DNA from: a virus | Direction: 5' to 3' (one strand) | UHGV virus genome: UHGV-1464012 | Length of the DNA: 33,909 bases | Shown here: piece by piece, positions 1 to 33,909 of the stretch | How the letters are laid out: each line of letters begins with the position of its first letter | Position numbering within the stretch: the stretch's first letter is position 1 | Program-made: the position numbers and the translations under genes | The notes under the pieces: model-generated | What the model saw: only the letters and a program-made list of their open reading frames with translations | What the model was told of the DNA's origin: nothing | The model's database searches: none

Positions 1-37
1 ATTGTATGCAAGTCCTCTCATGGTAAATTCCTCTTTG

Positions 38-352
38 TTAATTTATTCGTATGCCTGCTCTTTCTTCATCGAGTTTTTTTAGCTTGTATCGCATAGCTCT
101 TACTGAATAAATTGAGCGGCAGGTTGCAATTGCTATTTCTTCTGCGGAGAACTTACCGAAAAGTGATACTTCGGCTCTTGTCCATCGTCTTCCACGAAGT
201 CGGCTAACAATGTCAGCGCCAATCCTTGTTGCTTTCGCCATTACTGCTTTTTCAGTCCTTTCCAGTTTTTCAGCGATAACTTTAACTGGCATTGTCGCCG
301 CTACTTCGCGCAAGAAATCGACTTCCCATTTCTCCCATGGAGTCTTTTTCAT
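38..352 (-). CDS. hypothetical early-operon protein (104 aa), last gene of the leftward recombination block
   Basis: Intact ORF co-oriented with and downstream of recT and the Gp157-like gene; basic C-terminus; no family recognised. Confidence 0.4.
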   Translation of the reverse strand: MKKTPWEKWEVDFLREVAATMPVKVIAEKLERTEKAVMAKATRIGADIVSRLRGRRWTRAEVSLFGKFSAEEIAIATCRSIYSVRAMRYKLKKLDEERAGIRIN

Positions 353-363
353 TGGCGATACCG

Positions 364-852
364 TTATTTGATAAGAATTGAAGGTTTCCCAACTTTGAGT
401 TGAGCTCCGGGGATATTTATTCCTGCTTTTAGTTGGTGTTTGATTGCCAGTTTGTCGGCTTTAATTGTCGTTTCGAACTCAACGTATTCAGGAGGAAGGG
501 CGCTTGAGTCGATGATTTCTACAGTTTCTGACGGTTTGCGGATTGTTACCTGGTGAATACCTGCTCGAATCTTTTTCTTGCCAACCATTTCAAGCGATGA
601 CGCTATATATGATTTGATGCTGTCAATCTTATTTTGAATTACTGCGGCTCGCTCATTCAGCGACTTTGCCTCTTCCTTGAGGCGTTCAGCATAACCAGAT
701 TCATTTTTAATGACGGAAAGAAGTTGCTCTATTTTATCGGTAAATTCTCCTTCCATGCCTTCTATTGTGTCAGCAATCATCTCTGGTTCTAAATCTGAAT
801 CCATCAATTTTGCGTATTCATTGGCAATTTCATACAGTTTGCTCACTGGCAA
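364..852 (-). CDS. coiled-coil protein resembling the Siphovirus Gp157 family (RecT-associated, putative host-nuclease inhibitor)
   Basis: 162 aa, acidic N-terminus, coiled-coil character; immediately downstream of recT and overlapping its 3' end by 23 nt. Family assignment is from memory of the family profile, not a search. Confidence 0.4.
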   Translation of the reverse strand: MPVSKLYEIANEYAKLMDSDLEPEMIADTIEGMEGEFTDKIEQLLSVIKNESGYAERLKEEAKSLNERAAVIQNKIDSIKSYIASSLEMVGKKKIRAGIHQVTIRKPSETVEIIDSSALPPEYVEFETTIKADKLAIKHQLKAGINIPGAQLKVGKPSILIK

Positions 853-1732
853 CCTCCAGTTTCGCTTTGCATTCTGCGTAAATGGCTTGTACGTTCTGCT
901 GCAATTTCATTCCAGATGTCAGGCGATATGCTTCTGCAAAATATCGCTTCAAATCATCCATGTTTTCTGCCTGATCCATTTCATCGCAAAGAAGTTGTGC
1001 TTTATCCATTATTTCCTGCTGGCGTTTCCGTTCATCTTCGCGGATATCTTCCTCTGATTTGTGCGGCATAACTGGTTCCTGATGCATACCTTCATCTTCG
1101 TTAAGCAGGTGAATGGCATTATCCAGTCGCTGGGCTTTAGGCCAGTATTTGCTGGCGCGTTTAACTATGGTTTTACGCGCCATCTCTTCCCAGAATGTCT
1201 TCCACGGTCCATTCTTTGCCTTGCTCGTTGCTTCCACAGCTTTAATTTCTGCCAGACTCATTTCTTCAGTCAGGTAGTCACCATCTGCTGTTTTAACCGT
1301 GCAATAACCTCCAACAATAGAGCCTCGCTCACCAAATGCGTTGTATTTGTGGGTTGGTGCTGAATCAAGGCCATTTGATTCATAGGTGTCGTTTGAGTAC
1401 ACCAGTTTGCATTGCCCCCACTTAATTGATCCTGTCGATTGCGCAAGATGAAGTAATCCCATGTAACTGATATCAAGGCACACCATCCCGTCGCGAGGAA
1501 CCAGATAAGCCAGTTTGCTGGCCGGGTTTAAGGTGATGCCGATCGCCGCAACATTGATGATGGCGTTCTGTGCGCTGGTTGGATTTGCCAGTGCTGTTTT
1601 AGCCAGGTAATCGTTTTTCTGGAAATACTGAATTGCAAACTGGCTTTCCTTAGCCCATGTCACCGTCTGTTCAGTCAATGCTCCGCAGAATAACTGCTCT
1701 TGCTGTTTAACGAATTCAACGATATTGCTCAT
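830..1732 (-). CDS. recT: RecT-family single-strand annealing recombinase
   Basis: 300 aa; length and overall sequence character typical of phage RecT/Bet-type annealing proteins; sits in the pL-side early operon where lambdoid phages carry their recombinase. Confidence 0.8.
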   Translation of the reverse strand: MSNIVEFVKQQEQLFCGALTEQTVTWAKESQFAIQYFQKNDYLAKTALANPTSAQNAIINVAAIGITLNPASKLAYLVPRDGMVCLDISYMGLLHLAQSTGSIKWGQCKLVYSNDTYESNGLDSAPTHKYNAFGERGSIVGGYCTVKTADGDYLTEEMSLAEIKAVEATSKAKNGPWKTFWEEMARKTIVKRASKYWPKAQRLDNAIHLLNEDEGMHQEPVMPHKSEEDIREDERKRQQEIMDKAQLLCDEMDQAENMDDLKRYFAEAYRLTSGMKLQQNVQAIYAECKAKLEVASEQTV

Positions 1733-2040
1733 GCAGCTTCTCCATAAATATGTCTGCGTTTGAATATTGCGAAGGCATATTCAGCCTTAACTCTTTCGGT
1801 TATTGCATCCCAGAACCATTCAGCGGCTTTTTCCTGATAGTTACAGTCATCATCTTCCAGCCAGTCGATAGCGTCCTTAGTGTGTTCATCTGGTTTATAT
1901 GAGCGAAGCATTTCGCTTATTGGGTCGCAACGTTTGCAGAGGCGATCAACTTCACTGTTGATTCGTTCGTAATCTTCATCAGTAAAACTTGCGATTATTT
2001 GCGATATTTCACGCTTATCATTCAGAGTCAGAATCATCAT
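1729..2040 (-). CDS. hypothetical protein (103 aa)
   Basis: ORF whose stop overlaps the recT start (ATGA-type overlap); acidic, no family recognised. Confidence 0.5.
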   Translation of the reverse strand: MMILTLNDKREISQIIASFTDEDYERINSEVDRLCKRCDPISEMLRSYKPDEHTKDAIDWLEDDDCNYQEKAAEWFWDAITERVKAEYAFAIFKRRHIYGEAA

Positions 2041-2258
2041 CTTTCTCCTGTTCTTTGTGCTGATTGAGCATTTCTTTCATCTGACGAATGAATTCTTCGT
2101 CTGACCAGTTATCTGTAAAACTCATTTCCTGCGATACCACGGAAGGTTGATAGCTGATTTCATCGCTTTATTTGCTTCAAACCACATTTTTGAATCACCA
2201 ATAAATCTGGCTATTACTGCTTTGTTCTGTGCAGCACGAAGCATCTGGTGATTAATGG

Positions 2259-2393
2259 CTATTTCATTGCGCATAACGCCTCCAGTTGTTTCTTTGCTGC
2301 TCTGATTAATTGTTTAACTCGGCGTGATAATTCAGATTCGTGCGGGTAGAAAGCGGACATGACGCCGCTACCCGCGAGCTGAAAGTGCATCAT
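2259..2393 (-). CDS. small hypothetical protein (about 44 aa; internal start of the 79-aa track ORF)
   Basis: Internal Met preceded by AAGGAG at 7-nt spacing; the longer track ORF would run through a terminator-like hairpin at about 2455-2483. Confidence 0.35.
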   Translation of the reverse strand: MMHFQLAGSGVMSAFYPHESELSRRVKQLIRAAKKQLEALCAMK

Positions 2394-2454
2394 GGGTAAC
2401 TCCTTATATTTGATTGCATAACGAAAACGCCTCAAGTGAAGCGTTATTGGTATG

Positions 2455-2483
2455 CATATAAAAAGGCCCTCACATCGGAGGGC
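2455..2483 (-). terminator. putative rho-independent terminator (leftward transcripts)
   Basis: GCCCTC/GAGGGC stem followed by a T-run on the minus strand. Confidence 0.35.
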
Positions 2484-2578
2484 AAAGAAGATTTCCAATA
2501 ATCAGAACAAGTCGGCTCCTGTTTAGTTACGAGCGACATTGCTCCGTGTATTCACTCGTTGGAATGAATACACAGTGC

Positions 2579-2767
2579 TTATTCGTCATGCATTTCAGGT
2601 AATTCTTCGTATTCGACTCCCCATACGTTTTTACACCAACTAACTCGCTCATATCTTTTACAAAAATCAGACCACATAACTTGTGTTCCATCATGGTTTG
2701 TTATTATTTCTGTAATATCACCAACACTAACAAAACTGGTATTAGAAGCAGTTATTTTTACTTTCAT
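2579..2767 (-). CDS. hypothetical protein (62 aa)
   Basis: ORF in the leftward early operon; its stop overlaps the start of the upstream gene 2767..3057 by 1 nt. Confidence 0.4.
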   Translation of the reverse strand: MKVKITASNTSFVSVGDITEIITNHDGTQVMWSDFCKRYERVSWCKNVWGVEYEELPEMHDE

Positions 2768-3057
2768 TACTCATCTCCAAGAGCTTTGCTAATTGCTGAC
2801 TGTGCTTTCGATACTTCATCAGGATAATGGTCATTCCAGTTTTGCTTGTATGCCTTGTTTAGCATCGCTTTCAGGGCATTTAAAAGGTCAGGTGCTGCCG
2901 CTATTAGATTGGCATCTTCAATGCATTGAACTTCCTCACAGATTGCAATATACGAACGCCAGCCTGTGCCATTTTCAAGTGAGTCTGCCTGGATGATTTT
3001 AATCTCATCGCCATCCATCATTATTTCCCACTTACCTTCAGTACCTTTAAATTCCAT
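2767..3057 (-). CDS. hypothetical protein (96 aa)
   Basis: ORF with a GAGG Shine-Dalgarno about 5 nt upstream; follows a terminator-like hairpin. Confidence 0.5.
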   Translation of the reverse strand: MEFKGTEGKWEIMMDGDEIKIIQADSLENGTGWRSYIAICEEVQCIEDANLIAAAPDLLNALKAMLNKAYKQNWNDHYPDEVSKAQSAISKALGDE

Positions 3058-3077
3058 GTTAGCCTCTGTTGTTTATG

Positions 3078-3105
3078 CCAAAAATAAAGGCCGACTATGC
3101 GGCCT
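3078..3105 (-). terminator. putative rho-independent terminator (leftward)
   Basis: AGGCCG..CGGCCT stem followed by a T-rich run on the minus strand, directly after the stop of gene 3104..3733. Confidence 0.45.
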
Positions 3106-3733
3106 AGGAAGGAAGTCCAATCATCTTATTCAAATCTTCTACCCGTAAAGCAGGAAGTGCTGTACTTGCTTTATCTGCTTCTTTTGGTAGCAACTCTTTG
3201 CTTTCAGGCCAAACTTCAATAAGTCGCTTAACTGTTGTGACTGAGTTCAAAGCAGCCCATACATTTGATTCGATATCCTTTTTCTTGGCTTCAAGTTTTT
3301 GTTGCAATGCGCAGATTTCATCAAACCTTTTTGTTATTTCGTGTTCTGCGTCAAACATGCATTTATCTTTTTCTGGGGTGGGGAGCAATATATCTTCACC
3401 GTTGCCGTCTTTCCCATATGAAAGCCATCCAACCCTTCTGCCAGATACAGTCAGATAAATTGAAGTAGAACGAACATCGTATGAGTAAAATGAACATCCC
3501 ATCTTTTCAAGTTCTTCACTTATAGCTACCAACTTGGATGATAACTGATCCACTTCCTCAGTTTTCTTTTTACCGCCAAACGCAATAACTCTGGCGTCAA
3601 GTGCAAGCTGGTTCTTTAACTTTGTTACTTCTTCAAGTTCAGTGAAAACCCCAGACTTAATTAAAGCGTTACGAGCGATTTCCTCTTTCATTCTCGTAGT
3701 TAAGCGGATTGATGACATATTAATTCCTCTCAA
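3104..3733 (-). CDS. hypothetical protein (209 aa) with coiled-coil character
   Basis: Long intact ORF in the early left operon; no family recognised. Confidence 0.55.
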   Translation of the reverse strand: MRGINMSSIRLTTRMKEEIARNALIKSGVFTELEEVTKLKNQLALDARVIAFGGKKKTEEVDQLSSKLVAISEELEKMGCSFYSYDVRSTSIYLTVSGRRVGWLSYGKDGNGEDILLPTPEKDKCMFDAEHEITKRFDEICALQQKLEAKKKDIESNVWAALNSVTTVKRLIEVWPESKELLPKEADKASTALPALRVEDLNKMIGLPS

Positions 3734-3754
3734 ATAAGAAAATAAAGGCCACCA

Positions 3755-3955
3755 TCAGGCAGCCTTGTTATTCTGTTTACCAAGTTCTCTGGCAATCATT
3801 GCCGTCGTTCGTATTGCCCATTTATCGACATATTTCCCATCTTCCATTACAGGAAACATTTCTTCAGGCTTAACCATGCATTCCGATTGCAGCTTGCATC
3901 CATTGCATCGCTTGAATTGTCCACACCATTGATTTGTATCAATAGTCGTAGTCAT
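3755..3955 (-). CDS. small Cys-rich protein (66 aa), possible zinc-ribbon
   Basis: Cys pattern C-x4-C-x2-C-x5-C near the N-terminus. Confidence 0.4.
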   Translation of the reverse strand: MTTTIDTNQWCGQFKRCNGCKLQSECMVKPEEMFPVMEDGKYVDKWAIRTTAMIARELGKQNNKAA

Positions 3956-4134
3956 ACGGATAGTCCTGGTATTGTTCCATCACATCCTGAGGATGCTCTT
4001 CGAACTCTTCAAATTCTTCTTCCATATATCACCTCAAATAAGTGGTTTGCTGCCTAATTTCATTTTCTGGCGACCAACACAAGTTACACCCATTTCACTG
4101 CGTTGCTTGCGGTAGTAAATTATGTTTGTTCAGA

Positions 4135-4158
4135 CAATAAAAAACCCACCGAAGTGGG
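4135..4158 (-). terminator. putative rho-independent terminator (tL-like) downstream of gene 4159..4503
   Basis: CCCAC..GTGGG hairpin followed by a T-run on the minus strand, immediately after the stop codon. Confidence 0.45.
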
Positions 4159-4503
4159 CTATGACCATTTTTTATTTGGATTTCGTTGGTGAGCGTGATT
4201 AACAACTCTGTGCATTACATCCTCATATTTTTCATCTTCAATTTTTTCGACATCGCGAGGAAATGGTGTTGCTAATGCTTTGTCAACTTTGTCCATTGGG
4301 TCTTCATTAATCTTATATTCAGGACCATCATCTATAGCATTAAATCCAGGTGTTACACCGTTTTTTAATGCATATGCTATCCTTTTTTCCCATCTCGCTA
4401 TTCTCCTCCTGTCTCGAGATGTAAGACCTCTATCAGATACTTTTCTGTTTTGTCCGCGGTCAGGATTAACATAAATAGTCTTTTTCACCATAAGCATACT
4501 CAA
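4159..4503 (-). CDS. hypothetical protein (114 aa)
   Basis: ORF whose start overlaps the N stop by 4 nt; basic N-terminus, acidic C-terminus. Confidence 0.5.
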   Translation of the reverse strand: MSMLMVKKTIYVNPDRGQNRKVSDRGLTSRDRRRIARWEKRIAYALKNGVTPGFNAIDDGPEYKINEDPMDKVDKALATPFPRDVEKIEDEKYEDVMHRVVNHAHQRNPNKKWS

Positions 4504-4805
4504 TAAGCACCGTACGGTAGTTTACTGTACAATTTTATTTTTTGGACTGCATGTATTTTGTTTCCTAATGGGTTTGAATCTTTGTAATAAATACTTCTAT
4601 TTTTTCGAACGACTTCTTCTTTCTTCTTGCAGCAAAGGCTTCCTAGCGATGCTGCTTTGTCTGCTCTGACGCAACCAGAGAGCTTTAGCGCAATTTTTCG
4701 CGCCAGTGCTTCATTACTGCGTCGCTCGGCAATAAGTTCTGCTCTGCGAGCTTTGTAGCGGCTTTTTGCCGCACCTTTGGATTCTTTCCAGACAATGGTT
4801 ACCAT
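4500..4805 (-). CDS. N: N-like transcription antiterminator (phage-21-like arginine-rich motif)
   Basis: Internal start MVTIVWKESKGAAKSRYKARRAELIAERR is an N-terminal arginine-rich motif closely resembling the N protein of phage 21 as I recall it; AAGGAG about 6 nt upstream of this Met; positioned between the pL/OL region and the early-left genes. Confidence 0.7.
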   Translation of the reverse strand: MVTIVWKESKGAAKSRYKARRAELIAERRSNEALARKIALKLSGCVRADKAASLGSLCCKKKEEVVRKNRSIYYKDSNPLGNKIHAVQKIKLYSKLPYGAY

Positions 4806-4915
4806 GATGGTCTCCTTTAAGTGGCTTTGGCGCATGACGCGTCGAGGTGCTTATCTTCTCGATCGCTGTCTTGCAGCTGCAATTCGCGCCATCCCCAAAA
4901 CCACTCAAGTTCTGG

Positions 4916-4956
4916 TCTCAACGGTTAGGTTGAGAGTCCGTCGATGTTAAAGAGCA
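4916..4956 (-). promoter_or_regulatory. nutL (boxA TGCTCTTTAA, then boxB hairpin UCUCAAC-CUAACC-GUUGAGA on the leftward transcript)
   Basis: boxA-like decamer followed 11 nt later by a perfect 7-bp stem with a 6-nt loop, upstream of N in the transcript. Confidence 0.5.
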
Positions 4957-5002
4957 TGCCAATCTGTTCCGTTTGGCTTCCAGTGTCCTGCTGATGGCTT
5001 AA

Positions 5003-5054
5003 ATTTAAGGCTTCTTAATTTATTGGTCAAGTGTATTTTGAAGAAAACTTAATT
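5003..5054. promoter_or_regulatory. OL/pL region with P22-type operator-like sites
   Basis: 18-bp sites matching AnTnAAG-N4-CTTnAnT (ATTTAAGGCTTCTTAATT at about 5003-5020; weaker site at about 5037-5054) between the repressor terminator and N. Confidence 0.4.
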
Positions 5055-5092
5055 TTATGGGCGTGAATTTAGTTTGTCTTTGATTTTTAACG

Positions 5093-5118
5093 GGAAATAA
5101 AAAAGGGGCGAAAGCCCC
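5093..5118 (-). terminator. rho-independent terminator of the repressor transcript
   Basis: GGGGC-GAAA-GCCCC hairpin abutting the c2 stop codon, followed by a T-run on the minus strand. Confidence 0.55.
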
Positions 5119-5769
5119 TTAAGGAAGGTTTGCTAGCTTGGCATCAACGACAACGCCAATGATTTTACAGTTCCCATTGATTTCAATCATTGGGTATTGT
5201 GGATTGAGTGGTTTCAGGAATTTTCTCCCGGCATCAATAACTAACTTTTTGAATGTCGCCTCGTTTTCTCCTTCAAGTTTGGCGACTACCAGCTTTCCAT
5301 TACGTGGTTCGACTTCTGGGTCGACGAGAATAATCATCCCCTCAGGAATACTCAGTCCTGCCGGGGCAGTCATTGAGTCGCCTTTAACGTCGAGCCAAAA
5401 AGAGTCTTCAGAACAATCTACCGTTGTGTCGTACCAGTTATCTATTGCACGCCTATGATATGGCTCTACAGCTTCCATCCAACATCCTGCGCTTACCCAA
5501 CTAATTAGAGGATACGAACCTCTTGGATCATGCCTGCTGTGATAGGCAATGTTTGAAAGACTATCCTCTCCTTTCAACAGGTAATCAGGGGAGCACTGCA
5601 AAGCCTTGGCTAAGGCCAATAGGTTTTCGCCATTGGGCTCAGTTTCAGATCGCTCCCATTGGGAAATAGCAACATTAGACACGCCAACCATCTTGCCAAG
5701 GGCAGCCTGCCTAATCTTGAGTTCTTTTCTGCGAGCGCGAATACGCTCACCCATCAGTTGTGTATTCAT
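5119..5769 (-). CDS. c2: CI-type prophage repressor, P22 c2-like (N-terminal HTH, C-terminal S24 LexA-like autopeptidase domain)
   Basis: 216 aa; sequence closely matches my recollection of P22 c2 (MNTQLMGERIRARRK... through ...KIIGVVVDAKLANLP); divergent from cro with operators in between. Confidence 0.9.
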   Translation of the reverse strand: MNTQLMGERIRARRKELKIRQAALGKMVGVSNVAISQWERSETEPNGENLLALAKALQCSPDYLLKGEDSLSNIAYHSRHDPRGSYPLISWVSAGCWMEAVEPYHRRAIDNWYDTTVDCSEDSFWLDVKGDSMTAPAGLSIPEGMIILVDPEVEPRNGKLVVAKLEGENEATFKKLVIDAGRKFLKPLNPQYPMIEINGNCKIIGVVVDAKLANLP

Positions 5770-5849
5770 AGTTAAGACATCTTAAATAAACTTGACTTAA
5801 GATTCCTTTGGTGGATAATTTAAGTGTTCTTTAATTTCGGAGCGAGTCT
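5770..5849. promoter_or_regulatory. OR/pRM/pR region with three 18-bp operator-like sites
   Basis: AGTTAAGACATCTTAAAT (5770-5787), ACTTAAGATTCCTTTGGT (5795-5812) and ATTTAAGTGTTCTTTAAT (5818-5835), spaced 25 and 23 bp; they fit the P22 operator pattern AnTnAAG-N4-CTTnAnT. Confidence 0.7.
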
Positions 5850-6035
5850 ATGTACAAAAAAGATGTTATTGACCACTTCGGAACCCAGCGTGCTGTTGCT
5901 AAAGCACTAGGCATTAGCGATGCAGCAGTCTCTCAGTGGAAAGAAGTTATCCCAGAGAAAGACGCCTATCGATTGGAAATCGTTACAGCTGGCGCCCTGA
6001 AGTATCAAGAAAGTGCTTACCGCCAAGCGGCATAA
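5850..6035 (+). CDS. cro: Cro repressor (P22 Cro-like)
   Basis: 61 aa HTH protein (MYKKDVIDHFGTQRAVAKALGISDAAVSQWK...) divergent from the repressor, as in P22 immC. Confidence 0.85.
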   Translation: MYKKDVIDHFGTQRAVAKALGISDAAVSQWKEVIPEKDAYRLEIVTAGALKYQESAYRQAA

Positions 6036-6041
6036 GCAAAT

Positions 6042-6082
6042 TGCTCTTTAACAGTTCTGGCCTTTCACCTCTAACCGGGTGA
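6042..6082 (+). promoter_or_regulatory. nutR (boxA TGCTCTTTAA plus boxB hairpin UCACCU-CUAACC-GGGUGA)
   Basis: Same boxA decamer and same CUAACC loop as the nutL element, placed between cro and the cII-like gene. Confidence 0.5.
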
Positions 6083-6150
6083 GCAAACATCAGCGGCAAA
6101 TCCATTGGGTGTGCCGCTATAACTCAATATCAATATAGGAAAATTAACAA

Positions 6151-6447
6151 ATGGCACAAGCAAGCTACAGCAAGCCAACACAGCGAGAAATTGATCGCGC
6201 TGAAACTGATTTACTCATCAACCTGTCAACGCTTACCCAGCGCGGTCTGGCAAAGATGATTGGCTGTCATGAATCGAAGATAAGCAGAACGGACTGGAGA
6301 TTTATTGCTTCGGTCTTGTGTGCTTTCGGAATGGCATCAGACATCAGTCCGATTAGCAGGGCTTTTAAGTATGCGCTTGATGAAATCACAAAGAAAAAAT
6401 CCCCGGCCGCCACCGAGGATTTTAAGCAAATTGATATGCAATTCTGA
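6151..6447 (+). CDS. CII-like lysogeny-establishment transcriptional activator (P22 c1-like)
   Basis: 98 aa HTH protein in the cII position downstream of cro and nutR. Confidence 0.7.
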   Translation: MAQASYSKPTQREIDRAETDLLINLSTLTQRGLAKMIGCHESKISRTDWRFIASVLCAFGMASDISPISRAFKYALDEITKKKSPAATEDFKQIDMQF

Positions 6448-6479
6448 GGGAATTACTGGATCAATCCACAGGAGTAATT

Positions 6480-6641
6480 ATGACAAAACGTCGTAAGAAA
6501 TACCAGGAAAAAGAAGAGATTCGACACCCTGATTCACCTGAGGGATTAGTGGTAGCCGCAGCAAATAACAGGGCGTTCGCAGAGCGCCTTGTTGGTGTTT
6601 ACAGACTAGCCAAAGCAGGAGTGAAACATGGGCGTCGTTAA
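6480..6641 (+). CDS. small basic ORF (53 aa) overlapping the start of the O-like gene
   Basis: ATG preceded by AGGAG at 5-nt spacing; too short for the ORF track; overlaps the O-like start by 14 nt in another frame. Confidence 0.25.
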   Translation: MTKRRKKYQEKEEIRHPDSPEGLVVAAANNRAFAERLVGVYRLAKAGVKHGRR

Positions 6642-7449
6642 GTTAGCTGATTACAGGCCTCAACTGGAGGTCGTGGAGCATCGCGTGGCAGATACCGAAG
6701 ATGGTTTCATGCGCGTCGCTAACGAGATTACCGACAGTCTGCTGATGGCTGATTTAACCGTCCGGCAGTTGAAGGTGATGCTCGCTATCATGCGCAAGAC
6801 ATACGGATTCAATAAGCCGATGGATCGACTCACAAACACGCAGATAGCAGCCATGACAGGTATTCATCACACTCATGTTTGCGCTGCCAAGCGCCAGCTT
6901 ATTGAGCGTAAATTCCTCATTGCTGATGGCGTGAAAATCGGAGTGAACAAGGTGGTTTCTCAGTGGATTAGCCAGGACAGCTTAACATTAGCTAAAACAG
7001 CTAATAAAACATTAGCCAAGTCGGCTAATGGGTATAAGCCAAGTCAGCTAAACACAAAAGACAATATACAAAAGACAATAAATACAAATACCCCCCTACC
7101 CCCCAATGGGGGCGGCGATGGGCAGGTTAAACCTGAACGTCGGAAGGCAGAACGCATCGACTACGAATCCTTCCTGAACGCCTACAACACCGAAGTCGGT
7201 GACAGACTTCCTCATGCTGTTGCGGTCAACGAGAAACGCAAACGTCGCCTGAAGAAAATCATTCCGCAACTGAAAACGCCAAACGTGGACGGTTTCAGAG
7301 CGTATGTCAGGGCGTTTGTGCATCAGGCCAAGCCGTTTTACTTCGGAGACAACGACACGGGCTGGACGGCAGATTTTGATTACCTGCTGAGGGAAGACTC
7401 GTTAACGGGAGTTCGGGAAGGGAAGTTTGCAGACAGGGGGATTGCATGA
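6628..7449 (+). CDS. replication initiator, lambda O / P22 gene 18-like
   Basis: 273 aa; N-terminal region resembles lambda O-type initiators; Thr/Asn-rich linker; followed by a helicase gene with a 4-nt overlap. Confidence 0.8.
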
Positions 7450-8822
7450 GACAGGATATCGAAGCGAGCGTTATCGGTGGCCTGCTGATTGGTGGATTAA
7501 CTCCAACCGCCAGTGACGTTCTGGCAACGCTTGAGCCGGAAGCGTTTTCAATTCCGCTCTACAGGAAAGCCTTCGAAGTTATCCGTAAGCAGGCGAGAAA
7601 CAGAAACCTAATCGACGCGATGATGGTTGCCGAGGCGTGCGGAGAGGAGCATTTCACGTCAATCCTGATGACCAGTAAGAACTGCCCGAGTTCCGCAAAC
7701 CTGAAGGGATATGCCGGAATGGTCGCGGATAACTATCACCGCCGTCTGGTGCTGGAAATCATGGATGAAATGCGTGAACCAATTCAGAGCGGAACCATCG
7801 ACGCATCGAGTCAGGCGATGGATGAGCTTGTAAAGCGTCTTTCAGCCATCAGAAAGCCCCGTGACGAGGTTAAACCGGTACGGTTAGGGGAAATCATCAC
7901 CGACTACACTGACACGCTTGACAGGCGTCTGAGGAACGGAGAAGAGTCAGATACCCTGAAGACCGGAATCGAAGAACTTGATGCCATCACCGGAGGGATG
8001 AACGCGGAAGACCTGGTGATAATCGCTGCTCGTCCTGGTATGGGGAAAACCGAACTGGCGCTGAAGATTGCCGAAGGCGTTGCAAGCCGCGTTATTCCTG
8101 GTTCTGACGTCCGGCGCGGAGTGTTGATTTTCTCGATGGAAATGAGCGCATTGCAGATTGCAGAGCGAAGCATTGCCAACGCCGGGAGGATGTCGGTTAG
8201 CGTACTGCGAAATCCTGCATCGATGGATGACGAAGGCTGGGCGCGTGTTGCTAACGGCATGAGTCAGCTTGCAGATTTGGATGTATGGGTAGTCGATGCC
8301 TCGCGGTTATCGGTAGAAGAAATTCGCTCAATCGCAGAGCGGCACAAACAGGAAAATCCAAACCTGTCACTCATCATGGCGGATTATCTTGGCCTGATTG
8401 AGAAGCCGAAAGCAGACCGCAACGACCTCGCAATTGCTCACATCTCAGGAAGCCTGAAGGCGATGGCGAAAGACCTGAAAACGCCAGTTATATCCCTAAG
8501 TCAGCTTTCGCGCGATGTTGAGAAGCGACCAAATAAACGCCCGACAAACGCAGATTTGCGTGATTCAGGAAGCATTGAACAGGACGCAGACTCAATCATC
8601 ATGCTCTATCGGGAAGCGGTATATGACGAGAACAGTAGCGCCGCGCCATTTGCTGAAATCATTGTGACGAAAAACCGTTTTGGCTCGCTTGGTACGGTTT
8701 ACCAGCGGTTCTGCAACGGACACTTTGTTGCATGTGACCAGGATGAAGCCAGACAGATTTGCACAGCATCAAATGCACCTGCTGCGCGTGGCAGACGATA
8801 TGCACAAGGGGCTGACGTATGA
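7446..8822 (+). CDS. replicative DNA helicase, DnaB family (P22 gene 12-like)
   Basis: 458 aa; Walker A GMGKT, DnaB-like motifs (SLSQLSR, IIMLYRE). Confidence 0.85.
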
Positions 8823-8894
8823 CCATCTACATCACTGAGCTGATAGCAGGCCTGCTGGTAATCGCAGGCCTTTTTATTTGGGGGAGGGTAAATC

Positions 8895-9101
8895 GTGGCT
8901 GAGTTAATTTTCTCTGCATTGAGGATTCTCGGTGCTATGTGGATGGTGGCGACGTTCATTGTTGTTGCCAGCAGTTTTGTCCGGTTGGTAGGCGAAGGTA
9001 AAGACCTGGTGGGTGTGCTTTTCGGTAGCATTTTCCTGTGGGTGATTATCGGTGTTATGCCTGTTGTCGTAGCAAAAGTGGCGTGGCGTTTTGTGAGTTG
9101 A
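8895..9101 (+). CDS. small membrane protein (68 aa, two predicted transmembrane helices)
   Basis: Hydrophobic ORF with GGAGGG upstream of a probable GTG start. Confidence 0.4.
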   Translation: MAELIFSALRILGAMWMVATFIVVASSFVRLVGEGKDLVGVLFGSIFLWVIIGVMPVVVAKVAWRFVS

Positions 9102-9108
9102 GGTAACG

Positions 9109-9555
9109 ATGAAGCAAATATACATGCTTCGCAACGAAGCAATCAGAAATAACGCCATAGACGCAATACTCTCACTTCCCATCGACGACAAGTCACCTCA
9201 TGAAGTCCACGTTAGAGAACCCAAACGCAGCAAAGCGCAGAATGACCGTATGTGGCCGATGCTGAACGATGTTTCGCGTCAGGTGCTATGGCATGGTCAA
9301 CGGCTGGCGCCGGAAGACTGGAAAGACCTGTTCACTGCCCTGTGGCTTAAGACCAAAAAACTGGAGCAACGAAGTGTGCCTGGTATCGATGGTGGCGTTG
9401 TCATGCTTGGCGTGCGTACCAGCAAAATGCGAAAGGCCAGCATGACTGAGCTTATCGAAATCATGTTCTGGTTCGGCTCAGAGCGCAACGTGCGATGGAG
9501 TGATGACTCCCGGCGAGAGTATGAATGGTCACAACGAAAAGGGAAGGCTGCATGA
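9109..9555 (+). CDS. ninB: NinB recombination protein
   Basis: 148 aa; matches my recollection of lambda NinB; first gene of the nin block. Confidence 0.85.
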   Translation: MKQIYMLRNEAIRNNAIDAILSLPIDDKSPHEVHVREPKRSKAQNDRMWPMLNDVSRQVLWHGQRLAPEDWKDLFTALWLKTKKLEQRSVPGIDGGVVMLGVRTSKMRKASMTELIEIMFWFGSERNVRWSDDSRREYEWSQRKGKAA

Positions 9556-10079
9556 CTATCAAATCAAATACGCCAGCACACGACAAGGACTGCTGGCAAA
9601 CGCCGCTTTGGCTTTTTGATGCACTGGATATTGAGTTTGGATTCTGGCTGGATTCGGCAGCGAGCGACAAAAATGCTCTGTGTGCTCACTGGCTAACTGA
9701 GGCCGACGACGCGCTCAATTCTGAGTGGGTAAGCCACGGTGCAATCTGGAATAACCCACCGTACAGCAATATCAGGCCGTGGGTGGAAAAAGCCGCTGAG
9801 CAGTGCATACAACAACGACAGACGGTAGTGATGCTTGTGCCAGAGGATATGTCTGTCGGATGGTTCAGCAAGGCTCTGGAGAGTGTTGACGAAGTTCGCA
9901 TCATCACTGATGGACGGATTAATTTTATCGAACCATCGACAGGGCTGGAGAAGAAGGGAAACAGCAAAGGCTCAATGCTGCTGATTTGGCGACCGTTCAT
10001 CAGTCCTCGACGGATGTTTACTACCGTATCCAAAGCGGCATTGATGGCGATCGGGCAGGGCGTCAGGAGGGCGGCATGA
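9552..10079 (+). CDS. phage DNA N6-adenine methyltransferase (Dam-like)
   Basis: Contains the NPPY catalytic motif; probable start at the internal ATG forming an ATGA overlap with the ninB stop (track ORF begins at 9525). Confidence 0.8.
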
Positions 10080-10258
10080 GACGACAGCGACGAAGTATTA
10101 CCGACATAATCTGCGAAAACTGCAAATACCTTTCAACGAAACGCTCCAGAAATAAACGCAAGCCAATCCCAAAAGAATCTGACGTAAAAACCTTCAACTA
10201 CACGGCTCACCTGTGGGATATCCGGTGGCTAAGACATCGTGCGAGGAATACAAGGTGA
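10076..10258 (+). CDS. ninE: NinE
   Basis: Internal start [19 protein letters not shown]... gives a 60-aa product matching my recollection of lambda NinE; ATGA overlap with the methyltransferase stop. Confidence 0.7.
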
Positions 10259-10425
10259 TTGACCCAAATCGAAGTTACGAACAAGAAAGCGTCGAGCGGG
10301 CTTTAACGTGCGCTAATTGCGGTCAGAAGCTGCATGTGCTGGAAGTTCACGTGTGTGAGTACTGCTGCGCAGAACTGATGAGCGATCCGAATAGCTCAAT
10401 GTACGAGGAAGAATACGATGGCTAA
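10255..10425 (+). CDS. ninF: NinF (probable GTG start; track ORF begins at 10213)
   Basis: Cys-rich C-terminal part ([20 protein letters not shown]) is NinF-like; a GTG overlapping the ninE stop gives a lambda-like length. Confidence 0.55.
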
Positions 10426-11029
10426 ACCAGCGCGAAGACGATGTAAAAACGAAGAATGTCGGGAATGGTTTCACCCTGCATTCGCTAATCAGTGGTGGTG
10501 CTCTCCAGAGTGTGGAACAAAGATAGCACTCGAACGACGAAGCAAAGAACGCGAAAAAGCGGAAAAAGCAGCAGAGAAGAAACGGCGACGAGAGGAGCAG
10601 AAACAGAAAGATAAACTTAAGATTCGAAAACTCGCCTTAAAGCCCCGCAGTTACTGGATTAAACAAGCCCAACAAGCCGTAAACGCCTTCATCAGAGAAA
10701 GAGACCGCGACTTACCATGTATCTCGTGCGGAACGCTCACGTCTGCTCAGTGGGATGCCGGACATTACCGGACAACTGCTGCGGCACCTCAACTCCGATT
10801 TGATGAACGCAATATTCACAAGCAATGCGTGGTGTGCAACCAGCACAAAAGCGGAAATCTCGTTCCGTATCGCGTCGAACTGATTAGCCGCATCGGGCAG
10901 GAAGCAGTAGACGAAATCGAATCAAACCATAACCGCCATCGCTGGACTATCGAAGAGTGCAAGGCGATCAAGGCAGAGTACCAACAGAAACTCAAAGACC
11001 TGCGAAATAGCAGAAGTGAGGCCGCATGA
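10418..11029 (+). CDS. ninG: NinG (Rap-like recombination-associated endonuclease)
   Basis: 203 aa with Cys clusters and a basic Lys/Arg/Glu-rich region, matching my recollection of lambda NinG. Confidence 0.85.
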
Positions 11030-11232
11030 CGTTCTCAGTAAAAACCATTCCAGACATGCTCGTTGAAGCATACGGAAACCAGACAGAAGTAGCACGCAGA
11101 CTGAAATGTAGTCGCGGTACGGTCAGAAAATACGTTGATGATAAAGACGGGAAAATGCACGCCATCGTCAACGACGTTCTCATGGTTCATCGCGGATGGA
11201 GTGAAAGAGATGCGCTATTACGAAAAAATTGA
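11026..11232 (+). CDS. ninH: NinH
   Basis: 68 aa HTH-like protein; ATGA overlap with ninG. Confidence 0.8.
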
Positions 11233-11875
11233 TGGCAGCAAATACCGAAATATTTGGGTAGTTGGCGATCTGCACGGATGCTACACGAACCTGATGAACA
11301 AACTGGATACGATTGGATTCGACAACAAAAAAGACCTGCTTATCTCGGTGGGCGATTTGGTTGATCGTGGTGCAGAGAACGTTGAATGCCTGGAATTAAT
11401 CACATTCCCCTGGTTCAGAGCTGTACGTGGAAACCATGAGCAAATGATGAGTGATGGCTTATCAGAGCGTGGAAACGTTAATCACTGGCTGCTTAATGGC
11501 GGTGGCTGGTTCTTTAATCTCGATTACGACAAAGAAATTCTGGCTAAAGCTCTTGCCCATAAAGCAGATGAACTTCCGTTAATCATCGAACTGGTGAGCA
11601 AAGATAAAAAATATGTCATCTGCCACGCCGATTATCCTTGTGACGAATACGAGTTTGGAAAGCCAGTTGATCATCAGCAGGTAATCTGGAACCGCGAACG
11701 AATCAGCAACTCACAAGACGGGATCGTGAAAGAAATCAAAGGCGCGGACACGTTCATCTTTGGTCATACGCCAGCAGTGAAACCACTCAAGTTTGCCAAC
11801 CAGATGTATATCGATACCGGCGCAGTGTTCTGCGGAAACCTCACATTGATTCAGGTACAGGGAGAAGGCGCATGA
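11210..11875 (+). CDS. ninI: NinI Ser/Thr protein phosphatase (metallophosphoesterase)
   Basis: Internal start MRYYEKIDG...; metallophosphatase motifs GDLHG, GDLVDRG, GNHE. Confidence 0.85.
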
Positions 11876-12495
11876 GACTCGAAAGCGTAGCTAAATTTCA
11901 TTCGCCAAAAAGCCCGATGATGAGCGACTCACCACGGGCCACGGCTTCTGACTCTCTTTCCGGTACTGATGTGATGGCTGCTATGGGGATGGCGCAATCA
12001 CAAGCCGGATTCGGTATGGCTGCATTCTGCGGTAAGCACGAACTCAGCCAGAACGACAAACAAAAGGCTATCAACTATCTGATGCAATTTGCACACAAGG
12101 TATCGGGGAAATACCGTGGTGTGGCAAAGCTTGAAGGAAATACTAAGGCAAAGGTACTGCAAGTGCTCGCAACATTCGCTTATGCGGATTATTGCCGTAG
12201 TGCCGCGACGCCGGGCGCAAGATGCAGAGATTGCCACGGTACAGGCCGTGCGGTTGATATAGCCAAAACAGAGCAGTGGGGGAGAGTTGTTGAGAAAGAG
12301 TGCGGAAGATGCAAAGGCGTCGGCTATTCAAGGATGCCAGCAAGTGCCGCATATCGCGCTGTAACGATGCTAATCCCAAACCTTACTCAACCCACCTGGT
12401 CACGCACTGTTAAGCCACTGTATGACGCTCTGGTGGTGCAATGCCACAAGGAAGAGTCAATCGCAGACAACATTTTGAATTCAGTTACACGTTAA
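11872..12495 (+). CDS. Q: Q late-gene antiterminator (lambda Q-like)
   Basis: 207 aa with a zinc-binding Cys cluster (CRDCHGTG...CGRCKG); followed by the pR' promoter. Confidence 0.9.
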
Positions 12496-12537
12496 CAGCA
12501 TGATTGCCACGGATGGCAACATATTAACGGCATAATA

Positions 12538-12573
12538 TTGACTTTTTGAATAAAGTTGGGTAAATTTGACTCA
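12538..12573 (+). promoter_or_regulatory. late promoter pR' (-35 TTGACT, 17-bp spacer, -10 TAAATT) with overlapping qut region
   Basis: Consensus-like sigma70 hexamers directly downstream of Q, in a sequence I recognise as lambda pR'-like. Confidence 0.7.
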
Positions 12574-12600
12574 ACGATGGATAAATGAACTCGTTAAATA

Positions 12601-12631
12601 AAGCCCTGAGTTAATAGCTCGGGGCTTTTTG
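12601..12631 (+). terminator. tR'-like rho-independent terminator (end of a short 6S-like leader RNA)
   Basis: GC-rich hairpin (GCCCTGAG..CTCGGGGC) followed by TTTTTG, roughly 30-60 nt downstream of pR'. Confidence 0.5.
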
Positions 12632-12928
12632 CGTTTTAAGCACGACATTTCTGAAAGCACATCAAACCAAATACCAGACAGACAAAAATAATCACCTTAT
12701 CCGCTGTGGCTACGGTGCGGTGTGCTTTGCATAAATGAAAACCAGCGCAATGGCTGGCTTCGTGAAAGCGGGTGGCAAGAGGCTGCGCTAACAACCTCAT
12801 GCCGTTTTGCCCGTGCATATCGGTCACGAACAAATCTGATTACTAAACACAGTAGCCTGGATTTGTTCTATCAGTAACCGACCTTATTCCTAATTAAATA
12901 GAGCAAATCCCCTTATTGGGGGTAAGAC

Positions 12929-13252
12929 ATGAAGATGCCAGAAAAACATGACCTGTTAGCCGCCATTCTCGCGGCAAAGGAACAAGGCATCGGGGCAATC
13001 CTTGCGTTTGCAATGGCGTACCTTCGCGGCAGATATAATGGCGGTGCGTTTACAAAAACAGTAATCGACGCAACGATGTGCGCCATTATCGCCTGGTTCA
13101 TTCGTGACCTTCTCGACTTCGCCGGACTAAGTAGCAATCTCGCTTATATAACGAGCGTGTTCATCGGCTACATCGGTACTGACTCGATTGGTTCGCTTAT
13201 CAAACGCTTCGCTGCTAAAAAAGCCGGAGTAGAAGATGGTGGAAATCAATAA
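12929..13252 (+). CDS. S: holin S (class I; dual-start Met-Lys-Met as in lambda S107/S105)
   Basis: 107 aa with three transmembrane helices; begins [22 protein letters not shown]..., matching lambda S as I recall it. Confidence 0.9.
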
Positions 13253-13712
13253 TCAACGTAAGGCGTTCCTCGATATGCTGGCGTGGTCAGAGGGAACTGA
13301 TAACGGACGTCAGAAAACCAGAAATCATGGTTATGACGTCATTGTAGGAGGAGAGCTATTCACTGATTACTCCGATCACCCTCGCAAACTTGTCACGCTA
13401 AACCCAAAGCTCAAATCAACAGCCGCCGGACGTTACCAGCTTCTTTCACGTTGGTGGGATGCCTACCGCAAGCAACTTGGCCTGAAAGACTTCTCTCCCA
13501 AAAGCCAGGACGCAGTGGCATTGCAGCAGATTAAAGAGCGCGGCGCTTTACCGATGATTGATCGCGGTGATATTCGTCAGGCTATCGACCGTTGCAGCAA
13601 TATCTGGGCTTCACTGCCTGGCGCTGGTTATGGTCAGTTCGAGCATAAGGCTGACAGCCTGATTGCAAAATTCAAAGAAGCAGGCGGAACGGTCAGAGAG
13701 ATTGAGGTATGA
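13236..13712 (+). CDS. R: endolysin R (lytic transglycosylase, lambda R-like)
   Basis: 158 aa; sequence closely matches my recollection of lambda R; overlaps the S 3' end. Confidence 0.9.
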
Positions 13713-14185
13713 GCAGAGTCACCGCGATTATCTCCGCTCTGATTATCTGCATCGTCGTCTGTCTGTCATGGGCGGTCAATCATTACCGTGATAACGCCAT
13801 CGCCTACAAAGAACAGCGGGATAAAAAAGTCAGTGAGCTGAAGCAGGCGACCGCCACCATTACTGACATGCAGCAGCGCCAGCGTTCTGCTGATGCACTC
13901 GATGCTAAATACACGAAGGAGTTAGCTGATGCGAAAGCTGAAAATGATGCTCTTCTGCGGAAGCTTGATAATGGTGGCAGGGTGCTCGTCAAAGGAAAAT
14001 GCCCTGTGCCATCCTCAGCCGAAACCTCCAGCGCCTCCAGCGCCTCCAGCATGGGCAATGATGCCACCGTCGAACTCTCTCCAGTTGCTGGACGAAACGT
14101 TCTCGGTATCCGGGACGGAATTATCCGCGACCAAACAGCACTGAGAACGCTTCAGGAATATATCAGGACGCAATGCCTTCGATGA
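13709..14185 (+). CDS. Rz: Rz inner-membrane spanin
   Basis: N-terminal transmembrane helix then coiled coil; ATGA overlap with R. Confidence 0.85.
13929..14144 (+). CDS. Rz1: Rz1 outer-membrane lipoprotein spanin, embedded in Rz in the +1 frame
   Basis: Lipobox-like VAGC followed by a Pro-rich segment ([14 protein letters not shown]); the true start is probably an internal Met. Confidence 0.65.
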
Positions 14186-14358
14186 TAGCGATAATTTTAC
14201 TCATCATCCTTCACATCTGGCTCTGTAGACAGGGTGGTGATCACTTCTGGAGTGAATCCAGATTAAACATCTCATTGCTGATGCTTGATATTGAGCATCT
14301 GGCGCGCGGTAAGGGGCTGCGTTGAGATAAGAGTCAGTCATTACAAATACCAGGATTT

Positions 14359-14385
14359 AGCCTCGCATTCGCGGGGCTTTTTATT
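14359..14385 (+). terminator. putative rho-independent terminator after the lysis cassette
   Basis: 8-bp stem (AGCCUCGC/GCGGGGCU with one G-U pair) followed by TTTTATT. Confidence 0.4.
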
Positions 14386-14406
14386 CCCAACTCTATAGGT
14401 AATTTT

Positions 14407-14886
14407 ATGACCCAGCATATTGGCGTAAAGCTGATTAACGCCTTTCCGATGACGAGACAGGCATATAACGATTTTCGTGGCTGGCAGCTTCCTGCCGGAG
14501 AAAACGGCGAGGACGAAGGCTATCTGGTTGAATATCTGGATGGCGGAAAACCTAACACCGATCGCTTTGATGGCTACGTTAGCTGGAGTCCAAAAGAAGT
14601 ATTCGAAAAGGCTTATCGTCCGGTATCAGGGCTAAGTTTCGGCCTTGCCATGGAAGCGTTAAAACAGGGCAAAAGTTTGCAGCGGGCAGGATGGAATGGG
14701 AAAGACCAGTTTGTTTATCTCGTGAAAGGGGAAAAATTAGCGTCTGCGTTGGGTTATGGCTTTGGCGAATATGTTGGCGAGCCAACTTTCAATGACACGC
14801 TTGTATTGAAAAACTCACAGAACCGCCTTGCTACATGGGTTCCATCCATTGGCGACCTGATGGCTGAAGACTGGCAAATCATTTAA
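14407..14886 (+). CDS. DUF2829-like protein (Tad2-like candidate anti-defense nucleotide sponge) with an N-terminal extension
   Basis: The C-terminal half carries FGLAMEALKQGKSLQRAGWNGKDQFVYLV, which I recognise as the DUF2829 signature (AL-x-GK-x-V-x-R-x-GWNG). Confidence 0.5.
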   Translation: MTQHIGVKLINAFPMTRQAYNDFRGWQLPAGENGEDEGYLVEYLDGGKPNTDRFDGYVSWSPKEVFEKAYRPVSGLSFGLAMEALKQGKSLQRAGWNGKDQFVYLVKGEKLASALGYGFGEYVGEPTFNDTLVLKNSQNRLATWVPSIGDLMAEDWQII

Positions 14887-15108
14887 CCATGTAGGCATTA
14901 CAAAGCCTATCTACGGGTGGGCTTGATAATGAAACCGGAGTTAATTTCTGGTCACTAATTAACGGCAGTACAGCGAAACAACCCAAGCCAGTAAGTGGGG
15001 AAATAACACTGGCAGCCACTGAAAGATGAACCTCCAGCCTTATGGCAAAAAAGATTCTTTGTGGTGGCGGACTGATGGAAAGACATCCGCTGAATCGATG
15101 ATGAACAA

Positions 15109-15294
15109 GTGGAAGAGGTTGTGATGGTTTCCGTGAACAAAGATCCGAAGGAAGGCGTTGAATACATCACTGGTGCTGATGGTGTGAAAAGGCCAATGGC
15201 TTATTACAAAGCGGCCGAAGAGAGGGCAAGAATGGAAAATCCCCCTAAATGCGGATCATTTTTCGACATGCTGGACCTTCAATGGAAGTTGTGA
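15109..15294 (+). CDS. hypothetical small protein (61 aa or shorter)
   Basis: ORF followed by a terminator-like hairpin; start uncertain. Confidence 0.35.
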   Translation: MEEVVMVSVNKDPKEGVEYITGADGVKRPMAYYKAAEERARMENPPKCGSFFDMLDLQWKL

Positions 15295-15304
15295 ACAACT
15301 AACA

Positions 15305-15330
15305 GGTCGCTCAGGCGGCCTTTTTTATTG
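15305..15330 (+). terminator. putative rho-independent terminator
   Basis: GGUCGC-UCAG-GCGGCC hairpin followed by UUUUUUAUU. Confidence 0.4.
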
Positions 15331-15433
15331 CCATCACAAAAGCCATTCCTTACTGAGTGGCTTTGATAATGGCTTATACCCTACACGGGATAACTTAACT
15401 GATATCCCTTTTAACGGATAAACGGAGCCAACA

Positions 15434-15676
15434 ATGGCAGAGATTATTCCCATGACTGAAGAACAGAAATTCCAGTTAGAGATTTACAAACTGGTCATGA
15501 ACCAGAACGCAGCCGCAGAAGAAGCATTTCAATTCATTGGAACTGACGAGCTGAAGCTTGAACTATTCAAAATTCACTTCCAGTCAGGCGGCGCTAATTC
15601 GGATATCACGATCCGCACATTTGAAGCGGTGCGTAAATCGAAGGAAGCGTTAGACCTGTTCACTACCGGAGCATAA
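15434..15676 (+). CDS. hypothetical protein (80 aa) upstream of the terminase genes
   Basis: ORF with a 2-nt gap to the next gene. Confidence 0.45.
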   Translation: MAEIIPMTEEQKFQLEIYKLVMNQNAAAEEAFQFIGTDELKLELFKIHFQSGGANSDITIRTFEAVRKSKEALDLFTTGA

Positions 15677-15678
15677 AC

Positions 15679-16119
15679 ATGGCGCGCCCAACAAAGTATC
15701 AAGAGGCGTACGCCGAACAGGCACGCAAACTGTGCTTGCTGGGCTACACCGATGCAGAGCTTGCTGATTTCTTCGAAGTCAGTGAGTCAACTATTAACAA
15801 GTGGAAGCTTGATTATCCTGAGTTTTCGGAGTCCATAAAAAAGGGTAAGGCCGTCGCTGATGCAGAAGTTAGTGATCGTCTTTATCAACGCGCTATGGGC
15901 TTCGTGGCTCCAGATATCGATATTCGTGTTATTGAAAACAGAATTGTCGAAACTCCGCTTGAGAAGTATTACCCGCCTGATACAACCGCTGCCATTTTCT
16001 GGCTTAAGAACCGACAGAAGGATAAATGGCGCGACAAGGTTGATCACGAGCTAACAGGCAAAGACGGCGGCGCAATTCAGATTGAAACATCACCGATGAG
16101 CACTCTATTCGGAAAATGA
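15679..16119 (+). CDS. terminase small subunit (putative, HTH-containing)
   Basis: 146 aa directly upstream of and overlapping the large terminase gene; the N-terminal segment looks HTH-like. Confidence 0.55.
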   Translation: MARPTKYQEAYAEQARKLCLLGYTDAELADFFEVSESTINKWKLDYPEFSESIKKGKAVADAEVSDRLYQRAMGFVAPDIDIRVIENRIVETPLEKYYPPDTTAAIFWLKNRQKDKWRDKVDHELTGKDGGAIQIETSPMSTLFGK

Positions 16120-17531
16120 CCTCGATTAATCCTATCTTTGAACCGTTCATTGAGGCGCATCGCTACAAAGTTGCCAAAGGCGGTCGAGGTAGCGGTAAAT
16201 CATGGGCAATTGCGAGGCTGCTTGTTGAAGCGGCGCGTCGGCAGCCTGTGCGCATACTCTGCGCTCGTGAACTGCAAAACAGTATCAGCGATTCGGTAAT
16301 CCGGTTGCTTGAAGATACCATTGAGCGGGAAGGGTATTCGGCTGAGTTTGAAATTCAGCGTTCCATGATTCGTCATCTTGGAACGAATGCTGAATTCATG
16401 TTCTACGGCATCAAAAACAACCCGACGAAGATTAAATCGCTCGAAGGCATTGATATCTGCTGGGTGGAAGAAGCGGAAGCGGTAACGAAGGAATCATGGG
16501 ATATCCTGATACCAACCATCCGTAAGCCATTTTCCGAAATATGGGTGAGCTTTAACCCAAAGAACATCCTCGACGATACCTATCAGCGATTCGTCGTAAA
16601 TCCTCCCGATGATATTTGCCTGCTGACGGTGAACTACACCGACAACCCGCACTTTCCTGAAGTTCTCCGTCTGGAGATGGAAGAGTGCAAACGCAGAAAT
16701 CCGACACTGTATCGTCACATCTGGCTTGGTGAGCCAGTAAGCGCAAGTGATATGGCAATCATCAAACGTGAATGGCTTGAAGCCGCAACCGATGCGCACA
16801 AGAAACTCGGATGGAAAGCGAAAGGCGCGGTTGTTTCTGCGCATGACCCATCAGATACAGGGCCGGATGCCAAAGGTTATGCATCGCGTCACGGTTCGGT
16901 AGTTAAGCGTATTGCCGAAGGTCTGCTGATGGACATCAACGAGGGCGCTGACTGGGCTACTTCGCTGGCGATTGAAGACGGCGCTGACCATTACCTGTGG
17001 GATGGTGATGGTGTTGGTGCCGGGCTACGCAGACAGACAACGGAAGCGTTCTCCGGCAAGAAAATCACCGCCACGATGTTCAAGGGCAGTGAATCGCCAT
17101 TCGATGAAGATGCGCCGTATCAGGCCGGAGCATGGGCTGATGAAGTCGTACAGGGTGACAACGTTCGCACTATTGGCGATGTGTTCCGCAATAAGCGAGC
17201 ACAATTCTATTACGCGCTGGCTGACAGGCTGTATCTGACATATCGGGCGGTTGTTCACGGTGAGTATGCAGACCCAGACGACATGCTGAGTTTCGACAAA
17301 GAAGCGATAGGCGAGAAGATGCTGGAGAAGCTGTTTGCAGAACTGACGCAGATTCAGCGCAAATTCAATAACAACGGGAAGCTGGAGCTTATGACTAAGG
17401 TCGAAATGAAGCAGAAGCTCGGTATTCCATCTCCTAACCTGGCTGATGCGTTGATGATGTGTATGCATTGTCCGGAGTCGGCTGCGCAACCCGACTATTC
17501 CAGTTACTCAATTCCTTGTGGTGTAGGTTGA
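16116..17531 (+). CDS. terminase large subunit (ATPase/nuclease)
   Basis: 471 aa; Walker A GGRGSGKS near the N-terminus; position directly before the portal gene. Confidence 0.85.
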   Translation: MTSINPIFEPFIEAHRYKVAKGGRGSGKSWAIARLLVEAARRQPVRILCARELQNSISDSVIRLLEDTIEREGYSAEFEIQRSMIRHLGTNAEFMFYGIKNNPTKIKSLEGIDICWVEEAEAVTKESWDILIPTIRKPFSEIWVSFNPKNILDDTYQRFVVNPPDDICLLTVNYTDNPHFPEVLRLEMEECKRRNPTLYRHIWLGEPVSASDMAIIKREWLEAATDAHKKLGWKAKGAVVSAHDPSDTGPDAKGYASRHGSVVKRIAEGLLMDINEGADWATSLAIEDGADHYLWDGDGVGAGLRRQTTEAFSGKKITATMFKGSESPFDEDAPYQAGAWADEVVQGDNVRTIGDVFRNKRAQFYYALADRLYLTYRAVVHGEYADPDDMLSFDKEAIGEKMLEKLFAELTQIQRKFNNNGKLELMTKVEMKQKLGIPSPNLADALMMCMHCPESAAQPDYSSYSIPCGVG

Positions 17532-17532
17532 T

Positions 17533-19731
17533 ATGGCAGAAAAAAAGATGACTGACTGGCATCGCAAGGTGCTGTGCAACTTTGATAATGCCTGGTCAGC
17601 AACGCAGGATATGCGTGAGCAGATTATTGAGGCTCAACGTTTCGTCCGGGTGTCCGGCGCACAGTGGGAAGGCAGCACAAACGCTGGTTACTCATTTGAT
17701 GAAGGCAGGTTTGAGCATTACCCGCGCTTTGAACTGAATAAGATTGCCCGTGAATGTGATCGCATCATTGGCGAGTATCGACAGAATCGCATCAGCGTTA
17801 AATTCAGGCCGAAGGATGACAAGGCATCGGAAGCGTTAGCCGAAAAGATGAACGGCAAATTCCGCGCTGATTATCAGGAAACATCCGGTGGCGAAGCGTG
17901 TGATAACGCATTTGATGATGCTGTAACGGGCGGATTCGGTTGTTTCCGCATGTGTGCTGATTACGAAGATGAAATGGATCCGAGTAACGAGCAGCGACGC
18001 ATCAGCCTTCTTCCTGTTTACGACCCGGCGACATGCGTCTTCTTCGATCAGGACAGCAAGCAATATGACCGCTCTGATGCTATGTGGGCTATGGAAATGT
18101 TCTCCATGACGCCTAAAGCGTTCGAGGCTGAATACCCTGATTCCATCGCGGCAAGCCTTTCTCGTGATGACACTGGTACTCAGTATGACTGGTCAACGCC
18201 TGACGCCATCTATGTTGGACGCTACTACGAAGTCCGCATAGAGAAGGTGAAGCTCACAGCATGGCGTAACCCTGTCAGCGGAGAAACGGCAATCTATGAT
18301 GAAGAGCAAATCAAAGATATTGTCGACGAGCTGACCGATGGTGCATTCGAACTGATTGGCGAGCGAACGGTGAAGAAACGCCGAGTTTATTGCGGTCTTC
18401 TGTCTGGCGCTGAATGGCTGGAAGAACCGAAGCGTATTCCGGGCGAACATATTCCTCTCATCCCGGTATATGGGCGTCGTTCATTTGTTGATAATCAGGA
18501 GCGAATCGAAGGCCACGCAGCAAAAGCGATGGATGCACAGCGTCTTGAGAACCTGATGGTTTCCATGATTGCAGATAACGCCACTCAGGCTGGCGGTGAT
18601 GGCATTCCTATCGTGGATGTTGATTTCATTCCCGGCCCATTAATGAACCACTGGGCAGAGAGGAATAAGAAAAGACCTGCAGTTCTTCCTATGACCAGCA
18701 AGAAGGACAAAAACGGAACGGTCATTTCAGAGGCTCAGGTTGCTGGCTGGACACCTCCGACACAAATGCCTCCAGCTCTTGCAGGGCTATTGCAGTACAC
18801 CGGAACGGCTATTCAGCAAATTACAGGTGCGTCGCAGCTTGAGAACATGCCGAGCAACGTCGCTACCGATACCGTTGATAGCATCTTTAACCGGATGGAC
18901 ACGCAGTCCTATATCTACATGGACAACATGGCTAAATCCATGCGCCGTGCTGGCGTCGTGTGGCTTTCTATGGCTCGTGAAGTCTATGGCAGCGATACGC
19001 CAATGCGCATCGTTAATGAGGATGACAGCGATGACGTGGCGCTGATGACTGGTGAAGTGGTTGACCGTCAGACAGGGCAGGTTATCGCGCTTAACGACCT
19101 TTCGCAGGGTAACTATGAAGTGACTGTCGATGTCGGTCAGTCGTTCGCTACTCGCCGTGATGCAACGGTTAAGTCGTTACTTTCCATGCTGGCACTTATC
19201 CCGCCAGGAACGCCGAAGCATGACCTTGTATCGTCGATGATTCTCGACAATATGGACGGCGAAGGGATGGACGACCTGAAAGAATACAACCGCAATCAGT
19301 TGCTTCTGTCTGGCGTTATCAAGCCGAGAACGCCTGAAGAACAGCAAATGGTTGAGCAGGCGAAACAACAACAGGCCAGTCAGCCAGATCCGGCTATGGT
19401 TGCAGCGCAAGGTCAGCTTCTGGCTGGTCAGGCTGAATTGCAGAAAGCGCAGAACGAACAGGCAGCCATTCAGGTTAAAGCATTCCAGGCACAGACTGAT
19501 GCTCAGGTTGCAGCGGCAAATGTTGTGAAAATCCTCGCATCTGCCGATAGCCAGCAGAAATCTGATATCCGCGAGGCTCTGAAACTGCTCGGACAGTTCC
19601 AGCAACAGCAAGGAGACAATGCCCGTGCTGATGCAGAGCTTGTCCTGAAAAGTCAGGCACAGGGCCATGCGCAGCGCATGGACATCAGCAGCATCCTGCA
19701 AAAATCAACTCAGCAACAACCACAGCAGTAA
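17533..19731 (+). CDS. portal protein (P22 gp1-like)
   Basis: 732 aa; segments such as GEHIPLIPVYG and PAMVAAQGQLLAGQAELQKAQNEQ resemble P22 portal as I recall it; Gln-rich C-terminal barrel region. Confidence 0.9.
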   Translation: MAEKKMTDWHRKVLCNFDNAWSATQDMREQIIEAQRFVRVSGAQWEGSTNAGYSFDEGRFEHYPRFELNKIARECDRIIGEYRQNRISVKFRPKDDKASEALAEKMNGKFRADYQETSGGEACDNAFDDAVTGGFGCFRMCADYEDEMDPSNEQRRISLLPVYDPATCVFFDQDSKQYDRSDAMWAMEMFSMTPKAFEAEYPDSIAASLSRDDTGTQYDWSTPDAIYVGRYYEVRIEKVKLTAWRNPVSGETAIYDEEQIKDIVDELTDGAFELIGERTVKKRRVYCGLLSGAEWLEEPKRIPGEHIPLIPVYGRRSFVDNQERIEGHAAKAMDAQRLENLMVSMIADNATQAGGDGIPIVDVDFIPGPLMNHWAERNKKRPAVLPMTSKKDKNGTVISEAQVAGWTPPTQMPPALAGLLQYTGTAIQQITGASQLENMPSNVATDTVDSIFNRMDTQSYIYMDNMAKSMRRAGVVWLSMAREVYGSDTPMRIVNEDDSDDVALMTGEVVDRQTGQVIALNDLSQGNYEVTVDVGQSFATRRDATVKSLLSMLALIPPGTPKHDLVSSMILDNMDGEGMDDLKEYNRNQLLLSGVIKPRTPEEQQMVEQAKQQQASQPDPAMVAAQGQLLAGQAELQKAQNEQAAIQVKAFQAQTDAQVAAANVVKILASADSQQKSDIREALKLLGQFQQQQGDNARADAELVLKSQAQGHAQRMDISSILQKSTQQQPQQ

Positions 19732-19821
19732 TTAACCCATAACGTGCAATGGCTGTCTTTATGAGGCCTGGCACCCTATTGCCTTCCGATGGGCTGAACA
19801 TCGAGTAAACAGGGGTAACAA

Positions 19822-20718
19822 ATGGACCAGATGGCAGAAAACACACCAGAAGTTGAAATCGAAACCGACGCGTCAGAGCAGATTCCTGATGATGTCGAAC
19901 TGGCTGAAGAAGTCGAAACAGCAGATGGCAGTGAGTCCTCAGGAAATGATGCAGAGGAAGCTACTGACACTGATGACGACGAATCAGAACAGGAATTCTA
20001 CTTTGGTGACGAAAAGCTGGATTCGCCAACCAGCGAAGATGGCGCAGAGCATGGACTGGTAAAACACCTGCGCAAGACGATTAAAGAGAAAGACCGTGAG
20101 CTGAAAGAGCTGATGCGTCAGTCTCAGAAACCCGTCGAGCAGCAGCCGGTAATCACTCAACCACCGCGAATGCCAAAACTGGATGATGAGGACATCGGTT
20201 TCGATGAAGAAATCTATCAGCAACGCATGGCTAAGTGGGCAGAGGATAACGGCAAATACCAGGAGCAAGTACGAGAGCGGAAACGAGAGGAAGAGGCGCG
20301 TACCGCAACGCTTCAGCAGAAAGCAGCCAATTACATGCATAGAGTAAAAGCACTGAAAGTGGCTGGTTACCAGGATGCAGAGCAGGCTGTACGCGAAGAT
20401 GTTCCTGTTCACATTCAGGACATGATCCTTCTTGAGTCAGAGAAGCCGGAAATCGTTGTTCTGGCACTCGGTCGCAACGCTGAACTGCGCAAGCAACTGG
20501 CAGAAGCTACCAACCCCGTAGCAATTGGTCGTCTGCTGGAACGTATCGAATCGAAGGCCAGAATCATGCCAAAAGCAAAAACCACGGCAGCCACAACCCC
20601 GACAGTTAAGGGGAGCAACGGCGCAGTAATCAATAACCTCGACAAACTTCTCGAAAAAGCGCGCGACACCGGTGATTACACCGAATACCGGGCGGCGAAG
20701 AACAAAGCTAAAAAATAA
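19822..20718 (+). CDS. scaffolding protein (P22 gp8-like)
   Basis: 298 aa, highly acidic N-terminus, helical and charged; lies between portal and coat. Confidence 0.8.
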   Translation: MDQMAENTPEVEIETDASEQIPDDVELAEEVETADGSESSGNDAEEATDTDDDESEQEFYFGDEKLDSPTSEDGAEHGLVKHLRKTIKEKDRELKELMRQSQKPVEQQPVITQPPRMPKLDDEDIGFDEEIYQQRMAKWAEDNGKYQEQVRERKREEEARTATLQQKAANYMHRVKALKVAGYQDAEQAVREDVPVHIQDMILLESEKPEIVVLALGRNAELRKQLAEATNPVAIGRLLERIESKARIMPKAKTTAATTPTVKGSNGAVINNLDKLLEKARDTGDYTEYRAAKNKAKK

Positions 20719-20738
20719 TCCATCGGAGCTAAATACCT

Positions 20739-21998
20739 ATGTCTAACCAGTTAACAAAAGACCTCGAAATCCTCTTTGAGAGCGTCATTGATAGTTTTGA
20801 GGCGTCCAATGTCGTTTCCCGCGAGTGCAGCAAGTTCCGACCGGGCGACATTGAAATGCAGCGCGCTGGCGACGTTGTTTATCGCCCTCAGGGCTACCAC
20901 CTGAAAACCGTGAGCGGACTTGATCTGACTTCGGCCACTGCAAACTCACTCGTTCAGCGTCAGGTGCCTGCTCGCTTCCGCGAGCCAGAGAACGTCATCT
21001 ACGAACTGGACGCAAAAGAAATGCGCGATCCGTGGCACAAAGAGCAGGCTGGCAAGGCGGCGGGTCGCCAGTTGGCGGCGTGGGTTGATAACATGATCGT
21101 CGATGAGGTGGTCGCTCGCTCCACCAACGTGGTCACCATTAAATCGGCGTCCACCGGTAGCACTCTCGGCGAAGAACTCTGGAACGCATCGGCTGACGTT
21201 GATGCAATGATGCTGTCCATTGGTGTGCCTCAGGGTGGTCAGCGCAAGGCGTTCTACAACCCGTTCAACTACAAAGACCTGGCTAAGGAGCTTGGCTCTC
21301 GCGCATATGCGGTCGGTGCAACTCTGACAGCCTATGAGAAAGCTCAGATTCCACCTGTGGCATCCTTCGACAGTTTCCGCGTTGATTATGCTGGCGCAAT
21401 GAAGGCTGGTTCAGCTACCGCTGTAACTCTCGGCGGCGCAGTAAAACACAAAGTTACCGCGATGGATTCCAACGGCGCGCCTACCGATAACCGCCAGGGT
21501 GACATCACCGTATCCACTGCTGGCGTACTGGCTGTCGGCGATGCATTCACTATCGCAGGCGTTAACAGTGTCCACATGATCAAGAAGGTGGATACAGGTA
21601 AGCCGCAGGTATTCCGCGTCCTGGCAGTAAATGGCACTACCGTTACCATCAGCCCGAAAATTCTGCCACCAGACAACGCGGATAAGGCGTCTATTCCTTA
21701 CCAGAACGTTACCGCCAATCCGGTGGCAAACGCGGCGATCACCATCCTCAACAAGAAGGCTGCGGCTTCCAACATCTTCTTCGCTGAGGGTTCTGTTGAG
21801 CTGATGTATGGCAAGTTGGCATTCCCTACCGGCCAGGGTCCGCAGGTTATGACCGCAAGGACCGAGCAGGGTGCGACCATCATCATGGCTTACCAGTTCG
21901 ACGCTAAATCTGGCAAAACGTGGACTCGCTTCACCACGCTGGCTGGCGCAAGCGTACTGGTCCCGGAATTCACCGGCCTGGTACTGGCTAACCAGTAA
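20739..21998 (+). CDS. major coat protein (P22-like coat family, diverged from P22 gp5)
   Basis: 419 aa in the coat position, followed by a strong terminator. Confidence 0.8.
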   Translation: MSNQLTKDLEILFESVIDSFEASNVVSRECSKFRPGDIEMQRAGDVVYRPQGYHLKTVSGLDLTSATANSLVQRQVPARFREPENVIYELDAKEMRDPWHKEQAGKAAGRQLAAWVDNMIVDEVVARSTNVVTIKSASTGSTLGEELWNASADVDAMMLSIGVPQGGQRKAFYNPFNYKDLAKELGSRAYAVGATLTAYEKAQIPPVASFDSFRVDYAGAMKAGSATAVTLGGAVKHKVTAMDSNGAPTDNRQGDITVSTAGVLAVGDAFTIAGVNSVHMIKKVDTGKPQVFRVLAVNGTTVTISPKILPPDNADKASIPYQNVTANPVANAAITILNKKAAASNIFFAEGSVELMYGKLAFPTGQGPQVMTARTEQGATIIMAYQFDAKSGKTWTRFTTLAGASVLVPEFTGLVLANQ

Positions 21999-22000
21999 TC

Positions 22001-22029
22001 CAAGGGGCTTCGGCCCCTCTTTTTTTTTG
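22001..22029 (+). terminator. rho-independent terminator after the coat gene
   Basis: AGGGGC-TTCG-GCCCCT hairpin followed by a run of about 9 T. Confidence 0.6.
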
Positions 22030-22038
22030 GAGATCGAA

Positions 22039-22227
22039 ATGTCTCAAATCATGCTTTATAAGCCGGGATCGATGATCACCTGCGGCCCCCACTCGCTGGA
22101 TTACATCATCGTTGATGACGAAGAAGTTAAATCTCACCTGAAAAAAGGCTGGGTAAAAACTCCTGAAGAAACCGCAACGAAGCAAAAAGTGGCTAAGGCG
22201 GAAGAAGATGGCGAAAACGAAGGGTGA
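22039..22227 (+). CDS. small hypothetical protein (62 aa)
   Basis: Internal ATG of the track ORF 21871..22227, preceded by GGAG; lies between the terminator and the gp4-like gene. Confidence 0.4.
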   Translation: MSQIMLYKPGSMITCGPHSLDYIIVDDEEVKSHLKKGWVKTPEETATKQKVAKAEEDGENEG

Positions 22228-22669
22228 TCTCGTTCTAAAGGCTTTACGAAAAGCCGGGCTGTATTCCAATGCCACGTTGACAGATGCTGACCCTCAGGCA
22301 ATTGAAGATGCCATTAATGACCTCGAAGACATGATGGCAGCATGGCAGGCTAAAGGTATCGAGCTTGGATATCAGTTTGCTGATACAGAAAACGGCATCA
22401 TGCCGTTACCTGACGATGATTCAGGTATCCCTGCATGGGCAAATGATGGCGTCGCTTTGAAACTCGCTGTGCAAGTGTGCATGGATAACGTCATTCAGCC
22501 GTCAGACGCTCTCCTTACCGCTGCTGACAGTGCATATCAAACAATCTGTATCGCTTTAACCAAAATACCACCACTTGAGCGACGAAATGACATGCCTCGC
22601 GGGGCGGGGTTAAAAAGCGCGTTTACGTGGAATCGGTTTTACATCGAGAAAGATGATCCGAGTACGTGA
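22208..22669 (+). CDS. head-to-tail adaptor / tail accessory protein (P22 gp4-like)
   Basis: N-terminus (KTKGDLVLKALRKAGLYSNATLTDADPQAIEDAINDLEDMMAAWQ) resembles P22 gp4 as I recall it. Confidence 0.75.
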   Translation: MAKTKGDLVLKALRKAGLYSNATLTDADPQAIEDAINDLEDMMAAWQAKGIELGYQFADTENGIMPLPDDDSGIPAWANDGVALKLAVQVCMDNVIQPSDALLTAADSAYQTICIALTKIPPLERRNDMPRGAGLKSAFTWNRFYIEKDDPST

Positions 22670-22678
22670 GGTGAATAA

Positions 22679-24097
22679 ATGCCGATTCAGCAACTTCCGC
22701 TTATGAAAGGTGTCGGCAAAGACTTTCGAAACGCCGACTATATCGACTATCTGCCAGTGAATATGCTGGCTACGCCCAAAGAAATACTCAACAGCAGCGG
22801 ATATCTTCGCTCATTCCCGGGCATTGCCAAACGTTCTGATGTGAACGGCGTATCGCGGGGCGTCGAGTACAACATGGCGCAGAATGCTGTTTATCGCGTA
22901 TGTGGTGGTAAGCTGTACAAAGGAGAAAGTGAAGTCGGTGACGTCGCCGGAAGTGGTCGCGTATCAATGGCGCATGGTCGAACATCACAGGCGGTAGGCG
23001 TTAATGGTCAACTGGTCGAATACCGCTATGATGGCACGGTTAAAACCGTCTCAAACTGGCCTACAGACAGCGGATTCACGCAGTATGAGTTAGGCTCAGT
23101 CCGCGACATTACGCGCTTGCGTGGGCGTTATGCGTGGTCAAAAGACGGCACTGATTCATGGTTTATCACTGACCCTGAAGACGAATCGCATCCTGACCGT
23201 TACAGCGCACAATATCGCGCAGAATCTCAGCCGGACGGCATCATCGGCATCGGAACATGGCGAGACTTCATCGTCTGCTTTGGCTCATCGACGATTGAAT
23301 ATTTCTCCCTGACGGGCGCAACCACTGTTGGTGCCGCTTTGTATGTCGCCCAGCCATCGTTGATGGTGCAAAAAGGAATCGCCGGAACCTACTGCAAAAC
23401 GCCGTTTGCTGATTCGTATGCGTTCATCAGCAATCCGGCAACAGGTGCGCCGTCTGTGTACATCATCGGCTCCGGTCAGGTGTCACCAATCGCCAGCGCG
23501 AGCATTGAGAAAATCCTCCGCTCCTACACTGCTGATGAACTGGCTGATGGCGTGATGGAGTCTCTGCGCTTTGATGCTCATGAGTTGCTGATTATCCACC
23601 TTCCGCGCCATGTTCTCGTGTACGACGCATCTTCAAGCGCCAATGGTCCGCAATGGTGTGTGCTGAAAACAGGCTTGTATGACGATGTGTACCGCGCTAT
23701 CGACTTCATTTACGAAGGCAATCAGATAACGTGCGGAGATAAGCTGGAATCGGTTATCGGCAAATTGCAGTTCGATATCAGCAGCCAGTATGGGCTACAG
23801 CAAGAACACCTGTTGTTTACACCACTCTTCAAAGCTGAGAACGCCAGATGTTTTGATCTGGAAGTTGAATCATCGACTGGTGTCGCTCAGTACGCTGACC
23901 GCCTGTTCCTCTCTGCAACCACTGACGGCATCAATTACGGACGTGAGCAGATGATTGAGCAGAATGAACCGTTCGTTTACGACAAACGCGTTTTGTGGAA
24001 GCGAGTAGGGCGCATCAGGAAAAATGTCGGCTTCAAATTGCGCGTTATCACGAAGTCACCTGTCACTCTGTCTGGCGCTCAGATAAGGATCGAGTAA
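22679..24097 (+). CDS. tail accessory protein (P22 gp10-like)
   Basis: 472 aa, the same length as P22 gp10; N-terminus [16 protein letters not shown]... matches my recollection. Confidence 0.8.
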
Positions 24098-24798
24098 TGG
24101 CTGATTCGAATCTCAACACCCCTGTTATTGTGCAGGCGACGCGGCTCGATACATCAATCCTTCCACGCAATATATTCAGCCAGTCTTACCTGCTGTATGT
24201 CATTAATCAGGGGGCTGATGTCGGCGCAATTGCCGGGAAGGCAAATCAGGCTGGTCAGGGCGCTTACGATGCTCAGGTGAAAAACGATGAACAGGACGTC
24301 GAACTGGCAGATCACGATTCAAGAATCACCGCAAACACAAAAGCGATAAATCTCCTTGAGGTCAGGTTAACAACCGCCGAAGGGAAGATAGTCGTACTGC
24401 GTAGCGATGTTGATTACTTGCTGGATGAGGTTATCGATATTCAGGCGCATCTGGTCACTGTTGACAAAAGACTGGATGACGTAGAAAACGATGTCTCTGG
24501 CATTAAGAGTGATTACGTATCGAAAACCGTAACAGAATCGCAGTCTCTTGCGTCACCGCTGGATGTAAAAACATCATATTCAGTTGATGGAATTCAGGTT
24601 GTTGGAGCAAGAAATACCGGATGGACTGCAGCCACAGGTACGCCACTTCTTGGCTCATTCAACGCTAACCAGTCATACACTGTCGGCACTACGTACACAC
24701 AATCCGAAGTCGCAGCTCTCGCTACAGGTTTGCAGCAGGCGCGGCAGCGTATTCTGGCGCTTGAAACAGCACTTAGATTACATGGGCTGATTGACTGA
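24097..24798 (+). CDS. tail needle protein (P22 gp26-like)
   Basis: Internal start [35 protein letters not shown]... strongly resembles the P22 gp26 N-terminus; coiled-coil repeats; TAATG overlap with the gp10-like stop. Confidence 0.85.
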
Positions 24799-25253
24799 TG
24801 ATTACATTCAAACCAACGCGAAACATCGACCTGATAGAAGCAGTAGGAAATCACCCTGACATTATTGCTGGAAGCAACAACGGTGATGGATACGACTACA
24901 AGCCTGAATGCCGTTACTTTGAGGTTAACGTGCACGGTCAGTTTGGCGGCATTGTTTACTACCAGGAGATTCAGCCGCTTACATTCGATTGCCACGCCAT
25001 GTACCTGCCAGAGGTTCGCGGATTCAGCAAGGAAATCGGGCTGGCGTTCTGGCGATACATTCTGACTAACACCACCGTTCAGTGCGTCACATCGTTCGCT
25101 GCACGCAAATTCCGCCACGGGCAGATGTACTGCGCAATTATTGGCCTTAAGCGTGTAGGAACCATCAAGAAATACTTCAAAGGCGTGGATGACGTGACTT
25201 TTTACAGCGCCACACGCGAAGAACTAATCGACTTCCTGAATCACGGGAGATAG
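24798..25253 (+). CDS. head assembly / ejection-associated protein (gp14 position)
   Basis: Called by conserved gene order after the needle gene. Confidence 0.5.
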   Translation: MITFKPTRNIDLIEAVGNHPDIIAGSNNGDGYDYKPECRYFEVNVHGQFGGIVYYQEIQPLTFDCHAMYLPEVRGFSKEIGLAFWRYILTNTTVQCVTSFAARKFRHGQMYCAIIGLKRVGTIKKYFKGVDDVTFYSATREELIDFLNHGR

Positions 25254-25255
25254 CC

Positions 25256-25948
25256 ATGTTATATGCATTTAAGCTGGGCAGAAAACTGCGCGGCGAGGAA
25301 CCTTATTGCCCTGAAAAAGGCGGGAAAGGTGGCAGTTCTGATAAAAGTGCAAAGTATGCCGCAGAAGCTCAGAAGTATGCCGCAGACCTGCAAAATAAGC
25401 AGTTCAACACCATCATGAACAACCTGAAGCCGTTTACTCCTCTGGCTGGGAAGTATGTCGGCAGCCTTGAGAACTTATCGTCTCTGGAAGGGCAAGGTCA
25501 GGCACTTAACCAGTATTACAACTCTCAGCAGTACAAAGATCTTGCTGGTCAGGCTCGCTATCAGAGTCTGGCTGCAGCGGAAGCAACAGGTGGATTGGGT
25601 TCCACCGCAACCAGTAATCAGTTAGCAACAATCGCACCAACGCTTGGTCAGCAATGGCTATCTGGACAAATGAACAATTACAACAACCTGGCAAATATCG
25701 GTCTTGGCGCTCTTCAGGGACAGGCAAACGCCGGGCAAACATATGCCAACAACATGAGTCAGATTTCACAGCAAAGCGCGGCGCTGGCGGCGGCAAACGC
25801 CAACCGACCGTCAGCATTGCGGCAGGGTGTTAGTGGTGCTGCATCCGGTGCGCTTTTGGGTGGTGGTATAGCCAGTGCTCTCGAGCTATCAACTCCGTGG
25901 GGTGCTGGTATCGGTGCTGGTCTTGGTCTGCTTGGTTCGCTGTTTTAA
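25256..25948 (+). CDS. ejection (DNA transfer) protein, gp7-like
   Basis: 230 aa, Gly/Ala/Gln-rich low-complexity protein in the gp7 position. Confidence 0.7.
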   Translation: MLYAFKLGRKLRGEEPYCPEKGGKGGSSDKSAKYAAEAQKYAADLQNKQFNTIMNNLKPFTPLAGKYVGSLENLSSLEGQGQALNQYYNSQQYKDLAGQARYQSLAAAEATGGLGSTATSNQLATIAPTLGQQWLSGQMNNYNNLANIGLGALQGQANAGQTYANNMSQISQQSAALAAANANRPSALRQGVSGAASGALLGGGIASALELSTPWGAGIGAGLGLLGSLF

Positions 25949-25958
25949 GGGGTAATCA

Positions 25959-27374
25959 ATGGCTGCTTGGCAACAGGGTATTAATTCTGGTGGTTTTCTG
26001 GCTGGCATCGGTACGCAAAATGAGAATGCGCCAAAGGCAAGCGACATTAACGCAACGCTTGGTCTGATCCGCGAAAACAATGAACTGGCTCGCTCAGGTA
26101 CAAATAACGTTGGTCTGACCGCGTTACGTGGTCTGGCTGGAGTTGCTGATATTTACAATCAGGAACAGCAACAGAAAGCGATTAGTGCGTTCAATAAGGT
26201 TCATGCTGATGCATGGGCTTCTGGTGATCCATCGGGACTATTTAAGTTTGCCCAGGAAAATCCAGCGTTTGTTGCACAGGCACAACAGGCGTTTTCAGGT
26301 CTTAATGATCAGCAACGCAACGATATGGGCGATTTAGCCATGAGAGCTAACGTCGCTCTTTCTCAGGGACCGGAAGCCTACAGTAAATTCATTACTGACA
26401 ACAAGGACAGGTTAAATCGCGTGGGGGCGAATGCTGACTGGATGATTCAGACAGGTATCCAGAATCCAGAGCAGCTATCACACATGCTGACTACTATGTC
26501 TCTCGGTGCGCTTGGACCAGAAAAGGCGTTTGCTGTTCAGGACAAGATGGCTGGTCGTGAAATTGACCGAGGCAGACTGGCAGAGACAATCCGCAGCAAT
26601 CAGGCTGGAGAAGCACTTCAGGCGAGAGGGCAAAACCTTTCCTATCAGTCAGCAATGACTGGGCACAATATCGCAGCACAACGCTTGGCTCTGGATCAGC
26701 AAGAGTTTGGGTTTAAGATGCAGCAAGCGCAGGAAAAGGCTCAGCAGTTGATTAGCGAAGCACCTAAGCTGTCAGTAAACATGGAAAAAGGCATCGAGAC
26801 GGCTGTAAACAATGCCACAGCATCATCAAACTCAGCCAATTCCATGAGTGCGCTTGCTCAACAGTTCAGAGCAGAAAAACCAACGACAGGTTTGTTCGGT
26901 AACGCACAGAACATGTTCGCAAAACTTACCGGAAGCGATACGACATTGCGTGATTTGCGCATTCGCCAAAATGCCCTTGTTAACAGTCAGGTTCTTAAAT
27001 TCCTACCTCCCGGCCCAGCAACGGATAAAGACGTTGAGATCGTTCGACAGGGTGCGCCAACTGACATGGATAACCCTGAGACGGTCGCAAGATGGCTTGA
27101 TGCAATGGCAAACCTTGAGCGACGAAACGCGCAGTTTAATGAGTTTAAAGCCGAGTGGATGAGCGCGAATGGCAACCCTGGACAATCGCGTAATGGCGGT
27201 CAGATATTGGGGTTGGATGTTAAAAAAGGTGAATCATTGGGGAGTGCCGTTAAGCGGTATATGTCATTGAATACTGACGCAGCGCCAGCACAAGATTCGA
27301 CACCTTCAGGAGAACCACGGAATCAGGTTGGATCATATACCTCAAAATCAGGCATTCAATTTACGGTGGAATGA
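25959..27374 (+). CDS. ejection (DNA transfer) protein, gp20-like
   Basis: 471 aa (P22 gp20 is about 470 aa) in the gp20 position. Confidence 0.75.
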
Positions 27375-29506
27375 TGAAAGTTACTGCAAACGGTAAGACA
27401 TTTACCTTTCCTGATGGTACGAGCACGGAAGATATTGGCACCGCCATTGATGAGTATTTTGCTGGTCAGGCTGTTCAGCAACAAACAGTTAATCAGGCCA
27501 ATAATGCACCAACACGGGAAGAACCATCATTGATGCAACAAGCTGGCGATTGGCTCACTGGTGGTCAAAGTGCAGGGCAAATTGCAGAACAGGCTGGTCG
27601 TGGTCTGGTAAACATACCATTTGACGTATTACAGGGCGGCGCAAGTCTGATTAATGCAATCAGTCAGGGGCTTGGTGGCCCCAAGGTTTTGGATGATGTT
27701 TATCGTCCAGTAGACAGACCGACAGACCCCTACGCGCAAGCCGGTGAAACAATTGGTGGGTATCTCCTGCCAATTGGCACAGCGGCAAAAGCTGCTGGAG
27801 CGCCAGCAAAGCTCGCTGGAGATATCGGTTCCGCAGGAAACATGATTGCAGGTTCTCTTGCTGATGCTGCAAATCAGGAGGGCGACTTTGCACAAAATGC
27901 TGCCATTAACGGTGGTATCAATATTGGTGCTCAGGGGATACTTTCTGGGGCTGGAAGGATCTTAACCTCTAAATCACCTCAAGTTCTTGGTGGCGGGGCA
28001 ATAAATTCCGCTGCTGATGTTTCGAAAATGGCAAAGTCTGGTACAGGAAGAGAGATTATTGCCAGACAGTCAGCTAATGTGTCAGACGAAATAGCAAAAG
28101 CAGCAGATACTGCTGGAATAGATATCAACGCATTAACTCCTGGCATGAGATCAGGTAGTCGTGGTCTTGCTCAGGCGGAGGGGATTCTGGCGTCAAAGCC
28201 CGGAATTACACAGGATGCACACACCAAAGCATTCAGTGAAATAGAGTTGAAATTTAACTCAGCATTGGATGAGTTTGGGGCTGAAGCAGGAACTGCATCA
28301 GAAAAAAGTGCAGCCATAAAACAAAGGGTTTTGGCAAGTATTGATAAAATGAAAAATTCAGAAAAGGCCGCATGGGATAGCGTCCGCTCCACGATGCCTG
28401 ACGCAAAGGCCAGAATGTCAAACCTGAACGCTACAATTCAGGGTGATATTTTGGCTGGCATGCCGCTAACTCCTGAGATGAAACAATTCGCATCTGCTTA
28501 TGCTAAAACTGGTAAAAAAGGAATCACGTTTGATGCCATGAAGGCATGGCGAAGTAAACTTGCTGACGCAGAGCAGAAGTATATAAGGTCTGGTGAGGCA
28601 AATACGGCAAGGCGCATGGCTGAGCTTCGTGATGCAGCAACGGAAGATATGCGCATAATGGCTCAAAATGGCGGTTTTCTTGATGACTGGCAAAAAGCTA
28701 ATGATCTGTCAAAGGCAAGATTTACAGCACAAGAACAGGCTGAAGCAGCGTTTGGTAGAGACCTTGCAACTGATCAGTTGGTAACTAATGGTTCTAAGGC
28801 GTTACAGGGTTCAGCAAAAAGTGGAACAGGTCAGTTCCATAAAATAATAAGCGCCCTACCTGAGTCGGAACGCGCGCCAGCAATTGCATCAATATTACAA
28901 GATGCAATGTCGCAAGGGGTACGCGGAGGTAAGTCTGAAGAGGCTGGAATTAAGCATATCGCGACTATTCTTACCCCACAAAACGTGAAGGCAATTAGTC
29001 GATATTCTCCAGAACTTGGCAGGATTACAAGTTCATACGGAGAACTTGCACGAGCAGCAACAAAGCCACTTCGATATGTTGAACAGACAGGGCGATCTAT
29101 GCCAGCCATTAGCACTCTTGAGAATGGCCTTCATCCAGTTTTAGAGAGCGCATTGTCTGGCGCTTTTAGAACTACTGGCACTATCGCAGGGTTCTCTGGA
29201 GGAGGCGTTATTGGAGCAATAGCGGGTGGCGCTGCAGGTGGGGCAATTGATGCAATGGCAAAAGGAGCGATAGCGAAATTATCCGCAACTAGAAGCGGTC
29301 GTTACGCTATTGAAAAGGCTGTTCAAGAGGCAACAAAGGCAGTTAAGGTTGGGGCAAGTGATGGCGCATTAGCGGCGGCGGAACGCAGATTTATGGCAAA
29401 TAAGGCCGCCGTAAAAGCAATACGCGAGGCACTAGGAAACGAAGAGTTCCAGCGTTTAGCAAGAGCTGGAATTGTGGCATCGCTAAGCGGAATGGCACAG
29501 GAGTAA
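27371..29506 (+). CDS. ejection (DNA transfer) protein, gp16-like
   Basis: 711 aa, Gly/Ala-rich; last of the three ejection-protein genes. Confidence 0.75.
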
Positions 29507-29836
29507 TTAGTCATCCATGGATGGATTGAGCTTATCTCGTGTTGATGTGGCAATTTTCCCAACATTTTTCAACCAAGATTTTAAGAAGGATATGTCGTCC
29601 TTAATATCATGAATATCCTCATTCTTTATACGATCAACCTTATCCTCTAAGCTCTCTATAGAACGCTCAATGCTAGACAGAGAGATTTTTAAGTCCCCTT
29701 GCTCACGTTCCAGTGAGGATTTGAGAGCACAATATTCGTTTTCTAGAATTCCTATTTTTTTTGTTAGAGAGTGCATTCGATACTCATACACCAAACCAGA
29801 AACGACTAATGCAGCCAACAGAAACCATTCAAGCAC
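29507..29836 (-). CDS. membrane-anchored coiled-coil protein (moron; candidate superinfection-exclusion or abortive-infection factor)
   Basis: N-terminal hydrophobic helix (LEWFLLAALVVSGLV) then charged heptad-like sequence; GTG start with a strong AAGGAGG 5 nt upstream; AT-rich; convergent with the gp16-like gene. Confidence 0.6.
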   Translation of the reverse strand: MLEWFLLAALVVSGLVYEYRMHSLTKKIGILENEYCALKSSLEREQGDLKISLSSIERSIESLEDKVDRIKNEDIHDIKDDISFLKSWLKNVGKIATSTRDKLNPSMDD

Positions 29837-30204
29837 ACCAACCTCCTTAGTTTTGAGCAGGATACCAGATGATACTTTATTGGTGGAGTGGTGTGTGAAA
29901 ACGTGTCAACGACAAACCATCCACAACTTGGACGAATGATTTAGCAAAAAGTGCTATTTTTGGTGTTTGGTGTCATAGAAAAGTGAATAGCTCACTTTTC
30001 AACATTGCATGAAACTTGCAGGAAATGTGACATTACCTTATAGGTAACTTCGGCGAAAATGCAGTAAATGTGAAACGTAATGGTTTAAACATGTCGCTAA
30101 AGTGGTTGTAAGTTAGCCTCCGAAGGATTGCTGATAGCTTTGTTATAGTATTAAATGACATTTGACATAGTTGGATACTTAGCTGTGGCTATCAAGATGG
30201 AGGT

Positions 30205-30654
30205 GTGTTCATGCTTACTTGTTTTGATGTCGCCGACTACTTCCTGTCGCGGTGTGACGAGGATAGCGGTGACACAATCTCTAATTTAAAATTACAAAAG
30301 CTTGTTTATTATGCTCAGGGTTTTTCATTGGCGTTGCTTGGCGAGCCTCTTTTTCAGAATAAGATGGAAGCTTGGATGCATGGCCCTGTTGTCCCTGAGC
30401 TTTATCGCCGTTATAAACAATATGGTAATGGCGCTATCCCTTCTCCAGAGTCTTTTGATGCTGAAAAATTCAGCGAAGAACAGTTAGAGCTATTAGAAGA
30501 AGTCTGGGATGTTTTTGGGCAATTTTCTGCCTGGAAACTGAGGAACATGACACACGAAGAGTCACCATGGAGATCAAACTATATTGAGGGTGTTGGTGGT
30601 TCTGAAATTAGCTCTAAGGAGATGGCAGAGTACTTTGCAACTCGGATTAACTAA
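30205..30654 (+). CDS. Panacea-domain (DUF4065, SocA/GepA-like) putative antitoxin
   Basis: 149 aa; NLKLQKLVYYAQGFSLALLGEPLF...EAWMHGPVVPELY matches the DUF4065/Panacea signature as I recall it; GGAGG upstream of the GTG start. Confidence 0.7.
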   Translation: MFMLTCFDVADYFLSRCDEDSGDTISNLKLQKLVYYAQGFSLALLGEPLFQNKMEAWMHGPVVPELYRRYKQYGNGAIPSPESFDAEKFSEEQLELLEEVWDVFGQFSAWKLRNMTHEESPWRSNYIEGVGGSEISSKEMAEYFATRIN

Positions 30655-30658
30655 CGAG

Positions 30659-31078
30659 ATGGCAAGAAAATCTAAAAGGATTATCCCCCCTGCTGAATCT
30701 ACAGGTAAGTTAAAGTTAGGGCCGCAGTCAGGGGGGAATTCAGATCAAAAGAAACCGAAATTTTCATTCTGTTACATCCAAAGCTCTCACTGCATAACGA
30801 AATGCCAAAAAGATGAGAAAGCTGGCTTAGCTGATAAATTATACAGATTAAGTCAACTAACATGGGCAGAGATTAAGCAGCAAGGTAGGCATAAGCTTGG
30901 ATTTGAGAAGATTGCAAGGGGTGCAATTAAAGCTGGTATCCCCGGTCATATAACGGAAGACGTAGATCATTTCTTGGCTTTTAGATTTGATGATTTGAAA
31001 GCCATGGTTGGTTATCGTCTTGGATCGACATTTTTTGTTATATGGCTTGATAGAGAGTTCAACCTATACAAGCACTAA
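30659..31078 (+). CDS. putative toxin partner of the Panacea-domain protein (unknown family)
   Basis: Start 4 nt after the upstream stop (the track ORF begins earlier, at 30584); Lys-rich N-terminus; the C-terminus (MVGYRLGSTFFVIWLDREFNLYKH) loosely resembles RelE/ParE-type toxin ends; AT-rich. Confidence 0.5.
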   Translation: MARKSKRIIPPAESTGKLKLGPQSGGNSDQKKPKFSFCYIQSSHCITKCQKDEKAGLADKLYRLSQLTWAEIKQQGRHKLGFEKIARGAIKAGIPGHITEDVDHFLAFRFDDLKAMVGYRLGSTFFVIWLDREFNLYKH

Positions 31079-31080
31079 TA

Positions 31081-31107
31081 AAACCCACCGTCAGGTGGGT
31101 TTTTTAT
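31081..31107. terminator. bidirectional rho-independent terminator between the convergent toxin and ClpP-like genes
   Basis: AACCCACC-GTCA-GGTGGGTT stem flanked by an A-run upstream and a T-run downstream. Confidence 0.6.
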
Positions 31108-31130
31108 AAGGAGTAATCATGATTTACCCA

Positions 31131-31667
31131 TCAAACAACCCACCAGTTTGCCTGATTGGATGCCAGCCTTGCAGTTTTTATGGAATTAATTATGCCATGC
31201 TCAAGAGCCTTGTTAGCATCCAAAATGGTCGAGTCTGCTATCAGGGATGCCCACCTAATATGGGTTCCGATGTCGATATTGAACGTCTCAACGAAGCGAT
31301 CAAGATCGTTATCGAGGCATTTCCCGTACTCTCTCAATCTGGCATGGTCGGCGGCTGGGGAGGCAAAGCACCATAATAGAGGATGTAACAGGAATCTTGA
31401 TAATGGGTTTGCGAAACGTTCTGAGCCAGCCAGGAAAACGATATTAGCTATGGATTCAACATTGCTTATGTTGTGAGTTCTAACGGTAACAGGGAGTGAC
31501 TTAAGAAAGTTATACGCAGTAAAGCCAGCGGCAGTTTCCCCTCCCTGACTTGATATATGGATATTTAATTCAGTTGCGCCTTGAGATAATGCGGTGAGAC
31601 AGTGGTTCTGAAGTTGCCCAACAGTGGCAGTGTTAACGGGGCATAAGAAATGAATTGTGTGCAGCAT
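31131..31667 (-). CDS. ClpP-fold serine peptidase-like protein (S14-like), co-transcribed with the mnt-like gene
   Basis: 178 aa; ISSQGGETAAG parallels the ClpP INSPGG motif; candidate Ser (VESIAN), His (LLHPL) and Asp positions; start overlaps the mnt-like stop (TAATG). Confidence 0.6.
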   Translation of the reverse strand: MLHTIHFLCPVNTATVGQLQNHCLTALSQGATELNIHISSQGGETAAGFTAYNFLKSLPVTVRTHNISNVESIANIVFLAGSERFANPLSRFLLHPLLWCFASPAADHARLREYGKCLDNDLDRFVETFNIDIGTHIRWASLIADSTILDANKALEHGIINSIKTARLASNQANWWVV

Positions 31668-31915
31668 TATTTTTCATCCTTAGCATACATGGTCTTTAGC
31701 GTCTCAAGTAGCGCCTCTTTGAATTTATCAGCTTCTTGGTTAGCGAATCCTTCAAGTGAGCGAGAGCCATCAAGATTATCAACATGTTTTTGAAGGATAA
31801 GCACGATCTCTGAGTTCATTGATCTGCCGTTTTTATCCGCTTCTTGCTGAATGCGTTTCTTTAAATAGTCTGGAATCCTAATCCCCAATGGACTGATATC
31901 TCTTGCACCTTTCAT
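31667..31915 (-). CDS. mnt: Mnt-like ribbon-helix-helix repressor
   Basis: Internal start MKGARDISPLGIRIP...EADKNGRSMNSEIVLILQ; the NGRSMNSE core matches P22 Mnt as I recall it; GGAGGAG precedes the start. Confidence 0.75.
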   Translation of the reverse strand: MKGARDISPLGIRIPDYLKKRIQQEADKNGRSMNSEIVLILQKHVDNLDGSRSLEGFANQEADKFKEALLETLKTMYAKDEK

Positions 31916-31940
31916 TTCTCCTCCTGCACGCTGTGCGTAG

Positions 31941-32010
31941 CTACACAGTGTAGGCAAAAAAATTTTGACTTTAAATAAACACGGTGTAGTATTTAGTTAT
32001 CACGGTGTAG
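31941..32010. promoter_or_regulatory. divergent mnt / arc-ant control region with three copies of CACRGTGTAG
   Basis: Perfect palindrome CTACAC-A-GTGTAG (31941-31953) plus two direct copies of CACGGTGTAG (31980-31989 and 32001-32010) spaced 21 bp, between the divergent RHH repressor genes. Confidence 0.5.
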
Positions 32011-32023
32011 CAAGCGAGGGGAA

Positions 32024-32164
32024 ATGAAAGTTAGAGACATCGCTCCATTAGGGATTCGTATCCCGCCAGAGATTAAAGAAAAATTGAAGGAAAAGGCTAA
32101 GGAGGAGGGCAGGTCTTTAAATTCAGAAATAGTGCAGCGTCTTATTCGCAGCCTAAAAAGTTGA
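32024..32164 (+). CDS. arc: Arc-like ribbon-helix-helix repressor (46 aa; absent from the ORF track)
   Basis: Hand translation gives MKVRDIAPLGIRIPPEIKEKLKEKAKEEGRSLNSEIVQRLIRSLKS; the EEGRSLNSEI core parallels P22 Arc; GAGG upstream; directly upstream of ant. Confidence 0.65.
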   Translation: MKVRDIAPLGIRIPPEIKEKLKEKAKEEGRSLNSEIVQRLIRSLKS

Positions 32165-32227
32165 AGCCCCAACTGCGGGAACAGTCAGGGCTTCGGTATC
32201 GTAAAACCACGCATAGGAATTAACGAC

Positions 32228-33151
32228 ATGACGAGTGTAGCAATTGCAGAACATACAATCAACGTTCCATTCCACGGAACAAATCTCTTTTTGGTCAGCA
32301 TTAACAATGAACCTTACGTTCCTATGAAACCCGTTGTAGAAGGCATGGGTATGGTTTGGGCTGCTCAATTTGTTAAATTAAAACAGAGATTTGTCAAAGG
32401 TATTTCGGAAATCGAAATACCTTCTGCTGGCGGTAAACAGTTAATGATATGCCTTGCCTTTCGTAAGTTTGCGGCTTGGCTTTCAAGCATTCAGCCAAAC
32501 AAAGTCCGCCCTGAAATCCGCGACAAGGTAATCCAGTATCAGGAAGAGTGTGACGATGTGCTCTACGAATACTGGACTAAAGGCCATGTAGTTAACCCGC
32601 GCAAAGCTAAAAAGGCATTGCCGGGGAAAATCACCACTGAACAGCAGGAAGCCATTAAACAACTCGTCATGAGTCGCGGTCAGTCTCTTCCAAAAGAAAA
32701 ACAGGCTAAGGCGATGATCACCATGTGGTCGTCACTGAAATCCCATTTTGGATGTTCGTACAAAGAGATCAGTGAGGAGCAGTTTACCGAAGCACTATCA
32801 CTTGCAGCTCGAGTTCCACTTGAAGGTGAGTTCATTGGCAAACAAGAGAAGAAAGCAAACGAGCTTTCTGCAAAAGAAGCAAACAGCCTTGTATGGTTAT
32901 GGGATTATGCCAACCGCTCACAGGCATTATTCCGCGAACTGTATCCGGCGCTAAAACAAATTCAATCGAACTATTCCGGCAGATGTCATGACTGCGGTTA
33001 TGAGTTCTCCCGTATTATCGATATGGCGAGAGATGTTTTAATCAACCATACACGAGATGTTGATATTAATGAGCCAGACGGACCAACGAATCTTTCCGCA
33101 TGGATGAGACTTAAGAATAAAGAATTACCTCCTTCAGTACATAACTACTGA
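32228..33151 (+). CDS. ant: antirepressor (Ant-like)
   Basis: 307 aa in the immI position downstream of the Arc-like gene and followed by a terminator. Confidence 0.75.
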   Translation: MTSVAIAEHTINVPFHGTNLFLVSINNEPYVPMKPVVEGMGMVWAAQFVKLKQRFVKGISEIEIPSAGGKQLMICLAFRKFAAWLSSIQPNKVRPEIRDKVIQYQEECDDVLYEYWTKGHVVNPRKAKKALPGKITTEQQEAIKQLVMSRGQSLPKEKQAKAMITMWSSLKSHFGCSYKEISEEQFTEALSLAARVPLEGEFIGKQEKKANELSAKEANSLVWLWDYANRSQALFRELYPALKQIQSNYSGRCHDCGYEFSRIIDMARDVLINHTRDVDINEPDGPTNLSAWMRLKNKELPPSVHNY

Positions 33152-33169
33152 CAGATAACCAACGCAACG

Positions 33170-33194
33170 ACCCAGCTTCGGCTGGGTTTTTTTA
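33170..33194 (+). terminator. rho-independent terminator after ant
   Basis: ACCCAGC-TTCG-GCTGGGT hairpin followed by 7 T. Confidence 0.6.
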
Positions 33195-33251
33195 TGCCCA
33201 AAATTCACCGTAGCCATGCTGCGGCGATTCCTTGTATCTGGAGCAAATTAA

Positions 33252-33909
33252 ATGACAGATATCACCGCAAATGTTGTGGTAAGCATGCCTTCGCAACTCT
33301 TCACTATGGCGCGTTCTTTTAAAGCTGTAGCCAATGGCAAAATTTATATCGGTAAAATTGACACTGACCCGGTAAATCCTGAAAACCAGATTCAGGCTTA
33401 TGTGGAGAACGAAGACGGCTCTCACGTTCCTGTTTCGCAACCAATCATCATTAACGCTGCTGGATATCCGGTATATAACGGACAGATTGCCAAGTTCGTA
33501 ACTGTGCAAGGTCACTCTATGGCTGTGTACGATGCATATGGTTCACAGCAGTTTTATTTTCCTAATGTGCTGAAGTATGATCCTGATCAGTTACGGCGGC
33601 AATTAGAAGACCCAGATGGAGCGAATAAATACCCAAAACTTCAGATAGCAAGATGGAGAGACAGTTATGATGTAAGAGGTTGGGGGGCTATTGGTGATGG
33701 TGTTCATGATGATACATCAGCTCTATCAGAATTACTTTCTGTTGCAACAGGTGGTGAAAAGATAGATGGGCGAGGGCTTACTTTTAAAGTATCAACTCTT
33801 CCAGATGTCAGTCGATTTAAAAATGCTCGTTTTTTATTTGAGAGAATACCGGGTCAGCCTCTTTTTTATGCTTCTGAAGATTTTATCCAGGGAGAGTTAT
33901 TTAAAATTA
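33252..33909 (+). CDS. tailspike protein, 5' part only (P22 gp9-like head-binding domain, then a divergent beta-helix domain; runs off the window)
   Basis: N-terminus [13 protein letters not shown]...[26 protein letters not shown]...[17 protein letters not shown]...NVLKYDPDQ resembles the P22 tailspike head-binding domain; later [15 protein letters not shown] is pectate-lyase-like; GGAG upstream. Confidence 0.85.

What the first reader, a model, noticed from the sequence alone, without database searches (positions are those of the whole stretch)
14407..14886. DUF2829 (Tad2-like) gene between the lysis cassette and terminase: candidate anti-defense sponge
The C-terminal half carries FGLAMEALKQGKSLQRAGWNGKDQFVYLV, which matches the DUF2829 signature as I recall it. 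DUF2829 is the family of Tad2, a phage protein reported to sequester Thoeris signalling nucleotides. This protein is about twice the usual length, with an N-terminal extension of roughly 70 aa of unknown function. It is an inserted late gene, and a sponge needs high copy number, which late expression would provide.
Basis: partly seen in the sequence, partly recalled or inferred. Interest (0 to 1): 0.6.

Follow-up and report, generated by a model that had tools for sequence, protein, structure and literature searches.

The report
Two-domain Tad2 anti-defence sponge gene
This late gene of a P22-like E. coli phage encodes a genuine relative of Tad2, a phage protein that soaks up bacterial alarm molecules. 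It is joined to an unnamed 70-residue front domain that turns up on five different families of such "sponge" proteins and whose job is unknown.

Summary
ORF 14407-14886 (+) encodes 159 aa. Residues 75-159 are a clear Tad2 domain: Pfam PF11195 E 6e-22, and 48% gapless identity to the solved SPO1 Tad2. All four main gcADPR-contact residues are conserved, and the AF2 model superposes on 8WJE/8SMF.

The gene fills a variable slot (14383-14951) just after the lysis-cassette terminator of a P22-like prophage. Relatives carry an Acb4 sponge, a GIY-YIG nuclease or Rha in the same Rz-to-DUF2560 interval.

The most likely function is sequestration of TIR-made cADPR-type signals, giving Thoeris evasion. 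This rests on homology and was not tested.

The more interesting part is residues 1-74:
- They form a confidently folded small beta-barrel-like domain with no Pfam, NCBIfam or PDB match.
- The domain is more conserved than the Tad2 half.
- It is present in about 1,570 protein clusters.
- It occurs alone as ~73-aa phage genes.
- It is fused to Tad2, Sequestin, Acb4, Lockin and RyR-Tad sponges, including the N4 protein labelled gp49 in GenBank record EF056009.

The only experimental data come from a distant short-form homologue, RyR-Tad gp68. There the domain forms a domain-swapped dimer and shows no anti-type-I-Thoeris activity on its own.

Verdict: a known family in an uncharacterised two-domain variant, of moderate interest.

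The parts
14359..14378 (+). Terminator-like GC-rich hairpin followed by a T-run. It marks the end of the conserved lysis block and the left edge of the variable slot.
   Evidence: Pattern scan. The homologous sequence in phage epsilon34 is annotated as a Rho-independent terminator. Conserved flank homology with CUS-3 and epsilon34 ends at 14382.
14383..14951 (+). Variable slot 1 (moron-type cassette) of the Rz-to-DUF2560 interval. Here it holds the N-dom-Tad2 gene.
   Evidence: blastn against Kapi1, Huey, CUS-3 and epsilon34: flanks are 97-99% identical and the interior is replaced. epsilon34 has a GIY-YIG nuclease here, CUS-3 a 203-aa hypothetical protein, and other relatives Rha.
14407..14886 (+). 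Coding sequence, 159 aa plus stop: a two-domain protein (N-dom + Tad2).
   Evidence: ORF list. phrog_872 matches the full length at E 1.9e-69. More than 100 full-length homologues exist at 54-99% identity. It is annotated 'DUF2829 domain-containing protein' in 45 of 5,426 complete E. coli genomes.
14407..14628 (+). N-terminal domain (aa 1-74), unnamed. It is a small beta-barrel-like fold (beta-beta-alpha-beta-beta-alpha) with motifs PMxRxxYNxFRGW, DEGYLVEYxDGGKxN and GYVSWSPKxVF.
   Evidence: AF2 pLDDT 96.3. No Pfam, NCBIfam or PDB sequence hit. 1,566 representative clusters match at E<=1e-3. It is fused to Tad2, Sequestin, Acb4, RyR and Lockin domains and also stands alone.
14629..14883 (+). 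Tad2 (PF11195) sponge domain, aa 75-159.
   Evidence: Pfam E 6.4e-22. It is 41/85 identical and gapless against SPO1 Tad2. Foldseek TM 0.8-0.94 (normalised to the target) to 8WJE, 8SMF and 8SMG.
14692..14697 (+). Codons for W96-N97, equivalent to SPO1 Tad2 W25-N26 (ligand stacking and phosphate contacts).
   Evidence: Residue mapping onto contacts listed in 10.1101/2023.05.01.538930. Both are invariant in 35 homologues.
14836..14856 (+). Codons for W144, S147 and D150, equivalent to SPO1 W73, S76 and D79. G149 replaces SPO1 T78.
14670..14862 (+). Allelic segment inside the Tad2 domain (about aa 89-152, including the beta2-beta3 insertion). It is replaced in the near-identical phages Kapi1 and Huey, while the N-dom and the last codons stay 94-99% identical.
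   Evidence: blastn breakpoints and protein alignment.
15088..15353 (+). Variable slot 2: a 61-aa ORF at 15109-15294 (phrog_5425, unknown function) plus a terminator-like hairpin at 15304-15321. Phage Huey carries an Acb4 (PF13876) gene at this position.

Best explanation
The ORF encodes a two-domain phage counter-defence protein.

Shown:
- The C-terminal half (aa 75-159) is a close homologue of the structurally and functionally characterised Tad2 sponge of Bacillus phage SPO1.
- It has the same fold and the same short beta2-beta3 insertion.
- The four residues that make the main contacts to 1''-3' gcADPR (3'cADPR) are conserved.

Inferred:
- Like SPO1 Tad2, it assembles through helix alpha1 into a tetramer whose inter-protomer pockets bind TIR-produced cADPR-isomer signals. 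This would keep a Thoeris effector from being activated.
- It is transcribed as a promoter-proximal gene of the Q-antiterminated late operon, after the lysis genes and before the terminase and capsid genes. The sponge would therefore accumulate as structural proteins are made.

The N-terminal half (aa 1-74) is a separate, autonomously folding module that phages combine freely with at least five unrelated sponge families and also encode alone.

My best guess is that it acts as a self-associating (dimerising, possibly strand-swapped) module that organises or stabilises sponge oligomers. It may also carry a second, still unidentified binding activity. That second activity is suggested by a set of strongly conserved polar and aromatic residues specific to the long form found here.
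For: Tad2 half:
- PF11195 E 6.4e-22.
- SPO1 Tad2 E 3e-26, 48% identity over 85 aa with no gap.
- MoTad2 (9EIB) E 1.6e-18.
- The AF2 model (pLDDT 89.6) superposes on 8WJE/8SMF/8SMG with target-normalised TM 0.8-0.94.
- SPO1 contacts W25, N26, W73 and D79 correspond to W96, N97, W144 and D150. S76 corresponds to S147. All are invariant across 35 two-domain homologues.
- The insertion has the SPO1 length and sequence type, GFGEYxxEPxF.

Locus:
- The variable slot has sharp boundaries right after an intrinsic-terminator-like hairpin.
- The same Rz-to-DUF2560 interval carries Acb4-family sponges in Sf6 (gene 66) and Huey.

N-terminal half:
- AF2 pLDDT 96.3.
- 1,566 representative clusters.
- Architectures among the top 150: N-Tad2 46, N-Sequestin 19, N-Acb4 8, Acb4-N-Sequestin 7, N-RyR 1, N alone 10 (Pfam confirmation).
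- The N4 protein labelled gp49 in GenBank EF056009 has the same N-dom+Tad2 architecture, next to an Acb4 gene.
- It is homologous to the N-terminal domain of RyR-Tad gp68 (BLASTP E 7e-6, profile E 2e-7). A 2026 preprint reports that domain as a domain-swapped dimer that contributes to dimerisation.
- Two Lockin-table proteins carry it.
- Stand-alone genes occur in phage contigs away from recognised sponges.
- It is more conserved than the Tad2 half: mean pairwise identity 0.70 against 0.55.
- The same residues are conserved in fused and stand-alone forms.
Against: - No binding, oligomerisation or phage-rescue experiment exists for this protein or for any N-dom-Tad2 protein in the literature searched. 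None of the sequences held in Table S2 of 10.1101/2025.08.24.671296, which lists the 18 tested Tad2 homologues, carries the N-dom motifs.
- Secondary ligand contacts differ from SPO1: I63L, T65N, D67Q, H71A, T78G. Tad2 homologues are known to differ widely in ligand (3'cADPR, His-ADPR, N7-cADPR, cCMP/cUMP, cyclic dinucleotides). The exact signal is therefore uncertain.
- For the N-dom, a pure oligomerisation role fits poorly with its stand-alone genes and its very high surface-residue conservation.
- The domain is net acidic (8 K/R against 11 D/E), unlike the positively charged pockets of known sponges.
- gp68_N showed no activity against type I Thoeris. However, gp68 is a short-form variant that lacks the DGGKPN loop and the R17/Y20/R24/W26 set.
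- Late expression may be late for a sponge. In N4 the homologous gene lies outside the late structural-gene block, on the opposite strand from the virion RNA polymerase gene.
Confidence: 0.72

Rival explanations
1. The protein is a bifunctional inhibitor. The N-terminal domain is itself a new immune-evasion effector, either a nucleotide sponge for a signal not yet tested or a binder of a host defence protein. The fusion blocks two pathways at once, as shown for Acb4-Tad2 and Acb4-Sequestin fusions.
For: - The same 'fused to known sponges' logic led to the discovery of Sequestin. Because the N-dom is not in Pfam, that Pfam-based screen could not have detected it.
- It is fused to five sponge families and is frequently swapped between partners. 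The nearest N-dom neighbour has the same partner in only 37 of 83 cases.
- Stand-alone ~73-aa genes exist. One is in N4-like Erwinia phage phiEaP8 at the position N4 uses for its N-dom-Tad2 gene.
- Conserved aromatic and basic residues (K8, R17, Y20, R24, W26, Y39, Y43, Y57, W60) are of the kind that bind nucleotides.
- Multi-sponge fusions are experimentally validated.
Against: - gp68_N alone had no anti-type-I-Thoeris activity.
- The domain is net acidic.
- No ligand or partner is known.
Confidence: 0.3
2. The Tad2 domain is a sponge, but for a signal other than 3'cADPR. Candidates are His-ADPR (type II Thoeris), N7-cADPR (type IV Thoeris) or cyclic mononucleotides (Pycsar), matching whatever its enterobacterial hosts actually use.
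For: - Tad2 homologues inhibit CBASS, Pycsar and three Thoeris types, often several at once.
- The adenine-side and water-coordinating residues differ from SPO1.
- Closely related phages carry alleles with a replaced central segment of the Tad2 domain, suggesting diversifying specificity.
Against: - The domain is closer to SPO1 Tad2 (95 bits) than to the His-ADPR binder MoTad2 (70 bits).
- The core W/N/W/D residues are conserved.
- The insertion has the short SPO1 type. SPO1 Tad2 bound gcADPR only, and cyclic-dinucleotide binding was tied to 35-41-residue insertions.
Confidence: 0.3
3. It is an anti-CRISPR (AcrIIA7-like), as the homologue in phage Huey is annotated.
For: The GenBank annotation of Huey CDS0064 reads 'anti-CRISPR protein'. 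AcrIIA7 (8KBI, 9KZR) is a DUF2829 protein and matches weakly at E 4e-6 to 2e-5.
Against: Li et al. could not reproduce any Cas9 inhibition by HgmTad2/AcrIIA7 or other Tad2 homologues, in vitro or in vivo. Yirmiya et al. argue that the family is anti-Thoeris. From general knowledge, not tested here, E. coli carries type I CRISPR systems rather than type II-A, so a Cas9 inhibitor would have no evident target in this host.
Confidence: 0.03
4. The N-terminal domain targets a host protein such as RNA polymerase, and the protein is a regulator rather than (only) a sponge.
Confidence: 0.05

Closest known systems
Tad2 of Bacillus phage SPO1 (gp34.65; PDB 8SME/8SMF/8SMG/8WJE)
   Same: Same Pfam family. 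48% identity over 85 aa without gaps. Same fold and the same short beta2-beta3 insertion. W25/N26/W73/D79/S76 equivalents are conserved.
   Different: SPO1 Tad2 is a single-domain 89-aa protein, whereas this one has a 74-aa extra N-terminal domain. Five secondary contact positions differ. The host is a different phylum, and the gene sits in the late operon of a temperate P22-like phage.
Phage N4 protein labelled 'gp49' in GenBank EF056009, and N4-like homologues
   Same: Identical architecture: long-form N-dom plus Tad2, 160 aa, 49% identity over the full length. It lies next to an Acb4 sponge gene, as in phage Huey.
   Different: It sits in a different genomic setting, the N4 'anti-signalling hot spot' upstream of the virion RNA polymerase gene. 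Its Tad2 insertion is different. It is also uncharacterised in the literature searched.
RyR-Tad gp68 of Pectobacterium phage vB_PatP_CB1 (bioRxiv 10.64898/2026.06.04.730250)
   Same: It has a homologous N-terminal domain (34% identity, E 7e-6) placed in front of a gcADPR-binding sponge domain. It is the only member with structural and functional data on the N-dom.
   Different: Its C-terminal sponge is a RyR-repeat all-alpha domain, not Tad2. Its N-dom is the short form, lacking the DGGKPN loop and the R17/Y20/R24/W26 residues.
Sponge-sponge fusions (Acb4-Tad2 of Pasteurella phage Pm86; Acb4-Sequestin of Pseudomonas phage Ab09; Tad2-Sequestin)
   Same: They follow the same modular principle of small anti-signalling domains strung into one polypeptide. 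The N-dom occurs inside such strings, for example Acb4-N-Sequestin and N-Tad2-Sequestin.
   Different: In those fusions every domain is a demonstrated sponge. The N-dom has no demonstrated ligand.
HgmTad2/AcrIIA7 and SptTad2 (cyclic-dinucleotide-binding Tad2 proteins)
   Same: Same family and the same gcADPR pocket.
   Different: They have a 35-41-residue insertion that forms the cyclic-dinucleotide pocket. This protein has the short SPO1-type insertion, and identity is only about 25%.
DUF1653 (PDB 3BE3)
   Different: 7% identity, and a profile-sequence comparison finds nothing. The resemblance is at fold level only, and DUF1653 function is unknown.

Membership tests
Tad2 / PF11195 (DUF2829) sponge family | Significant match to the family profile above the curated threshold | tested here: met
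   78.3 bits against a cut-off of 25, E 6.4e-22, aa 77-159 covering profile positions 2-73 of 73.
Tad2 / PF11195 (DUF2829) sponge family | Homology to an experimentally validated member | tested here: met
   SPO1 Tad2 E 3e-26, 41/85 identical, gapless. MoTad2 E 1.6e-18.
Tad2 / PF11195 (DUF2829) sponge family | [quoted passage not shown] | tested here: met
   The AF2 model has H78-86, four strands and helices 108-115 and 148-152. Foldseek against 8WJE/8SMF/8SMG gives target-normalised TM 0.8-0.94.
Tad2 / PF11195 (DUF2829) sponge family | Principal gcADPR contacts W25, N26, W73, D79 (SPO1 numbering) | tested here: met
   W96, N97, W144 and D150 are present, and invariant in 35 homologues.
Tad2 / PF11195 (DUF2829) sponge family | Secondary adenine and water contacts I63, T65, D67, H71, S76, T78 | tested here: inconclusive
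   Only S76 is kept. The others are L, N, Q, A and G. These positions vary in the family, so ligand identity stays open.
Tad2 / PF11195 (DUF2829) sponge family | Homotetramer with two inter-protomer pockets | not testable with these tools
   Only monomer prediction was available.
Tad2 / PF11195 (DUF2829) sponge family | Binds and sequesters a TIR-derived signal; rescues phage from Thoeris | not testable with these tools
   This needs biochemistry and plaque assays.
Cyclic-dinucleotide-binding Tad2 subgroup (HgmTad2/SptTad2) | Long (35-41 aa) insertion between beta2 and the next core strand that forms the cyclic-dinucleotide pocket | tested here: not met
   The insertion has the same length as in SPO1 Tad2 (gapless alignment).
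AcrIIA7-type anti-CRISPR | Inhibits Cas9 | not testable with these tools
   Only annotation by homology supports it. The literature reports no Acr activity for HgmTad2.
Unnamed N-terminal domain family (RyR-Tad gp68_N, N-terminal domain of the N4 protein labelled gp49 in GenBank EF056009, stand-alone ~73-aa phage proteins) | Sequence homology across the domain, with core motifs K-x3-A-x-PM, EGYLV-Y and SWSP-x2-F | tested here: met
   phmmer finds 1,566 clusters. The N4 match covers aa 2-73 at 54% identity. gp68 gives E 7e-6 pairwise and 2e-7 with the profile.
Unnamed N-terminal domain family (RyR-Tad gp68_N, N-terminal domain of the N4 protein labelled gp49 in GenBank EF056009, stand-alone ~73-aa phage proteins) | Domain-swapped dimer (beta1 exchanged), as in the gp68 crystal structure | not testable with these tools
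   Reported. The monomer AF2 model shows the same strand and helix order but cannot show swapping.
DUF1653 (PF07866) | Profile-level sequence similarity | tested here: not met

The most novel reading that the evidence does not exclude
The 74-residue N-terminal domain is a new, unnamed immune-evasion module with a function of its own. It would be either a further family of signal sponge (or inhibitor of a defence protein) that escaped Pfam-based fusion screens, or a universal helper domain for sponges. Phages attach it to Tad2, Acb4, Sequestin, Lockin and RyR-Tad, and also deploy it alone.
Probability: 0.4. Interest if true: 0.75.

Novelty: new variant of a known kind. Interest (0 to 1): 0.5.

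Why it matters
The Tad2 half adds little, because the family, mechanism and wide distribution are already published.

The value lies in the N-terminal module:
- It is very common (about 1,570 clusters at 50% identity) and strongly conserved.
- It is absent from Pfam, NCBIfam and, as of April 2026, the PDB.
- It is the shared partner of five otherwise unrelated sponge families.

If it has its own activity, it is a large uncharted family of phage counter-defence proteins and could point to an immune signal or host target not yet known. If it is an assembly module, it would explain how phages build multi-sponge proteins and would be a useful genomic marker for finding new sponges fused to it. 24 of the top 150 architectures have an unassigned partner region.

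The locus also marks the Rz-to-terminase interval of P22-like phages as an anti-signalling hot spot. Inside the Tad2 domain, an allelic segment is swapped between near-identical phages, which suggests ongoing specificity change.

Tried and rejected
- Pfam, NCBIfam and PDB sequence searches of aa 1-74, as a single sequence and as a 58-sequence profile, found nothing.
- The DUF1653 lead was tested by hhalign and was not supported.
- Foldseek against BFVD returned only members of the same sequence family.
- The afdb50 library was unavailable.
- I checked whether any experimentally tested Tad2 homologue carried the N-dom. None of the sequences held in Table S2 of 10.1101/2025.08.24.671296 does.
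- I looked for a recurrent sixth partner among the unassigned regions fused to the N-dom. They are essentially singletons.
- I considered the anti-CRISPR annotation and rejected it on published evidence.
- I considered a regulator role from the phrog_643 label and rejected it as an annotation artefact, because it falls on the Tad2 domain.
- I looked for a sigma-70-like promoter of the gene's own between the terminator and the ATG and found none on the + strand.
- No tRNA genes are present in the window.

Full report
**Observation.** The window is a P22-like (Lederbergvirus) phage or prophage. Its nearest record is Escherichia phage HZ41 (98.9% over the region), followed by Kapi1, IME10 and Huey. 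On the + strand the gene order is Q (11872-12495), holin (12929-13252), endolysin (13236-13712) and Rz (13709-14185). Then come a 50-aa Sf6-gene-65 homologue (14173-14325) and the ORF in question (14407-14886, 159 aa). After it lie a 61-aa ORF (15109-15294), DUF2560 (15434-15676), small terminase (15679-16119), large terminase (16116-17531), portal and the rest of the structural genes.

**The C-terminal half is a bona fide Tad2 domain.**
- Pfam PF11195 (Tad2-like, formerly DUF2829) matches aa 77-159 at E 6.4e-22.
- Against PDB sequences the best hit is SPO1 Tad2 (gp34.65; 8SME, 8WJE) at E 3e-26. It is 41/85 identical with no gap.
- The next hits are Myroides MoTad2 (1.6e-18) and, more distantly, HgmTad2/AcrIIA7 and SptTad2.
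- An AlphaFold2 model built on 35 full-length homologues (pLDDT 89.6) superposes on the SPO1 Tad2 crystal structures. The target-normalised TM-score is 0.8-0.94.
- Yirmiya et al. list W25, N26, W73 and D79 as the main contacts to 1''-3' gcADPR. They list T78, I63 and T65 as adenine contacts, and N26, D67, H71, W73 and S76 as water coordinators.
- Mapping with an offset of +71 gives W96, N97, W144, D150 and S147 conserved. All of these are invariant in 35 homologues. The other positions change: I63L, T65N, D67Q, H71A and T78G.
- The beta2-beta3 insertion has the length and sequence type of SPO1 Tad2 (GFGEYxxEPxF). It is not the 35-41-residue insertion that builds the cyclic-dinucleotide pocket of HgmTad2/SptTad2.

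The best-supported function is therefore sequestration of TIR-made cADPR-isomer signals, most likely 3'cADPR or 2'cADPR. Because Tad2 homologues vary widely in specificity, the exact ligand is uncertain.

**The locus is a variable, insertion-type slot of the late operon.** blastn against CUS-3 and epsilon34 shows 98% identity up to window position 14382. That is just past a GC-rich hairpin plus T-run at 14359-14378, which is annotated as a Rho-independent terminator in epsilon34. Identity resumes at 14952. The 569 bp in between hold only this gene.
- In the same slot epsilon34 has a GIY-YIG nuclease, CUS-3 has a 203-aa hypothetical protein, and other relatives have Rha.
- A second small slot (15088-15353) holds a 61-aa ORF of unknown function. 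Phage Huey has an Acb4-family (PF13876) gene at that position.
- Sf6 gene 66, one of the two proteins after which PF13876 is named, lies in the same Rz-to-DUF2560 interval.

This interval therefore acts as an anti-signalling hot spot in P22-like phages. No sigma-70-like promoter lies between the terminator and the ATG. Expression is probably by Q-antiterminated late transcription, ahead of the terminase and capsid genes; this is an inference. The gene occurs in 45 of 5,426 complete E. coli genomes, always on the chromosome, and is annotated 'DUF2829 domain-containing protein'.

**The N-terminal half is a distinct, widespread and unnamed domain.** Residues 1-74 have no Pfam, NCBIfam or PDB sequence match, even with a 58-sequence profile. 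Modelled alone they fold with pLDDT 96.3 into a beta-beta-alpha-beta-beta-alpha unit.
- The DUF1653 lead is not supported by hhalign.
- An exhaustive phmmer search finds the domain in 1,566 representative clusters, 838 of them at E<=1e-10.
- Among the best 150 representatives the architectures are N-Tad2 (46), N-Sequestin (19), N-Acb4 (8), Acb4-N-Sequestin (7), Acb4-N (3), N-Tad2-Sequestin, N-Sequestin-Tad2, N-RyR (1), N alone (10) and N plus an unassigned region (24).
- Pfam scanning of 68 members independently gives PF21825 (24), PF11195 (23) and PF13876 (18).
- PF21825 is the Sequestin sponge and PF13876 is the Acb4 sponge.
- tblastn finds the domain in 137 phage records. One is the N4 protein labelled gp49 in GenBank EF056009, which has the same N-dom+Tad2 architecture and sits next to an Acb4 gene.
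- The other records include crAss-like, Vibrio, Pseudomonas, Klebsiella, Acinetobacter and Clostridium phages.
- Stand-alone ~73-aa genes are real. One lies in N4-like Erwinia phage phiEaP8 at the N4 position. Others lie in metagenomic phage contigs, between ribonucleotide reductase and glutaredoxin or just after an endolysin, with no recognised sponge nearby.
- The domain is homologous to the N-terminal domain of RyR-Tad gp68 of Pectobacterium phage CB1 (BLASTP E 7e-6; profile E 2e-7).
- It is also present in two proteins of the published Lockin table and in at least about 90 of the published Sequestin homologues.

It is thus the common partner of five unrelated sponge families. It swaps partners often: the nearest N-dom neighbour has the same partner in only 37 of 83 cases. 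It is also more conserved than the Tad2 half, with mean pairwise identity 0.70 against 0.55. The same polar and aromatic residues are kept in fused and stand-alone forms.

**What the N-dom may do.** The only experimental data come from the June 2026 preprint on RyR-Tad. [quoted passage not shown] It forms a domain-swapped dimer (beta1 exchanged) and contributes to dimerisation. gp68_N alone had no activity against type I Thoeris.

This favours a self-association or scaffold role. Three points keep an independent activity open:
- Stand-alone genes exist.
- Conservation is very high.
- gp68 is a short-form variant. It lacks the DGGKPN loop and the R17/Y20/N21/R24/W26 set that is nearly invariant in the long form found here.

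Against a classical sponge, the domain is net acidic, whereas known sponges have positively charged pockets. I therefore put the assembly-module reading first. A second, independent immune-evasion activity is a serious rival, at about 0.3-0.4.

**An additional feature.** Kapi1 and Huey share the N-dom and the last codons of the gene at 94-99% nucleotide identity. They carry a different sequence for aa ~89-152 of the Tad2 domain, with longer, cysteine-containing insertions. This looks like allelic cassette exchange within the ligand-binding half. It is consistent with shifting specificity, but that was not tested.

**Comparison with what is known, and novelty.** As a Tad2-family member the protein passes every membership test that could be run: profile, homology to a validated member, fold and principal contact residues. 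Oligomeric state and binding could not be tested. It is not a member of the cyclic-dinucleotide-binding long-insertion subgroup. The 'anti-CRISPR' label on homologues is not credible in view of published negative data.

The two-domain form has not been characterised in the literature searched. None of the sequences held in Table S2 of 10.1101/2025.08.24.671296, which lists the 18 tested Tad2 homologues, carries the N-dom motifs. The pan-sponge distribution of the N-dom is not described in any paper retrieved. I rate it a new variant of a known kind. The Tad2 part is ordinary. The N-terminal module is the part worth following up.

Noticed in passing
window 15088-15353: A second small variable slot holds a 61-aa ORF (15109-15294; phrog_5425, no Pfam) followed by a terminator-like hairpin (15304-15321). 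Phage Huey carries an Acb4-family sponge gene at exactly this position, and Kapi1, CUS-3 and epsilon34 have almost nothing there. The 61-aa ORF is an untested anti-defence candidate.
   Followed up: partly
window 14670-14862 (aa ~89-152 of the ORF): Phages Kapi1 and Huey are 94-99% identical to the window on both sides of this segment but carry unrelated sequence within it. Their beta2-beta3 insertions in the Tad2 domain are longer and contain cysteines. This is allelic exchange inside the ligand-binding domain, while the N-terminal domain stays identical.
   Followed up: partly
L016 (Sf6) 2118-2498; L002 (Huey) 3843-4223; window 14186-15433: The Rz-to-DUF2560 interval of P22-like phages alternately carries Acb4-family genes (Sf6 gene 66, Huey), N-dom-Tad2, a GIY-YIG nuclease (epsilon34), Rha or unknown genes. 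It behaves as an anti-signalling or moron hot spot.
   Followed up: partly
L004 (phage N4, EF056009) 2109-2962: In this GenBank record the protein labelled gp48 is the PF13876 (Acb4) protein. The protein labelled gp49 is N-dom+Tad2, so the Pfam name 'N4 Gp49' does not match this record's numbering. N4 thus encodes an uncharacterised two-domain Tad2 next to its studied Acb4.
   Followed up: yes
Tables S1 and S4 of 10.1101/2025.07.12.664507; hmmsearch: The N-terminal domain is also found in front of Lockin sponge domains (two proteins, profile E about 1e-7). It is in about 90 or more of the published Sequestin homologues, although it is not mentioned in the text sections of that paper that I read.
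   Followed up: yes
alignment A4; P0112, P0114, P0120; L003 12143-12694: The N-terminal domain exists in a long form and a short form. The long form has a conserved DGGKPN loop and the R17/Y20/R24/W26 residues, and is found here and in N4. The short form lacks them and is found in RyR-Tad gp68, the Lockin fusions and some stand-alone proteins. The only experimental data are for the short form.
   Followed up: partly
window 14173-14325: A 50-aa ORF overlaps the end of Rz (phrog_11822; homologue of Sf6 gene 65). In Kapi1 it is annotated with a signal peptide. It is conserved across P22-like phages, and its function is unknown.
   Followed up: no

Follow-up and report, generated by a model that had tools for sequence, protein, structure and literature searches.

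Positions 29507-32227 of the window, by which we mean the whole 33,909-nt stretch of DNA that was analysed, belong to an E. coli prophage that is P22-like and related to HK620, and constitute its "ant moron", a known and swap-prone type of locus; Villafane et al. named the interval in 2008 and distinguished ten types among sixteen genomes (PMC2629481). To its left lies a homologue of gene 16, the DNA transfer/ejection protein gene (27371..29506, plus strand; a 711-aa ORF of 47.8% GC), and to its right, beyond ant, the N-terminal head-binding domain of the tailspike, gene 9 (33253..33909, plus strand), which runs off the window. Between these conserved flanks, and as an initial annotation of this DNA had proposed, three transcription units of opposing orientation stand ahead of arc and ant: hkcB (minus strand), panA-panT (plus strand), and mnt with a ClpP-like gene (minus strand).

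The interval had also been described as more AT-rich than the morphogenesis genes on either side, which is true of one side only. GC content drops from 51% (29300-29499) to 37% (29500-29699) in adjacent 200-nt windows, a sharp step at the gene 16 stop codon, and is 41.4% over 29507-32227 compared with 49.6% over 5500-29506. Windows of 2721 nt inside this structural block have a mean of 49.9% (sd 1.5%, minimum 47.1%), and thus the island differs from its neighbouring phage genes as expected of a moron in the Juhala/Hendrix sense. On the right, however, GC content does not recover: ant (43.5%) and the 5' part of the tailspike gene (41.4%) are equally AT-rich, and 32227 is therefore not a compositional boundary. 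Positions 1-5500 have 42% GC, and 5% of equal-size windows across the whole window are as low in GC as the island, or lower.

The immI switch and the transcription units

The expectation that immI-like genes are retained is borne out, since mnt, arc, sar and ant are all present in the P22 immunity I arrangement, with a gene order identical to that in BK000583, and arc, the sar RNA and ant are intact. The mnt homologue (31667..31915, minus strand) encodes an 82-aa ribbon-helix-helix repressor (PF03869) that is 33% identical to P22 Mnt over its whole length, while the arc homologue (32024..32164, plus strand) encodes 46 aa (PF03869, E 5e-13) with 43% identity to P22 Arc; these two immI genes fall within 29507-32227. 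The sar antisense RNA with its terminator (32159..32226, minus strand) matches Rfam RF00262 over its full length (E 1.6e-17), scoring 84.6 bits against a gathering score of 43. The antirepressor gene ant (32228..33151, plus strand) has P22_AR_N and P22_AR_C domains and a product 55% identical to P22 Ant; the allele of its N-terminal half is rare, and is joined to the rest at ~32819. A candidate divergent promoter/operator region at 31941..32010 contains the palindrome CTACACAGTGTAG, two CACGGTGTAG repeats and a Pant-like TTGACT-16-TAGTAT. Its position matches that of Omnt, Oarc, Pant and Pmnt in P22, suggesting the same functions here.

The initial annotation further held that the units are separated by strong terminators, and this is correct in part. 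There is a single bidirectional intrinsic terminator at the joint of the panAT module and the mnt operon (31080..31107, both strands), a hairpin with U-runs on each strand (dG -15.9 kcal/mol on the plus strand and -15.4 kcal/mol on the minus strand; z -3.7 and -4.4, respectively), to which the minus-strand sar terminator (32163-32194, dG -25.8) may be added; ant has its own terminator at 33169..33188 (plus strand, dG -14.5). Gene 16 and hkcB, by contrast, converge with zero spacer and no hairpin was found at their junction (z +0.96 and -0.19). hkcB and panA are divergent, and therefore require no terminator between them.

As for promoters, the mnt-ClpP unit is preceded by the immI promoter region, and a search with the sigma-70 consensus found none for hkcB or panA and no match in the intergenic region 29868..30210. 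The latter region travels with the panAT module and contains the direct repeats TGCAGGAAATGTGA / TGCAGTAAATGTGA. Two of the three cargo modules would be expressible from a repressed prophage by virtue of their position and orientation. panAT, which runs with the late operon, may owe most of its expression to late transcription and little to transcription in the lysogen.

Variation among relatives

Variation of gene content at a fixed position across related prophages had been proposed as a check, and the nine loci that we compared from gene 16 to gene 9 (P22, HK620, Emek, phiv205-1 and five E. coli prophages) do carry differing cargo. P22 has sieA, and orf59a downstream of mnt; HK620 has hkcB, hkcC and remnants; CE10 has hkcB, hkcC, and both orf59a and the ClpP-like gene downstream of mnt; STEC346 has hkcB, panAT, and an RHH gene downstream of mnt; and Emek has a gp14-type gene, panAT, orf61, and orf69 and orf77 downstream of mnt. 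Among 5,426 complete E. coli genomes, the tailspike head-binding segment is matched in 1,130, hkcB in 117, panAT in 48 (copies at least 99% identical) and the ClpP-like gene in 128 (at least 95% identical). panAT adjoins the ClpP-like gene in only 10 genomes, the other 38 of the 48 lacking this neighbour. The modules are therefore present or absent between conserved syntenic flanks, and assort independently among both the phages and the E. coli genomes.

Mosaic joints were found at 29834-29867, 31082-31108 and 32157-32251, corresponding to a 34-bp leader, the terminator hairpin and sar. The leader (29834..29867, minus strand) contains the Shine-Dalgarno sequence AAGGAGG and the GTG start of the leftward gene. 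It has 0-2 mismatches in the window and in all nine comparison loci, yet is flanked by four unrelated sequences on its left and two on its right; from 29834 onward our sequence is 99% identical to Emek and phiv205-1. At the hairpin, homology to panAT-bearing loci stops at 31105-31108 and homology to CE10 starts at 31082. The locus is probably remodelled by recombination at these short conserved joints, and is probably the only part of the late operon in which genes without a structural role are tolerated.

The three cargo modules

The leftmost cargo gene, hkcB (29507..29836, minus strand), occupies the sieA position of P22 and encodes a 109-aa coiled-coil protein with a hydrophobic anchor at its N-terminus. 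Its product is 98% identical to that of HK620 hkcB and 50% identical to those of epsilon34 gene 14, CUS-3 hkcB and a SEN22 ORF, and matches phrog_5962, a family annotated as function unknown; Villafane et al. placed epsilon34 gene 14 in a similar position (PMC2629481). We checked gene 16 adjacency in HK620, of which hkcB is a resident gene. That P22 sieA has been replaced, as the initial annotation stated, is confirmed by its absence, and BLASTP of the hkcB protein against P22 SieA gave no alignment at E <= 100. SieA types A-C are multi-pass membrane proteins with the motif FxRYPxEAxxFNK, whereas the hkcB product has a single hydrophobic segment at its N-terminus (maximum Kyte-Doolittle score 2.16, residues 2-16). 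We therefore rejected hkcB as a SieA, the two having only genomic position in common; sieA itself is present in only 22 of 66 P22-like phages by a published count. The most likely role of hkcB would be as an alternative superinfection-exclusion or membrane-acting factor, its product being predicted to be a small bitopic inner-membrane coiled-coil protein.

The second module begins with panA (30211..30654, plus strand), encoding a 147-aa stand-alone Panacea (SocA/DUF4065) domain protein. The match to PF13274, the PanAT antitoxin domain, is unambiguous (E 1.9e-24; 87 bits against a cut-off of 25.7), and 146 of the 147 residues are identical to WP_089622957.1, an E. coli PanA entered as tested by Kurata et al. 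(PMC8832971). Its partner panT (30659..31078, plus strand), whose start we place at the ATG 4 nt downstream of panA, giving 139 aa and not the annotated 161, encodes a RelE/YafQ-fold (BECR) RNase-like protein of Kurata cluster pT1/T1. The antitoxin-first order and the stand-alone Panacea domain are as in the PanAT systems of Kurata et al. (PMC8832971), and the pair YP_006560565/566 of Salmonella phage Emek (toxin cluster T1, PMC8832971) is identical at 145 of 147 and 137 of 139 residues. The pair is given as pT1/T1 "mRNase" in their Dataset S1 (Kurata et al. 2022, PMC8832971), and T1 alleles at least 98.5% identical, from Emek (YP_006560566) and an E. coli pair, are recorded there as "not toxic" in E. 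coli BW25113 (PMC8832971). In the same table the annotated toxin ORFs of both T1 pairs overlap panA, by 62 and 20 nt (PMC8832971), and thus have N-terminal extensions relative to the 139-aa ORF that we favour. Given that the T1 cluster failed to show toxicity in E. coli, panAT is a predicted and not a validated toxin-antitoxin system.

The two-gene arrangement recurs across unrelated genomes, an upstream gene for a Panacea protein of 143-145 aa accompanying all three distant PanT homologues (in Solidesulfovibrio, Aeromonas and a metagenome contig), and PA45B has a diverged panAT allele (71% and 52% aa identity) in the same slot. PanT and 32 relatives had no match in Pfam or NCBIfam, and so belong to no curated RelE, ParE, YafQ or HigB family, and a sequence search of the PDB with PanT also gave no match. 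Its confident AF2 model has a RelE-like alpha/beta fold, and H78, R109, R120, Y137 and H139 are invariant or near-invariant in the family alignment. The conserved His and Arg residues are consistent with the H-R-H triad described for the PB-BECR1 RNase domain (PMC12065111).

[quoted passage not shown] Menshen requires NsnA (ParB-DUF262), NsnB (ABC ATPase) and NsnC (inPIN plus effector) together; here the NsnC C-terminal domain alone was matched and no ORF of the interval gave an NsnA or NsnB match, and we therefore rejected identity with Menshen (NsnABC). PanT resembles the PB-BECR1 domain of NsnC (PMC12065111) in sequence, in its YafQ/RelE-like fold and in the conserved His-Arg-His set, but is free-standing, has no inPIN domain and is partnered by a Panacea protein rather than an ABC ATPase. 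panA-panT would be a type II-like pair, in which PanT, a putative RelE/YafQ-fold RNase homologous to PB-BECR1, is held in check by direct binding of PanA. Its most likely role would be as a phage-triggered translation-shutoff (abortive infection) module or an addiction module.

The third module is the distal gene of the mnt operon (31131..31667, minus strand), which encodes a 178-aa, N-terminally truncated paralogue of ClpP1 type (PF00574, E 2e-11). Its start codon overlaps the mnt stop codon (TAATG), from which we take it to be translationally coupled to mnt. The family profile matches PDB 9UXT (E 3e-58), the structure of PpClpP1 from Pseudomonas plecoglossicida, to which the window protein is 40% identical over its full length (E 4e-45). 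The AF2 model (pLDDT 93.6) has the ClpP fold with the catalytic Ser and His. These are residues 72 and 95, invariant in the family and aligned with the ClpP catalytic Ser/His (numbered Ser71/His94 in an alignment whose query lacked Met1), while the column of ClpP Asp171 is Ser in the window protein and variable across the family. PpClpP1 forms a tetradecamer with a 42.7 A pore that does not bind ClpX (Chen et al. 2026, PMC12900304). Its Ser-His pair is essential and its activity low, and it enters a heterocomplex with the housekeeping ClpP (PpClpP1-ClpP2) that modestly lifts ClpXP activity (PMC12900304). The window protein shares with it family, length, conserved Ser-His, the missing N-terminal axial loop (it starts at ClpP profile position 37) and a non-Asp third position, and differs from it in being encoded by a prophage, within the mnt operon, and in having Ser rather than Pro at that third position. 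By analogy, it may form wide-pored tetradecamers unable to dock ClpX themselves, and may co-assemble with host ClpP and so alter host Clp proteolysis in the lysogen.

Annotation suggests a different identity, namely a head-maturation (prohead) protease, which would make part of the island structural. The best PHROG match is phrog_94, "head maturation protease" (E 7e-21), NCBIfam Clp_rel_HeadMat is matched at E 5e-13, and the annotation of phiv205-1 says the same. However, the Clp_rel_HeadMat score is 49.3 bits against a curated cut-off of 120, and the gene belongs to the mnt operon, on the strand opposite to the late genes and away from the head-gene cluster. It is absent from P22 and HK620 and far rarer than the tailspike segment (128 genomes against 1,130), and the nearest relative of known structure is a ClpP paralogue of the cellular type. 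In P22-type procapsids, maturation proceeds through exit of the scaffold and involves no protease. We consider a head protease hardly credible, and assign no structural role to any of the cargo genes.

The contexts of the ClpP family bear on what this cargo is for. All six members that we looked up outside the P. putida group, at 11 loci, are lone genes in prophages, mostly antisense to late genes; in lambdoid and P2-like prophages they are flanked by lysis and terminase genes or embedded in the tail genes. The P. putida-group relatives (~40% identical to the window protein) are chromosomal, beside an iron-permease-family gene, and the family is therefore not intrinsically a phage function. 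One possible explanation is that the cargo serves the phage and not the host, without any role in phage exclusion: panAT would be an addiction module, as toxin-antitoxin pairs classically are (PMC8832971), and so put a cost on losing the prophage, and the ClpP paralogue would tune lysis-lysogeny, for example by changing the turnover of Ant, repressor or antitoxins. Its place in the maintenance operon, coupled to mnt, speaks for this, as do an unrelated Stutzerimonas prophage in which a ClpP-like gene again follows a repressor divergent from arc-ant and the modest rise in ClpXP activity given by the PpClpP1-ClpP2 heterocomplex. Against it, the family occurs alone in lambdoid and P2-like prophages with no immI nearby, panAT is found in non-phage chromosomal contexts, and the published lack of PanT toxicity weakens an addiction role too. 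On this evidence we think that it is unlikely, though to be taken seriously.

A second explanation links the two neighbouring modules, with PanA as a SocA-like proteolytic adaptor through which PanT, or else a phage protein, would reach a Clp protease containing the prophage subunit. SocA, the Panacea founder, serves as an adaptor for ClpXP (PMC8832971), and such cooperation, if real, would account for PanT alone looking harmless in a heterologous test. The modules adjoin one another here and in 10 E. coli genomes, and the diverged PA45B allele also adjoins a ClpP-like gene. Yet most panAT genomes (38 of 48) have no such neighbour, and panAT in Solidesulfovibrio, Aeromonas and the metagenome contig has no ClpP-like gene nearby. 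Conversely, CE10 lacks panAT but has the ClpP-like gene, and the P2-like, lambdoid and Pseudomonas loci of that gene have no panA in the vicinity. Moreover, neutralisation by validated pairs is independent of ClpXP and Lon (Kurata et al., PMC8832971). We therefore regard an adaptor as improbable.

The island might instead be decaying junk, its genes functionless remnants of insertion and its AT-richness a product of relaxed selection. HK620 and other relatives do have degraded mnt/ant remnants at this locus, PanT was non-toxic in the published test, and hkcB and panAT both lack a predicted promoter. Every ORF here is nevertheless intact, with the mnt/ClpP-like coupling kept and confident AF2 models; the near-identity of panAT and of the ClpP-like gene across 48 and 128 genomes, the conservation of both families across orders (40-50% identity, putative catalytic residues invariant) and the retention of hkcB in epsilon34, CUS-3 and other P22-like phages (50% identity) all argue against decay, which we judge very improbable.

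A defence role for the island is an inference; against it, PADLOC found no complete known defence system in the interval and no match for the ClpP-like protein. Of the questions that the locus leaves, the ClpP paralogue inside the mnt operon is the most interesting. Speculatively, and with low confidence, the mnt-coupled subunit could be a lysogenic-conversion factor that rewires the host Clp machinery through mixed, wide-pored tetradecamers with E. coli ClpP. This might alter which phage or host proteins undergo proteolysis, such as labile antitoxins or a superinfecting phage's antirepressors or replication proteins, with the neighbouring Panacea protein possibly a SocA-like adaptor. In that case the "second ClpP" genes called housekeeping paralogues would include a mobile branch that is widespread as prophage cargo.

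Comparison with known loci

The evidence supports reading this interval as a moron; such a reading was already published in 2008, and the cargo is partly understood. Taking everything together, including the roles proposed for the cargo, our favoured explanation, held with moderate confidence, is an ant moron with an intact immI switch and three independently gained cargo modules.

Like the P22 ant moron (PMC2629481; PMC10883804), the locus lies between genes 16 and 9, contains the mnt/arc/sar/ant switch with divergent promoters, has leftward genes both after gene 16 and downstream of mnt, and is highly variable in content among relatives. It differs from P22 in lacking sieA, hkcC and orf59a, whose places are taken by hkcB, panAT and the ClpP paralogue, respectively. 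With HK620 it shares gene 16 and hkcB (96.8% nt identity over 29000-29867) and the 34-bp leader, beyond which HK620 has hkcC and mnt/ant remnants, whereas the window has panAT, the ClpP-like gene and a complete immI.

Gene order and base composition of the interval

The window comes from a P22-like phage or prophage, whose long rightward morphogenesis block closes with homologues of P22 gene 20 (25959–27374) and gene 16 (27371–29506), both on the plus strand; on the other side, the plus-strand tailspike gene starts at 33253 and continues past the window end. Between gene 16 and the tailspike gene lie hkcB (29507–29836, minus strand, an ORF call of 109 aa), the plus-strand pair panA (30211–30654) and panT (30659–31078), a hairpin on both strands (∼31080–31107), the minus-strand pair formed by a ClpP-like gene (31131–31667) and mnt (31667–31915), and the plus-strand immI genes arc (32024–32164) and ant (32228–33151), with a terminator hairpin after ant (33169–33188). 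This map bears out the three short opposing transcription units proposed by the initial annotation. Of the strong terminators also claimed to separate these units, only one is borne out, the bidirectional hairpin that divides panT from the ClpP-like gene (ΔG −15.9 and −15.4 kcal/mol, z −3.7 and −4.4). Gene 16 and hkcB abut without a hairpin; between hkcB and panA no terminator is needed, because the two genes diverge. We also considered as genes the antisense ORFs at 29670–29939 (+), 30033–30161 (−) and 31119–31376 (+). These match no family and lie across conserved intergenic DNA or genes with stronger support, and we reject them as spurious.

As had been noted from the sequence, the immI genes are retained. 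The order of mnt, arc and ant is that of the P22 record (33%, 43% and 55% protein identity, respectively), and a full-length sar antisense RNA is encoded on the minus strand at 32159–32226 (Rfam RF00262, 84.6 bits against a gathering score of 43). Thus, we conclude that the window carries a complete P22 immI switch. The original boundaries of the island, 29507–32227, include the immI genes mnt and arc; the true cargo is 29507–31667. The sar terminator hairpin sits between arc and ant. The divergent region between mnt and arc (31941–32010) contains a perfect, operator-like palindrome, CTACACAGTGTAG, at 31941–31953, and two operator-like copies of CACGGTGTAG, 21 nt apart (31980 and 32001), which flank a promoter-like TTGACT-16-TAGTAT.

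The island had also been described as more AT-rich than its flanks. This is true on the left, where 29507–32227 has 41.4% GC compared with 49.6% for 5500–29506; windows of equal length within the latter have a mean of 49.9% (sd 1.5%, minimum 47.1%), and GC drops abruptly at the gene 16 stop codon (51% to 37% in 200-nt windows). It fails on the right, where the flank is equally AT-rich, with low GC continuing past 32227 into ant (43.5%) and the 5′ part of the tailspike gene (41.4%). Positions 1–5500 of the window, mostly leftward ORFs, are likewise as AT-rich as the island (42%). Low GC marks all of the non-morphogenesis DNA in the UHGV-1464012 phage.

The interpretation of the interval as a moron hotspot was right, but is not new: the gene 16-to-gene 9 interval is the 'ant moron' defined in 2008 by Villafane, Casjens and colleagues, in whose description it varies in length, is non-structural and comes in 'ten types in sixteen genomes', with no other moron site in the late operon of P22-like phages (Villafane et al. 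2008, PMC2629481). The island is real, was correctly read, and is ordinary, and the existence of a textbook moron hotspot alone teaches little.

Modules and the joints between them

Neither any phage record nor any of the 5,426 complete E. coli genomes searched covers ≥80% of 29300–32400 in one piece, yet each module is 97–100% identical to copies elsewhere. Among the same 5,426 genomes, the tailspike head-binding segment is present in 1,130, the ClpP-like gene in 128, hkcB in 117 and the window-type panAT in 48 (all ≥99% identical), while panAT and the ClpP-like gene are adjacent in 10, six of which are closely similar Res13 strains. Obligatory coupling of PanA to the ClpP-like protein is rejected on these numbers, as 38 of the 48 panAT genomes are without an adjacent ClpP-like gene. 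The E. coli PA45B prophage has a diverged panAT allele (71% and 52% amino acid identity) beside its ClpP-like gene. In that locus (L107, 3153–3575), panA and the ClpP-like gene flank an intact PanT of 140 aa, which is unannotated in RefSeq.

Pairwise BLAST places the joints between modules at 29834–29867, which is common to HK620, Emek, phiv205-1 and even P22; at the terminator hairpin, where panAT-type loci match the window up to 31105–31108 and the CE10 match runs from 31082; in the sar region, at 32157–32251; and within ant, at ∼32819. Over its N-terminal two-thirds (32252–32818), ant is a rare allele for which STEC346 (88%) gives the sole match in the loci compared, while the sequence from 32819 onward is widely shared, making this joint an intragenic mosaic one. 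The interval is a clean case of module swapping at very short conserved joints, namely a 34-bp leader, the terminator hairpin and the sar region.

The 34-bp leader (29834–29867; minus strand TGGTATCCTGCTCAAAACTAAGGAGGTTGGTGTG) comprises the Shine-Dalgarno sequence and GTG start of the leftward gene, and shows only 0–2 mismatches across the window and nine of nine comparison loci. Four unrelated genes are found downstream of it (hkcB, the Emek gp14 type, the phiv205-1 type and P22 sieA), and two unrelated sequences upstream. This pattern suggests a fixed recombination joint or an expression cassette. In the window (27371–29836) and the retrieved loci L001, L002, L018–L022 and L107, the type of leftward gene follows the type of gene 16: HK620-type gp16 is found with hkcB, the Emek/PA45B type with a gp14-like gene, and the P22 type with sieA. 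Gene 16 and the leftward gene adjoin without a spacer. This pairing may be simple linkage, or may reflect a functional match to the ejection protein, the known target of SieA.

The hkcB protein is 98% identical to that of HK620, where the gene likewise directly follows gene 16, and ∼50% identical to epsilon34 gene 14, CUS-3 hkcB and one SEN22 ORF; epsilon34 gene 14 is similarly placed (Villafane et al., PMC2629481). A single hydrophobic segment at its N-terminus precedes a coiled coil, and its only PHROG is one of unknown function. We sought similarity between hkcB and SieA and found none, and thus reject hkcB as a variant of SieA. Given that sieA is present in only 22 of 66 P22-like phages, always between genes 16 and 9 (Leavitt et al., PMC10883804), we conclude that hkcB is an old alternative occupant of the sieA slot. 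Its position suggests that hkcB might have an exclusion-type, membrane-acting role.

The panA–panT pair

PanA is a stand-alone Panacea domain (PF13274, E = 1.9e-24) without a DNA-binding domain, and panT starts 4 nt past the panA stop codon. Direct repeats between hkcB and panA, TGCAGGAAATGTGA / TGCAGTAAATGTGA at 30017–30030 and 30060–30073, could be a regulatory site for panAT.

PanT belongs to a family of 135–145 aa proteins found across Proteobacteria and beyond, which is without a sequence match in Pfam, NCBIfam or the PDB; searching the PDB sequences with the family profile gave nothing even at E ≤ 10. Homology surfaced only through fold comparison and the PADLOC NsnC model, which 32 of 32 tested members match over the C-terminal 100 residues (best E 1.9e-10). 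This NsnC domain has been named PB-BECR1; it is a YafQ-like RNase domain, has H-R-H as its triad and is the proposed effector of Menshen (2025, PMC12065111). Near-invariant in the PanT family alignment are H78, R109/R120 and a C-terminal Y137-x-H139. We reject the reading of panAT as a Menshen (NsnABC) system, since only the NsnC C-terminal domain is matched and neither NsnA nor NsnB is present in the interval; PADLOC detected no complete defence system in the island. Three exact-protein look-ups of distant PanT homologues (Solidesulfovibrio, Aeromonas and a metagenome contig) each placed a Panacea gene (143–145 aa) directly ahead of the panT homologue, indicating that the pairing is conserved.

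Kurata et al. (PMC8832971) listed the Emek pair YP_006560565/566 and one E. coli pair as toxin cluster pT1/T1, a predicted 'mRNase', and reported both T1 pairs to be 'not toxic' in E. coli. The window PanA is one residue different from the tested E. coli PanA, and the window PanT differs from the Emek protein at 2 of 139 residues. According to Kurata's table (PMC8832971), the overlap of the tested toxin ORFs with panA is 62 and 20 nt, which implies N-terminal extensions of 22 residues in the 161-aa Emek ORF and, from the 20-nt overlap, ∼8 residues in the E. coli one. Both the family alignment and current RefSeq place the PanT start at ATG 30659, giving 139 aa. The upstream-starting annotations that overlap panA (161 aa in Emek, and one in E. 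coli; window 30584–30658, L002 3260–3745) belong to the accessions that were tested by Kurata et al. Taking together the listing, the 'not toxic' result and the discrepancy in annotated start, we conclude that the window panAT is a catalogued but unvalidated PanAT. The sole experimental datum for window-type panT is this negative one (Kurata et al., PMC8832971), and any anti-phage function of the island cargo is putative. Kurata's group later proposed Panacea to be the sensor of an unknown trigger, a proposal that a phage-activated role of panAT would fit.

The ClpP-like gene and its relatives

The ATG of the ClpP-like gene overlaps the mnt stop codon (TAATG), so that this gene is the distal member of the maintenance-repressor operon, a position taken in P22 by orf59a. 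The protein has a ClpP fold (PF00574) but starts at profile position 37, and therefore is missing the axial N-terminal loop. Across its family the catalytic Ser and His are invariant, while the Asp position is not conserved. The family profile matches PDB 9UXT at E = 3e-58, compared with about 1e-13 to 1e-15 for ordinary ClpPs, and the window protein aligns with 9UXT from end to end at 40% identity. This structure is PpClpP1 of P. plecoglossicida (Chen et al., PMC12900304), a homotetradecamer with a 42.7 Å pore that does not bind ClpX, in which Ser and His are essential, the third triad position is Pro, and peptidase activity is weak. With the housekeeping ClpP it forms a heterotetradecamer that retains ClpX binding and is slightly more active (PMC12900304). 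The phiv205-1 annotation 'head maturation protease' is rejected, given a score of 49 bits against a curated threshold of 120 and a gene position that does not fit. Literature searches for a ClpP-like protein of prophages that acts in defence or exclusion returned nothing relevant, and prophages are not mentioned in the PpClpP1 paper (PMC12900304).

Using precomputed annotations, we found that six of six family members looked up outside the P. putida group are lone prophage genes, mostly antisense to late genes, in P2-like prophages, lambdoid lysis–terminase junctions (Klebsiella, Leclercia), a Pseudomonas tail region and a Stutzerimonas prophage. In the last (L009, 3118–4558), an HTH repressor gene is followed by the ClpP-like gene, divergent from arc-ant-like genes; the layout is immI-like but built from non-homologous parts, with an Arc-like RHH protein and then two P22_AR_N antirepressors.

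What is new here is descriptive: the combination of this cargo in one 'ant moron', the connection, by sequence, of PanT cluster T1 to the effector domain of Menshen, and the recognition of PpClpP1-type subunits as frequent prophage morons, here wired to mnt. T1, the largest uncharacterised Panacea-associated 'toxin' cluster, is now placed in a prophage hotspot, where it may be expressed, and the ClpP-like gene is tied into the lysogeny-maintenance operon. A targeted Pfam scan shows that the P. putida group has its PpClpP1-type gene on the chromosome, lying 3′ of a gene of the PF04120 'low-affinity iron permease' family with a 4-nt overlap (L083 3094–4043, L098 3095–4043), whereas the Enterobacterales and Stutzerimonas copies are prophage-borne. 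Prophages of Enterobacterales commonly carry PpClpP1-type paralogues as lone morons; this type was solved recently and has been regarded as a drug target encoded on the chromosome.

Follow-up and report, generated by a model that had tools for sequence, protein, structure and literature searches.

What does a small gene do when it meets the ejection genes of a P22-like phage head-on, in the very position from which P22 expresses its superinfection exclusion protein SieA? The question is raised by an open reading frame on the minus strand of virus genome UHGV-1464012, the whole 33,909-nucleotide stretch of which was analysed and is referred to here as the window. A sequence-only reading had described the product as a membrane-anchored coiled-coil protein and had put forward exclusion of incoming phage DNA or abortive infection as candidate roles. 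Several issues bear on that proposal. Is the gene real, and is it new? Is the protein related to SieA and, if it is not, what do the two loci have in common? Which function best accounts for the context in which the gene is found? We consider these in turn, and the features discussed are listed in Table 1.

Table 1. Features at and around hkcB in the window, with the basis for each assignment.
Feature	Position	Strand	Basis or remark
gene 20	25959-27374		upstream of gene 16
gene 16, DNA-transfer/ejection protein, 711 aa	27371..29506	+	HK620 gene 16 homology
nucleotide-identity island at gene 16/hkcB stop junction	29356..29566	.	30-nt bins
gp16 C-terminal extension, 45 aa	29369..29503	+	gp16 C-terminal alignment
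hkcB coding sequence, 109 aa plus stop	29507..29836	-	ORF listing, HK620 DNA identity, phrog_5962, dN/dS
family signature W-[LVI]-x-NVG-x-IATSTRDKLNPSMDD, codons 88-109	29510..29575	-	alignment; most conserved part
12-bp palindrome CATCCATGGATG	29512-29523		within identity island
charged heptad-patterned helix, coiled-coil-like, codons 22-97	29546..29773	-	a/d occupancy, AlphaFold2
putative N-terminal hydrophobic membrane anchor LEWFLLAALVVSGLVYEY, codons 2-19	29780..29833	-	hydropathy, flanking charges
constant 34-nt expression module TGGTATCCTGCTCAAAACTAAGGAGGTTGGTGTG	29834..29867	-	common to P22 sieA, HK620, SEN22, epsilon34, Emek and phiv205-1
Shine-Dalgarno AAGGAGG in leader	29842-29848	-	GTG start 29834-29836
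TGnTATCCT extended -10-like motif, 5' end of leader	29859-29867	-	
intergenic region, divergent hkcB and SocA/Panacea gene	29837..30204	.	

The limits of the gene are well defined. In the ORF listing the first start codon after the upstream stop is GTG (29836..29834, minus strand), and it is preceded by the Shine-Dalgarno sequence AAGGAGG (29848..29842) with a five-nucleotide spacer, TTGGT, just as the sequence-only reading had placed them. GTG is also the start in all five phage copies of hkcB that were compared. At the other end the stop codons of hkcB and gene 16 stand back to back (TAA/TTA, 29504-29509) so that the gap between the two genes is 0 nt, and the convergence on the ejection genes that had been claimed, minus-strand hkcB against plus-strand gene 16, is exact. 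The G+C content is 37.9%, against 47.4% for the window, a value typical of an acquired moron. The gene had also been placed in the most AT-rich part of its island. It does form the low-GC end of the island that runs from gene 16 to ant, but a segment elsewhere in the window (4291-4620) is lower still at 35.2%.

By sequence the ORF is HkcB of coliphage HK620, a gene already catalogued and not a new one. The ORF and its flank share 98.1% DNA identity with HK620 hkcB and 100% with vB_EcoP-611R6; the protein is 98-99% identical to those of the same two phages, and residues 2-109 match positions 2-109 of the 109 in the phrog_5962 profile ('unknown function') with E = 1.9e-61. A second type of HkcB, 50% identical, is represented by CUS-3 hkcB, epsilon34 gene 14 (gp14) and SEN22_15, and homologues overall span 47-99% identity. 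The HkcB proteins of HK620, CUS-3, epsilon34 and SEN22 share with that of the window their length, their architecture and a position abutting gene 16, whereas the upstream neighbour differs, being a divergent SocA/Panacea cassette in the window, hkcC in HK620 and an mnt operon in CUS-3. The epsilon34 genome paper lists its copy, part of the variable 'ant moron', as an hkcB homologue of no assigned function, and the family has been recognized since 2001 (PMC2629481). Membership of phrog_5962, or of the HkcB family, consequently explains no mechanism.

Comparison with the epsilon34, CUS-3 and SEN22 copies gives dN/dS values of 0.22-0.25 for the whole gene and of 0.13-0.16 when only residues 69-109 are considered; in residues 22-68 the synonymous sites are saturated or nearly so. 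Therefore hkcB is a real, conserved protein-coding gene under purifying selection. The sequence-only reading would have been undone by an ORF that is not conserved; instead the phrog_5962 match is full length, homologues are found at 47-99% identity and dN/dS is ~0.25.

The family is nevertheless small, since of 1.84 billion representative proteins searched with the profile just 10 matched at E ≤ 0.001. A search of 5.8 billion proteins gave 26 clusters, and scanning the GTDB representative genomes with the family alignment revealed no relative. Among complete E. coli genomes 82 of 5426 contain a match to 80% or more of the ORF, and 35 others have a short 80-90% match that is probably the second type of HkcB. 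The E. coli matches are all chromosomal and all annotated as 'hypothetical protein'. Every family member for which the context was read sits in a P22-like element. The window itself is a P22-like (Lederbergvirus) phage or prophage and hkcB is a moron gene of such phages.

The protein appears simple in design. The single N-terminal hydrophobic helix that had been proposed is supported by the Kyte-Doolittle profile as a short segment, residues 2-17 (LEWFLLAALVVSGLVY), with mean values of 2.16 over 15 residues, 1.94 over 17 and 1.48 over 19; it is because the 19-residue mean is just 1.48 that we count the anchor as short. Aromatic residues (Trp4, Tyr17 and Tyr19) flank the segment. No positive charge precedes it, Arg20, Lys26 and Lys27 follow, and the same pattern is seen in relatives. 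On the positive-inside rule, the N-terminus is predicted to be outside and the remainder of HkcB cytoplasmic. Hydrophobicity at the N-terminus is kept across the family, including members P0030 and P0032, despite divergence in sequence. Two variants, P0022 and P0023, differ in that the N-terminal half is non-hydrophobic; the gene for P0022 reaches the edge of a metagenome contig of 1.7 kb, and either an assembly artefact or an isolated recombinant may explain it.

Residues ~23-97 are charged and, when compared with shuffled sequences, carry the heptad-like pattern that the first reading had noticed. Leu, Ile, Val, Met or Phe occupy 9 of the ~15 a/d positions in residues 23-72, a figure equalled by 39 of 5000 shuffles, and core hydrophobic residues occupy 6 of ~8 in residues 73-97 (equalled by 48 of 5000). 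Judged by eye, the register breaks near residues 45-49 and 70-75. An AlphaFold2 model, derived from a seven-sequence alignment, consists of one helix from residue 2 to 103 with a mean pLDDT of 85.8. The C-terminal segment carries the conserved motif W-x-x-NVG...DKLNPSMDD, and the most distant members, P0030 and P0032, retain the W-x-x-NVG core, also in the form W-[LVI]-x-NVG, together with the N-terminal hydrophobicity and the helix. HkcB is thus modelled as one long helix with a hydrophobic N-terminus, a heptad body and a conserved C-terminal motif.

Searches for more distant relationships gave nothing convincing. Pfam, NCBIfam and PADLOC profiles returned sub-threshold coiled-coil noise for HkcB (FlaC, BicD, XhlA, SMC/Rad50 and DpdH); the one match in PADLOC-DB 2.0, to the DpdH model, has E = 0.002 and contains no stretch that passes alone. 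The family profile matched GCN4, keratin and designed coiled coils weakly among PDB sequences, in all cases with E > 0.01. Foldseek found no match in the PDB for the AlphaFold2 model, as is to be expected when the model is a single helix. The homology check suggested earlier, for membrane Abi or Sie proteins, gave no similarity to SieA and no convincing match in PADLOC-DB 2.0. At the RNA level no Rfam family overlaps hkcB in positions 28500-33909, where the only match is to a sar RNA in the immI region.

An N-terminal anchor followed by a coiled-coil helix, in a protein of similar size, is also the plan of the i-spanins of the lambda Rz type. We rejected this identity on several counts. The position of hkcB, with gene 16 on one side and the immI region on the other, is not that of a lysis cassette, the ORF listing holds no overlapping or adjacent minus-strand ORF with a lipoprotein signal, there is no spanin match in Pfam or PHROG, and the flanking charges of HkcB predict the opposite topology.

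More is gained from the position of the gene. P22 sieA occupies the same place in the same orientation, directly after gene 16 and between genes 16 and 9, so the comparison with the SieA position drawn in the sequence-only reading is correct with respect to slot and strand. The positional case is in fact stronger than was then recognized because hkcB and sieA have the 34-nt leader and the GTG start in common. Upstream regions of the start codon were aligned for eleven loci, and TGGTATCCTGCnCAAAACTAAGGAGGTTGGTGTG is common to P22 sieA, the window, HK620, SEN22, epsilon34, Emek and phiv205-1. In HK620 some 100 nt upstream of hkcB nearly match the region upstream of P22 sieA, and it is in this stretch of ~100 nt that the P22 record places the annotated sieA promoter. 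The window resembles the sieA upstream region only in the proximal 34 nt and in a -35-like TTGACA with a 12-nt insertion.

A set of 92 distinct upstream sequences shows conservation of 0.86 or more between -31 and -21 and a drop to ~0.5 upstream of -31, which defines the constant unit as 34 nt (-31 to +3). The TGnTATCCT motif at its 5' end resembles an extended -10 element and would put the start of transcription near 29850-29853; a scan for the sigma-70 consensus upstream of hkcB, on the minus strand, identified no promoter. In P22 exclusion needs no more than a single copy of sieA preceded by 85 bp of its upstream DNA (PMC10883804), which places working expression signals within those 85 bp.

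The leader also marks the point at which gene content changes. Positions 29834-30250 are 99.5-100% identical to Emek and phiv205-1 by megablast, and the matches begin exactly at the hkcB start codon. After the shared GTG, Emek carries a protein of 129 residues with a signal peptide and phiv205-1 an unannotated 62-residue protein with two hydrophobic segments. It is not obvious that the latter family corresponds to 'orf62' of phage L, as tblastn finds it only in phiv205-1, UPF_BP1 and JEP4. Phage L also has a small ORF in the interval from gene 16 to gene 9 and is reported to lack known exclusion genes (PMC8022706), a point against the exclusion reading of HkcB.

A search of IMG/VR with the exact 21-nt leader identified at least 119 viral contigs, and the ORFs that start at its GTG were grouped (at least 118 loci). 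Behind the leader there are at least 13 small-protein families unrelated to each other by BLAST. Among the matches listed, HkcB accounts for at least 20 loci, the Emek type for at least 17, another 109-residue anchor-plus-helix protein for at least 14, the 62-residue type for at least 12 and SieA for at least 11, with eight further families contributing at least 44 loci in all. A membrane or signal segment is present in 12 of these 13 families among the matches listed (one judged by eye), the other being apparently soluble, and SieA is the sole family of known function. Kinship of HkcB with two other anchor-plus-helix families of the slot was rejected, the hhalign probabilities being 11% and 4%. 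The variability of this region is itself well known; in the literature searched we found no description of a constant leader followed by a variable cassette. What would be new is a view of the slot after gene 16 as a site at which a constant leader serves swappable cassettes encoding envelope proteins.

Is HkcB then a form of SieA? It is like P22 SieA (phrog_7745) in slot, orientation, 34-nt leader, Shine-Dalgarno sequence and GTG start, and in being a membrane protein, predicted in the case of HkcB, of a prophage moron. The proteins themselves differ. BLASTP gives no alignment of the two at E ≤ 100, and phrog_7745, which P22 SieA matches at 9e-109, is absent from the PHROG hits of HkcB. SieA has 164 residues, three predicted membrane helices and the sequence FxRYPxEAxxFNK, whereas HkcB has 109 residues, one short predicted anchor, a coiled-coil pattern and a different motif; using the same window and threshold three hydrophobic segments are detected in SieA and one in HkcB. 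The SieA family is defined by three or four transmembrane helices together with the FxRYPxEAxxFNK motif (PMC10883804), and that motif is absent from the HkcB sequence. The gene 16 partners differ also since, among the matches listed, SieA occurs with a short-tail gp16 and HkcB only with a long-tail gp16. Finally, exclusion has been demonstrated for SieA but is a candidate role for HkcB. By every feature tested, HkcB is a member of the HkcB family; by sequence similarity, number of hydrophobic segments and motif it is not one of the SieA family. Its mode of action may nonetheless resemble that of SieA.

At the inner membrane SieA targets gp16 and gp20, and predictions put its conserved motif on the cytoplasmic side (PMC10883804). 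Placed in the sieA slot behind the sieA start signal, HkcB is a reasonable candidate for a prophage defence protein, although two genes with a slot and a leader in common need not have the same function. The reading we favour, and hold tentatively, is that HkcB is a prophage-expressed coiled coil anchored in the inner membrane that acts as an exclusion or defence factor at the level of the envelope. As with sieA, a promoter of its own would drive the gene in the lysogen, in the antisense direction relative to the late operon. In keeping with this, hkcB in CUS-3 and at two further loci (L007 and L008) is downstream of, and co-oriented with, mnt-like repressor genes; the P22 record annotates mnt for maintenance of lysogeny. 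The N-terminal segment would anchor the protein in the inner membrane with the N-terminus outward, leaving the coiled coil and conserved C-terminal motif, probably in oligomeric form, on the cytoplasmic face. HkcB would there most likely interfere with the gp20/gp16 conduit through which incoming P22-like phages deliver their DNA. The outcome would be superinfection exclusion analogous to that of SieA, with no homology to it.

Small phage proteins that are located in the envelope and stop DNA injection include Imm and Sp of T4. Ltp of TP-J34 and Sie2009 of Tuc2009, from phages of Gram-positive hosts, are likewise small envelope proteins with this property (PMC10883804). All four are unrelated to HkcB in sequence and several face outward, as lipoproteins or periplasmic proteins, whereas most of HkcB is predicted to lie in the cytoplasm. 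HK97 gp15 is a small inner-membrane exclusion protein encoded by a prophage moron inside a virion-gene operon (PMC3594210). It blocks genome entry with a specificity that derives from the conduit-forming tail proteins of the incoming phage (PMC3594210, PMC10883804). This protein is related to YebO, comes from the long-tailed type of phage and probably belongs to a family other than HkcB; no YebO-type family appears among the Pfam hits of HkcB at E ≤ 0.1.

The alternative that survives best is that HkcB is a lysogenic-conversion protein, which like Lom and Bor of lambda would serve the host envelope, whether in its physiology, in stress tolerance or in interactions with a host. Morons do encode diverse functions of benefit to the host (PMC3594210). 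The slot, moreover, holds many unrelated envelope proteins, lipoproteins and periplasmic proteins included, and not all of these need be anti-phage. We judge this explanation unlikely given that HkcB is confined to P22-like phages, where it always abuts an ejection gene, that its expression module is held in common with sieA, and that the handful of relatives in 1.84 billion representatives are all P22-like where their contexts were read.

A second alternative takes its cue from the neighbouring genes. Beyond hkcB the window continues with SocA/Panacea and its partner ORF, a ClpP-like gene behind an Arc/Mnt-like gene, arc, the sar RNA and ant. With defence-like cargo such as the SocA/Panacea pair and the ClpP-like gene nearby, HkcB could be an abortive-infection or membrane-damaging effector, which would be harmless in the membrane until infection is sensed and would then oligomerize and depolarize or permeabilize the membrane, so that the cell dies before phage release. 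A small helical prophage moron protein, with a single anchor and a coiled coil prone to oligomerization, would be in keeping with such a role. The suggested cooperation with the toxin-antitoxin-like pair is not supported, since SocA/Panacea is found within 2.5 kb at just 5 of 53 hkcB loci. It is absent beside hkcB in HK620, CUS-3 and epsilon34, occurs at two loci that lack hkcB, and accompanies other slot genes in Emek and phiv205-1. HkcB is independent of its flanking genes. No sensor gene travels with it, the neighbours being hkcC in HK620, two hypothetical genes in CUS-3 and SocA in the window. There is no PADLOC match with a passing stretch, one short anchor offers little from which to build a pore, and SieA, the sole characterized occupant of the slot, blocks entry without killing (PMC10883804). 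An abortive effector is in our assessment rather improbable.

A third alternative concerns the conserved C-terminal motif, which might be maintained mainly at the level of DNA, as a homogenized mosaic joint or a cis element, in a protein of little function. Between the two HkcB types, the second represented by epsilon34, CUS-3 and SEN22, the identity in 30-nt bins is 0.77-1.00 from -150, in gene 16, to +60, in hkcB, and ~0.5 further out. Conservation extends to synonymous sites over the final ~20 codons of hkcB and the final ~50 of gene 16, and L007 keeps 14 of the 15 nt just past the stop codons though they are read in another frame. These observations, and the 12-bp palindrome, suit the DNA-level explanation, but such a palindrome would be expected several times by chance in 34 kb, by our estimate. 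A structured RNA at the junction was rejected on both strands, with z values of -1.16 and -0.33 against shuffles. In addition, dN/dS over the whole gene, with synonymous sites near saturation in residues 22-68, points to selection on the protein, and the anchor, the heptads and W-x-x-NVG persist at the protein level in distant members whose DNA has diverged. We therefore consider a mainly DNA-level explanation of the motif very unlikely.

The association of HkcB with one type of gp16 deserves separate comment. Relatives of gene 16 in the window carry the Pfam domain Phage_P22_gp16, and the 45-residue extension at the C-terminus is missing from the gp16 of P22, Emek and phiv205-1. This long-tail form accompanies HkcB at all eight HkcB loci in the gp16 alignment, at all 37 viral HkcB loci where gene 16 could be read, and beside the distant members P0030 and P0032 also. 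The converse is less strict; at 80 long-tail gp16 loci the slot contains HkcB in 52 cases, other ORFs in 26 and nothing in two. The gap between hkcB and gene 16 is 0 nt in the window, HK620, CUS-3, SEN22, epsilon34, L008 and two P0017 loci, 3-4 nt in L007 and L249, and 0-4 nt in every locus examined. Since a spacing of 0 nt alone predicts tight linkage, the association is explicable, and the simplest reading is physical linkage together with a joint homogenized by recombination. A functional relationship between HkcB and the gp16 tail is possible, though not needed to explain the linkage.

That HkcB is an accessory factor for the long tail of the phage's own gp16, with a lytic or injection role or in protection of the lysogen, would account for the long-tail gp16 at every HkcB locus examined, for an identity island that covers both gene ends and for the most conserved part of HkcB being the end that adjoins gene 16, but we regard it as highly improbable, because P22 hybrids with only genes 7, 20 and 16 of HK620/CUS-3, and no hkcB, give essentially normal functional yields (PMC10883804), 26 of the 80 long-tail loci carry other slot ORFs in place of hkcB, the gene is antisense to the late operon behind a sieA-type leader, and the tight linkage is already predicted by the spacing.

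We return to the preferred reading, exclusion at the envelope, and ask what its target might be. The ejection proteins of HK620 partly escape both SieA types and those of CUS-3 do not (PMC10883804); as HK620 and CUS-3 both carry HkcB, the gp16 tail itself does not decide sensitivity to SieA. The occurrence of HkcB only with a long-tail gp16, and the partial escape of HK620 ejection proteins from SieA, invite the speculation that HkcB is an exclusion factor matched to the long-tail type. The most ambitious form of the proposal would make the site after gene 16 a plug-in defence slot, with the 34-nt module of promoter, ribosome-binding site and GTG driving at least 13 envelope families and HkcB a non-SieA exclusion protein whose cytoplasmic coiled coil and invariant C-terminal motif would be directed at the conduit of phages with a long-tail gp16 of the HK620/CUS-3 type, a class with one member that escapes SieA in part. 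Taken as a whole we think that this version is rather improbable.

Among exclusion proteins of short-tailed phages, SieA alone is known to work at the inner membrane against the conduit that the ejection proteins form. It is present in no more than about one P22-like phage in three (PMC10883804). The hkcB gene itself is already known, and what would be new is its function and the view of a slot with a constant leader. Another moron gene at this site would not surprise a phage specialist; the exclusion hypothesis is sharp and can be tested cheaply. Should there be no anti-phage effect, HkcB would be an ordinary uncharacterized moron gene. If, on the other hand, HkcB and the dozen other leader cassettes are alternative exclusion factors, they would provide a ready panel of natural inhibitors with which the trans-envelope DNA channel of gp7, gp20 and gp16 could be dissected, and could help to account for the high variability of genes 16 and 20, which few virion genes exceed.

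The gene directly after gene 16, the position occupied by sieA in P22, is preceded by a constant 34-nt leader that includes the Shine-Dalgarno sequence and a GTG start. Conservation of this leader ends abruptly at -31 in the window and in the leader-bearing viral contigs (loci L130-L248). In P22-like viral contigs at least 13 unrelated families of small ORF lie behind it, 12 of which carry membrane or signal segments, and the superinfection-exclusion protein SieA is the sole family that has been characterised. The ORF behind the same leader in phiv205-1 encodes 62 aa, two segments of which are hydrophobic, and is without annotation in all four phage records bearing it.

The start codon of sieA is described as uncertain, giving a protein of 162 or 164 aa (PMC10883804). 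The GTG for the 164-aa form (P22, locus L003, 3831 and upstream) lies behind the leader and Shine-Dalgarno sequence common to all 13 cassette families, and this placement favours the longer protein.

Features in the window and in phiv205-1
Feature	Position	Strand	Details
34-nt leader TGGTATCCTGCnCAAAACTAAGGAGGTTGGTGTG	29834-29867		also loci L130-L248
gp16 45-aa C-terminal extension	29369-29503
12-bp palindrome CATCCATGGATG	29512-29523		inside junction island
SocA-like Panacea-domain protein gene	30205-30654	+	Pfam E = 1.9e-24
Partner gene	30659-31078	+	139 aa, phrog_8366; follows SocA-like gene
ClpP-like protease gene	31131-31667	-	178 aa; Pfam CLP_protease E = 2.2e-11
Arc/Mnt-like ribbon-helix-helix gene	31667-31957	-	immI region
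arc	32024-32164
sar antisense RNA	32159-32226	-	Rfam RF00262, 84.6 bits, E = 2e-17
ant	32228-33151
62-aa slot ORF, phrog_21338	phiv205-1 (L010) 3815-4003	-	also UPF_BP1, JEP4

In the HkcB variants P0022 and P0023 (with locus L251), the last 45 or so residues of HkcB follow an N-terminal half that is unrelated and not hydrophobic. The copies seen all lie on short metagenome contigs, where the P0022 gene reaches a contig end, and may be recombinants or assembly chimeras.

At the other end of hkcB, the back-to-back stop codons of this gene and gene 16 form the centre of an island (29356-29566) of 77-100% nucleotide identity. The identity includes synonymous sites, while flanks of the same phages are only about 50% identical. 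In one locus (L007) 14 of the 15 nucleotides just after the stops are kept despite a different reading frame. A search of the island for an RNA structure signal found none. Alignment sorts gp16 proteins by C-terminus into two types: the short P22 type ends in ...RPLLAxEATxQ, and the other carries an extension of 45 aa. This extension displays 87-96% identity among the compared Escherichia coli, Salmonella and Klebsiella phages, in contrast to only 26% overall between HK620 and CUS-3 gp16 (PMC10883804).

The SocA/Panacea gene and its partner, common to the window, Emek, phiv205-1, E212 and EC.P3, look like a toxin-antitoxin or defence cassette. The PHROG match of the partner begins at residue 26 of a 164-aa ORF and the ATG at 30659 is therefore the likelier start, judged from this alignment. 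Among PADLOC models, the partner also matches NsnC, but weakly (E = 1.4e-5).

Within the immI region the ClpP-like gene lies immediately downstream of the Arc/Mnt-like gene, on the same strand and with a one-base overlap; it adjoins hkcB in another locus (L252) and is also found in phiv205-1. The position of sar between arc and ant indicates that the P22-type immI control circuit is intact in the window.

Follow-up and report, generated by a model that had tools for sequence, protein, structure and literature searches.

Why does a gene for a ClpP-like protein lie directly behind an Mnt repressor gene, and what could its product do for the phage that carries it? The question is raised by the UHGV virus genome UHGV-1464012. 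All coordinates below refer to this window, the whole stretch of 33,909 nucleotides that was analysed. An earlier note, made from the sequence of this DNA, had described an Mnt-like repressor gene that is translationally coupled to a 178-aa ORF with ClpP-like motifs and had suggested that the latter acts as a superinfection-exclusion or defence factor of the lysogen. The observation itself is confirmed by our analysis and its interpretation as a whole is partly supported.

The immI region and the mnt junction

The locus is a complete P22-type immI region that comprises mnt, arc, the sar RNA and ant. The mnt homologue is located at 31667..31915 on the minus strand, where its ATG at 31915 is preceded by AGGAGG, and encodes 82 aa. 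The protein combines an RHH DNA-binding N-terminus with a C-terminal coiled-coil tail, the oligomerisation tail expected of an Mnt homologue. It scored 32.8 bits with the Pfam Arc profile, matched phrog_2685 at 1e-31 and shares 33% identity with P22 Mnt across the full length (80 aa, E 1e-12). The upstream gene is thus a real Mnt homologue, as the earlier note had assumed. It faces a divergent control region (31916..32023) with a Pant-like promoter on the plus strand (TTGACT-16-TAGTAT, 31965-31992), which was identified by the promoter scan, and a candidate Pmnt on the minus strand (TTTAAA-17-TACACT), which was read by eye. A repeat search detected three copies of ACAC(A/G)GTGTAG in this region (31943-31953, 31979-31989 and 32000-32010). 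One of them is a perfect 13-bp palindrome; the copies overlap the promoter-like hexamers and can be regarded as putative operators. Beyond the control region we found the arc homologue (32024..32164, plus strand, 46 aa, Pfam Arc 49.1 bits) and the ant antirepressor gene (32228..33151, plus strand, 307 aa), which matched P22_AR_N with 136 bits, P22_AR_C with 96 bits and phrog_245. The gene for the sar antisense RNA (32159..32226, minus strand) matched Rfam RF00262 in full length with 84.6 bits (gathering score 43, E 1.9e-17) and has a terminator-like hairpin at 32194-32163.

The ClpP-like gene extends over 31131..31667 on the minus strand. The stop codon of mnt (TAA, 31669-31667) and the start codon of the ClpP-like gene (ATG, 31667-31665) form a TAATG overlap at 31665..31669. 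Direct reading of the minus strand gives GAA AAA TAA TGC TG for the joint, and the claimed overlap by one base is therefore real, base 31667 being common to both codons. An SD-like AAGGA is found ∼11 nt upstream of the ClpP-like ATG, within the 3' end of mnt. We found TAATG at this junction in ∼60 related loci, which are not independent counts because most of them are near-identical in that stretch. The joint is also kept in one copy (L064) whose ClpP-like gene shows 80% aa identity and a dS of ∼1.6, and in copies with unrelated Mnt N-terminal alleles.

Behind the pair we located a bidirectional intrinsic terminator hairpin (31080..31103, AAAACCCACC-TGAC-GGTGGGTTTT) that closes both the mnt/ClpP-like operon and a convergent Panacea gene pair. 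The RNA fold of 31070-31135 (66 nt) reached −19.1 kcal/mol with a z-score of −3.3, and none of 200 shuffled sequences was as good. The annotation of phage Emek lists a rho-independent terminator at the homologous site. A simple terminator scan did not list the hairpin at 31080..31103, perhaps owing to the pairing of its A/U runs. The mnt/ClpP-like pair adjoins a Panacea/SocA-type toxin-antitoxin-like pair. Within mnt the promoter scan returned no promoter-like site. With no such site found in mnt and a strong terminator behind the pair, the ClpP-like gene is most naturally read as co-expressed with mnt in the lysogen. Activity of Pmnt and co-transcription of the two genes in the prophage would then follow the example of P22.

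Fold and family of the 178-aa protein

The 178-aa protein matched the Pfam profile PF00574 (CLP_protease) with 44.4 bits against a cut-off of 20.2, the match beginning at profile position 37. Its AF2 monomer model has a pLDDT of 91.2 and the first-ranked Foldseek match of the model is 9uxt_A (TM 0.91/0.89, rmsd 2.1). The corresponding PDB entry 9uxt is also the best phmmer match (E 1.6e-35, residues 3-175). For the ClpPs of E. coli, T. thermophilus and L. monocytogenes the Foldseek TM values were 0.77-0.81, and the fold matches include the structures 4ryf, 6vgq and 7m1l at 17-24% identity. Profile search, model and structure comparison thus agree with the ClpP fold that had been proposed for the downstream gene. 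The protein has a true ClpP fold, yet it is not a canonical ClpP. Between the ClpP-like gene and the 80%-identity copy L064 we obtained a dN/dS of 0.08; judged by its sequence, the gene is functional and under strong purifying selection.

The catalytic residues and the docking pocket were assigned by alignment of 21 family members. Ser72 and His95 are invariant in all of them and are equivalent to S97 and H122 of the E. coli ClpP triad. The equivalent of D171 is S146. The family shows Ala (11 members), Ser (9) or Thr (1) in this column and never Asp or Asn, and the Asp residues close to S146 (D145 and D150) are not conserved. The protein hence deviates from the Ser-His-Asp triad of ClpP and peptidase S14: the Ser and the His of the three candidate residues put forward earlier are present, whereas the Asp is absent. 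ISSQGG, which had been compared with INSPGG of ClpP, is the conserved Gly-Gly/oxyanion motif and not the site of the nucleophile.

Two further elements of ClpP are missing according to the alignment. M1 of the 178-aa protein aligns with residue 24 of mature E. coli ClpP, so the 23 pore-gating residues are lacking and with them the N-terminal axial loop that gates the pore and contacts the unfoldase. The hydrophobic pocket for the IGF/LGF loops of ClpX and ClpA appears polar, with the substitutions Y60N, Y62H, F82S, I90H, L114N and L189K relative to E. coli ClpP. The Y60 and Y62 positions map to N35 and H37 in the 178-aa protein, and the L114N column holds Asn in 21 of 21 family members.

The only studied member of this ClpP subfamily is ClpP1 of Pseudomonas plecoglossicida (PpClpP1, PDB 9UXT), a homotetradecamer by cryo-EM and AUC with a pore of 42.7 Å (PMC12900304, 2026). 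As a peptidase it is 13-fold weaker, and replacement of the Ser or the His by Ala abolishes the activity; it does not bind ClpX, which was not pulled down (PMC12900304). Together with the canonical ClpP2, with which it co-purifies, it forms a more active hetero-tetradecamer that keeps the ability to bind ClpX (PMC12900304). The 178-aa protein is 38-40% identical to PpClpP1 (tblastn 39.7%). It belongs to the same type, with similarity over the full length in both sequence and structure, a size of ∼180 aa, a truncated N-terminus and a non-acidic third residue. The database labels 'head maturation protease' and 'ATP-dependent Clp protease proteolytic subunit' overstate what is known about the family.

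We also considered whether PpClpP1 itself is prophage-borne and rejected this, as the three Pseudomonas/Azotobacter contexts are chromosomal and lie beside KGG, CsbD and DUF6555 stress genes. No close Pseudomonas copy was detected in the phage collection, and the relatives in the viral contig set reach only 42-50% identity.

Distribution and association with Mnt

The module is 98% identical in the P22-like phages phiv205-1, E212 and EC.P3. It is equally 98% identical in the lambda-like PhiR12 phages, where it is inserted between the tail genes L and K. The otherwise similar region of phage Emek does not contain the ClpP-like gene, nor does P22 at that slot. Among 5426 complete E. coli genomes the gene is present in 130. 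At 51-75% identity we found relatives that stand alone and antisense, between Rz/Rz1 and terminase in Klebsiella, Leclercia and E. coli; others are situated between N and erf/ssb in Proteus and within the tail genes in Pantoea and Chromobacterium. Both neighbouring ORFs were on the opposite strand in 30 of 51 such loci, a count based on a crude ORF call and redundant loci. The ClpP-like family is a lone antisense cargo gene in many unrelated prophages. It behaves as a moron in that it is present or absent among similar phages, is antisense in all contexts examined and is bounded by a terminator hairpin. Variable cargo behind mnt has been described before under the name 'ant moron' (PMC2629481), and phage Emek has two other small genes in this slot. 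In our literature searches we encountered no paper on the phage ClpP-like gene and no functional data for its phage members.

A specific partnership between Mnt and the ClpP-like protein, as the earlier note had implied, does not agree with this distribution. The ClpP-like gene is 97-100% identical while the Mnt DNA-binding domain beside it swaps among at least five alleles and ranges from 36% to 100% identity. The last 13-25 residues of Mnt travel with the ClpP-like gene, and the more distant relatives are antisense genes in prophage operons with no adjacent Mnt. The apparent partnership reflects a mosaic joint within the 3' end of mnt and not a functional pairing. The tie to Mnt is one of operon slot and gene expression, not of protein function.

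Proposed role and alternative explanations

We think that the gene is probably a lysogen-expressed moron that encodes a ClpP isoform of the PpClpP1 type, which would assemble into barrels of its own or into mixed barrels with host ClpP. The 178-aa gene would be prophage cargo in the variable slot behind mnt of a P22-type immI region, transcribed from the mnt promoter and translated in coupling with mnt. Because transcription and translation would both depend on mnt in this way, the lysogen would produce the ClpP-like protein whenever it produces Mnt. The predicted product has the full ClpP body and the handle, a Ser-His pair with no Asp, no gating loops and a polar surface at the ClpX/ClpA docking site. 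By analogy with PpClpP1 it would most likely form a wide-pore tetradecamer with a weak, Ser/His-dependent peptidase activity and no unfoldase binding of its own. In addition, it may assemble with the canonical ClpP of the host into mixed barrels and thereby alter the output of ClpXP and ClpAP. The mechanistic part of this analogy draws on one paper and on a chromosomal relative at 38-40% identity. Candidate benefits for the lysogen are superinfection exclusion or defence, prophage stability and effects on host physiology.

E. coli as a host has a single ClpP, and its ClpXP and ClpAP proteases control many proteins that are relevant to phages, among them lambda O, the Mu repressor, antitoxins, RpoS and LexA fragments. 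By supplying the lysogen with a ClpP isoform from its prophage, a phage could retune host proteolysis in a simple manner. A wider version of this idea is that enterobacterial temperate phages spread an unfoldase-blind ClpP isoform which is made only in the lysogen and forms mixed barrels that reprogram ClpXP and ClpAP to the benefit of the prophage. We consider this wider version speculative and rather unlikely. If true, the benefit could for instance be the exclusion of superinfecting phages or the stabilisation of lysogeny, and the phage would in this case remodel a core protease of its host by substituting a subunit. No description of ClpP subunit substitution by phages was found in our literature searches. 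The family is easy to test, as it consists of a single small gene and one relative has a solved structure and biochemistry.

Several other roles were weighed against the same data. The lysogen protease could be a superinfection-exclusion or anti-phage effector that degrades incoming phage proteins or rewires host Clp proteolysis. Position and orientation are of the lysogen type in every prophage context examined, the slot belongs to the region in which P22 keeps sieA and other prophage-expressed genes (PMC2629481), and the toxin-antitoxin-like pair of the Panacea/SocA type lies next to the ClpP-like gene. In one E. coli subclade there is in addition a same-strand upstream gene of 182 aa with a sub-threshold Abi_2 match (14.6 bits, cut-off 25.6, E 0.042). 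However, any lysogenic-conversion function would agree just as well with the position taken by itself. A search of PADLOC-DB v2.0, which covers systems up to 2023, at E values up to 1 returned no match for the ClpP-like protein or for Mnt, the searchable literature holds no functional data, and the closest studied relatives are Pseudomonas chromosomal genes among stress genes and not in defence islands. We regard a defence or exclusion role as possible but doubtful; it is only compatible with the position of the gene. The lost catalytic Asp, the missing gating loops and the polar docking pocket would also suit a dominant-negative subunit or decoy, that is, a nearly inactive ClpP that joins or caps host ClpP and lowers proteolysis by ClpXP and ClpAP. 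Its effect would resemble that of lambda RexB and stabilise phage or antitoxin proteins. PpClpP1 alone, with its 13-fold lower activity and its failure to bind ClpX, fits such a role, but its hetero-complex with ClpP2 is more active and still binds ClpX. Strict conservation of Ser72 and His95 under strong purifying selection would moreover be needless for a pure decoy, and we judge this role to be improbable.

The coupling to mnt could also mean that the protease is a dedicated immI partner which safeguards the circuit post-translationally by acting on Ant, Arc or Mnt. In favour of this we can cite the TAATG coupling, which is kept across diverged copies and different Mnt alleles, and the C-terminal Mnt residues that go with the ClpP-like gene. 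Nevertheless, the relatives at 51-75% identity lie at prophage sites that have neither Mnt nor Arc nor Ant in the vicinity, the Mnt DNA-binding domain varies widely beside an almost invariant ClpP-like gene, and the immI regions of P22 and Emek operate without it. Such a partnership is therefore very improbable in our view. A head-maturation (prohead) protease was suggested by the best PHROG match (phrog_94, 'head maturation protease', 7e-21) and by the corresponding annotation in phage phiv205-1 (GenBank MN340231). The NCBIfam model Clp_rel_HeadMat (NF045542), on the other hand, gave only 49.3 bits against a cut-off of 120, and the gene belongs to the mnt operon, antisense to the late operon and far from portal, scaffold and coat. 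The Leclercia prophage L107/L108 has its own ClpP-type protease of 282-284 aa between portal and capsid besides the ClpP-like gene. To our knowledge, heads of the P22 type mature without a protease. On the basis of the NCBIfam score, the gene position and the separate prohead protease in L107/L108 we rejected this role, to which we give next to no chance.

Comparison with known systems

As in P22, mnt is directed leftward and arc-ant rightward, with the sar antisense gene between arc and ant, and the control region is laid out like the annotated Pant/Pmnt/Oarc/Omnt region. The immI region is likewise placed between a gene 16 homologue and the tailspike gene. P22 also has a cargo gene behind mnt and ahead of the terminator, namely orf59a; the immI or 'ant moron' cargo of P22 comprises sieA, hkcC and orf59a. 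The statement in the earlier note that P22 mnt is monocistronic conflicts with the P22 reference record, in which orf59a lies between mnt and the terminator labelled mnt. The two loci differ in that orf59a begins 99 nt past mnt in P22, whereas the ClpP paralogue is joined to mnt by TAATG. The module is also not confined to P22-like phages, as it is found between the lambda-type tail genes L and K as well. Another parallel is offered by morons of the lambda bor type, as the relatives at 51-75% identity directly follow Rz/Rz1 on the strand opposite to the late operon. Lambda bor has a comparable position next to the lysis cassette. Bor itself is different, being an unrelated lipoprotein with a known role in serum resistance.

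The 178-aa protein has several features in common with canonical ClpP (E. coli, MEROPS S14), namely the Ser nucleophile, the His that acts as general base, the GG oxyanion motif and the conserved handle residues D134 and H138. It differs by an identity of only ∼21-25%, the loss of the first 23 mature residues, the change of Asp171 to Ser and the polar docking pocket, and its gene has no linkage to clpX. PpClpP1 is much closer: the lengths are 178 and 183 aa, both lack the N-terminal gating region, the conserved Ser-His pair consists of S72/H95 here and S73/H96 there, and both have a non-acidic residue in place of the catalytic Asp. This third active-site residue is Ser146 here and Pro151 in PpClpP1. 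The C-terminus of the enterobacterial clade is a nearly invariant NWWV, compared with APQW at the visible end of the 9UXT alignment. The Pseudomonas gene is chromosomal and stands alone, whereas the gene described here is prophage cargo in the mnt operon.

Second isoforms in mixed barrels are cited in PMC12900304 for M. tuberculosis (ClpP1P2), L. monocytogenes (ClpP1P2) and P. aeruginosa (ClpP1-ClpP2). As far as they are characterised in that citation, the concept is shared: a divergent and weakly active paralogue with no unfoldase docking of its own provides one ring of a hetero-tetradecamer. Those isoforms are chromosomal paralogues of the same cell, whereas in the present case a prophage would contribute the second isoform to a host with a single ClpP.

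The mnt/ClpP-like junction and the immI region

The 178-aa ClpP-like ORF (31131..31667, minus strand) directly follows the 82-aa mnt homologue (31667..31915, minus strand), whose ATG start has an AGGAGG 5' of it. The minus-strand sequence at the junction is AAA TAA TGC: base 31667 is at once the last base of the TAA stop (31669-31667) and the first of the ATG start (31667-31665). The coordinates and the 1-base TAATG overlap reported in the earlier note are therefore correct by sequence reading. An AAGGA Shine-Dalgarno-like element lies ~11 nt 5' of the ClpP-like ATG, within the mnt 3' end.

The upstream gene, previously described as Mnt-like, is a real Mnt within a complete immI region (mnt, arc, sar and ant). 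The 82-aa protein matched Pfam Arc (32.8 bits) and phrog_2685, and it aligned with P22 Mnt over the full length, C-terminal tail included (33% identity, E 1e-12). Divergent from mnt we found an arc homologue (32024..32164, Pfam Arc 49 bits) and an ant antirepressor gene encoding both P22 Ant domains (32228..33151). The sar antisense RNA is present at full length on the minus strand (32159-32226, Rfam 84.6 bits with a gathering score of 43). In the 108-bp control region, ACAC(A/G)GTGTAG occurs three times, once as a perfect 13-bp palindrome, alongside a Pant-like promoter, and the layout agrees with the annotated P22 region. The upstream sequence encodes a homologue of the DNA-transfer protein of P22 gene 16, and related phages carry tailspike sequence 3' of ant; together with the complete immI layout this identifies the window as a P22-like (Lederbergvirus-type) prophage. 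Villafane et al. named this region the 'ant moron' (PMC2629481).

An inverted repeat (31880-31923 versus 32016-32056) covers the 5' ends of mnt and arc together with their ribosome-binding sites; one pair of arms is 24 nt long with 83% complementarity, the other 15 nt with 93%. The N-termini of Mnt and Arc thus have a near-identical β-ribbon sequence (MKGARDISPLGIRIP versus MKVRDIAPLGIRIP), and the half-site present three times as ACAC(A/G)GTGTAG may serve both repressors. P22 has separate annotated operators for Mnt and Arc.

Operon structure and neighbouring genes

A promoter scan found no promoter-like sites inside mnt, and there is no gap between the mnt and ClpP-like ORFs. Directly 3' of the ClpP-like stop is a terminator-type hairpin, AAAACCCACC-TGAC-GGTGGGTTTT (31080-31103); the 66-nt stretch holding it (31070-31135) folds at -19.1 kcal/mol (z = -3.3), and the homologous site in the Emek phage is annotated as the rho-independent terminator of the convergent operon. 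These features suggest that a Pmnt-type promoter drives mnt and the ClpP-like gene as one two-gene transcript, which by analogy with P22 would be made in the lysogen.

The same terminator is shared by a convergent two-gene pair on the plus strand (30205-31078). Its first gene encodes a 149-aa Panacea/SocA-like antitoxin-domain protein (Pfam SocA_Panacea, 87 bits); the product of the second, 139 aa long, belongs to phrog_8366 and weakly matched NsnC in PADLOC (9e-06). The two genes resemble a toxin-antitoxin or defence pair of the PanA type. The pair is found with or without the ClpP-like gene, being present in Emek and missing from the PhiR12 phages. A 109-aa ORF (29507-29836, minus strand) runs antisense immediately behind the gene 16-type DNA-transfer gene, at the site that sieA occupies in P22. 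It belongs to phrog_5962 (unknown function), has only weak, coiled-coil-type Pfam matches and is a candidate for another lysogen-expressed cargo gene.

An operon slot rather than a partnership

The earlier note had proposed the ClpP-like protein as a partner of Mnt, against the background of a monocistronic mnt in P22. The link is one of operon slot and not of partnership, and four lines of evidence point that way. The P22 reference record itself has orf59a after mnt and before the mnt-labelled terminator, contrary to the monocistronic arrangement, and in Emek the slot behind mnt holds two other small genes. The four-gene module of ClpP-like gene, mnt, arc and ant is mobile, with copies at 98% identity both in P22-like phages (phiv205-1, E212 and EC.P3) and in the lambda-like PhiR12 phages, whose copy is placed between tail genes L and K. 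Across ~60 viral-contig loci, mostly near-identical in this stretch and hence not independent counts, the ClpP-like gene keeps 97-100% identity, always with the TAATG joint. The adjoining Mnt, by comparison, falls into at least five DNA-binding alleles with 36-100% identity to the window Mnt, one of them identical to P22 Mnt over its first 53 residues. The alleles share only their last 13-25 residues (...EADKFKEALLETLKTMYGKDEK), which places a mosaic joint within the mnt 3' end. In complete E. coli genomes, most megablast matches end at query positions 577-618, consistent with such a joint. Finally, family members at 51-75% identity are found elsewhere in prophages without an adjacent Mnt.

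On two IMG/VR contigs (L037 and L043) the ClpP-like gene is preceded by a tandem pair of mnt-like RHH genes. The one farther away shares 98% identity with the window Mnt; the nearer one, a different allele of 84-85 aa, joins the ClpP-like gene through the same TAATG overlap.

In prophages of Klebsiella, Leclercia and E. coli the more distant relatives lie between Rz/Rz1 and the small terminase gene; a Proteus prophage has its relative between N and erf/ssb, Pantoea within Mu-type tail genes and Chromobacterium between tail-fibre and lysis genes. In all these annotated contexts the relative is antisense to the surrounding phage operon, and a crude ORF-based count over redundant loci gave both neighbours on the opposite strand in 30 of the 51 loci of this clade. 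The ClpP-like gene thus shows a moron-type distribution and orientation. In an E. coli subclade (L094-L101 and L109, ClpP-like identity 51-52%) a same-strand 182-aa ORF lies 78 nt upstream; it matched phrog_5483 (unknown function) and, below threshold, Pfam Abi_2 (E 0.04). The two genes form an antisense unit between HNH/terminase and Rz1.

RefSeq labels the window's pair generically as 'ATP-dependent Clp protease proteolytic subunit' and 'Arc family DNA-binding protein', and we found it in 130 of 5426 complete E. coli genomes. A 100% identical copy (NC_017646.1, 834318-835102) lies in E. coli CE10, within a degraded prophage that has taken up an IS3 element and has a truncation in the DNA-transfer gene and a frameshift in the tailspike gene. 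In phiv205-1 (MN340231.1, 10718-11254) the ClpP-like gene is labelled 'head maturation protease', and in the PhiR12 phages 'hypothetical protein'. We found no support for the former label. The prophage of loci L107 and L108 has a separate 282-284-aa ClpP-type prohead protease beside portal and capsid, besides its ClpP-like gene.

Predicted fold and active site

Both profile search and structure prediction agree with the ClpP-like character first noticed in the sequence. The 178-aa protein scored 44.4 bits against Pfam CLP_protease (cut-off 20.2), and AlphaFold2, given a 26-sequence family alignment, returned a model with a mean pLDDT of 91.2. The top Foldseek match in the PDB was 9uxt_A (TM 0.91, rmsd 2.1, 38% identity), followed by canonical ClpPs at a TM of about 0.8. 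The predicted ClpP fold is well supported; the protein is, however, not a canonical ClpP.

We mapped its residues explicitly to E. coli ClpP and counted conservation in 21 family members. Two of the three catalytic positions anticipated in the earlier note stand: Ser97 and His122 correspond to Ser72 and His95, each invariant (21/21). The expected Asp does not, as Asp171 corresponds to Ser146 in a column of 11 Ala, 9 Ser and 1 Thr that contains neither Asp nor Asn, and D145 and D150 close by lack conservation. The ISSQGG sequence is indeed a ClpP motif, but it is the Gly-Gly oxyanion motif, the nucleophile being Ser72. Residue 1 aligns with residue 24 of mature E. coli ClpP, so the axial gating loops are missing. 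Residues of the IGF/LGF docking pocket are polar (Y60N, Y62H, F82S, I90H and L114N), with L114N kept in 21/21 members. A C-terminal NWWV motif, nearly invariant across the enterobacterial clade, forms a β-strand in the model. Against a copy at 80% aa identity we obtained a dN/dS of 0.08 (dS about 1.6); the gene is under strong purifying selection.

Possible role and comparison with PpClpP1

The nearest known protein, PDB 9UXT, is ClpP1 of Pseudomonas plecoglossicida (PpClpP1; PMC12900304, 2026). It has a truncated N-terminus, S73-H96-P151 at the triad positions and forms a homotetradecamer with a pore of 42.7 A. Its peptidase activity is 13-fold below that of the canonical paralogue, is lost when Ser or His is changed to Ala and is merely lowered when the Pro is changed (PMC12900304). 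PpClpP1 did not pull down ClpX, but it co-purified with canonical ClpP2 in a hetero-tetradecamer of higher activity, which retained ClpX binding (PMC12900304). By analogy, the window protein would form a wide-pore tetradecamer with weak peptidase activity and would alone be unable to engage ClpX or ClpA. It may also form mixed barrels with host ClpP and so alter ClpXP/ClpAP output.

A function in defence or superinfection exclusion fits the position of the gene, although a PADLOC search with the ClpP-like protein gave no match. A role as a poison subunit is less likely, because the Ser-His pair is conserved and the Pseudomonas hetero-complex is more active. A dedicated role in immI is unlikely given the contexts in which family members occur without Mnt.

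A phage origin of the PpClpP1 gene itself was ruled out: it is a stand-alone chromosomal gene in three Pseudomonas/Azotobacter genomes. At the chromosomal loci of this clade (L115-L120) the conserved gene is flanked by small KGG(-repeat), CsbD and DUF6555 genes, neighbours typical of general stress regulons; this context is absent from the discussion in PMC12900304.

The window protein is part of a ClpP subfamily in which one member, a chromosomal one, was characterised recently. In the searchable literature we found no description of enterobacterial temperate phages carrying this subfamily as lone antisense, presumably lysogen-expressed cargo. With the idea of an Mnt partner dissolved, what is left is the testable question of a phage-supplied ClpP isoform, one that, at 38-40% identity, resembles PpClpP1 in its truncated N-terminus, in keeping the Ser-His pair and in lacking the acid.

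What the first reader, a model, noticed from the sequence alone, without database searches (positions are those of the whole stretch)
31916..32227. Arc-like gene missing from the ORF track, next to triplicated operator-like repeats
Hand translation of 32024-32164 gives a 46-aa ribbon-helix-helix protein, shorter than the ORF track's 60-aa cutoff. It is divergent from the Mnt-like gene and directly upstream of ant, the arrangement of P22 immI. The intergenic DNA carries one perfect palindrome CTACAC-A-GTGTAG and two direct copies of CACGGTGTAG 21 bp apart. Both repressors share an N-terminal D-I-x-P-L-G-I-R-I-P strand region, so they may read the same or related half-sites. The repeats include CACGGTG, which I recall from the centre of the P22 Mnt operator.
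Basis: seen in the sequence. Interest (0 to 1): 0.5.

Follow-up and report, generated by a model that had tools for sequence, protein, structure and literature searches.

The report
Antirepressor switch using one operator type
This is the antirepressor control region (mnt, arc, sar, ant) of a P22-like E. coli prophage; it is a known kind of switch, but here both small repressors have almost the same DNA-reading end and the control DNA carries three copies of a single operator instead of P22's two different ones.

Summary
32024-32164(+) encodes a 46-aa ribbon-helix-helix protein (Pfam Arc, E 5e-13). It is absent from the ORF track only because of the 60-aa cutoff, and RefSeq and a phage record already annotate it. 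It lies divergent from an 82-aa Mnt-like gene (31667-31915, -) and upstream of ant. The antisense sar RNA (Rfam, 84.6 bits) spans the arc-ant gap, so this is a P22 immI module.

The 108-bp control region holds three copies of CAC[A/G]GTGTAG. They are the only exact copies in 33.9 kb, and 0 of 3000 shuffles match the pattern.

In about 100 related loci the repeats change when the repressors' N-terminal strands change. Alleles with PxGxR strands keep CTACAY-N-RTGTAG sites at fixed offsets from the Pant -35 (-24, +12, +33/34) while the spacers diverge. P22-type and phiv205-type alleles have two different strands and two different operator types.

The two window N-termini are 12/14 identical despite near-saturated synonymous divergence (pS 0.63), so selection maintains the identity.

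Best reading: one operator family read by both repressors, placed over Pmnt, the Pant -10 and the Pant start. Binding itself is untested. This is a new variant of a known system, of moderate interest.

The parts
31131..31667 (-). ClpP-like serine protease gene (178 aa). It is the distal gene of the mnt-like operon, and its ATG overlaps the mnt-like stop codon (TAATG).
   Evidence: Pfam CLP_protease E 2e-11. PHROG head-maturation protease. The same gene follows mnt-like in L001, L002 and L003 but is replaced in L004 and L006.
31667..31915 (-). Mnt-like repressor gene (82 aa): a ribbon-helix-helix domain plus a C-terminal extension. The AGGAGG ribosome-binding site is at 31920-31925.
   Evidence: Pfam Arc E 6e-8. 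The best solved relative is P22 Mnt, 1mnt, E 4.8e-5, aligned over residues 4-74 with ARDISPLGIRIP ungapped against ARDDPHFNFRMP. pN/pS is 0.20 against L020.
31941..31953 (.). Operator site A: the perfect 13-bp palindrome CTACACAGTGTAG. It starts 24 bp before the Pant -35 and contains the proposed Pmnt -10.
   Evidence: It is conserved at 11-13 of 13 positions and at the same offset in all PxGxR alleles, while the adjacent spacer drops to 1-8 of 11.
31948..31976 (-). Proposed Pmnt (inferred): -35 TTTAAA (31976-31971), 17-nt spacer, -10 TACACT (31953-31948).
   Evidence: Read directly from the sequence. It scores 8/12, below the scan threshold, so one search does not list it. Three points support it: the centre base of site A is A in every allele, giving the final T of the -10, whereas the centres of B and C vary; TACACT is retained in phiv205-type alleles that lack site A; and the same hexamer serves as the -10 of Psar.
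31965..31992 (+). Pant-like promoter: TTGACT, 16 nt, TAGTAT.
   Evidence: It is the only sigma-70-like site on this strand in the region. The -35 is conserved across allele classes. It sits at the position equivalent to the annotated P22 Pant.
31977..31989 (.). Operator site B: AAACACGGTGTAG. It lies in the Pant spacer, and its last three bases (TAG) are the first three of the -10.
   Evidence: The offset is +12 from the -35 start in class 1, L020 and class 3 alleles.
31998..32010 (.). Operator site C: TATCACGGTGTAG. It lies over the expected Pant start site, 21 bp (two helical turns) from B.
   Evidence: The offset is +33/+34 in class 1, L020 and class 3 alleles.
32024..32164 (+). Arc-like repressor gene (46 aa): a ribbon-helix-helix domain only.
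   Evidence: Pfam Arc E 5e-13. PDB hits to Arc and Mnt. The frame is intact in 16 class-1 loci, and pN/pS is 0.09 against L020 at pS 0.89. It is annotated as WP_000868195.1 and XSB41639.1.
32159..32226 (-). sar antisense RNA, with its terminator hairpin at 32163-32194.
   Evidence: Rfam RF00262, 84.6 bits (gathering score 43), full length 1-68. A terminator-like site is on the minus strand.
32234..32262 (-). Psar by positional homology: TTGATT, 17 nt, TACACT.
   Evidence: Its offsets from the ant ATG (+6 to +34) equal those of the annotated P22 Psar (L005 2577-2605 against ant 2571). The sequence was read.
32228..33151 (+). ant antirepressor gene (307 aa), followed by a terminator at 33169-33188.
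   Evidence: Pfam P22_AR_N E 7e-40 and P22_AR_C E 1e-27. Terminator.

Best explanation
This is the secondary immunity (immI) region of a P22-like E. coli prophage. A leftward operon encodes the Mnt-like repressor and a ClpP-like protein. A rightward operon encodes the Arc-like repressor and the Ant antirepressor. The antisense sar RNA is present, and a 108-bp control region lies between the two operons.

Unlike P22, which has one Arc operator and one different Mnt operator, this allele has three copies of a single operator family, CTACAY-N-RTGTAG:
- Site A covers the probable -10 of Pmnt.
- Site B covers the spacer and -10 of Pant.
- Site C covers the Pant start site.

Both repressors carry almost the same N-terminal DNA-reading strand, RDI[S/A]PLGIRIP, so both most likely bind all three sites.

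Proposed operation (inferred):
- In the lysogen, the Mnt-like protein, probably a tetramer through its C-terminal extension as in P22 Mnt, occupies B and C. These lie two helical turns apart. This keeps arc-ant silent, and binding at A limits the protein's own synthesis.
- After infection, unrepressed Pant makes the Arc-like protein and Ant. The Arc-like protein then returns to the same sites and shuts off Pant and Pmnt.
- sar RNA blocks residual ant translation.

Shown here: gene and RNA identities, the repeats, their conservation, and their covariation with the reading strand. Inferred: binding, promoter positions, oligomeric states and timing.
For: Identity of the module:
- Pfam Arc hits for both small proteins, and P22_AR_N/C for ant.
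- sar RNA at 84.6 bits.
- Same layout as the annotated P22 immI.
- A 98%-identical prophage in E. coli W4 places the module between the DNA-transfer genes and the tailspike.

The repeats are real:
- They are the only three exact copies in the window.
- 0 of 3000 shuffles reproduce the pattern.

Operator assignment, from divergent RHH pairs extracted from about 100 loci:
- Class 1 (the window type), L020 and class 3 keep 13-bp sites at offsets -24, +12 and +33/34 from the -35.
- Between the window and L068, site A is 11/13 identical and the -35 is 6/6, but the spacers are 1/11 and 2/6.
- P22-type, L076-type and phiv205-type alleles have other N-terminal strands and other palindromes.
- sar RNA is also present in L020, L056, L080 and L087, so these are true immI modules.

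Shared reading head:
- The N-terminal 14 codons are 86% identical at the protein level, with pS 0.63 and pN 0.12.
- The rest of the domain is 35% identical.
- The Arc-like body is nevertheless closer to other Arcs (16/32 and 14/32) than to its partner Mnt (11/32).

Literature (titles and statements only):
- In one search, the paper text says a single amino-acid change in Mnt alters the preferred binding site, and the reference list includes the title of the Arc/Mnt hybrid paper.
- P22 immI logic is summarised in PMC11016777 and PMC2629481.

Natural variant L007 combines Arc-like R12H, a Pant -35 change TTGACT to TCGACT, and a change in site B. This is what an arc defect compensated by a weaker promoter would look like.
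Against: - No binding or transcription data exist for this allele.
- Pmnt is only an 8/12 consensus match and the promoter scan did not call it. Its -35 is poor in other classes.
- Sites B and C lack the outer left arm (10-11 of 13 matches). They could differ functionally from A.
- The two N-termini differ at two aligned positions, and the Arc-like arm is one residue shorter. This could still separate their specificities.
- Window versus L020 cannot isolate the sites, because the whole 70-bp core is conserved between them.
- Class 2 (Xenorhabdus-type) alleles keep site A but replace B and C with direct half-site repeats 11 bp apart. The three-palindrome layout is therefore not universal.
- It is unresolved whether one dimer or two dimers bind each 13-bp site.
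Confidence: 0.62

Rival explanations
1. The sites are divided between the repressors as in P22. The Arc-like protein mainly uses B, which lies between the -35 and -10 where P22 Oarc sits. The Mnt-like protein mainly uses C, at the start site where P22 Omnt sits, and A. The small differences in the N-terminal arms and in the outer left arms of the sites give each protein its own preference.
For: - Positional homology with the annotated P22 operators.
- In phiv205-type alleles the B position holds an Arc-type AGATA-N12-TATCT element. A different repeat family occupies the flanks.
- In class 3, the left arm of B changes (CTACAT to GCTCAY) together with the Arc strand (PFG to PTG), while the Mnt strand stays constant.
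Against: - B and C share an identical 10-mer, CACGGTGTAG, in the window.
- The two reading strands are 12/14 identical.
- In L068 all three sites are perfect palindromes of one family.
- The class 3 covariation rests on only two or three lineages.
Confidence: 0.25
2. The repeats are not operators. They are promoter-associated sequence or remnants of a 21-bp duplication, with no repressor binding.
For: - B and C lie within a 19-nt direct repeat of 79% identity.
- The GTGTAG and TACACT motifs overlap -10-like hexamers.
- A single 6-N-6 palindrome is not rare.
Against: - Palindromic symmetry.
- Fixed offsets across diverged alleles while the spacers diverge.
- The repeat sequence changes when the N-terminal strand changes.
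- 0 of 3000 shuffles reproduce the pattern.
Confidence: 0.05
3. The 46-aa ORF is a decaying remnant of arc, and only the Mnt-like protein is functional.
For: - It is 7 aa shorter than P22 Arc.
- Degraded arc genes are reported in some P22-like phages (PMC2629481).
- One relative, L007, carries R12H.
Against: - The frame is intact in 16 loci, and pN/pS is 0.09 at saturated pS against L020.
- The ribbon-helix-helix domain is complete and has the stronger Pfam score of the two proteins.
- A Shine-Dalgarno-like GAGGGG lies just upstream of the ATG.
Confidence: 0.05

Closest known systems
Salmonella phage P22 immI region (mnt, Pmnt/Pant, Oarc, Omnt, arc, sar, ant)
   Same: - Same genes in the same order and orientation.
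- sar RNA and its terminator are homologous.
- Psar lies at the same offset from the ant ATG.
- The operator core CAC-N-GTG matches the centre of Omnt.
- The module lies in the 'ant moron' slot before the tailspike.
   Different: - P22 has two unrelated operators, Oarc (ATGATAGAAGCACTCTACTAT) and Omnt (GGTCCACGGTGGACC). Here there is one family in three copies, with no TAGA/TCTA element.
- P22 has no site upstream of the Pant -35, and its spacer is 90 bp against 108 bp here.
- P22 Pant and Pmnt overlap face to face. Here they appear to be back to back.
- The Mnt-like protein is only 32% identical to P22 Mnt, and the Arc-like protein 39% identical to P22 Arc.
- A ClpP-like gene follows mnt here, instead of orf59a/sieA.
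Engineered Arc/Mnt hybrid repressors (Knight & Sauer 1989; Raumann, Knight & Sauer 1995; cited by title)
   Same: The window's Arc-like protein looks like a natural counterpart. Its body is Arc-type (helix B IVQRLIRSLK against P22 IYQRVMESFK), and its N-terminal reading strand matches an Mnt protein (12/14 with its partner). It aligns ungapped to P22 Mnt R2-D3...R10-x-P12.
   Different: It is natural rather than engineered. The strand is PLGIR, with Pro and Gly at the positions of P22 Mnt His6 and Asn8. Its binding is untested. The papers could not be read here.
immI alleles of E. coli phages phiv205-1 and EC.P3 and Salmonella phage S.Kent 1-2-1
   Same: - Same backbone: the Mnt C-terminus is nearly identical.
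- The GCAAAAAAATTTTGACT promoter core is shared.
- The ClpP-like gene, sar and ant are also shared.
   Different: - The N-terminal strands differ from each other (GVSISPTTVRIP against EISKILVRMP).
- The repeats differ (TTTGATATCAAA and AGATA-N12-TATCT).
- An extra ORF lies between arc and ant.
Plasmid repressor CopG and other ribbon-helix-helix autoregulators
   Same: From my own knowledge, CopG is a small ribbon-helix-helix protein that binds a 13-bp pseudo-symmetric element overlapping its own promoter.
   Different: It controls plasmid copy number with a single repressor. It has no paired paralogue and no antirepressor. This comparison was not tested here.

Membership tests
P22-type immI (secondary immunity) module | Two divergently transcribed ribbon-helix-helix repressor genes flanking a short control region | tested here: met
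   31667-31915(-) and 32024-32164(+), both above the Pfam Arc gathering score.
P22-type immI (secondary immunity) module | arc lies directly upstream of, and in the same orientation as, an antirepressor gene | tested here: met
   ant at 32228-33151 has P22_AR_N (E 7e-40) and P22_AR_C (E 1e-27).
P22-type immI (secondary immunity) module | sar antisense RNA across the arc-ant junction | tested here: met
   RF00262 at 84.6 bits against a gathering score of 43, full length, 32159-32226(-).
P22-type immI (secondary immunity) module | Position in the late operon between the DNA-injection genes and the tailspike | tested here: met
   The 98%-identical E. coli W4 prophage has DNA transfer proteins upstream and the tailspike downstream. 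In the window a P22-type tailspike N-terminus starts at 33253; I identified it by eye and ran no family search on it.
P22-type immI (secondary immunity) module | Two distinct operators, one for Arc and one for Mnt | tested here: not met
   The spacer holds only one repeat family, in three copies, and no TAGA/TCTA element. P22-type loci have both operators.
P22-type immI (secondary immunity) module | The repressors bind the operators and control Pant and Pmnt | not testable with these tools
   Needs EMSA or footprinting and reporter fusions.
Arc/Mnt ribbon-helix-helix family (Pfam PF03869) | Profile match above the curated cutoff | tested here: met
   49.1 and 32.8 bits against a cutoff of 20.4. 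PDB hits to 1mnt, Arc and the single-chain Arc construct pArc (1u9p).
Arc/Mnt ribbon-helix-helix family (Pfam PF03869) | N-terminal strand with a conserved Arg and Pro, and a GRSxNSE loop | tested here: met
   R, P, R, S, N, S and E are invariant columns in the six-sequence alignment.
P22 Mnt orthologue | Full-length similarity, including the C-terminal tetramerisation region | tested here: inconclusive
   Aligns to 1mnt residues 1-75 at E 4.8e-5 with 32% identity. The oligomeric state was not predicted.
P22 Mnt orthologue | Recognition residues His6 and Asn8, and the operator GGTCCAC-G-GTGGACC | tested here: not met
   The equivalent residues are Pro and Gly. The operator shares the CAC-N-GTG core but has TAG rather than GAC outside it.
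P22 Arc orthologue | PQFNLRW reading strand and an operator containing TAGA | tested here: not met
   The strand is APLGIRI, with N-terminal identity of 4/14 to P22 Arc. The spacer has no TAGA/TCTA.
YlcI/YnfO family (the RefSeq name for the 46-aa protein) | NCBIfam NF041551 above its cutoff | tested here: met
   33.2 bits against a cutoff of 30, over 30 residues only. This is a marginal, generic ribbon-helix-helix match, and the context shows the protein is the arc equivalent.

The most novel reading that the evidence does not exclude
This would be a natural immI circuit in which the Arc and Mnt paralogues are kept by selection on one shared DNA specificity and compete for the same three operators. 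Only oligomeric state and time of synthesis would then separate the lysogenic decision (Mnt) from the lytic one (Arc).

The allele series (P22-type, L076-type, and classes 1, 2 and 3) would also give a natural recognition code for the ribbon-helix-helix strand:
- Arg at Mnt position 2 goes with inner CAC/GTG.
- Pro6/Gly8 goes with outer TAG.
- His6/Asn8 goes with GAC.
- Gln6/Lys8 goes with GTT.
Probability: 0.45. Interest if true: 0.45.

Novelty: new variant of a known kind. Interest (0 to 1): 0.35.

Why it matters
P22 Arc and Mnt are textbook models for DNA recognition by beta-sheets and for repressor specificity.

This allele family appears in E. coli prophages, in phage PhiR12 and in relatives from Xenorhabdus and other hosts. 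It would provide natural specificity swaps with matching operators, and a differently wired antirepressor switch with three sites and one specificity. Both points could be tested with simple gel shifts and reporter fusions.

For genome annotation, the 46-aa gene labelled 'hypothetical' or 'YlcI/YnfO family' is the arc equivalent, and its partner is mnt. The product name 'partition protein ATPase', attached to mnt in the RefSeq P22 record and in PHROGs, is wrong for this family.

It does not change the general picture of how immI works.

Tried and rejected
- **Primary literature.** I tried to read the papers on Mnt-operator contacts to check two recollections: that a His6-to-Pro change alters Mnt specificity, and that Arg2 contacts the operator centre. 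The papers were PMC55749, PMC140065, PMC506813 and PMC286564. None is held, so both points remain recollections. Only paper titles and one secondary sentence are cited.
- **Pmnt.** The promoter scan found Pant but no leftward promoter. The proposed Pmnt is therefore my own weaker reading.
- **P22-style promoter layout.** A face-to-face overlapping Pmnt, as in P22, was looked for by eye and rejected. No -35/-10 pair better than 5/12 lies on the minus strand to the right of Pant.
- **GTGTAG at 32235 (start of ant, inside the Psar -10).** Considered as a fourth operator and rejected. It matches only 8/13, and PhiR12_1 has AGTATAG there.
- **Possible extra site over the mnt leader.** CTGCACGCTGTAG (11/13) occurs in PhiR12-like relatives but is weaker in the window. 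Not pursued.
- **Window versus L020 as a footprint.** Rejected as uninformative, because the whole 70-bp core is conserved.
- **PhiR12 literature.** A search found nothing relevant.
- **Searches not run.** I did not run the large protein searches or structure prediction. Family membership was already clear, and the available predictor does not model protein-DNA complexes or oligomers.

Full report
**1. What is in the sequence**

Lowering the ORF cutoff reveals the 46-aa ORF at 32024-32164(+): MKVRDIAPLGIRIPPEIKEKLKEKAKEEGRSLNSEIVQRLIRSLKS. It was missing from the first-stage ORF track only because that track stops at 60 aa.

On the other strand, 31667-31915 encodes an 82-aa protein starting MKGARDISPLGIRIP. 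An AGGAGG ribosome-binding site lies 4 nt upstream of its ATG.

The 108-bp spacer (31916-32023) contains three related elements:
- the perfect palindrome CTACACAGTGTAG at 31941-31953 (site A);
- CACGGTGTAG at 31980-31989;
- CACGGTGTAG at 32001-32010.

The right part of the palindrome, CACAGTGTAG at 31944, is a third direct copy. As 13-mers the sites are:
- A: CTACACAGTGTAG (31941-31953)
- B: AAACACGGTGTAG (31977-31989)
- C: TATCACGGTGTAG (31998-32010)

**2. Is it more than chance?**

- The three exact matches to CACRGTGTAG are the only ones on either strand of the whole 33.9-kb window. Base composition predicts 0.12.
- That pattern was chosen after looking, so I also used a statistic with no prior pattern. 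Three non-overlapping copies of any 10-mer, with one mismatch allowed, occurred in 0 of 3000 shuffles of the spacer.
- A single 6-N-6 palindrome is not unusual: the window has 10, with about 8 expected. The signal is the triplication.

**3. Identity of the genes**

- Both small proteins exceed the Pfam Arc (PF03869) gathering score, at 49.1 and 32.8 bits against 20.4.
- The best solved relative of the 82-aa protein is P22 Mnt (1mnt, E 4.8e-5), aligned over residues 4-74. ARDISPLGIRIP aligns ungapped against ARDDPHFNFRMP.
- The next gene, 32228-33151, is an Ant antirepressor (P22_AR_N E 7e-40; P22_AR_C E 1e-27).
- The arc-ant gap holds a full-length match to the sar antisense RNA (RF00262, 84.6 bits against a gathering score of 43; 32159-32226, minus strand). 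Its terminator hairpin is present.
- By position, Psar (TTGATT-17-TACACT, 32262-32234) has the same offsets from the ant ATG as the annotated P22 Psar.

This is therefore the immI secondary immunity region of a P22-like phage. Its function in P22 is established. Mnt represses arc-ant, Arc represses mnt and moderates ant, sar RNA binds ant mRNA, and overexpressed Ant keeps the C2 prophage repressor off its operators and triggers the lytic cycle (PMC11016777; PMC2629481). The latter paper also documents that this 'ant moron' is highly variable among P22-like phages.

**4. Is it already annotated?**

Yes.
- A 98%-identical prophage next to tRNA-Arg/intS in E. coli W4 annotates the 46-aa gene as WP_000868195.1, 'YlcI/YnfO family protein'. 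It annotates the partner as 'Arc family DNA-binding protein'.
- The YlcI/YnfO name comes from a marginal NCBIfam hit, 33.2 bits against a cutoff of 30.
- Phages PhiR12_1, PhiR12_4 and PhiR12_5 carry the module at 95.7% identity, with the ClpP-like, mnt-like and arc-like genes labelled hypothetical. In PhiR12_1, the one record examined, it lies between tail genes L and K of a lambda-like tail cluster.
- 19 of 5426 complete E. coli genomes hold at least 80% of 31667-32227.
- Among 50,697 phage records only the three PhiR12 phages do. The others share only the sar terminator or partial flanks.

**5. Comparative test of the operator idea**

An alignment of Mnt-like proteins was used to fetch 80 viral and 19 genomic loci. 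From these a script extracted 77 divergent ribbon-helix-helix gene pairs with their spacers, giving 49 distinct combinations. They fall into allele classes in which the repeats change with the N-terminal strands.

| Class | Mnt strand | Arc strand | Repeats in the spacer |
|---|---|---|---|
| P22-type | ARDDPHFNFRMP | PQFNLRWP | Oarc plus GGTCCACGGTGGACC |
| L076 | SREDPQFKLRLP | (not compared) | GAACCACCGTGGTTC |
| phiv205-1 / EC.P3-type | GVSISPTTVRIP | EISKILVRMP | TTTGATATCAAA plus AGATA-N12-TATCT |
| Class 1 (window type) | ARDISPLGIRIP | VRDIAPLGIRIP | three CAC-N-GTGTAG sites |
| Class 2 (Xenorhabdus and others) | MRGLTPMGVRIP | MREVSPLGLRID | ATCACAGTGTAGCTA at A, and two direct AGCTACAC 11 bp apart |
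| Class 3 | ASNIAPLGVRLP | IPPFGVRM or I[AP]PTG[IV]R | three CTACAT-N-ATGTAG palindromes |

The main contrast is this. Where Arc and Mnt have different strands, the spacer has two kinds of repeat. Where both have a PxGxR strand, it has one kind.

**6. Conserved geometry**

- In class 1, L020 and class 3, the 13-bp sites start at -24, +12 and +33/+34 relative to the first base of the Pant -35.
- In an alignment anchored on the -35, window against L068 gives: site A 11/13, spacer 1/11, -35 6/6, next spacer 2/6, site B 9/13. This is a phylogenetic footprint.
- sar RNA is also found in L020, L056, L080 and L087, so these are real immI modules.
- Class 2 keeps A but not the B and C palindromes, so the layout has variants.
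- Window against L020 is not informative for this purpose, because the whole 70-bp core is conserved.

**7. Position relative to promoters**

- The scan finds one sigma-70-like site on the plus strand, TTGACT-16-TAGTAT (31965-31992). It is equivalent to P22 Pant.
- Site B fills the spacer, and its TAG forms the first half of the -10. Site C covers the expected start, about 31999.
- No leftward promoter was called. My reading is TTTAAA-17-TACACT (31976-31948), with the -10 inside site A.
- Three observations support this reading:
  - The centre base of A is A in every class, which gives the final T of the hexamer on the minus strand. The centres of B and C are G, C or T.
  - TACACT is retained in phiv205-type spacers, where the palindrome is different.
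  - The same hexamer is the -10 of Psar.
- The assignment remains an inference.

**8. Do both repressors read the same sites?**

- Over the first 14 aligned codons the two window proteins are 86% identical, with pS 0.63 and pN 0.12. Over the remaining 31 codons they are 35% identical, with pS 0.84 and pN 0.46. Selection on the protein therefore maintains the identity; recent gene conversion does not explain it.
- The body of the Arc-like protein is closer to other Arcs (16/32 and 14/32; helix B 6/11 and 5/11) than to its partner Mnt (11/32; helix B 3/11). It looks like an Arc body carrying its partner's reading strand.
- Because B and C have identical 10-bp cores, cross-binding seems hard to avoid.
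- The small ORF is under strong purifying selection (pN/pS 0.09 at pS 0.89 against L020) and is intact in 16 class-1 loci.

**9. Relation to the P22 Mnt operator**

- Aligned on the dyad, the P22 half-site G-T-G-G-A-C-C corresponds to G-T-G-T-A-G here. The inner GTG is shared and the outer bases differ.
- Correspondingly, Arg2, Asp3, Arg10 and Pro12 of Mnt are kept, while His6 becomes Pro and Asn8 becomes Gly.
- Across classes, alleles with Arg at position 2 have inner CAC/GTG, and class 3 (Ser at that position) mostly has CAT/ATG.
- I recall that residue 6 is the 'master residue' for Mnt specificity and that His6-to-Pro gives altered specificity. I could not read those papers, so this is a lead and has not been tested.

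**10. Mechanism proposed (inferred)**

- Lysogen: the Mnt-like protein is made from Pmnt together with the ClpP-like protein. It binds B and C, which are 21 bp apart on the same face, and blocks Pant. Binding at A limits Pmnt.
- Infection: Pant fires and makes the Arc-like protein and Ant. The Arc-like protein then closes Pant and Pmnt through the same sites.
- With Pant off, sar RNA blocks ant translation.
- Differences from P22: three sites rather than two, one specificity rather than two, and apparently back-to-back rather than overlapping promoters.
- Main rival: the sites are partitioned as in P22, with B for Arc and A and C for Mnt. Positional homology and a weak class 3 covariation favour it.

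**11. Verdict**

The system is a known kind (immI) in a variant regulatory design that, as far as my searches show, has not been described. Interest is moderate. It offers a natural specificity series for a classic DNA-binding family, and it does not reveal a new kind of system.

Noticed in passing
window 31131-31667 (-): A ClpP-like serine protease gene (178 aa) whose start overlaps the mnt-like stop codon (TAATG), so it is probably made in the lysogen together with the repressor. By eye the Ser/His/Asp motifs look intact. It follows mnt-like in PhiR12_1, phiv205-1 and EC.P3, but other genes replace it in E. coli W4 and S.Kent 1-2-1. It has no PADLOC hit. Its function in this position is unknown.
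   Followed up: partly
window 30205-31078 (+): A Panacea/SocA-domain gene (149 aa, Pfam E 2e-24) overlaps a 164-aa ORF of unknown function (phrog_8366; weak PADLOC NsnC hit, E 1e-5). This looks like a toxin-antitoxin or defence-like pair in the same variable slot. The same pair is annotated in E. coli W4.
   Followed up: partly
L007 (IMGVR_UViG_2675903606_000016), spacer and arc-like gene at about 1553-1802: One relative combines three changes: Arc-like R12H at the conserved strand arginine, Pant -35 TTGACT to TCGACT, and a G-to-A change in site B. This resembles an arc defect compensated by a weaker Pant. From memory, classical P22 genetics gave the same pattern.
   Followed up: no
window 31909-31923 and 32016-32030: The two divergent genes share a mirrored ribosome-binding-site-plus-start sequence, GAGG[A/G]GAAATGAAAG (a 15-nt inverted repeat, 93% complementary). 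It may be a relic of an inverted duplication. It is less similar in PhiR12_1.
   Followed up: no
window 32234-32239 / 32235-32240: The -10 of Psar is TACACT, the same hexamer as the proposed Pmnt -10. It contains a lone GTGTAG half-site at the start of ant. The half-site is absent from PhiR12_1, so it is probably not an operator.
   Followed up: partly
L005 (P22 NC_002371) mnt; PHROGs phrog_2685 and phrog_795: The RefSeq P22 record names the mnt product 'partition protein ATPase'. The PHROG families that both window repressors hit best carry the same name. This looks like a propagated annotation error.
   Followed up: no
L001 (phage PhiR12_1) 2532-4544: The whole clpP-like/mnt/arc/ant cassette sits between tail genes L and K of a lambda-like siphovirus, not before a P22 tailspike. 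The module therefore moves as a unit between different phage types.
   Followed up: no
L056 (an IMG/VR viral contig; the identical control region also occurs in Xenorhabdus sp. TCT-1, L088) 981-2490: This locus holds several additional ribbon-helix-helix genes around the immI pair. In class 2 spacers, B and C are replaced by two direct AGCTACAC half-sites 11 bp apart. This may bear on whether a half-site binds one dimer.
   Followed up: no
window 31073-31118: Weak matches to terminator-like parts of sRNA families on both strands (sroH and STnc420, far below their thresholds) lie between the convergent 30584-31078(+) and 31131-31667(-) genes. This is probably a bidirectional terminator.
   Followed up: no
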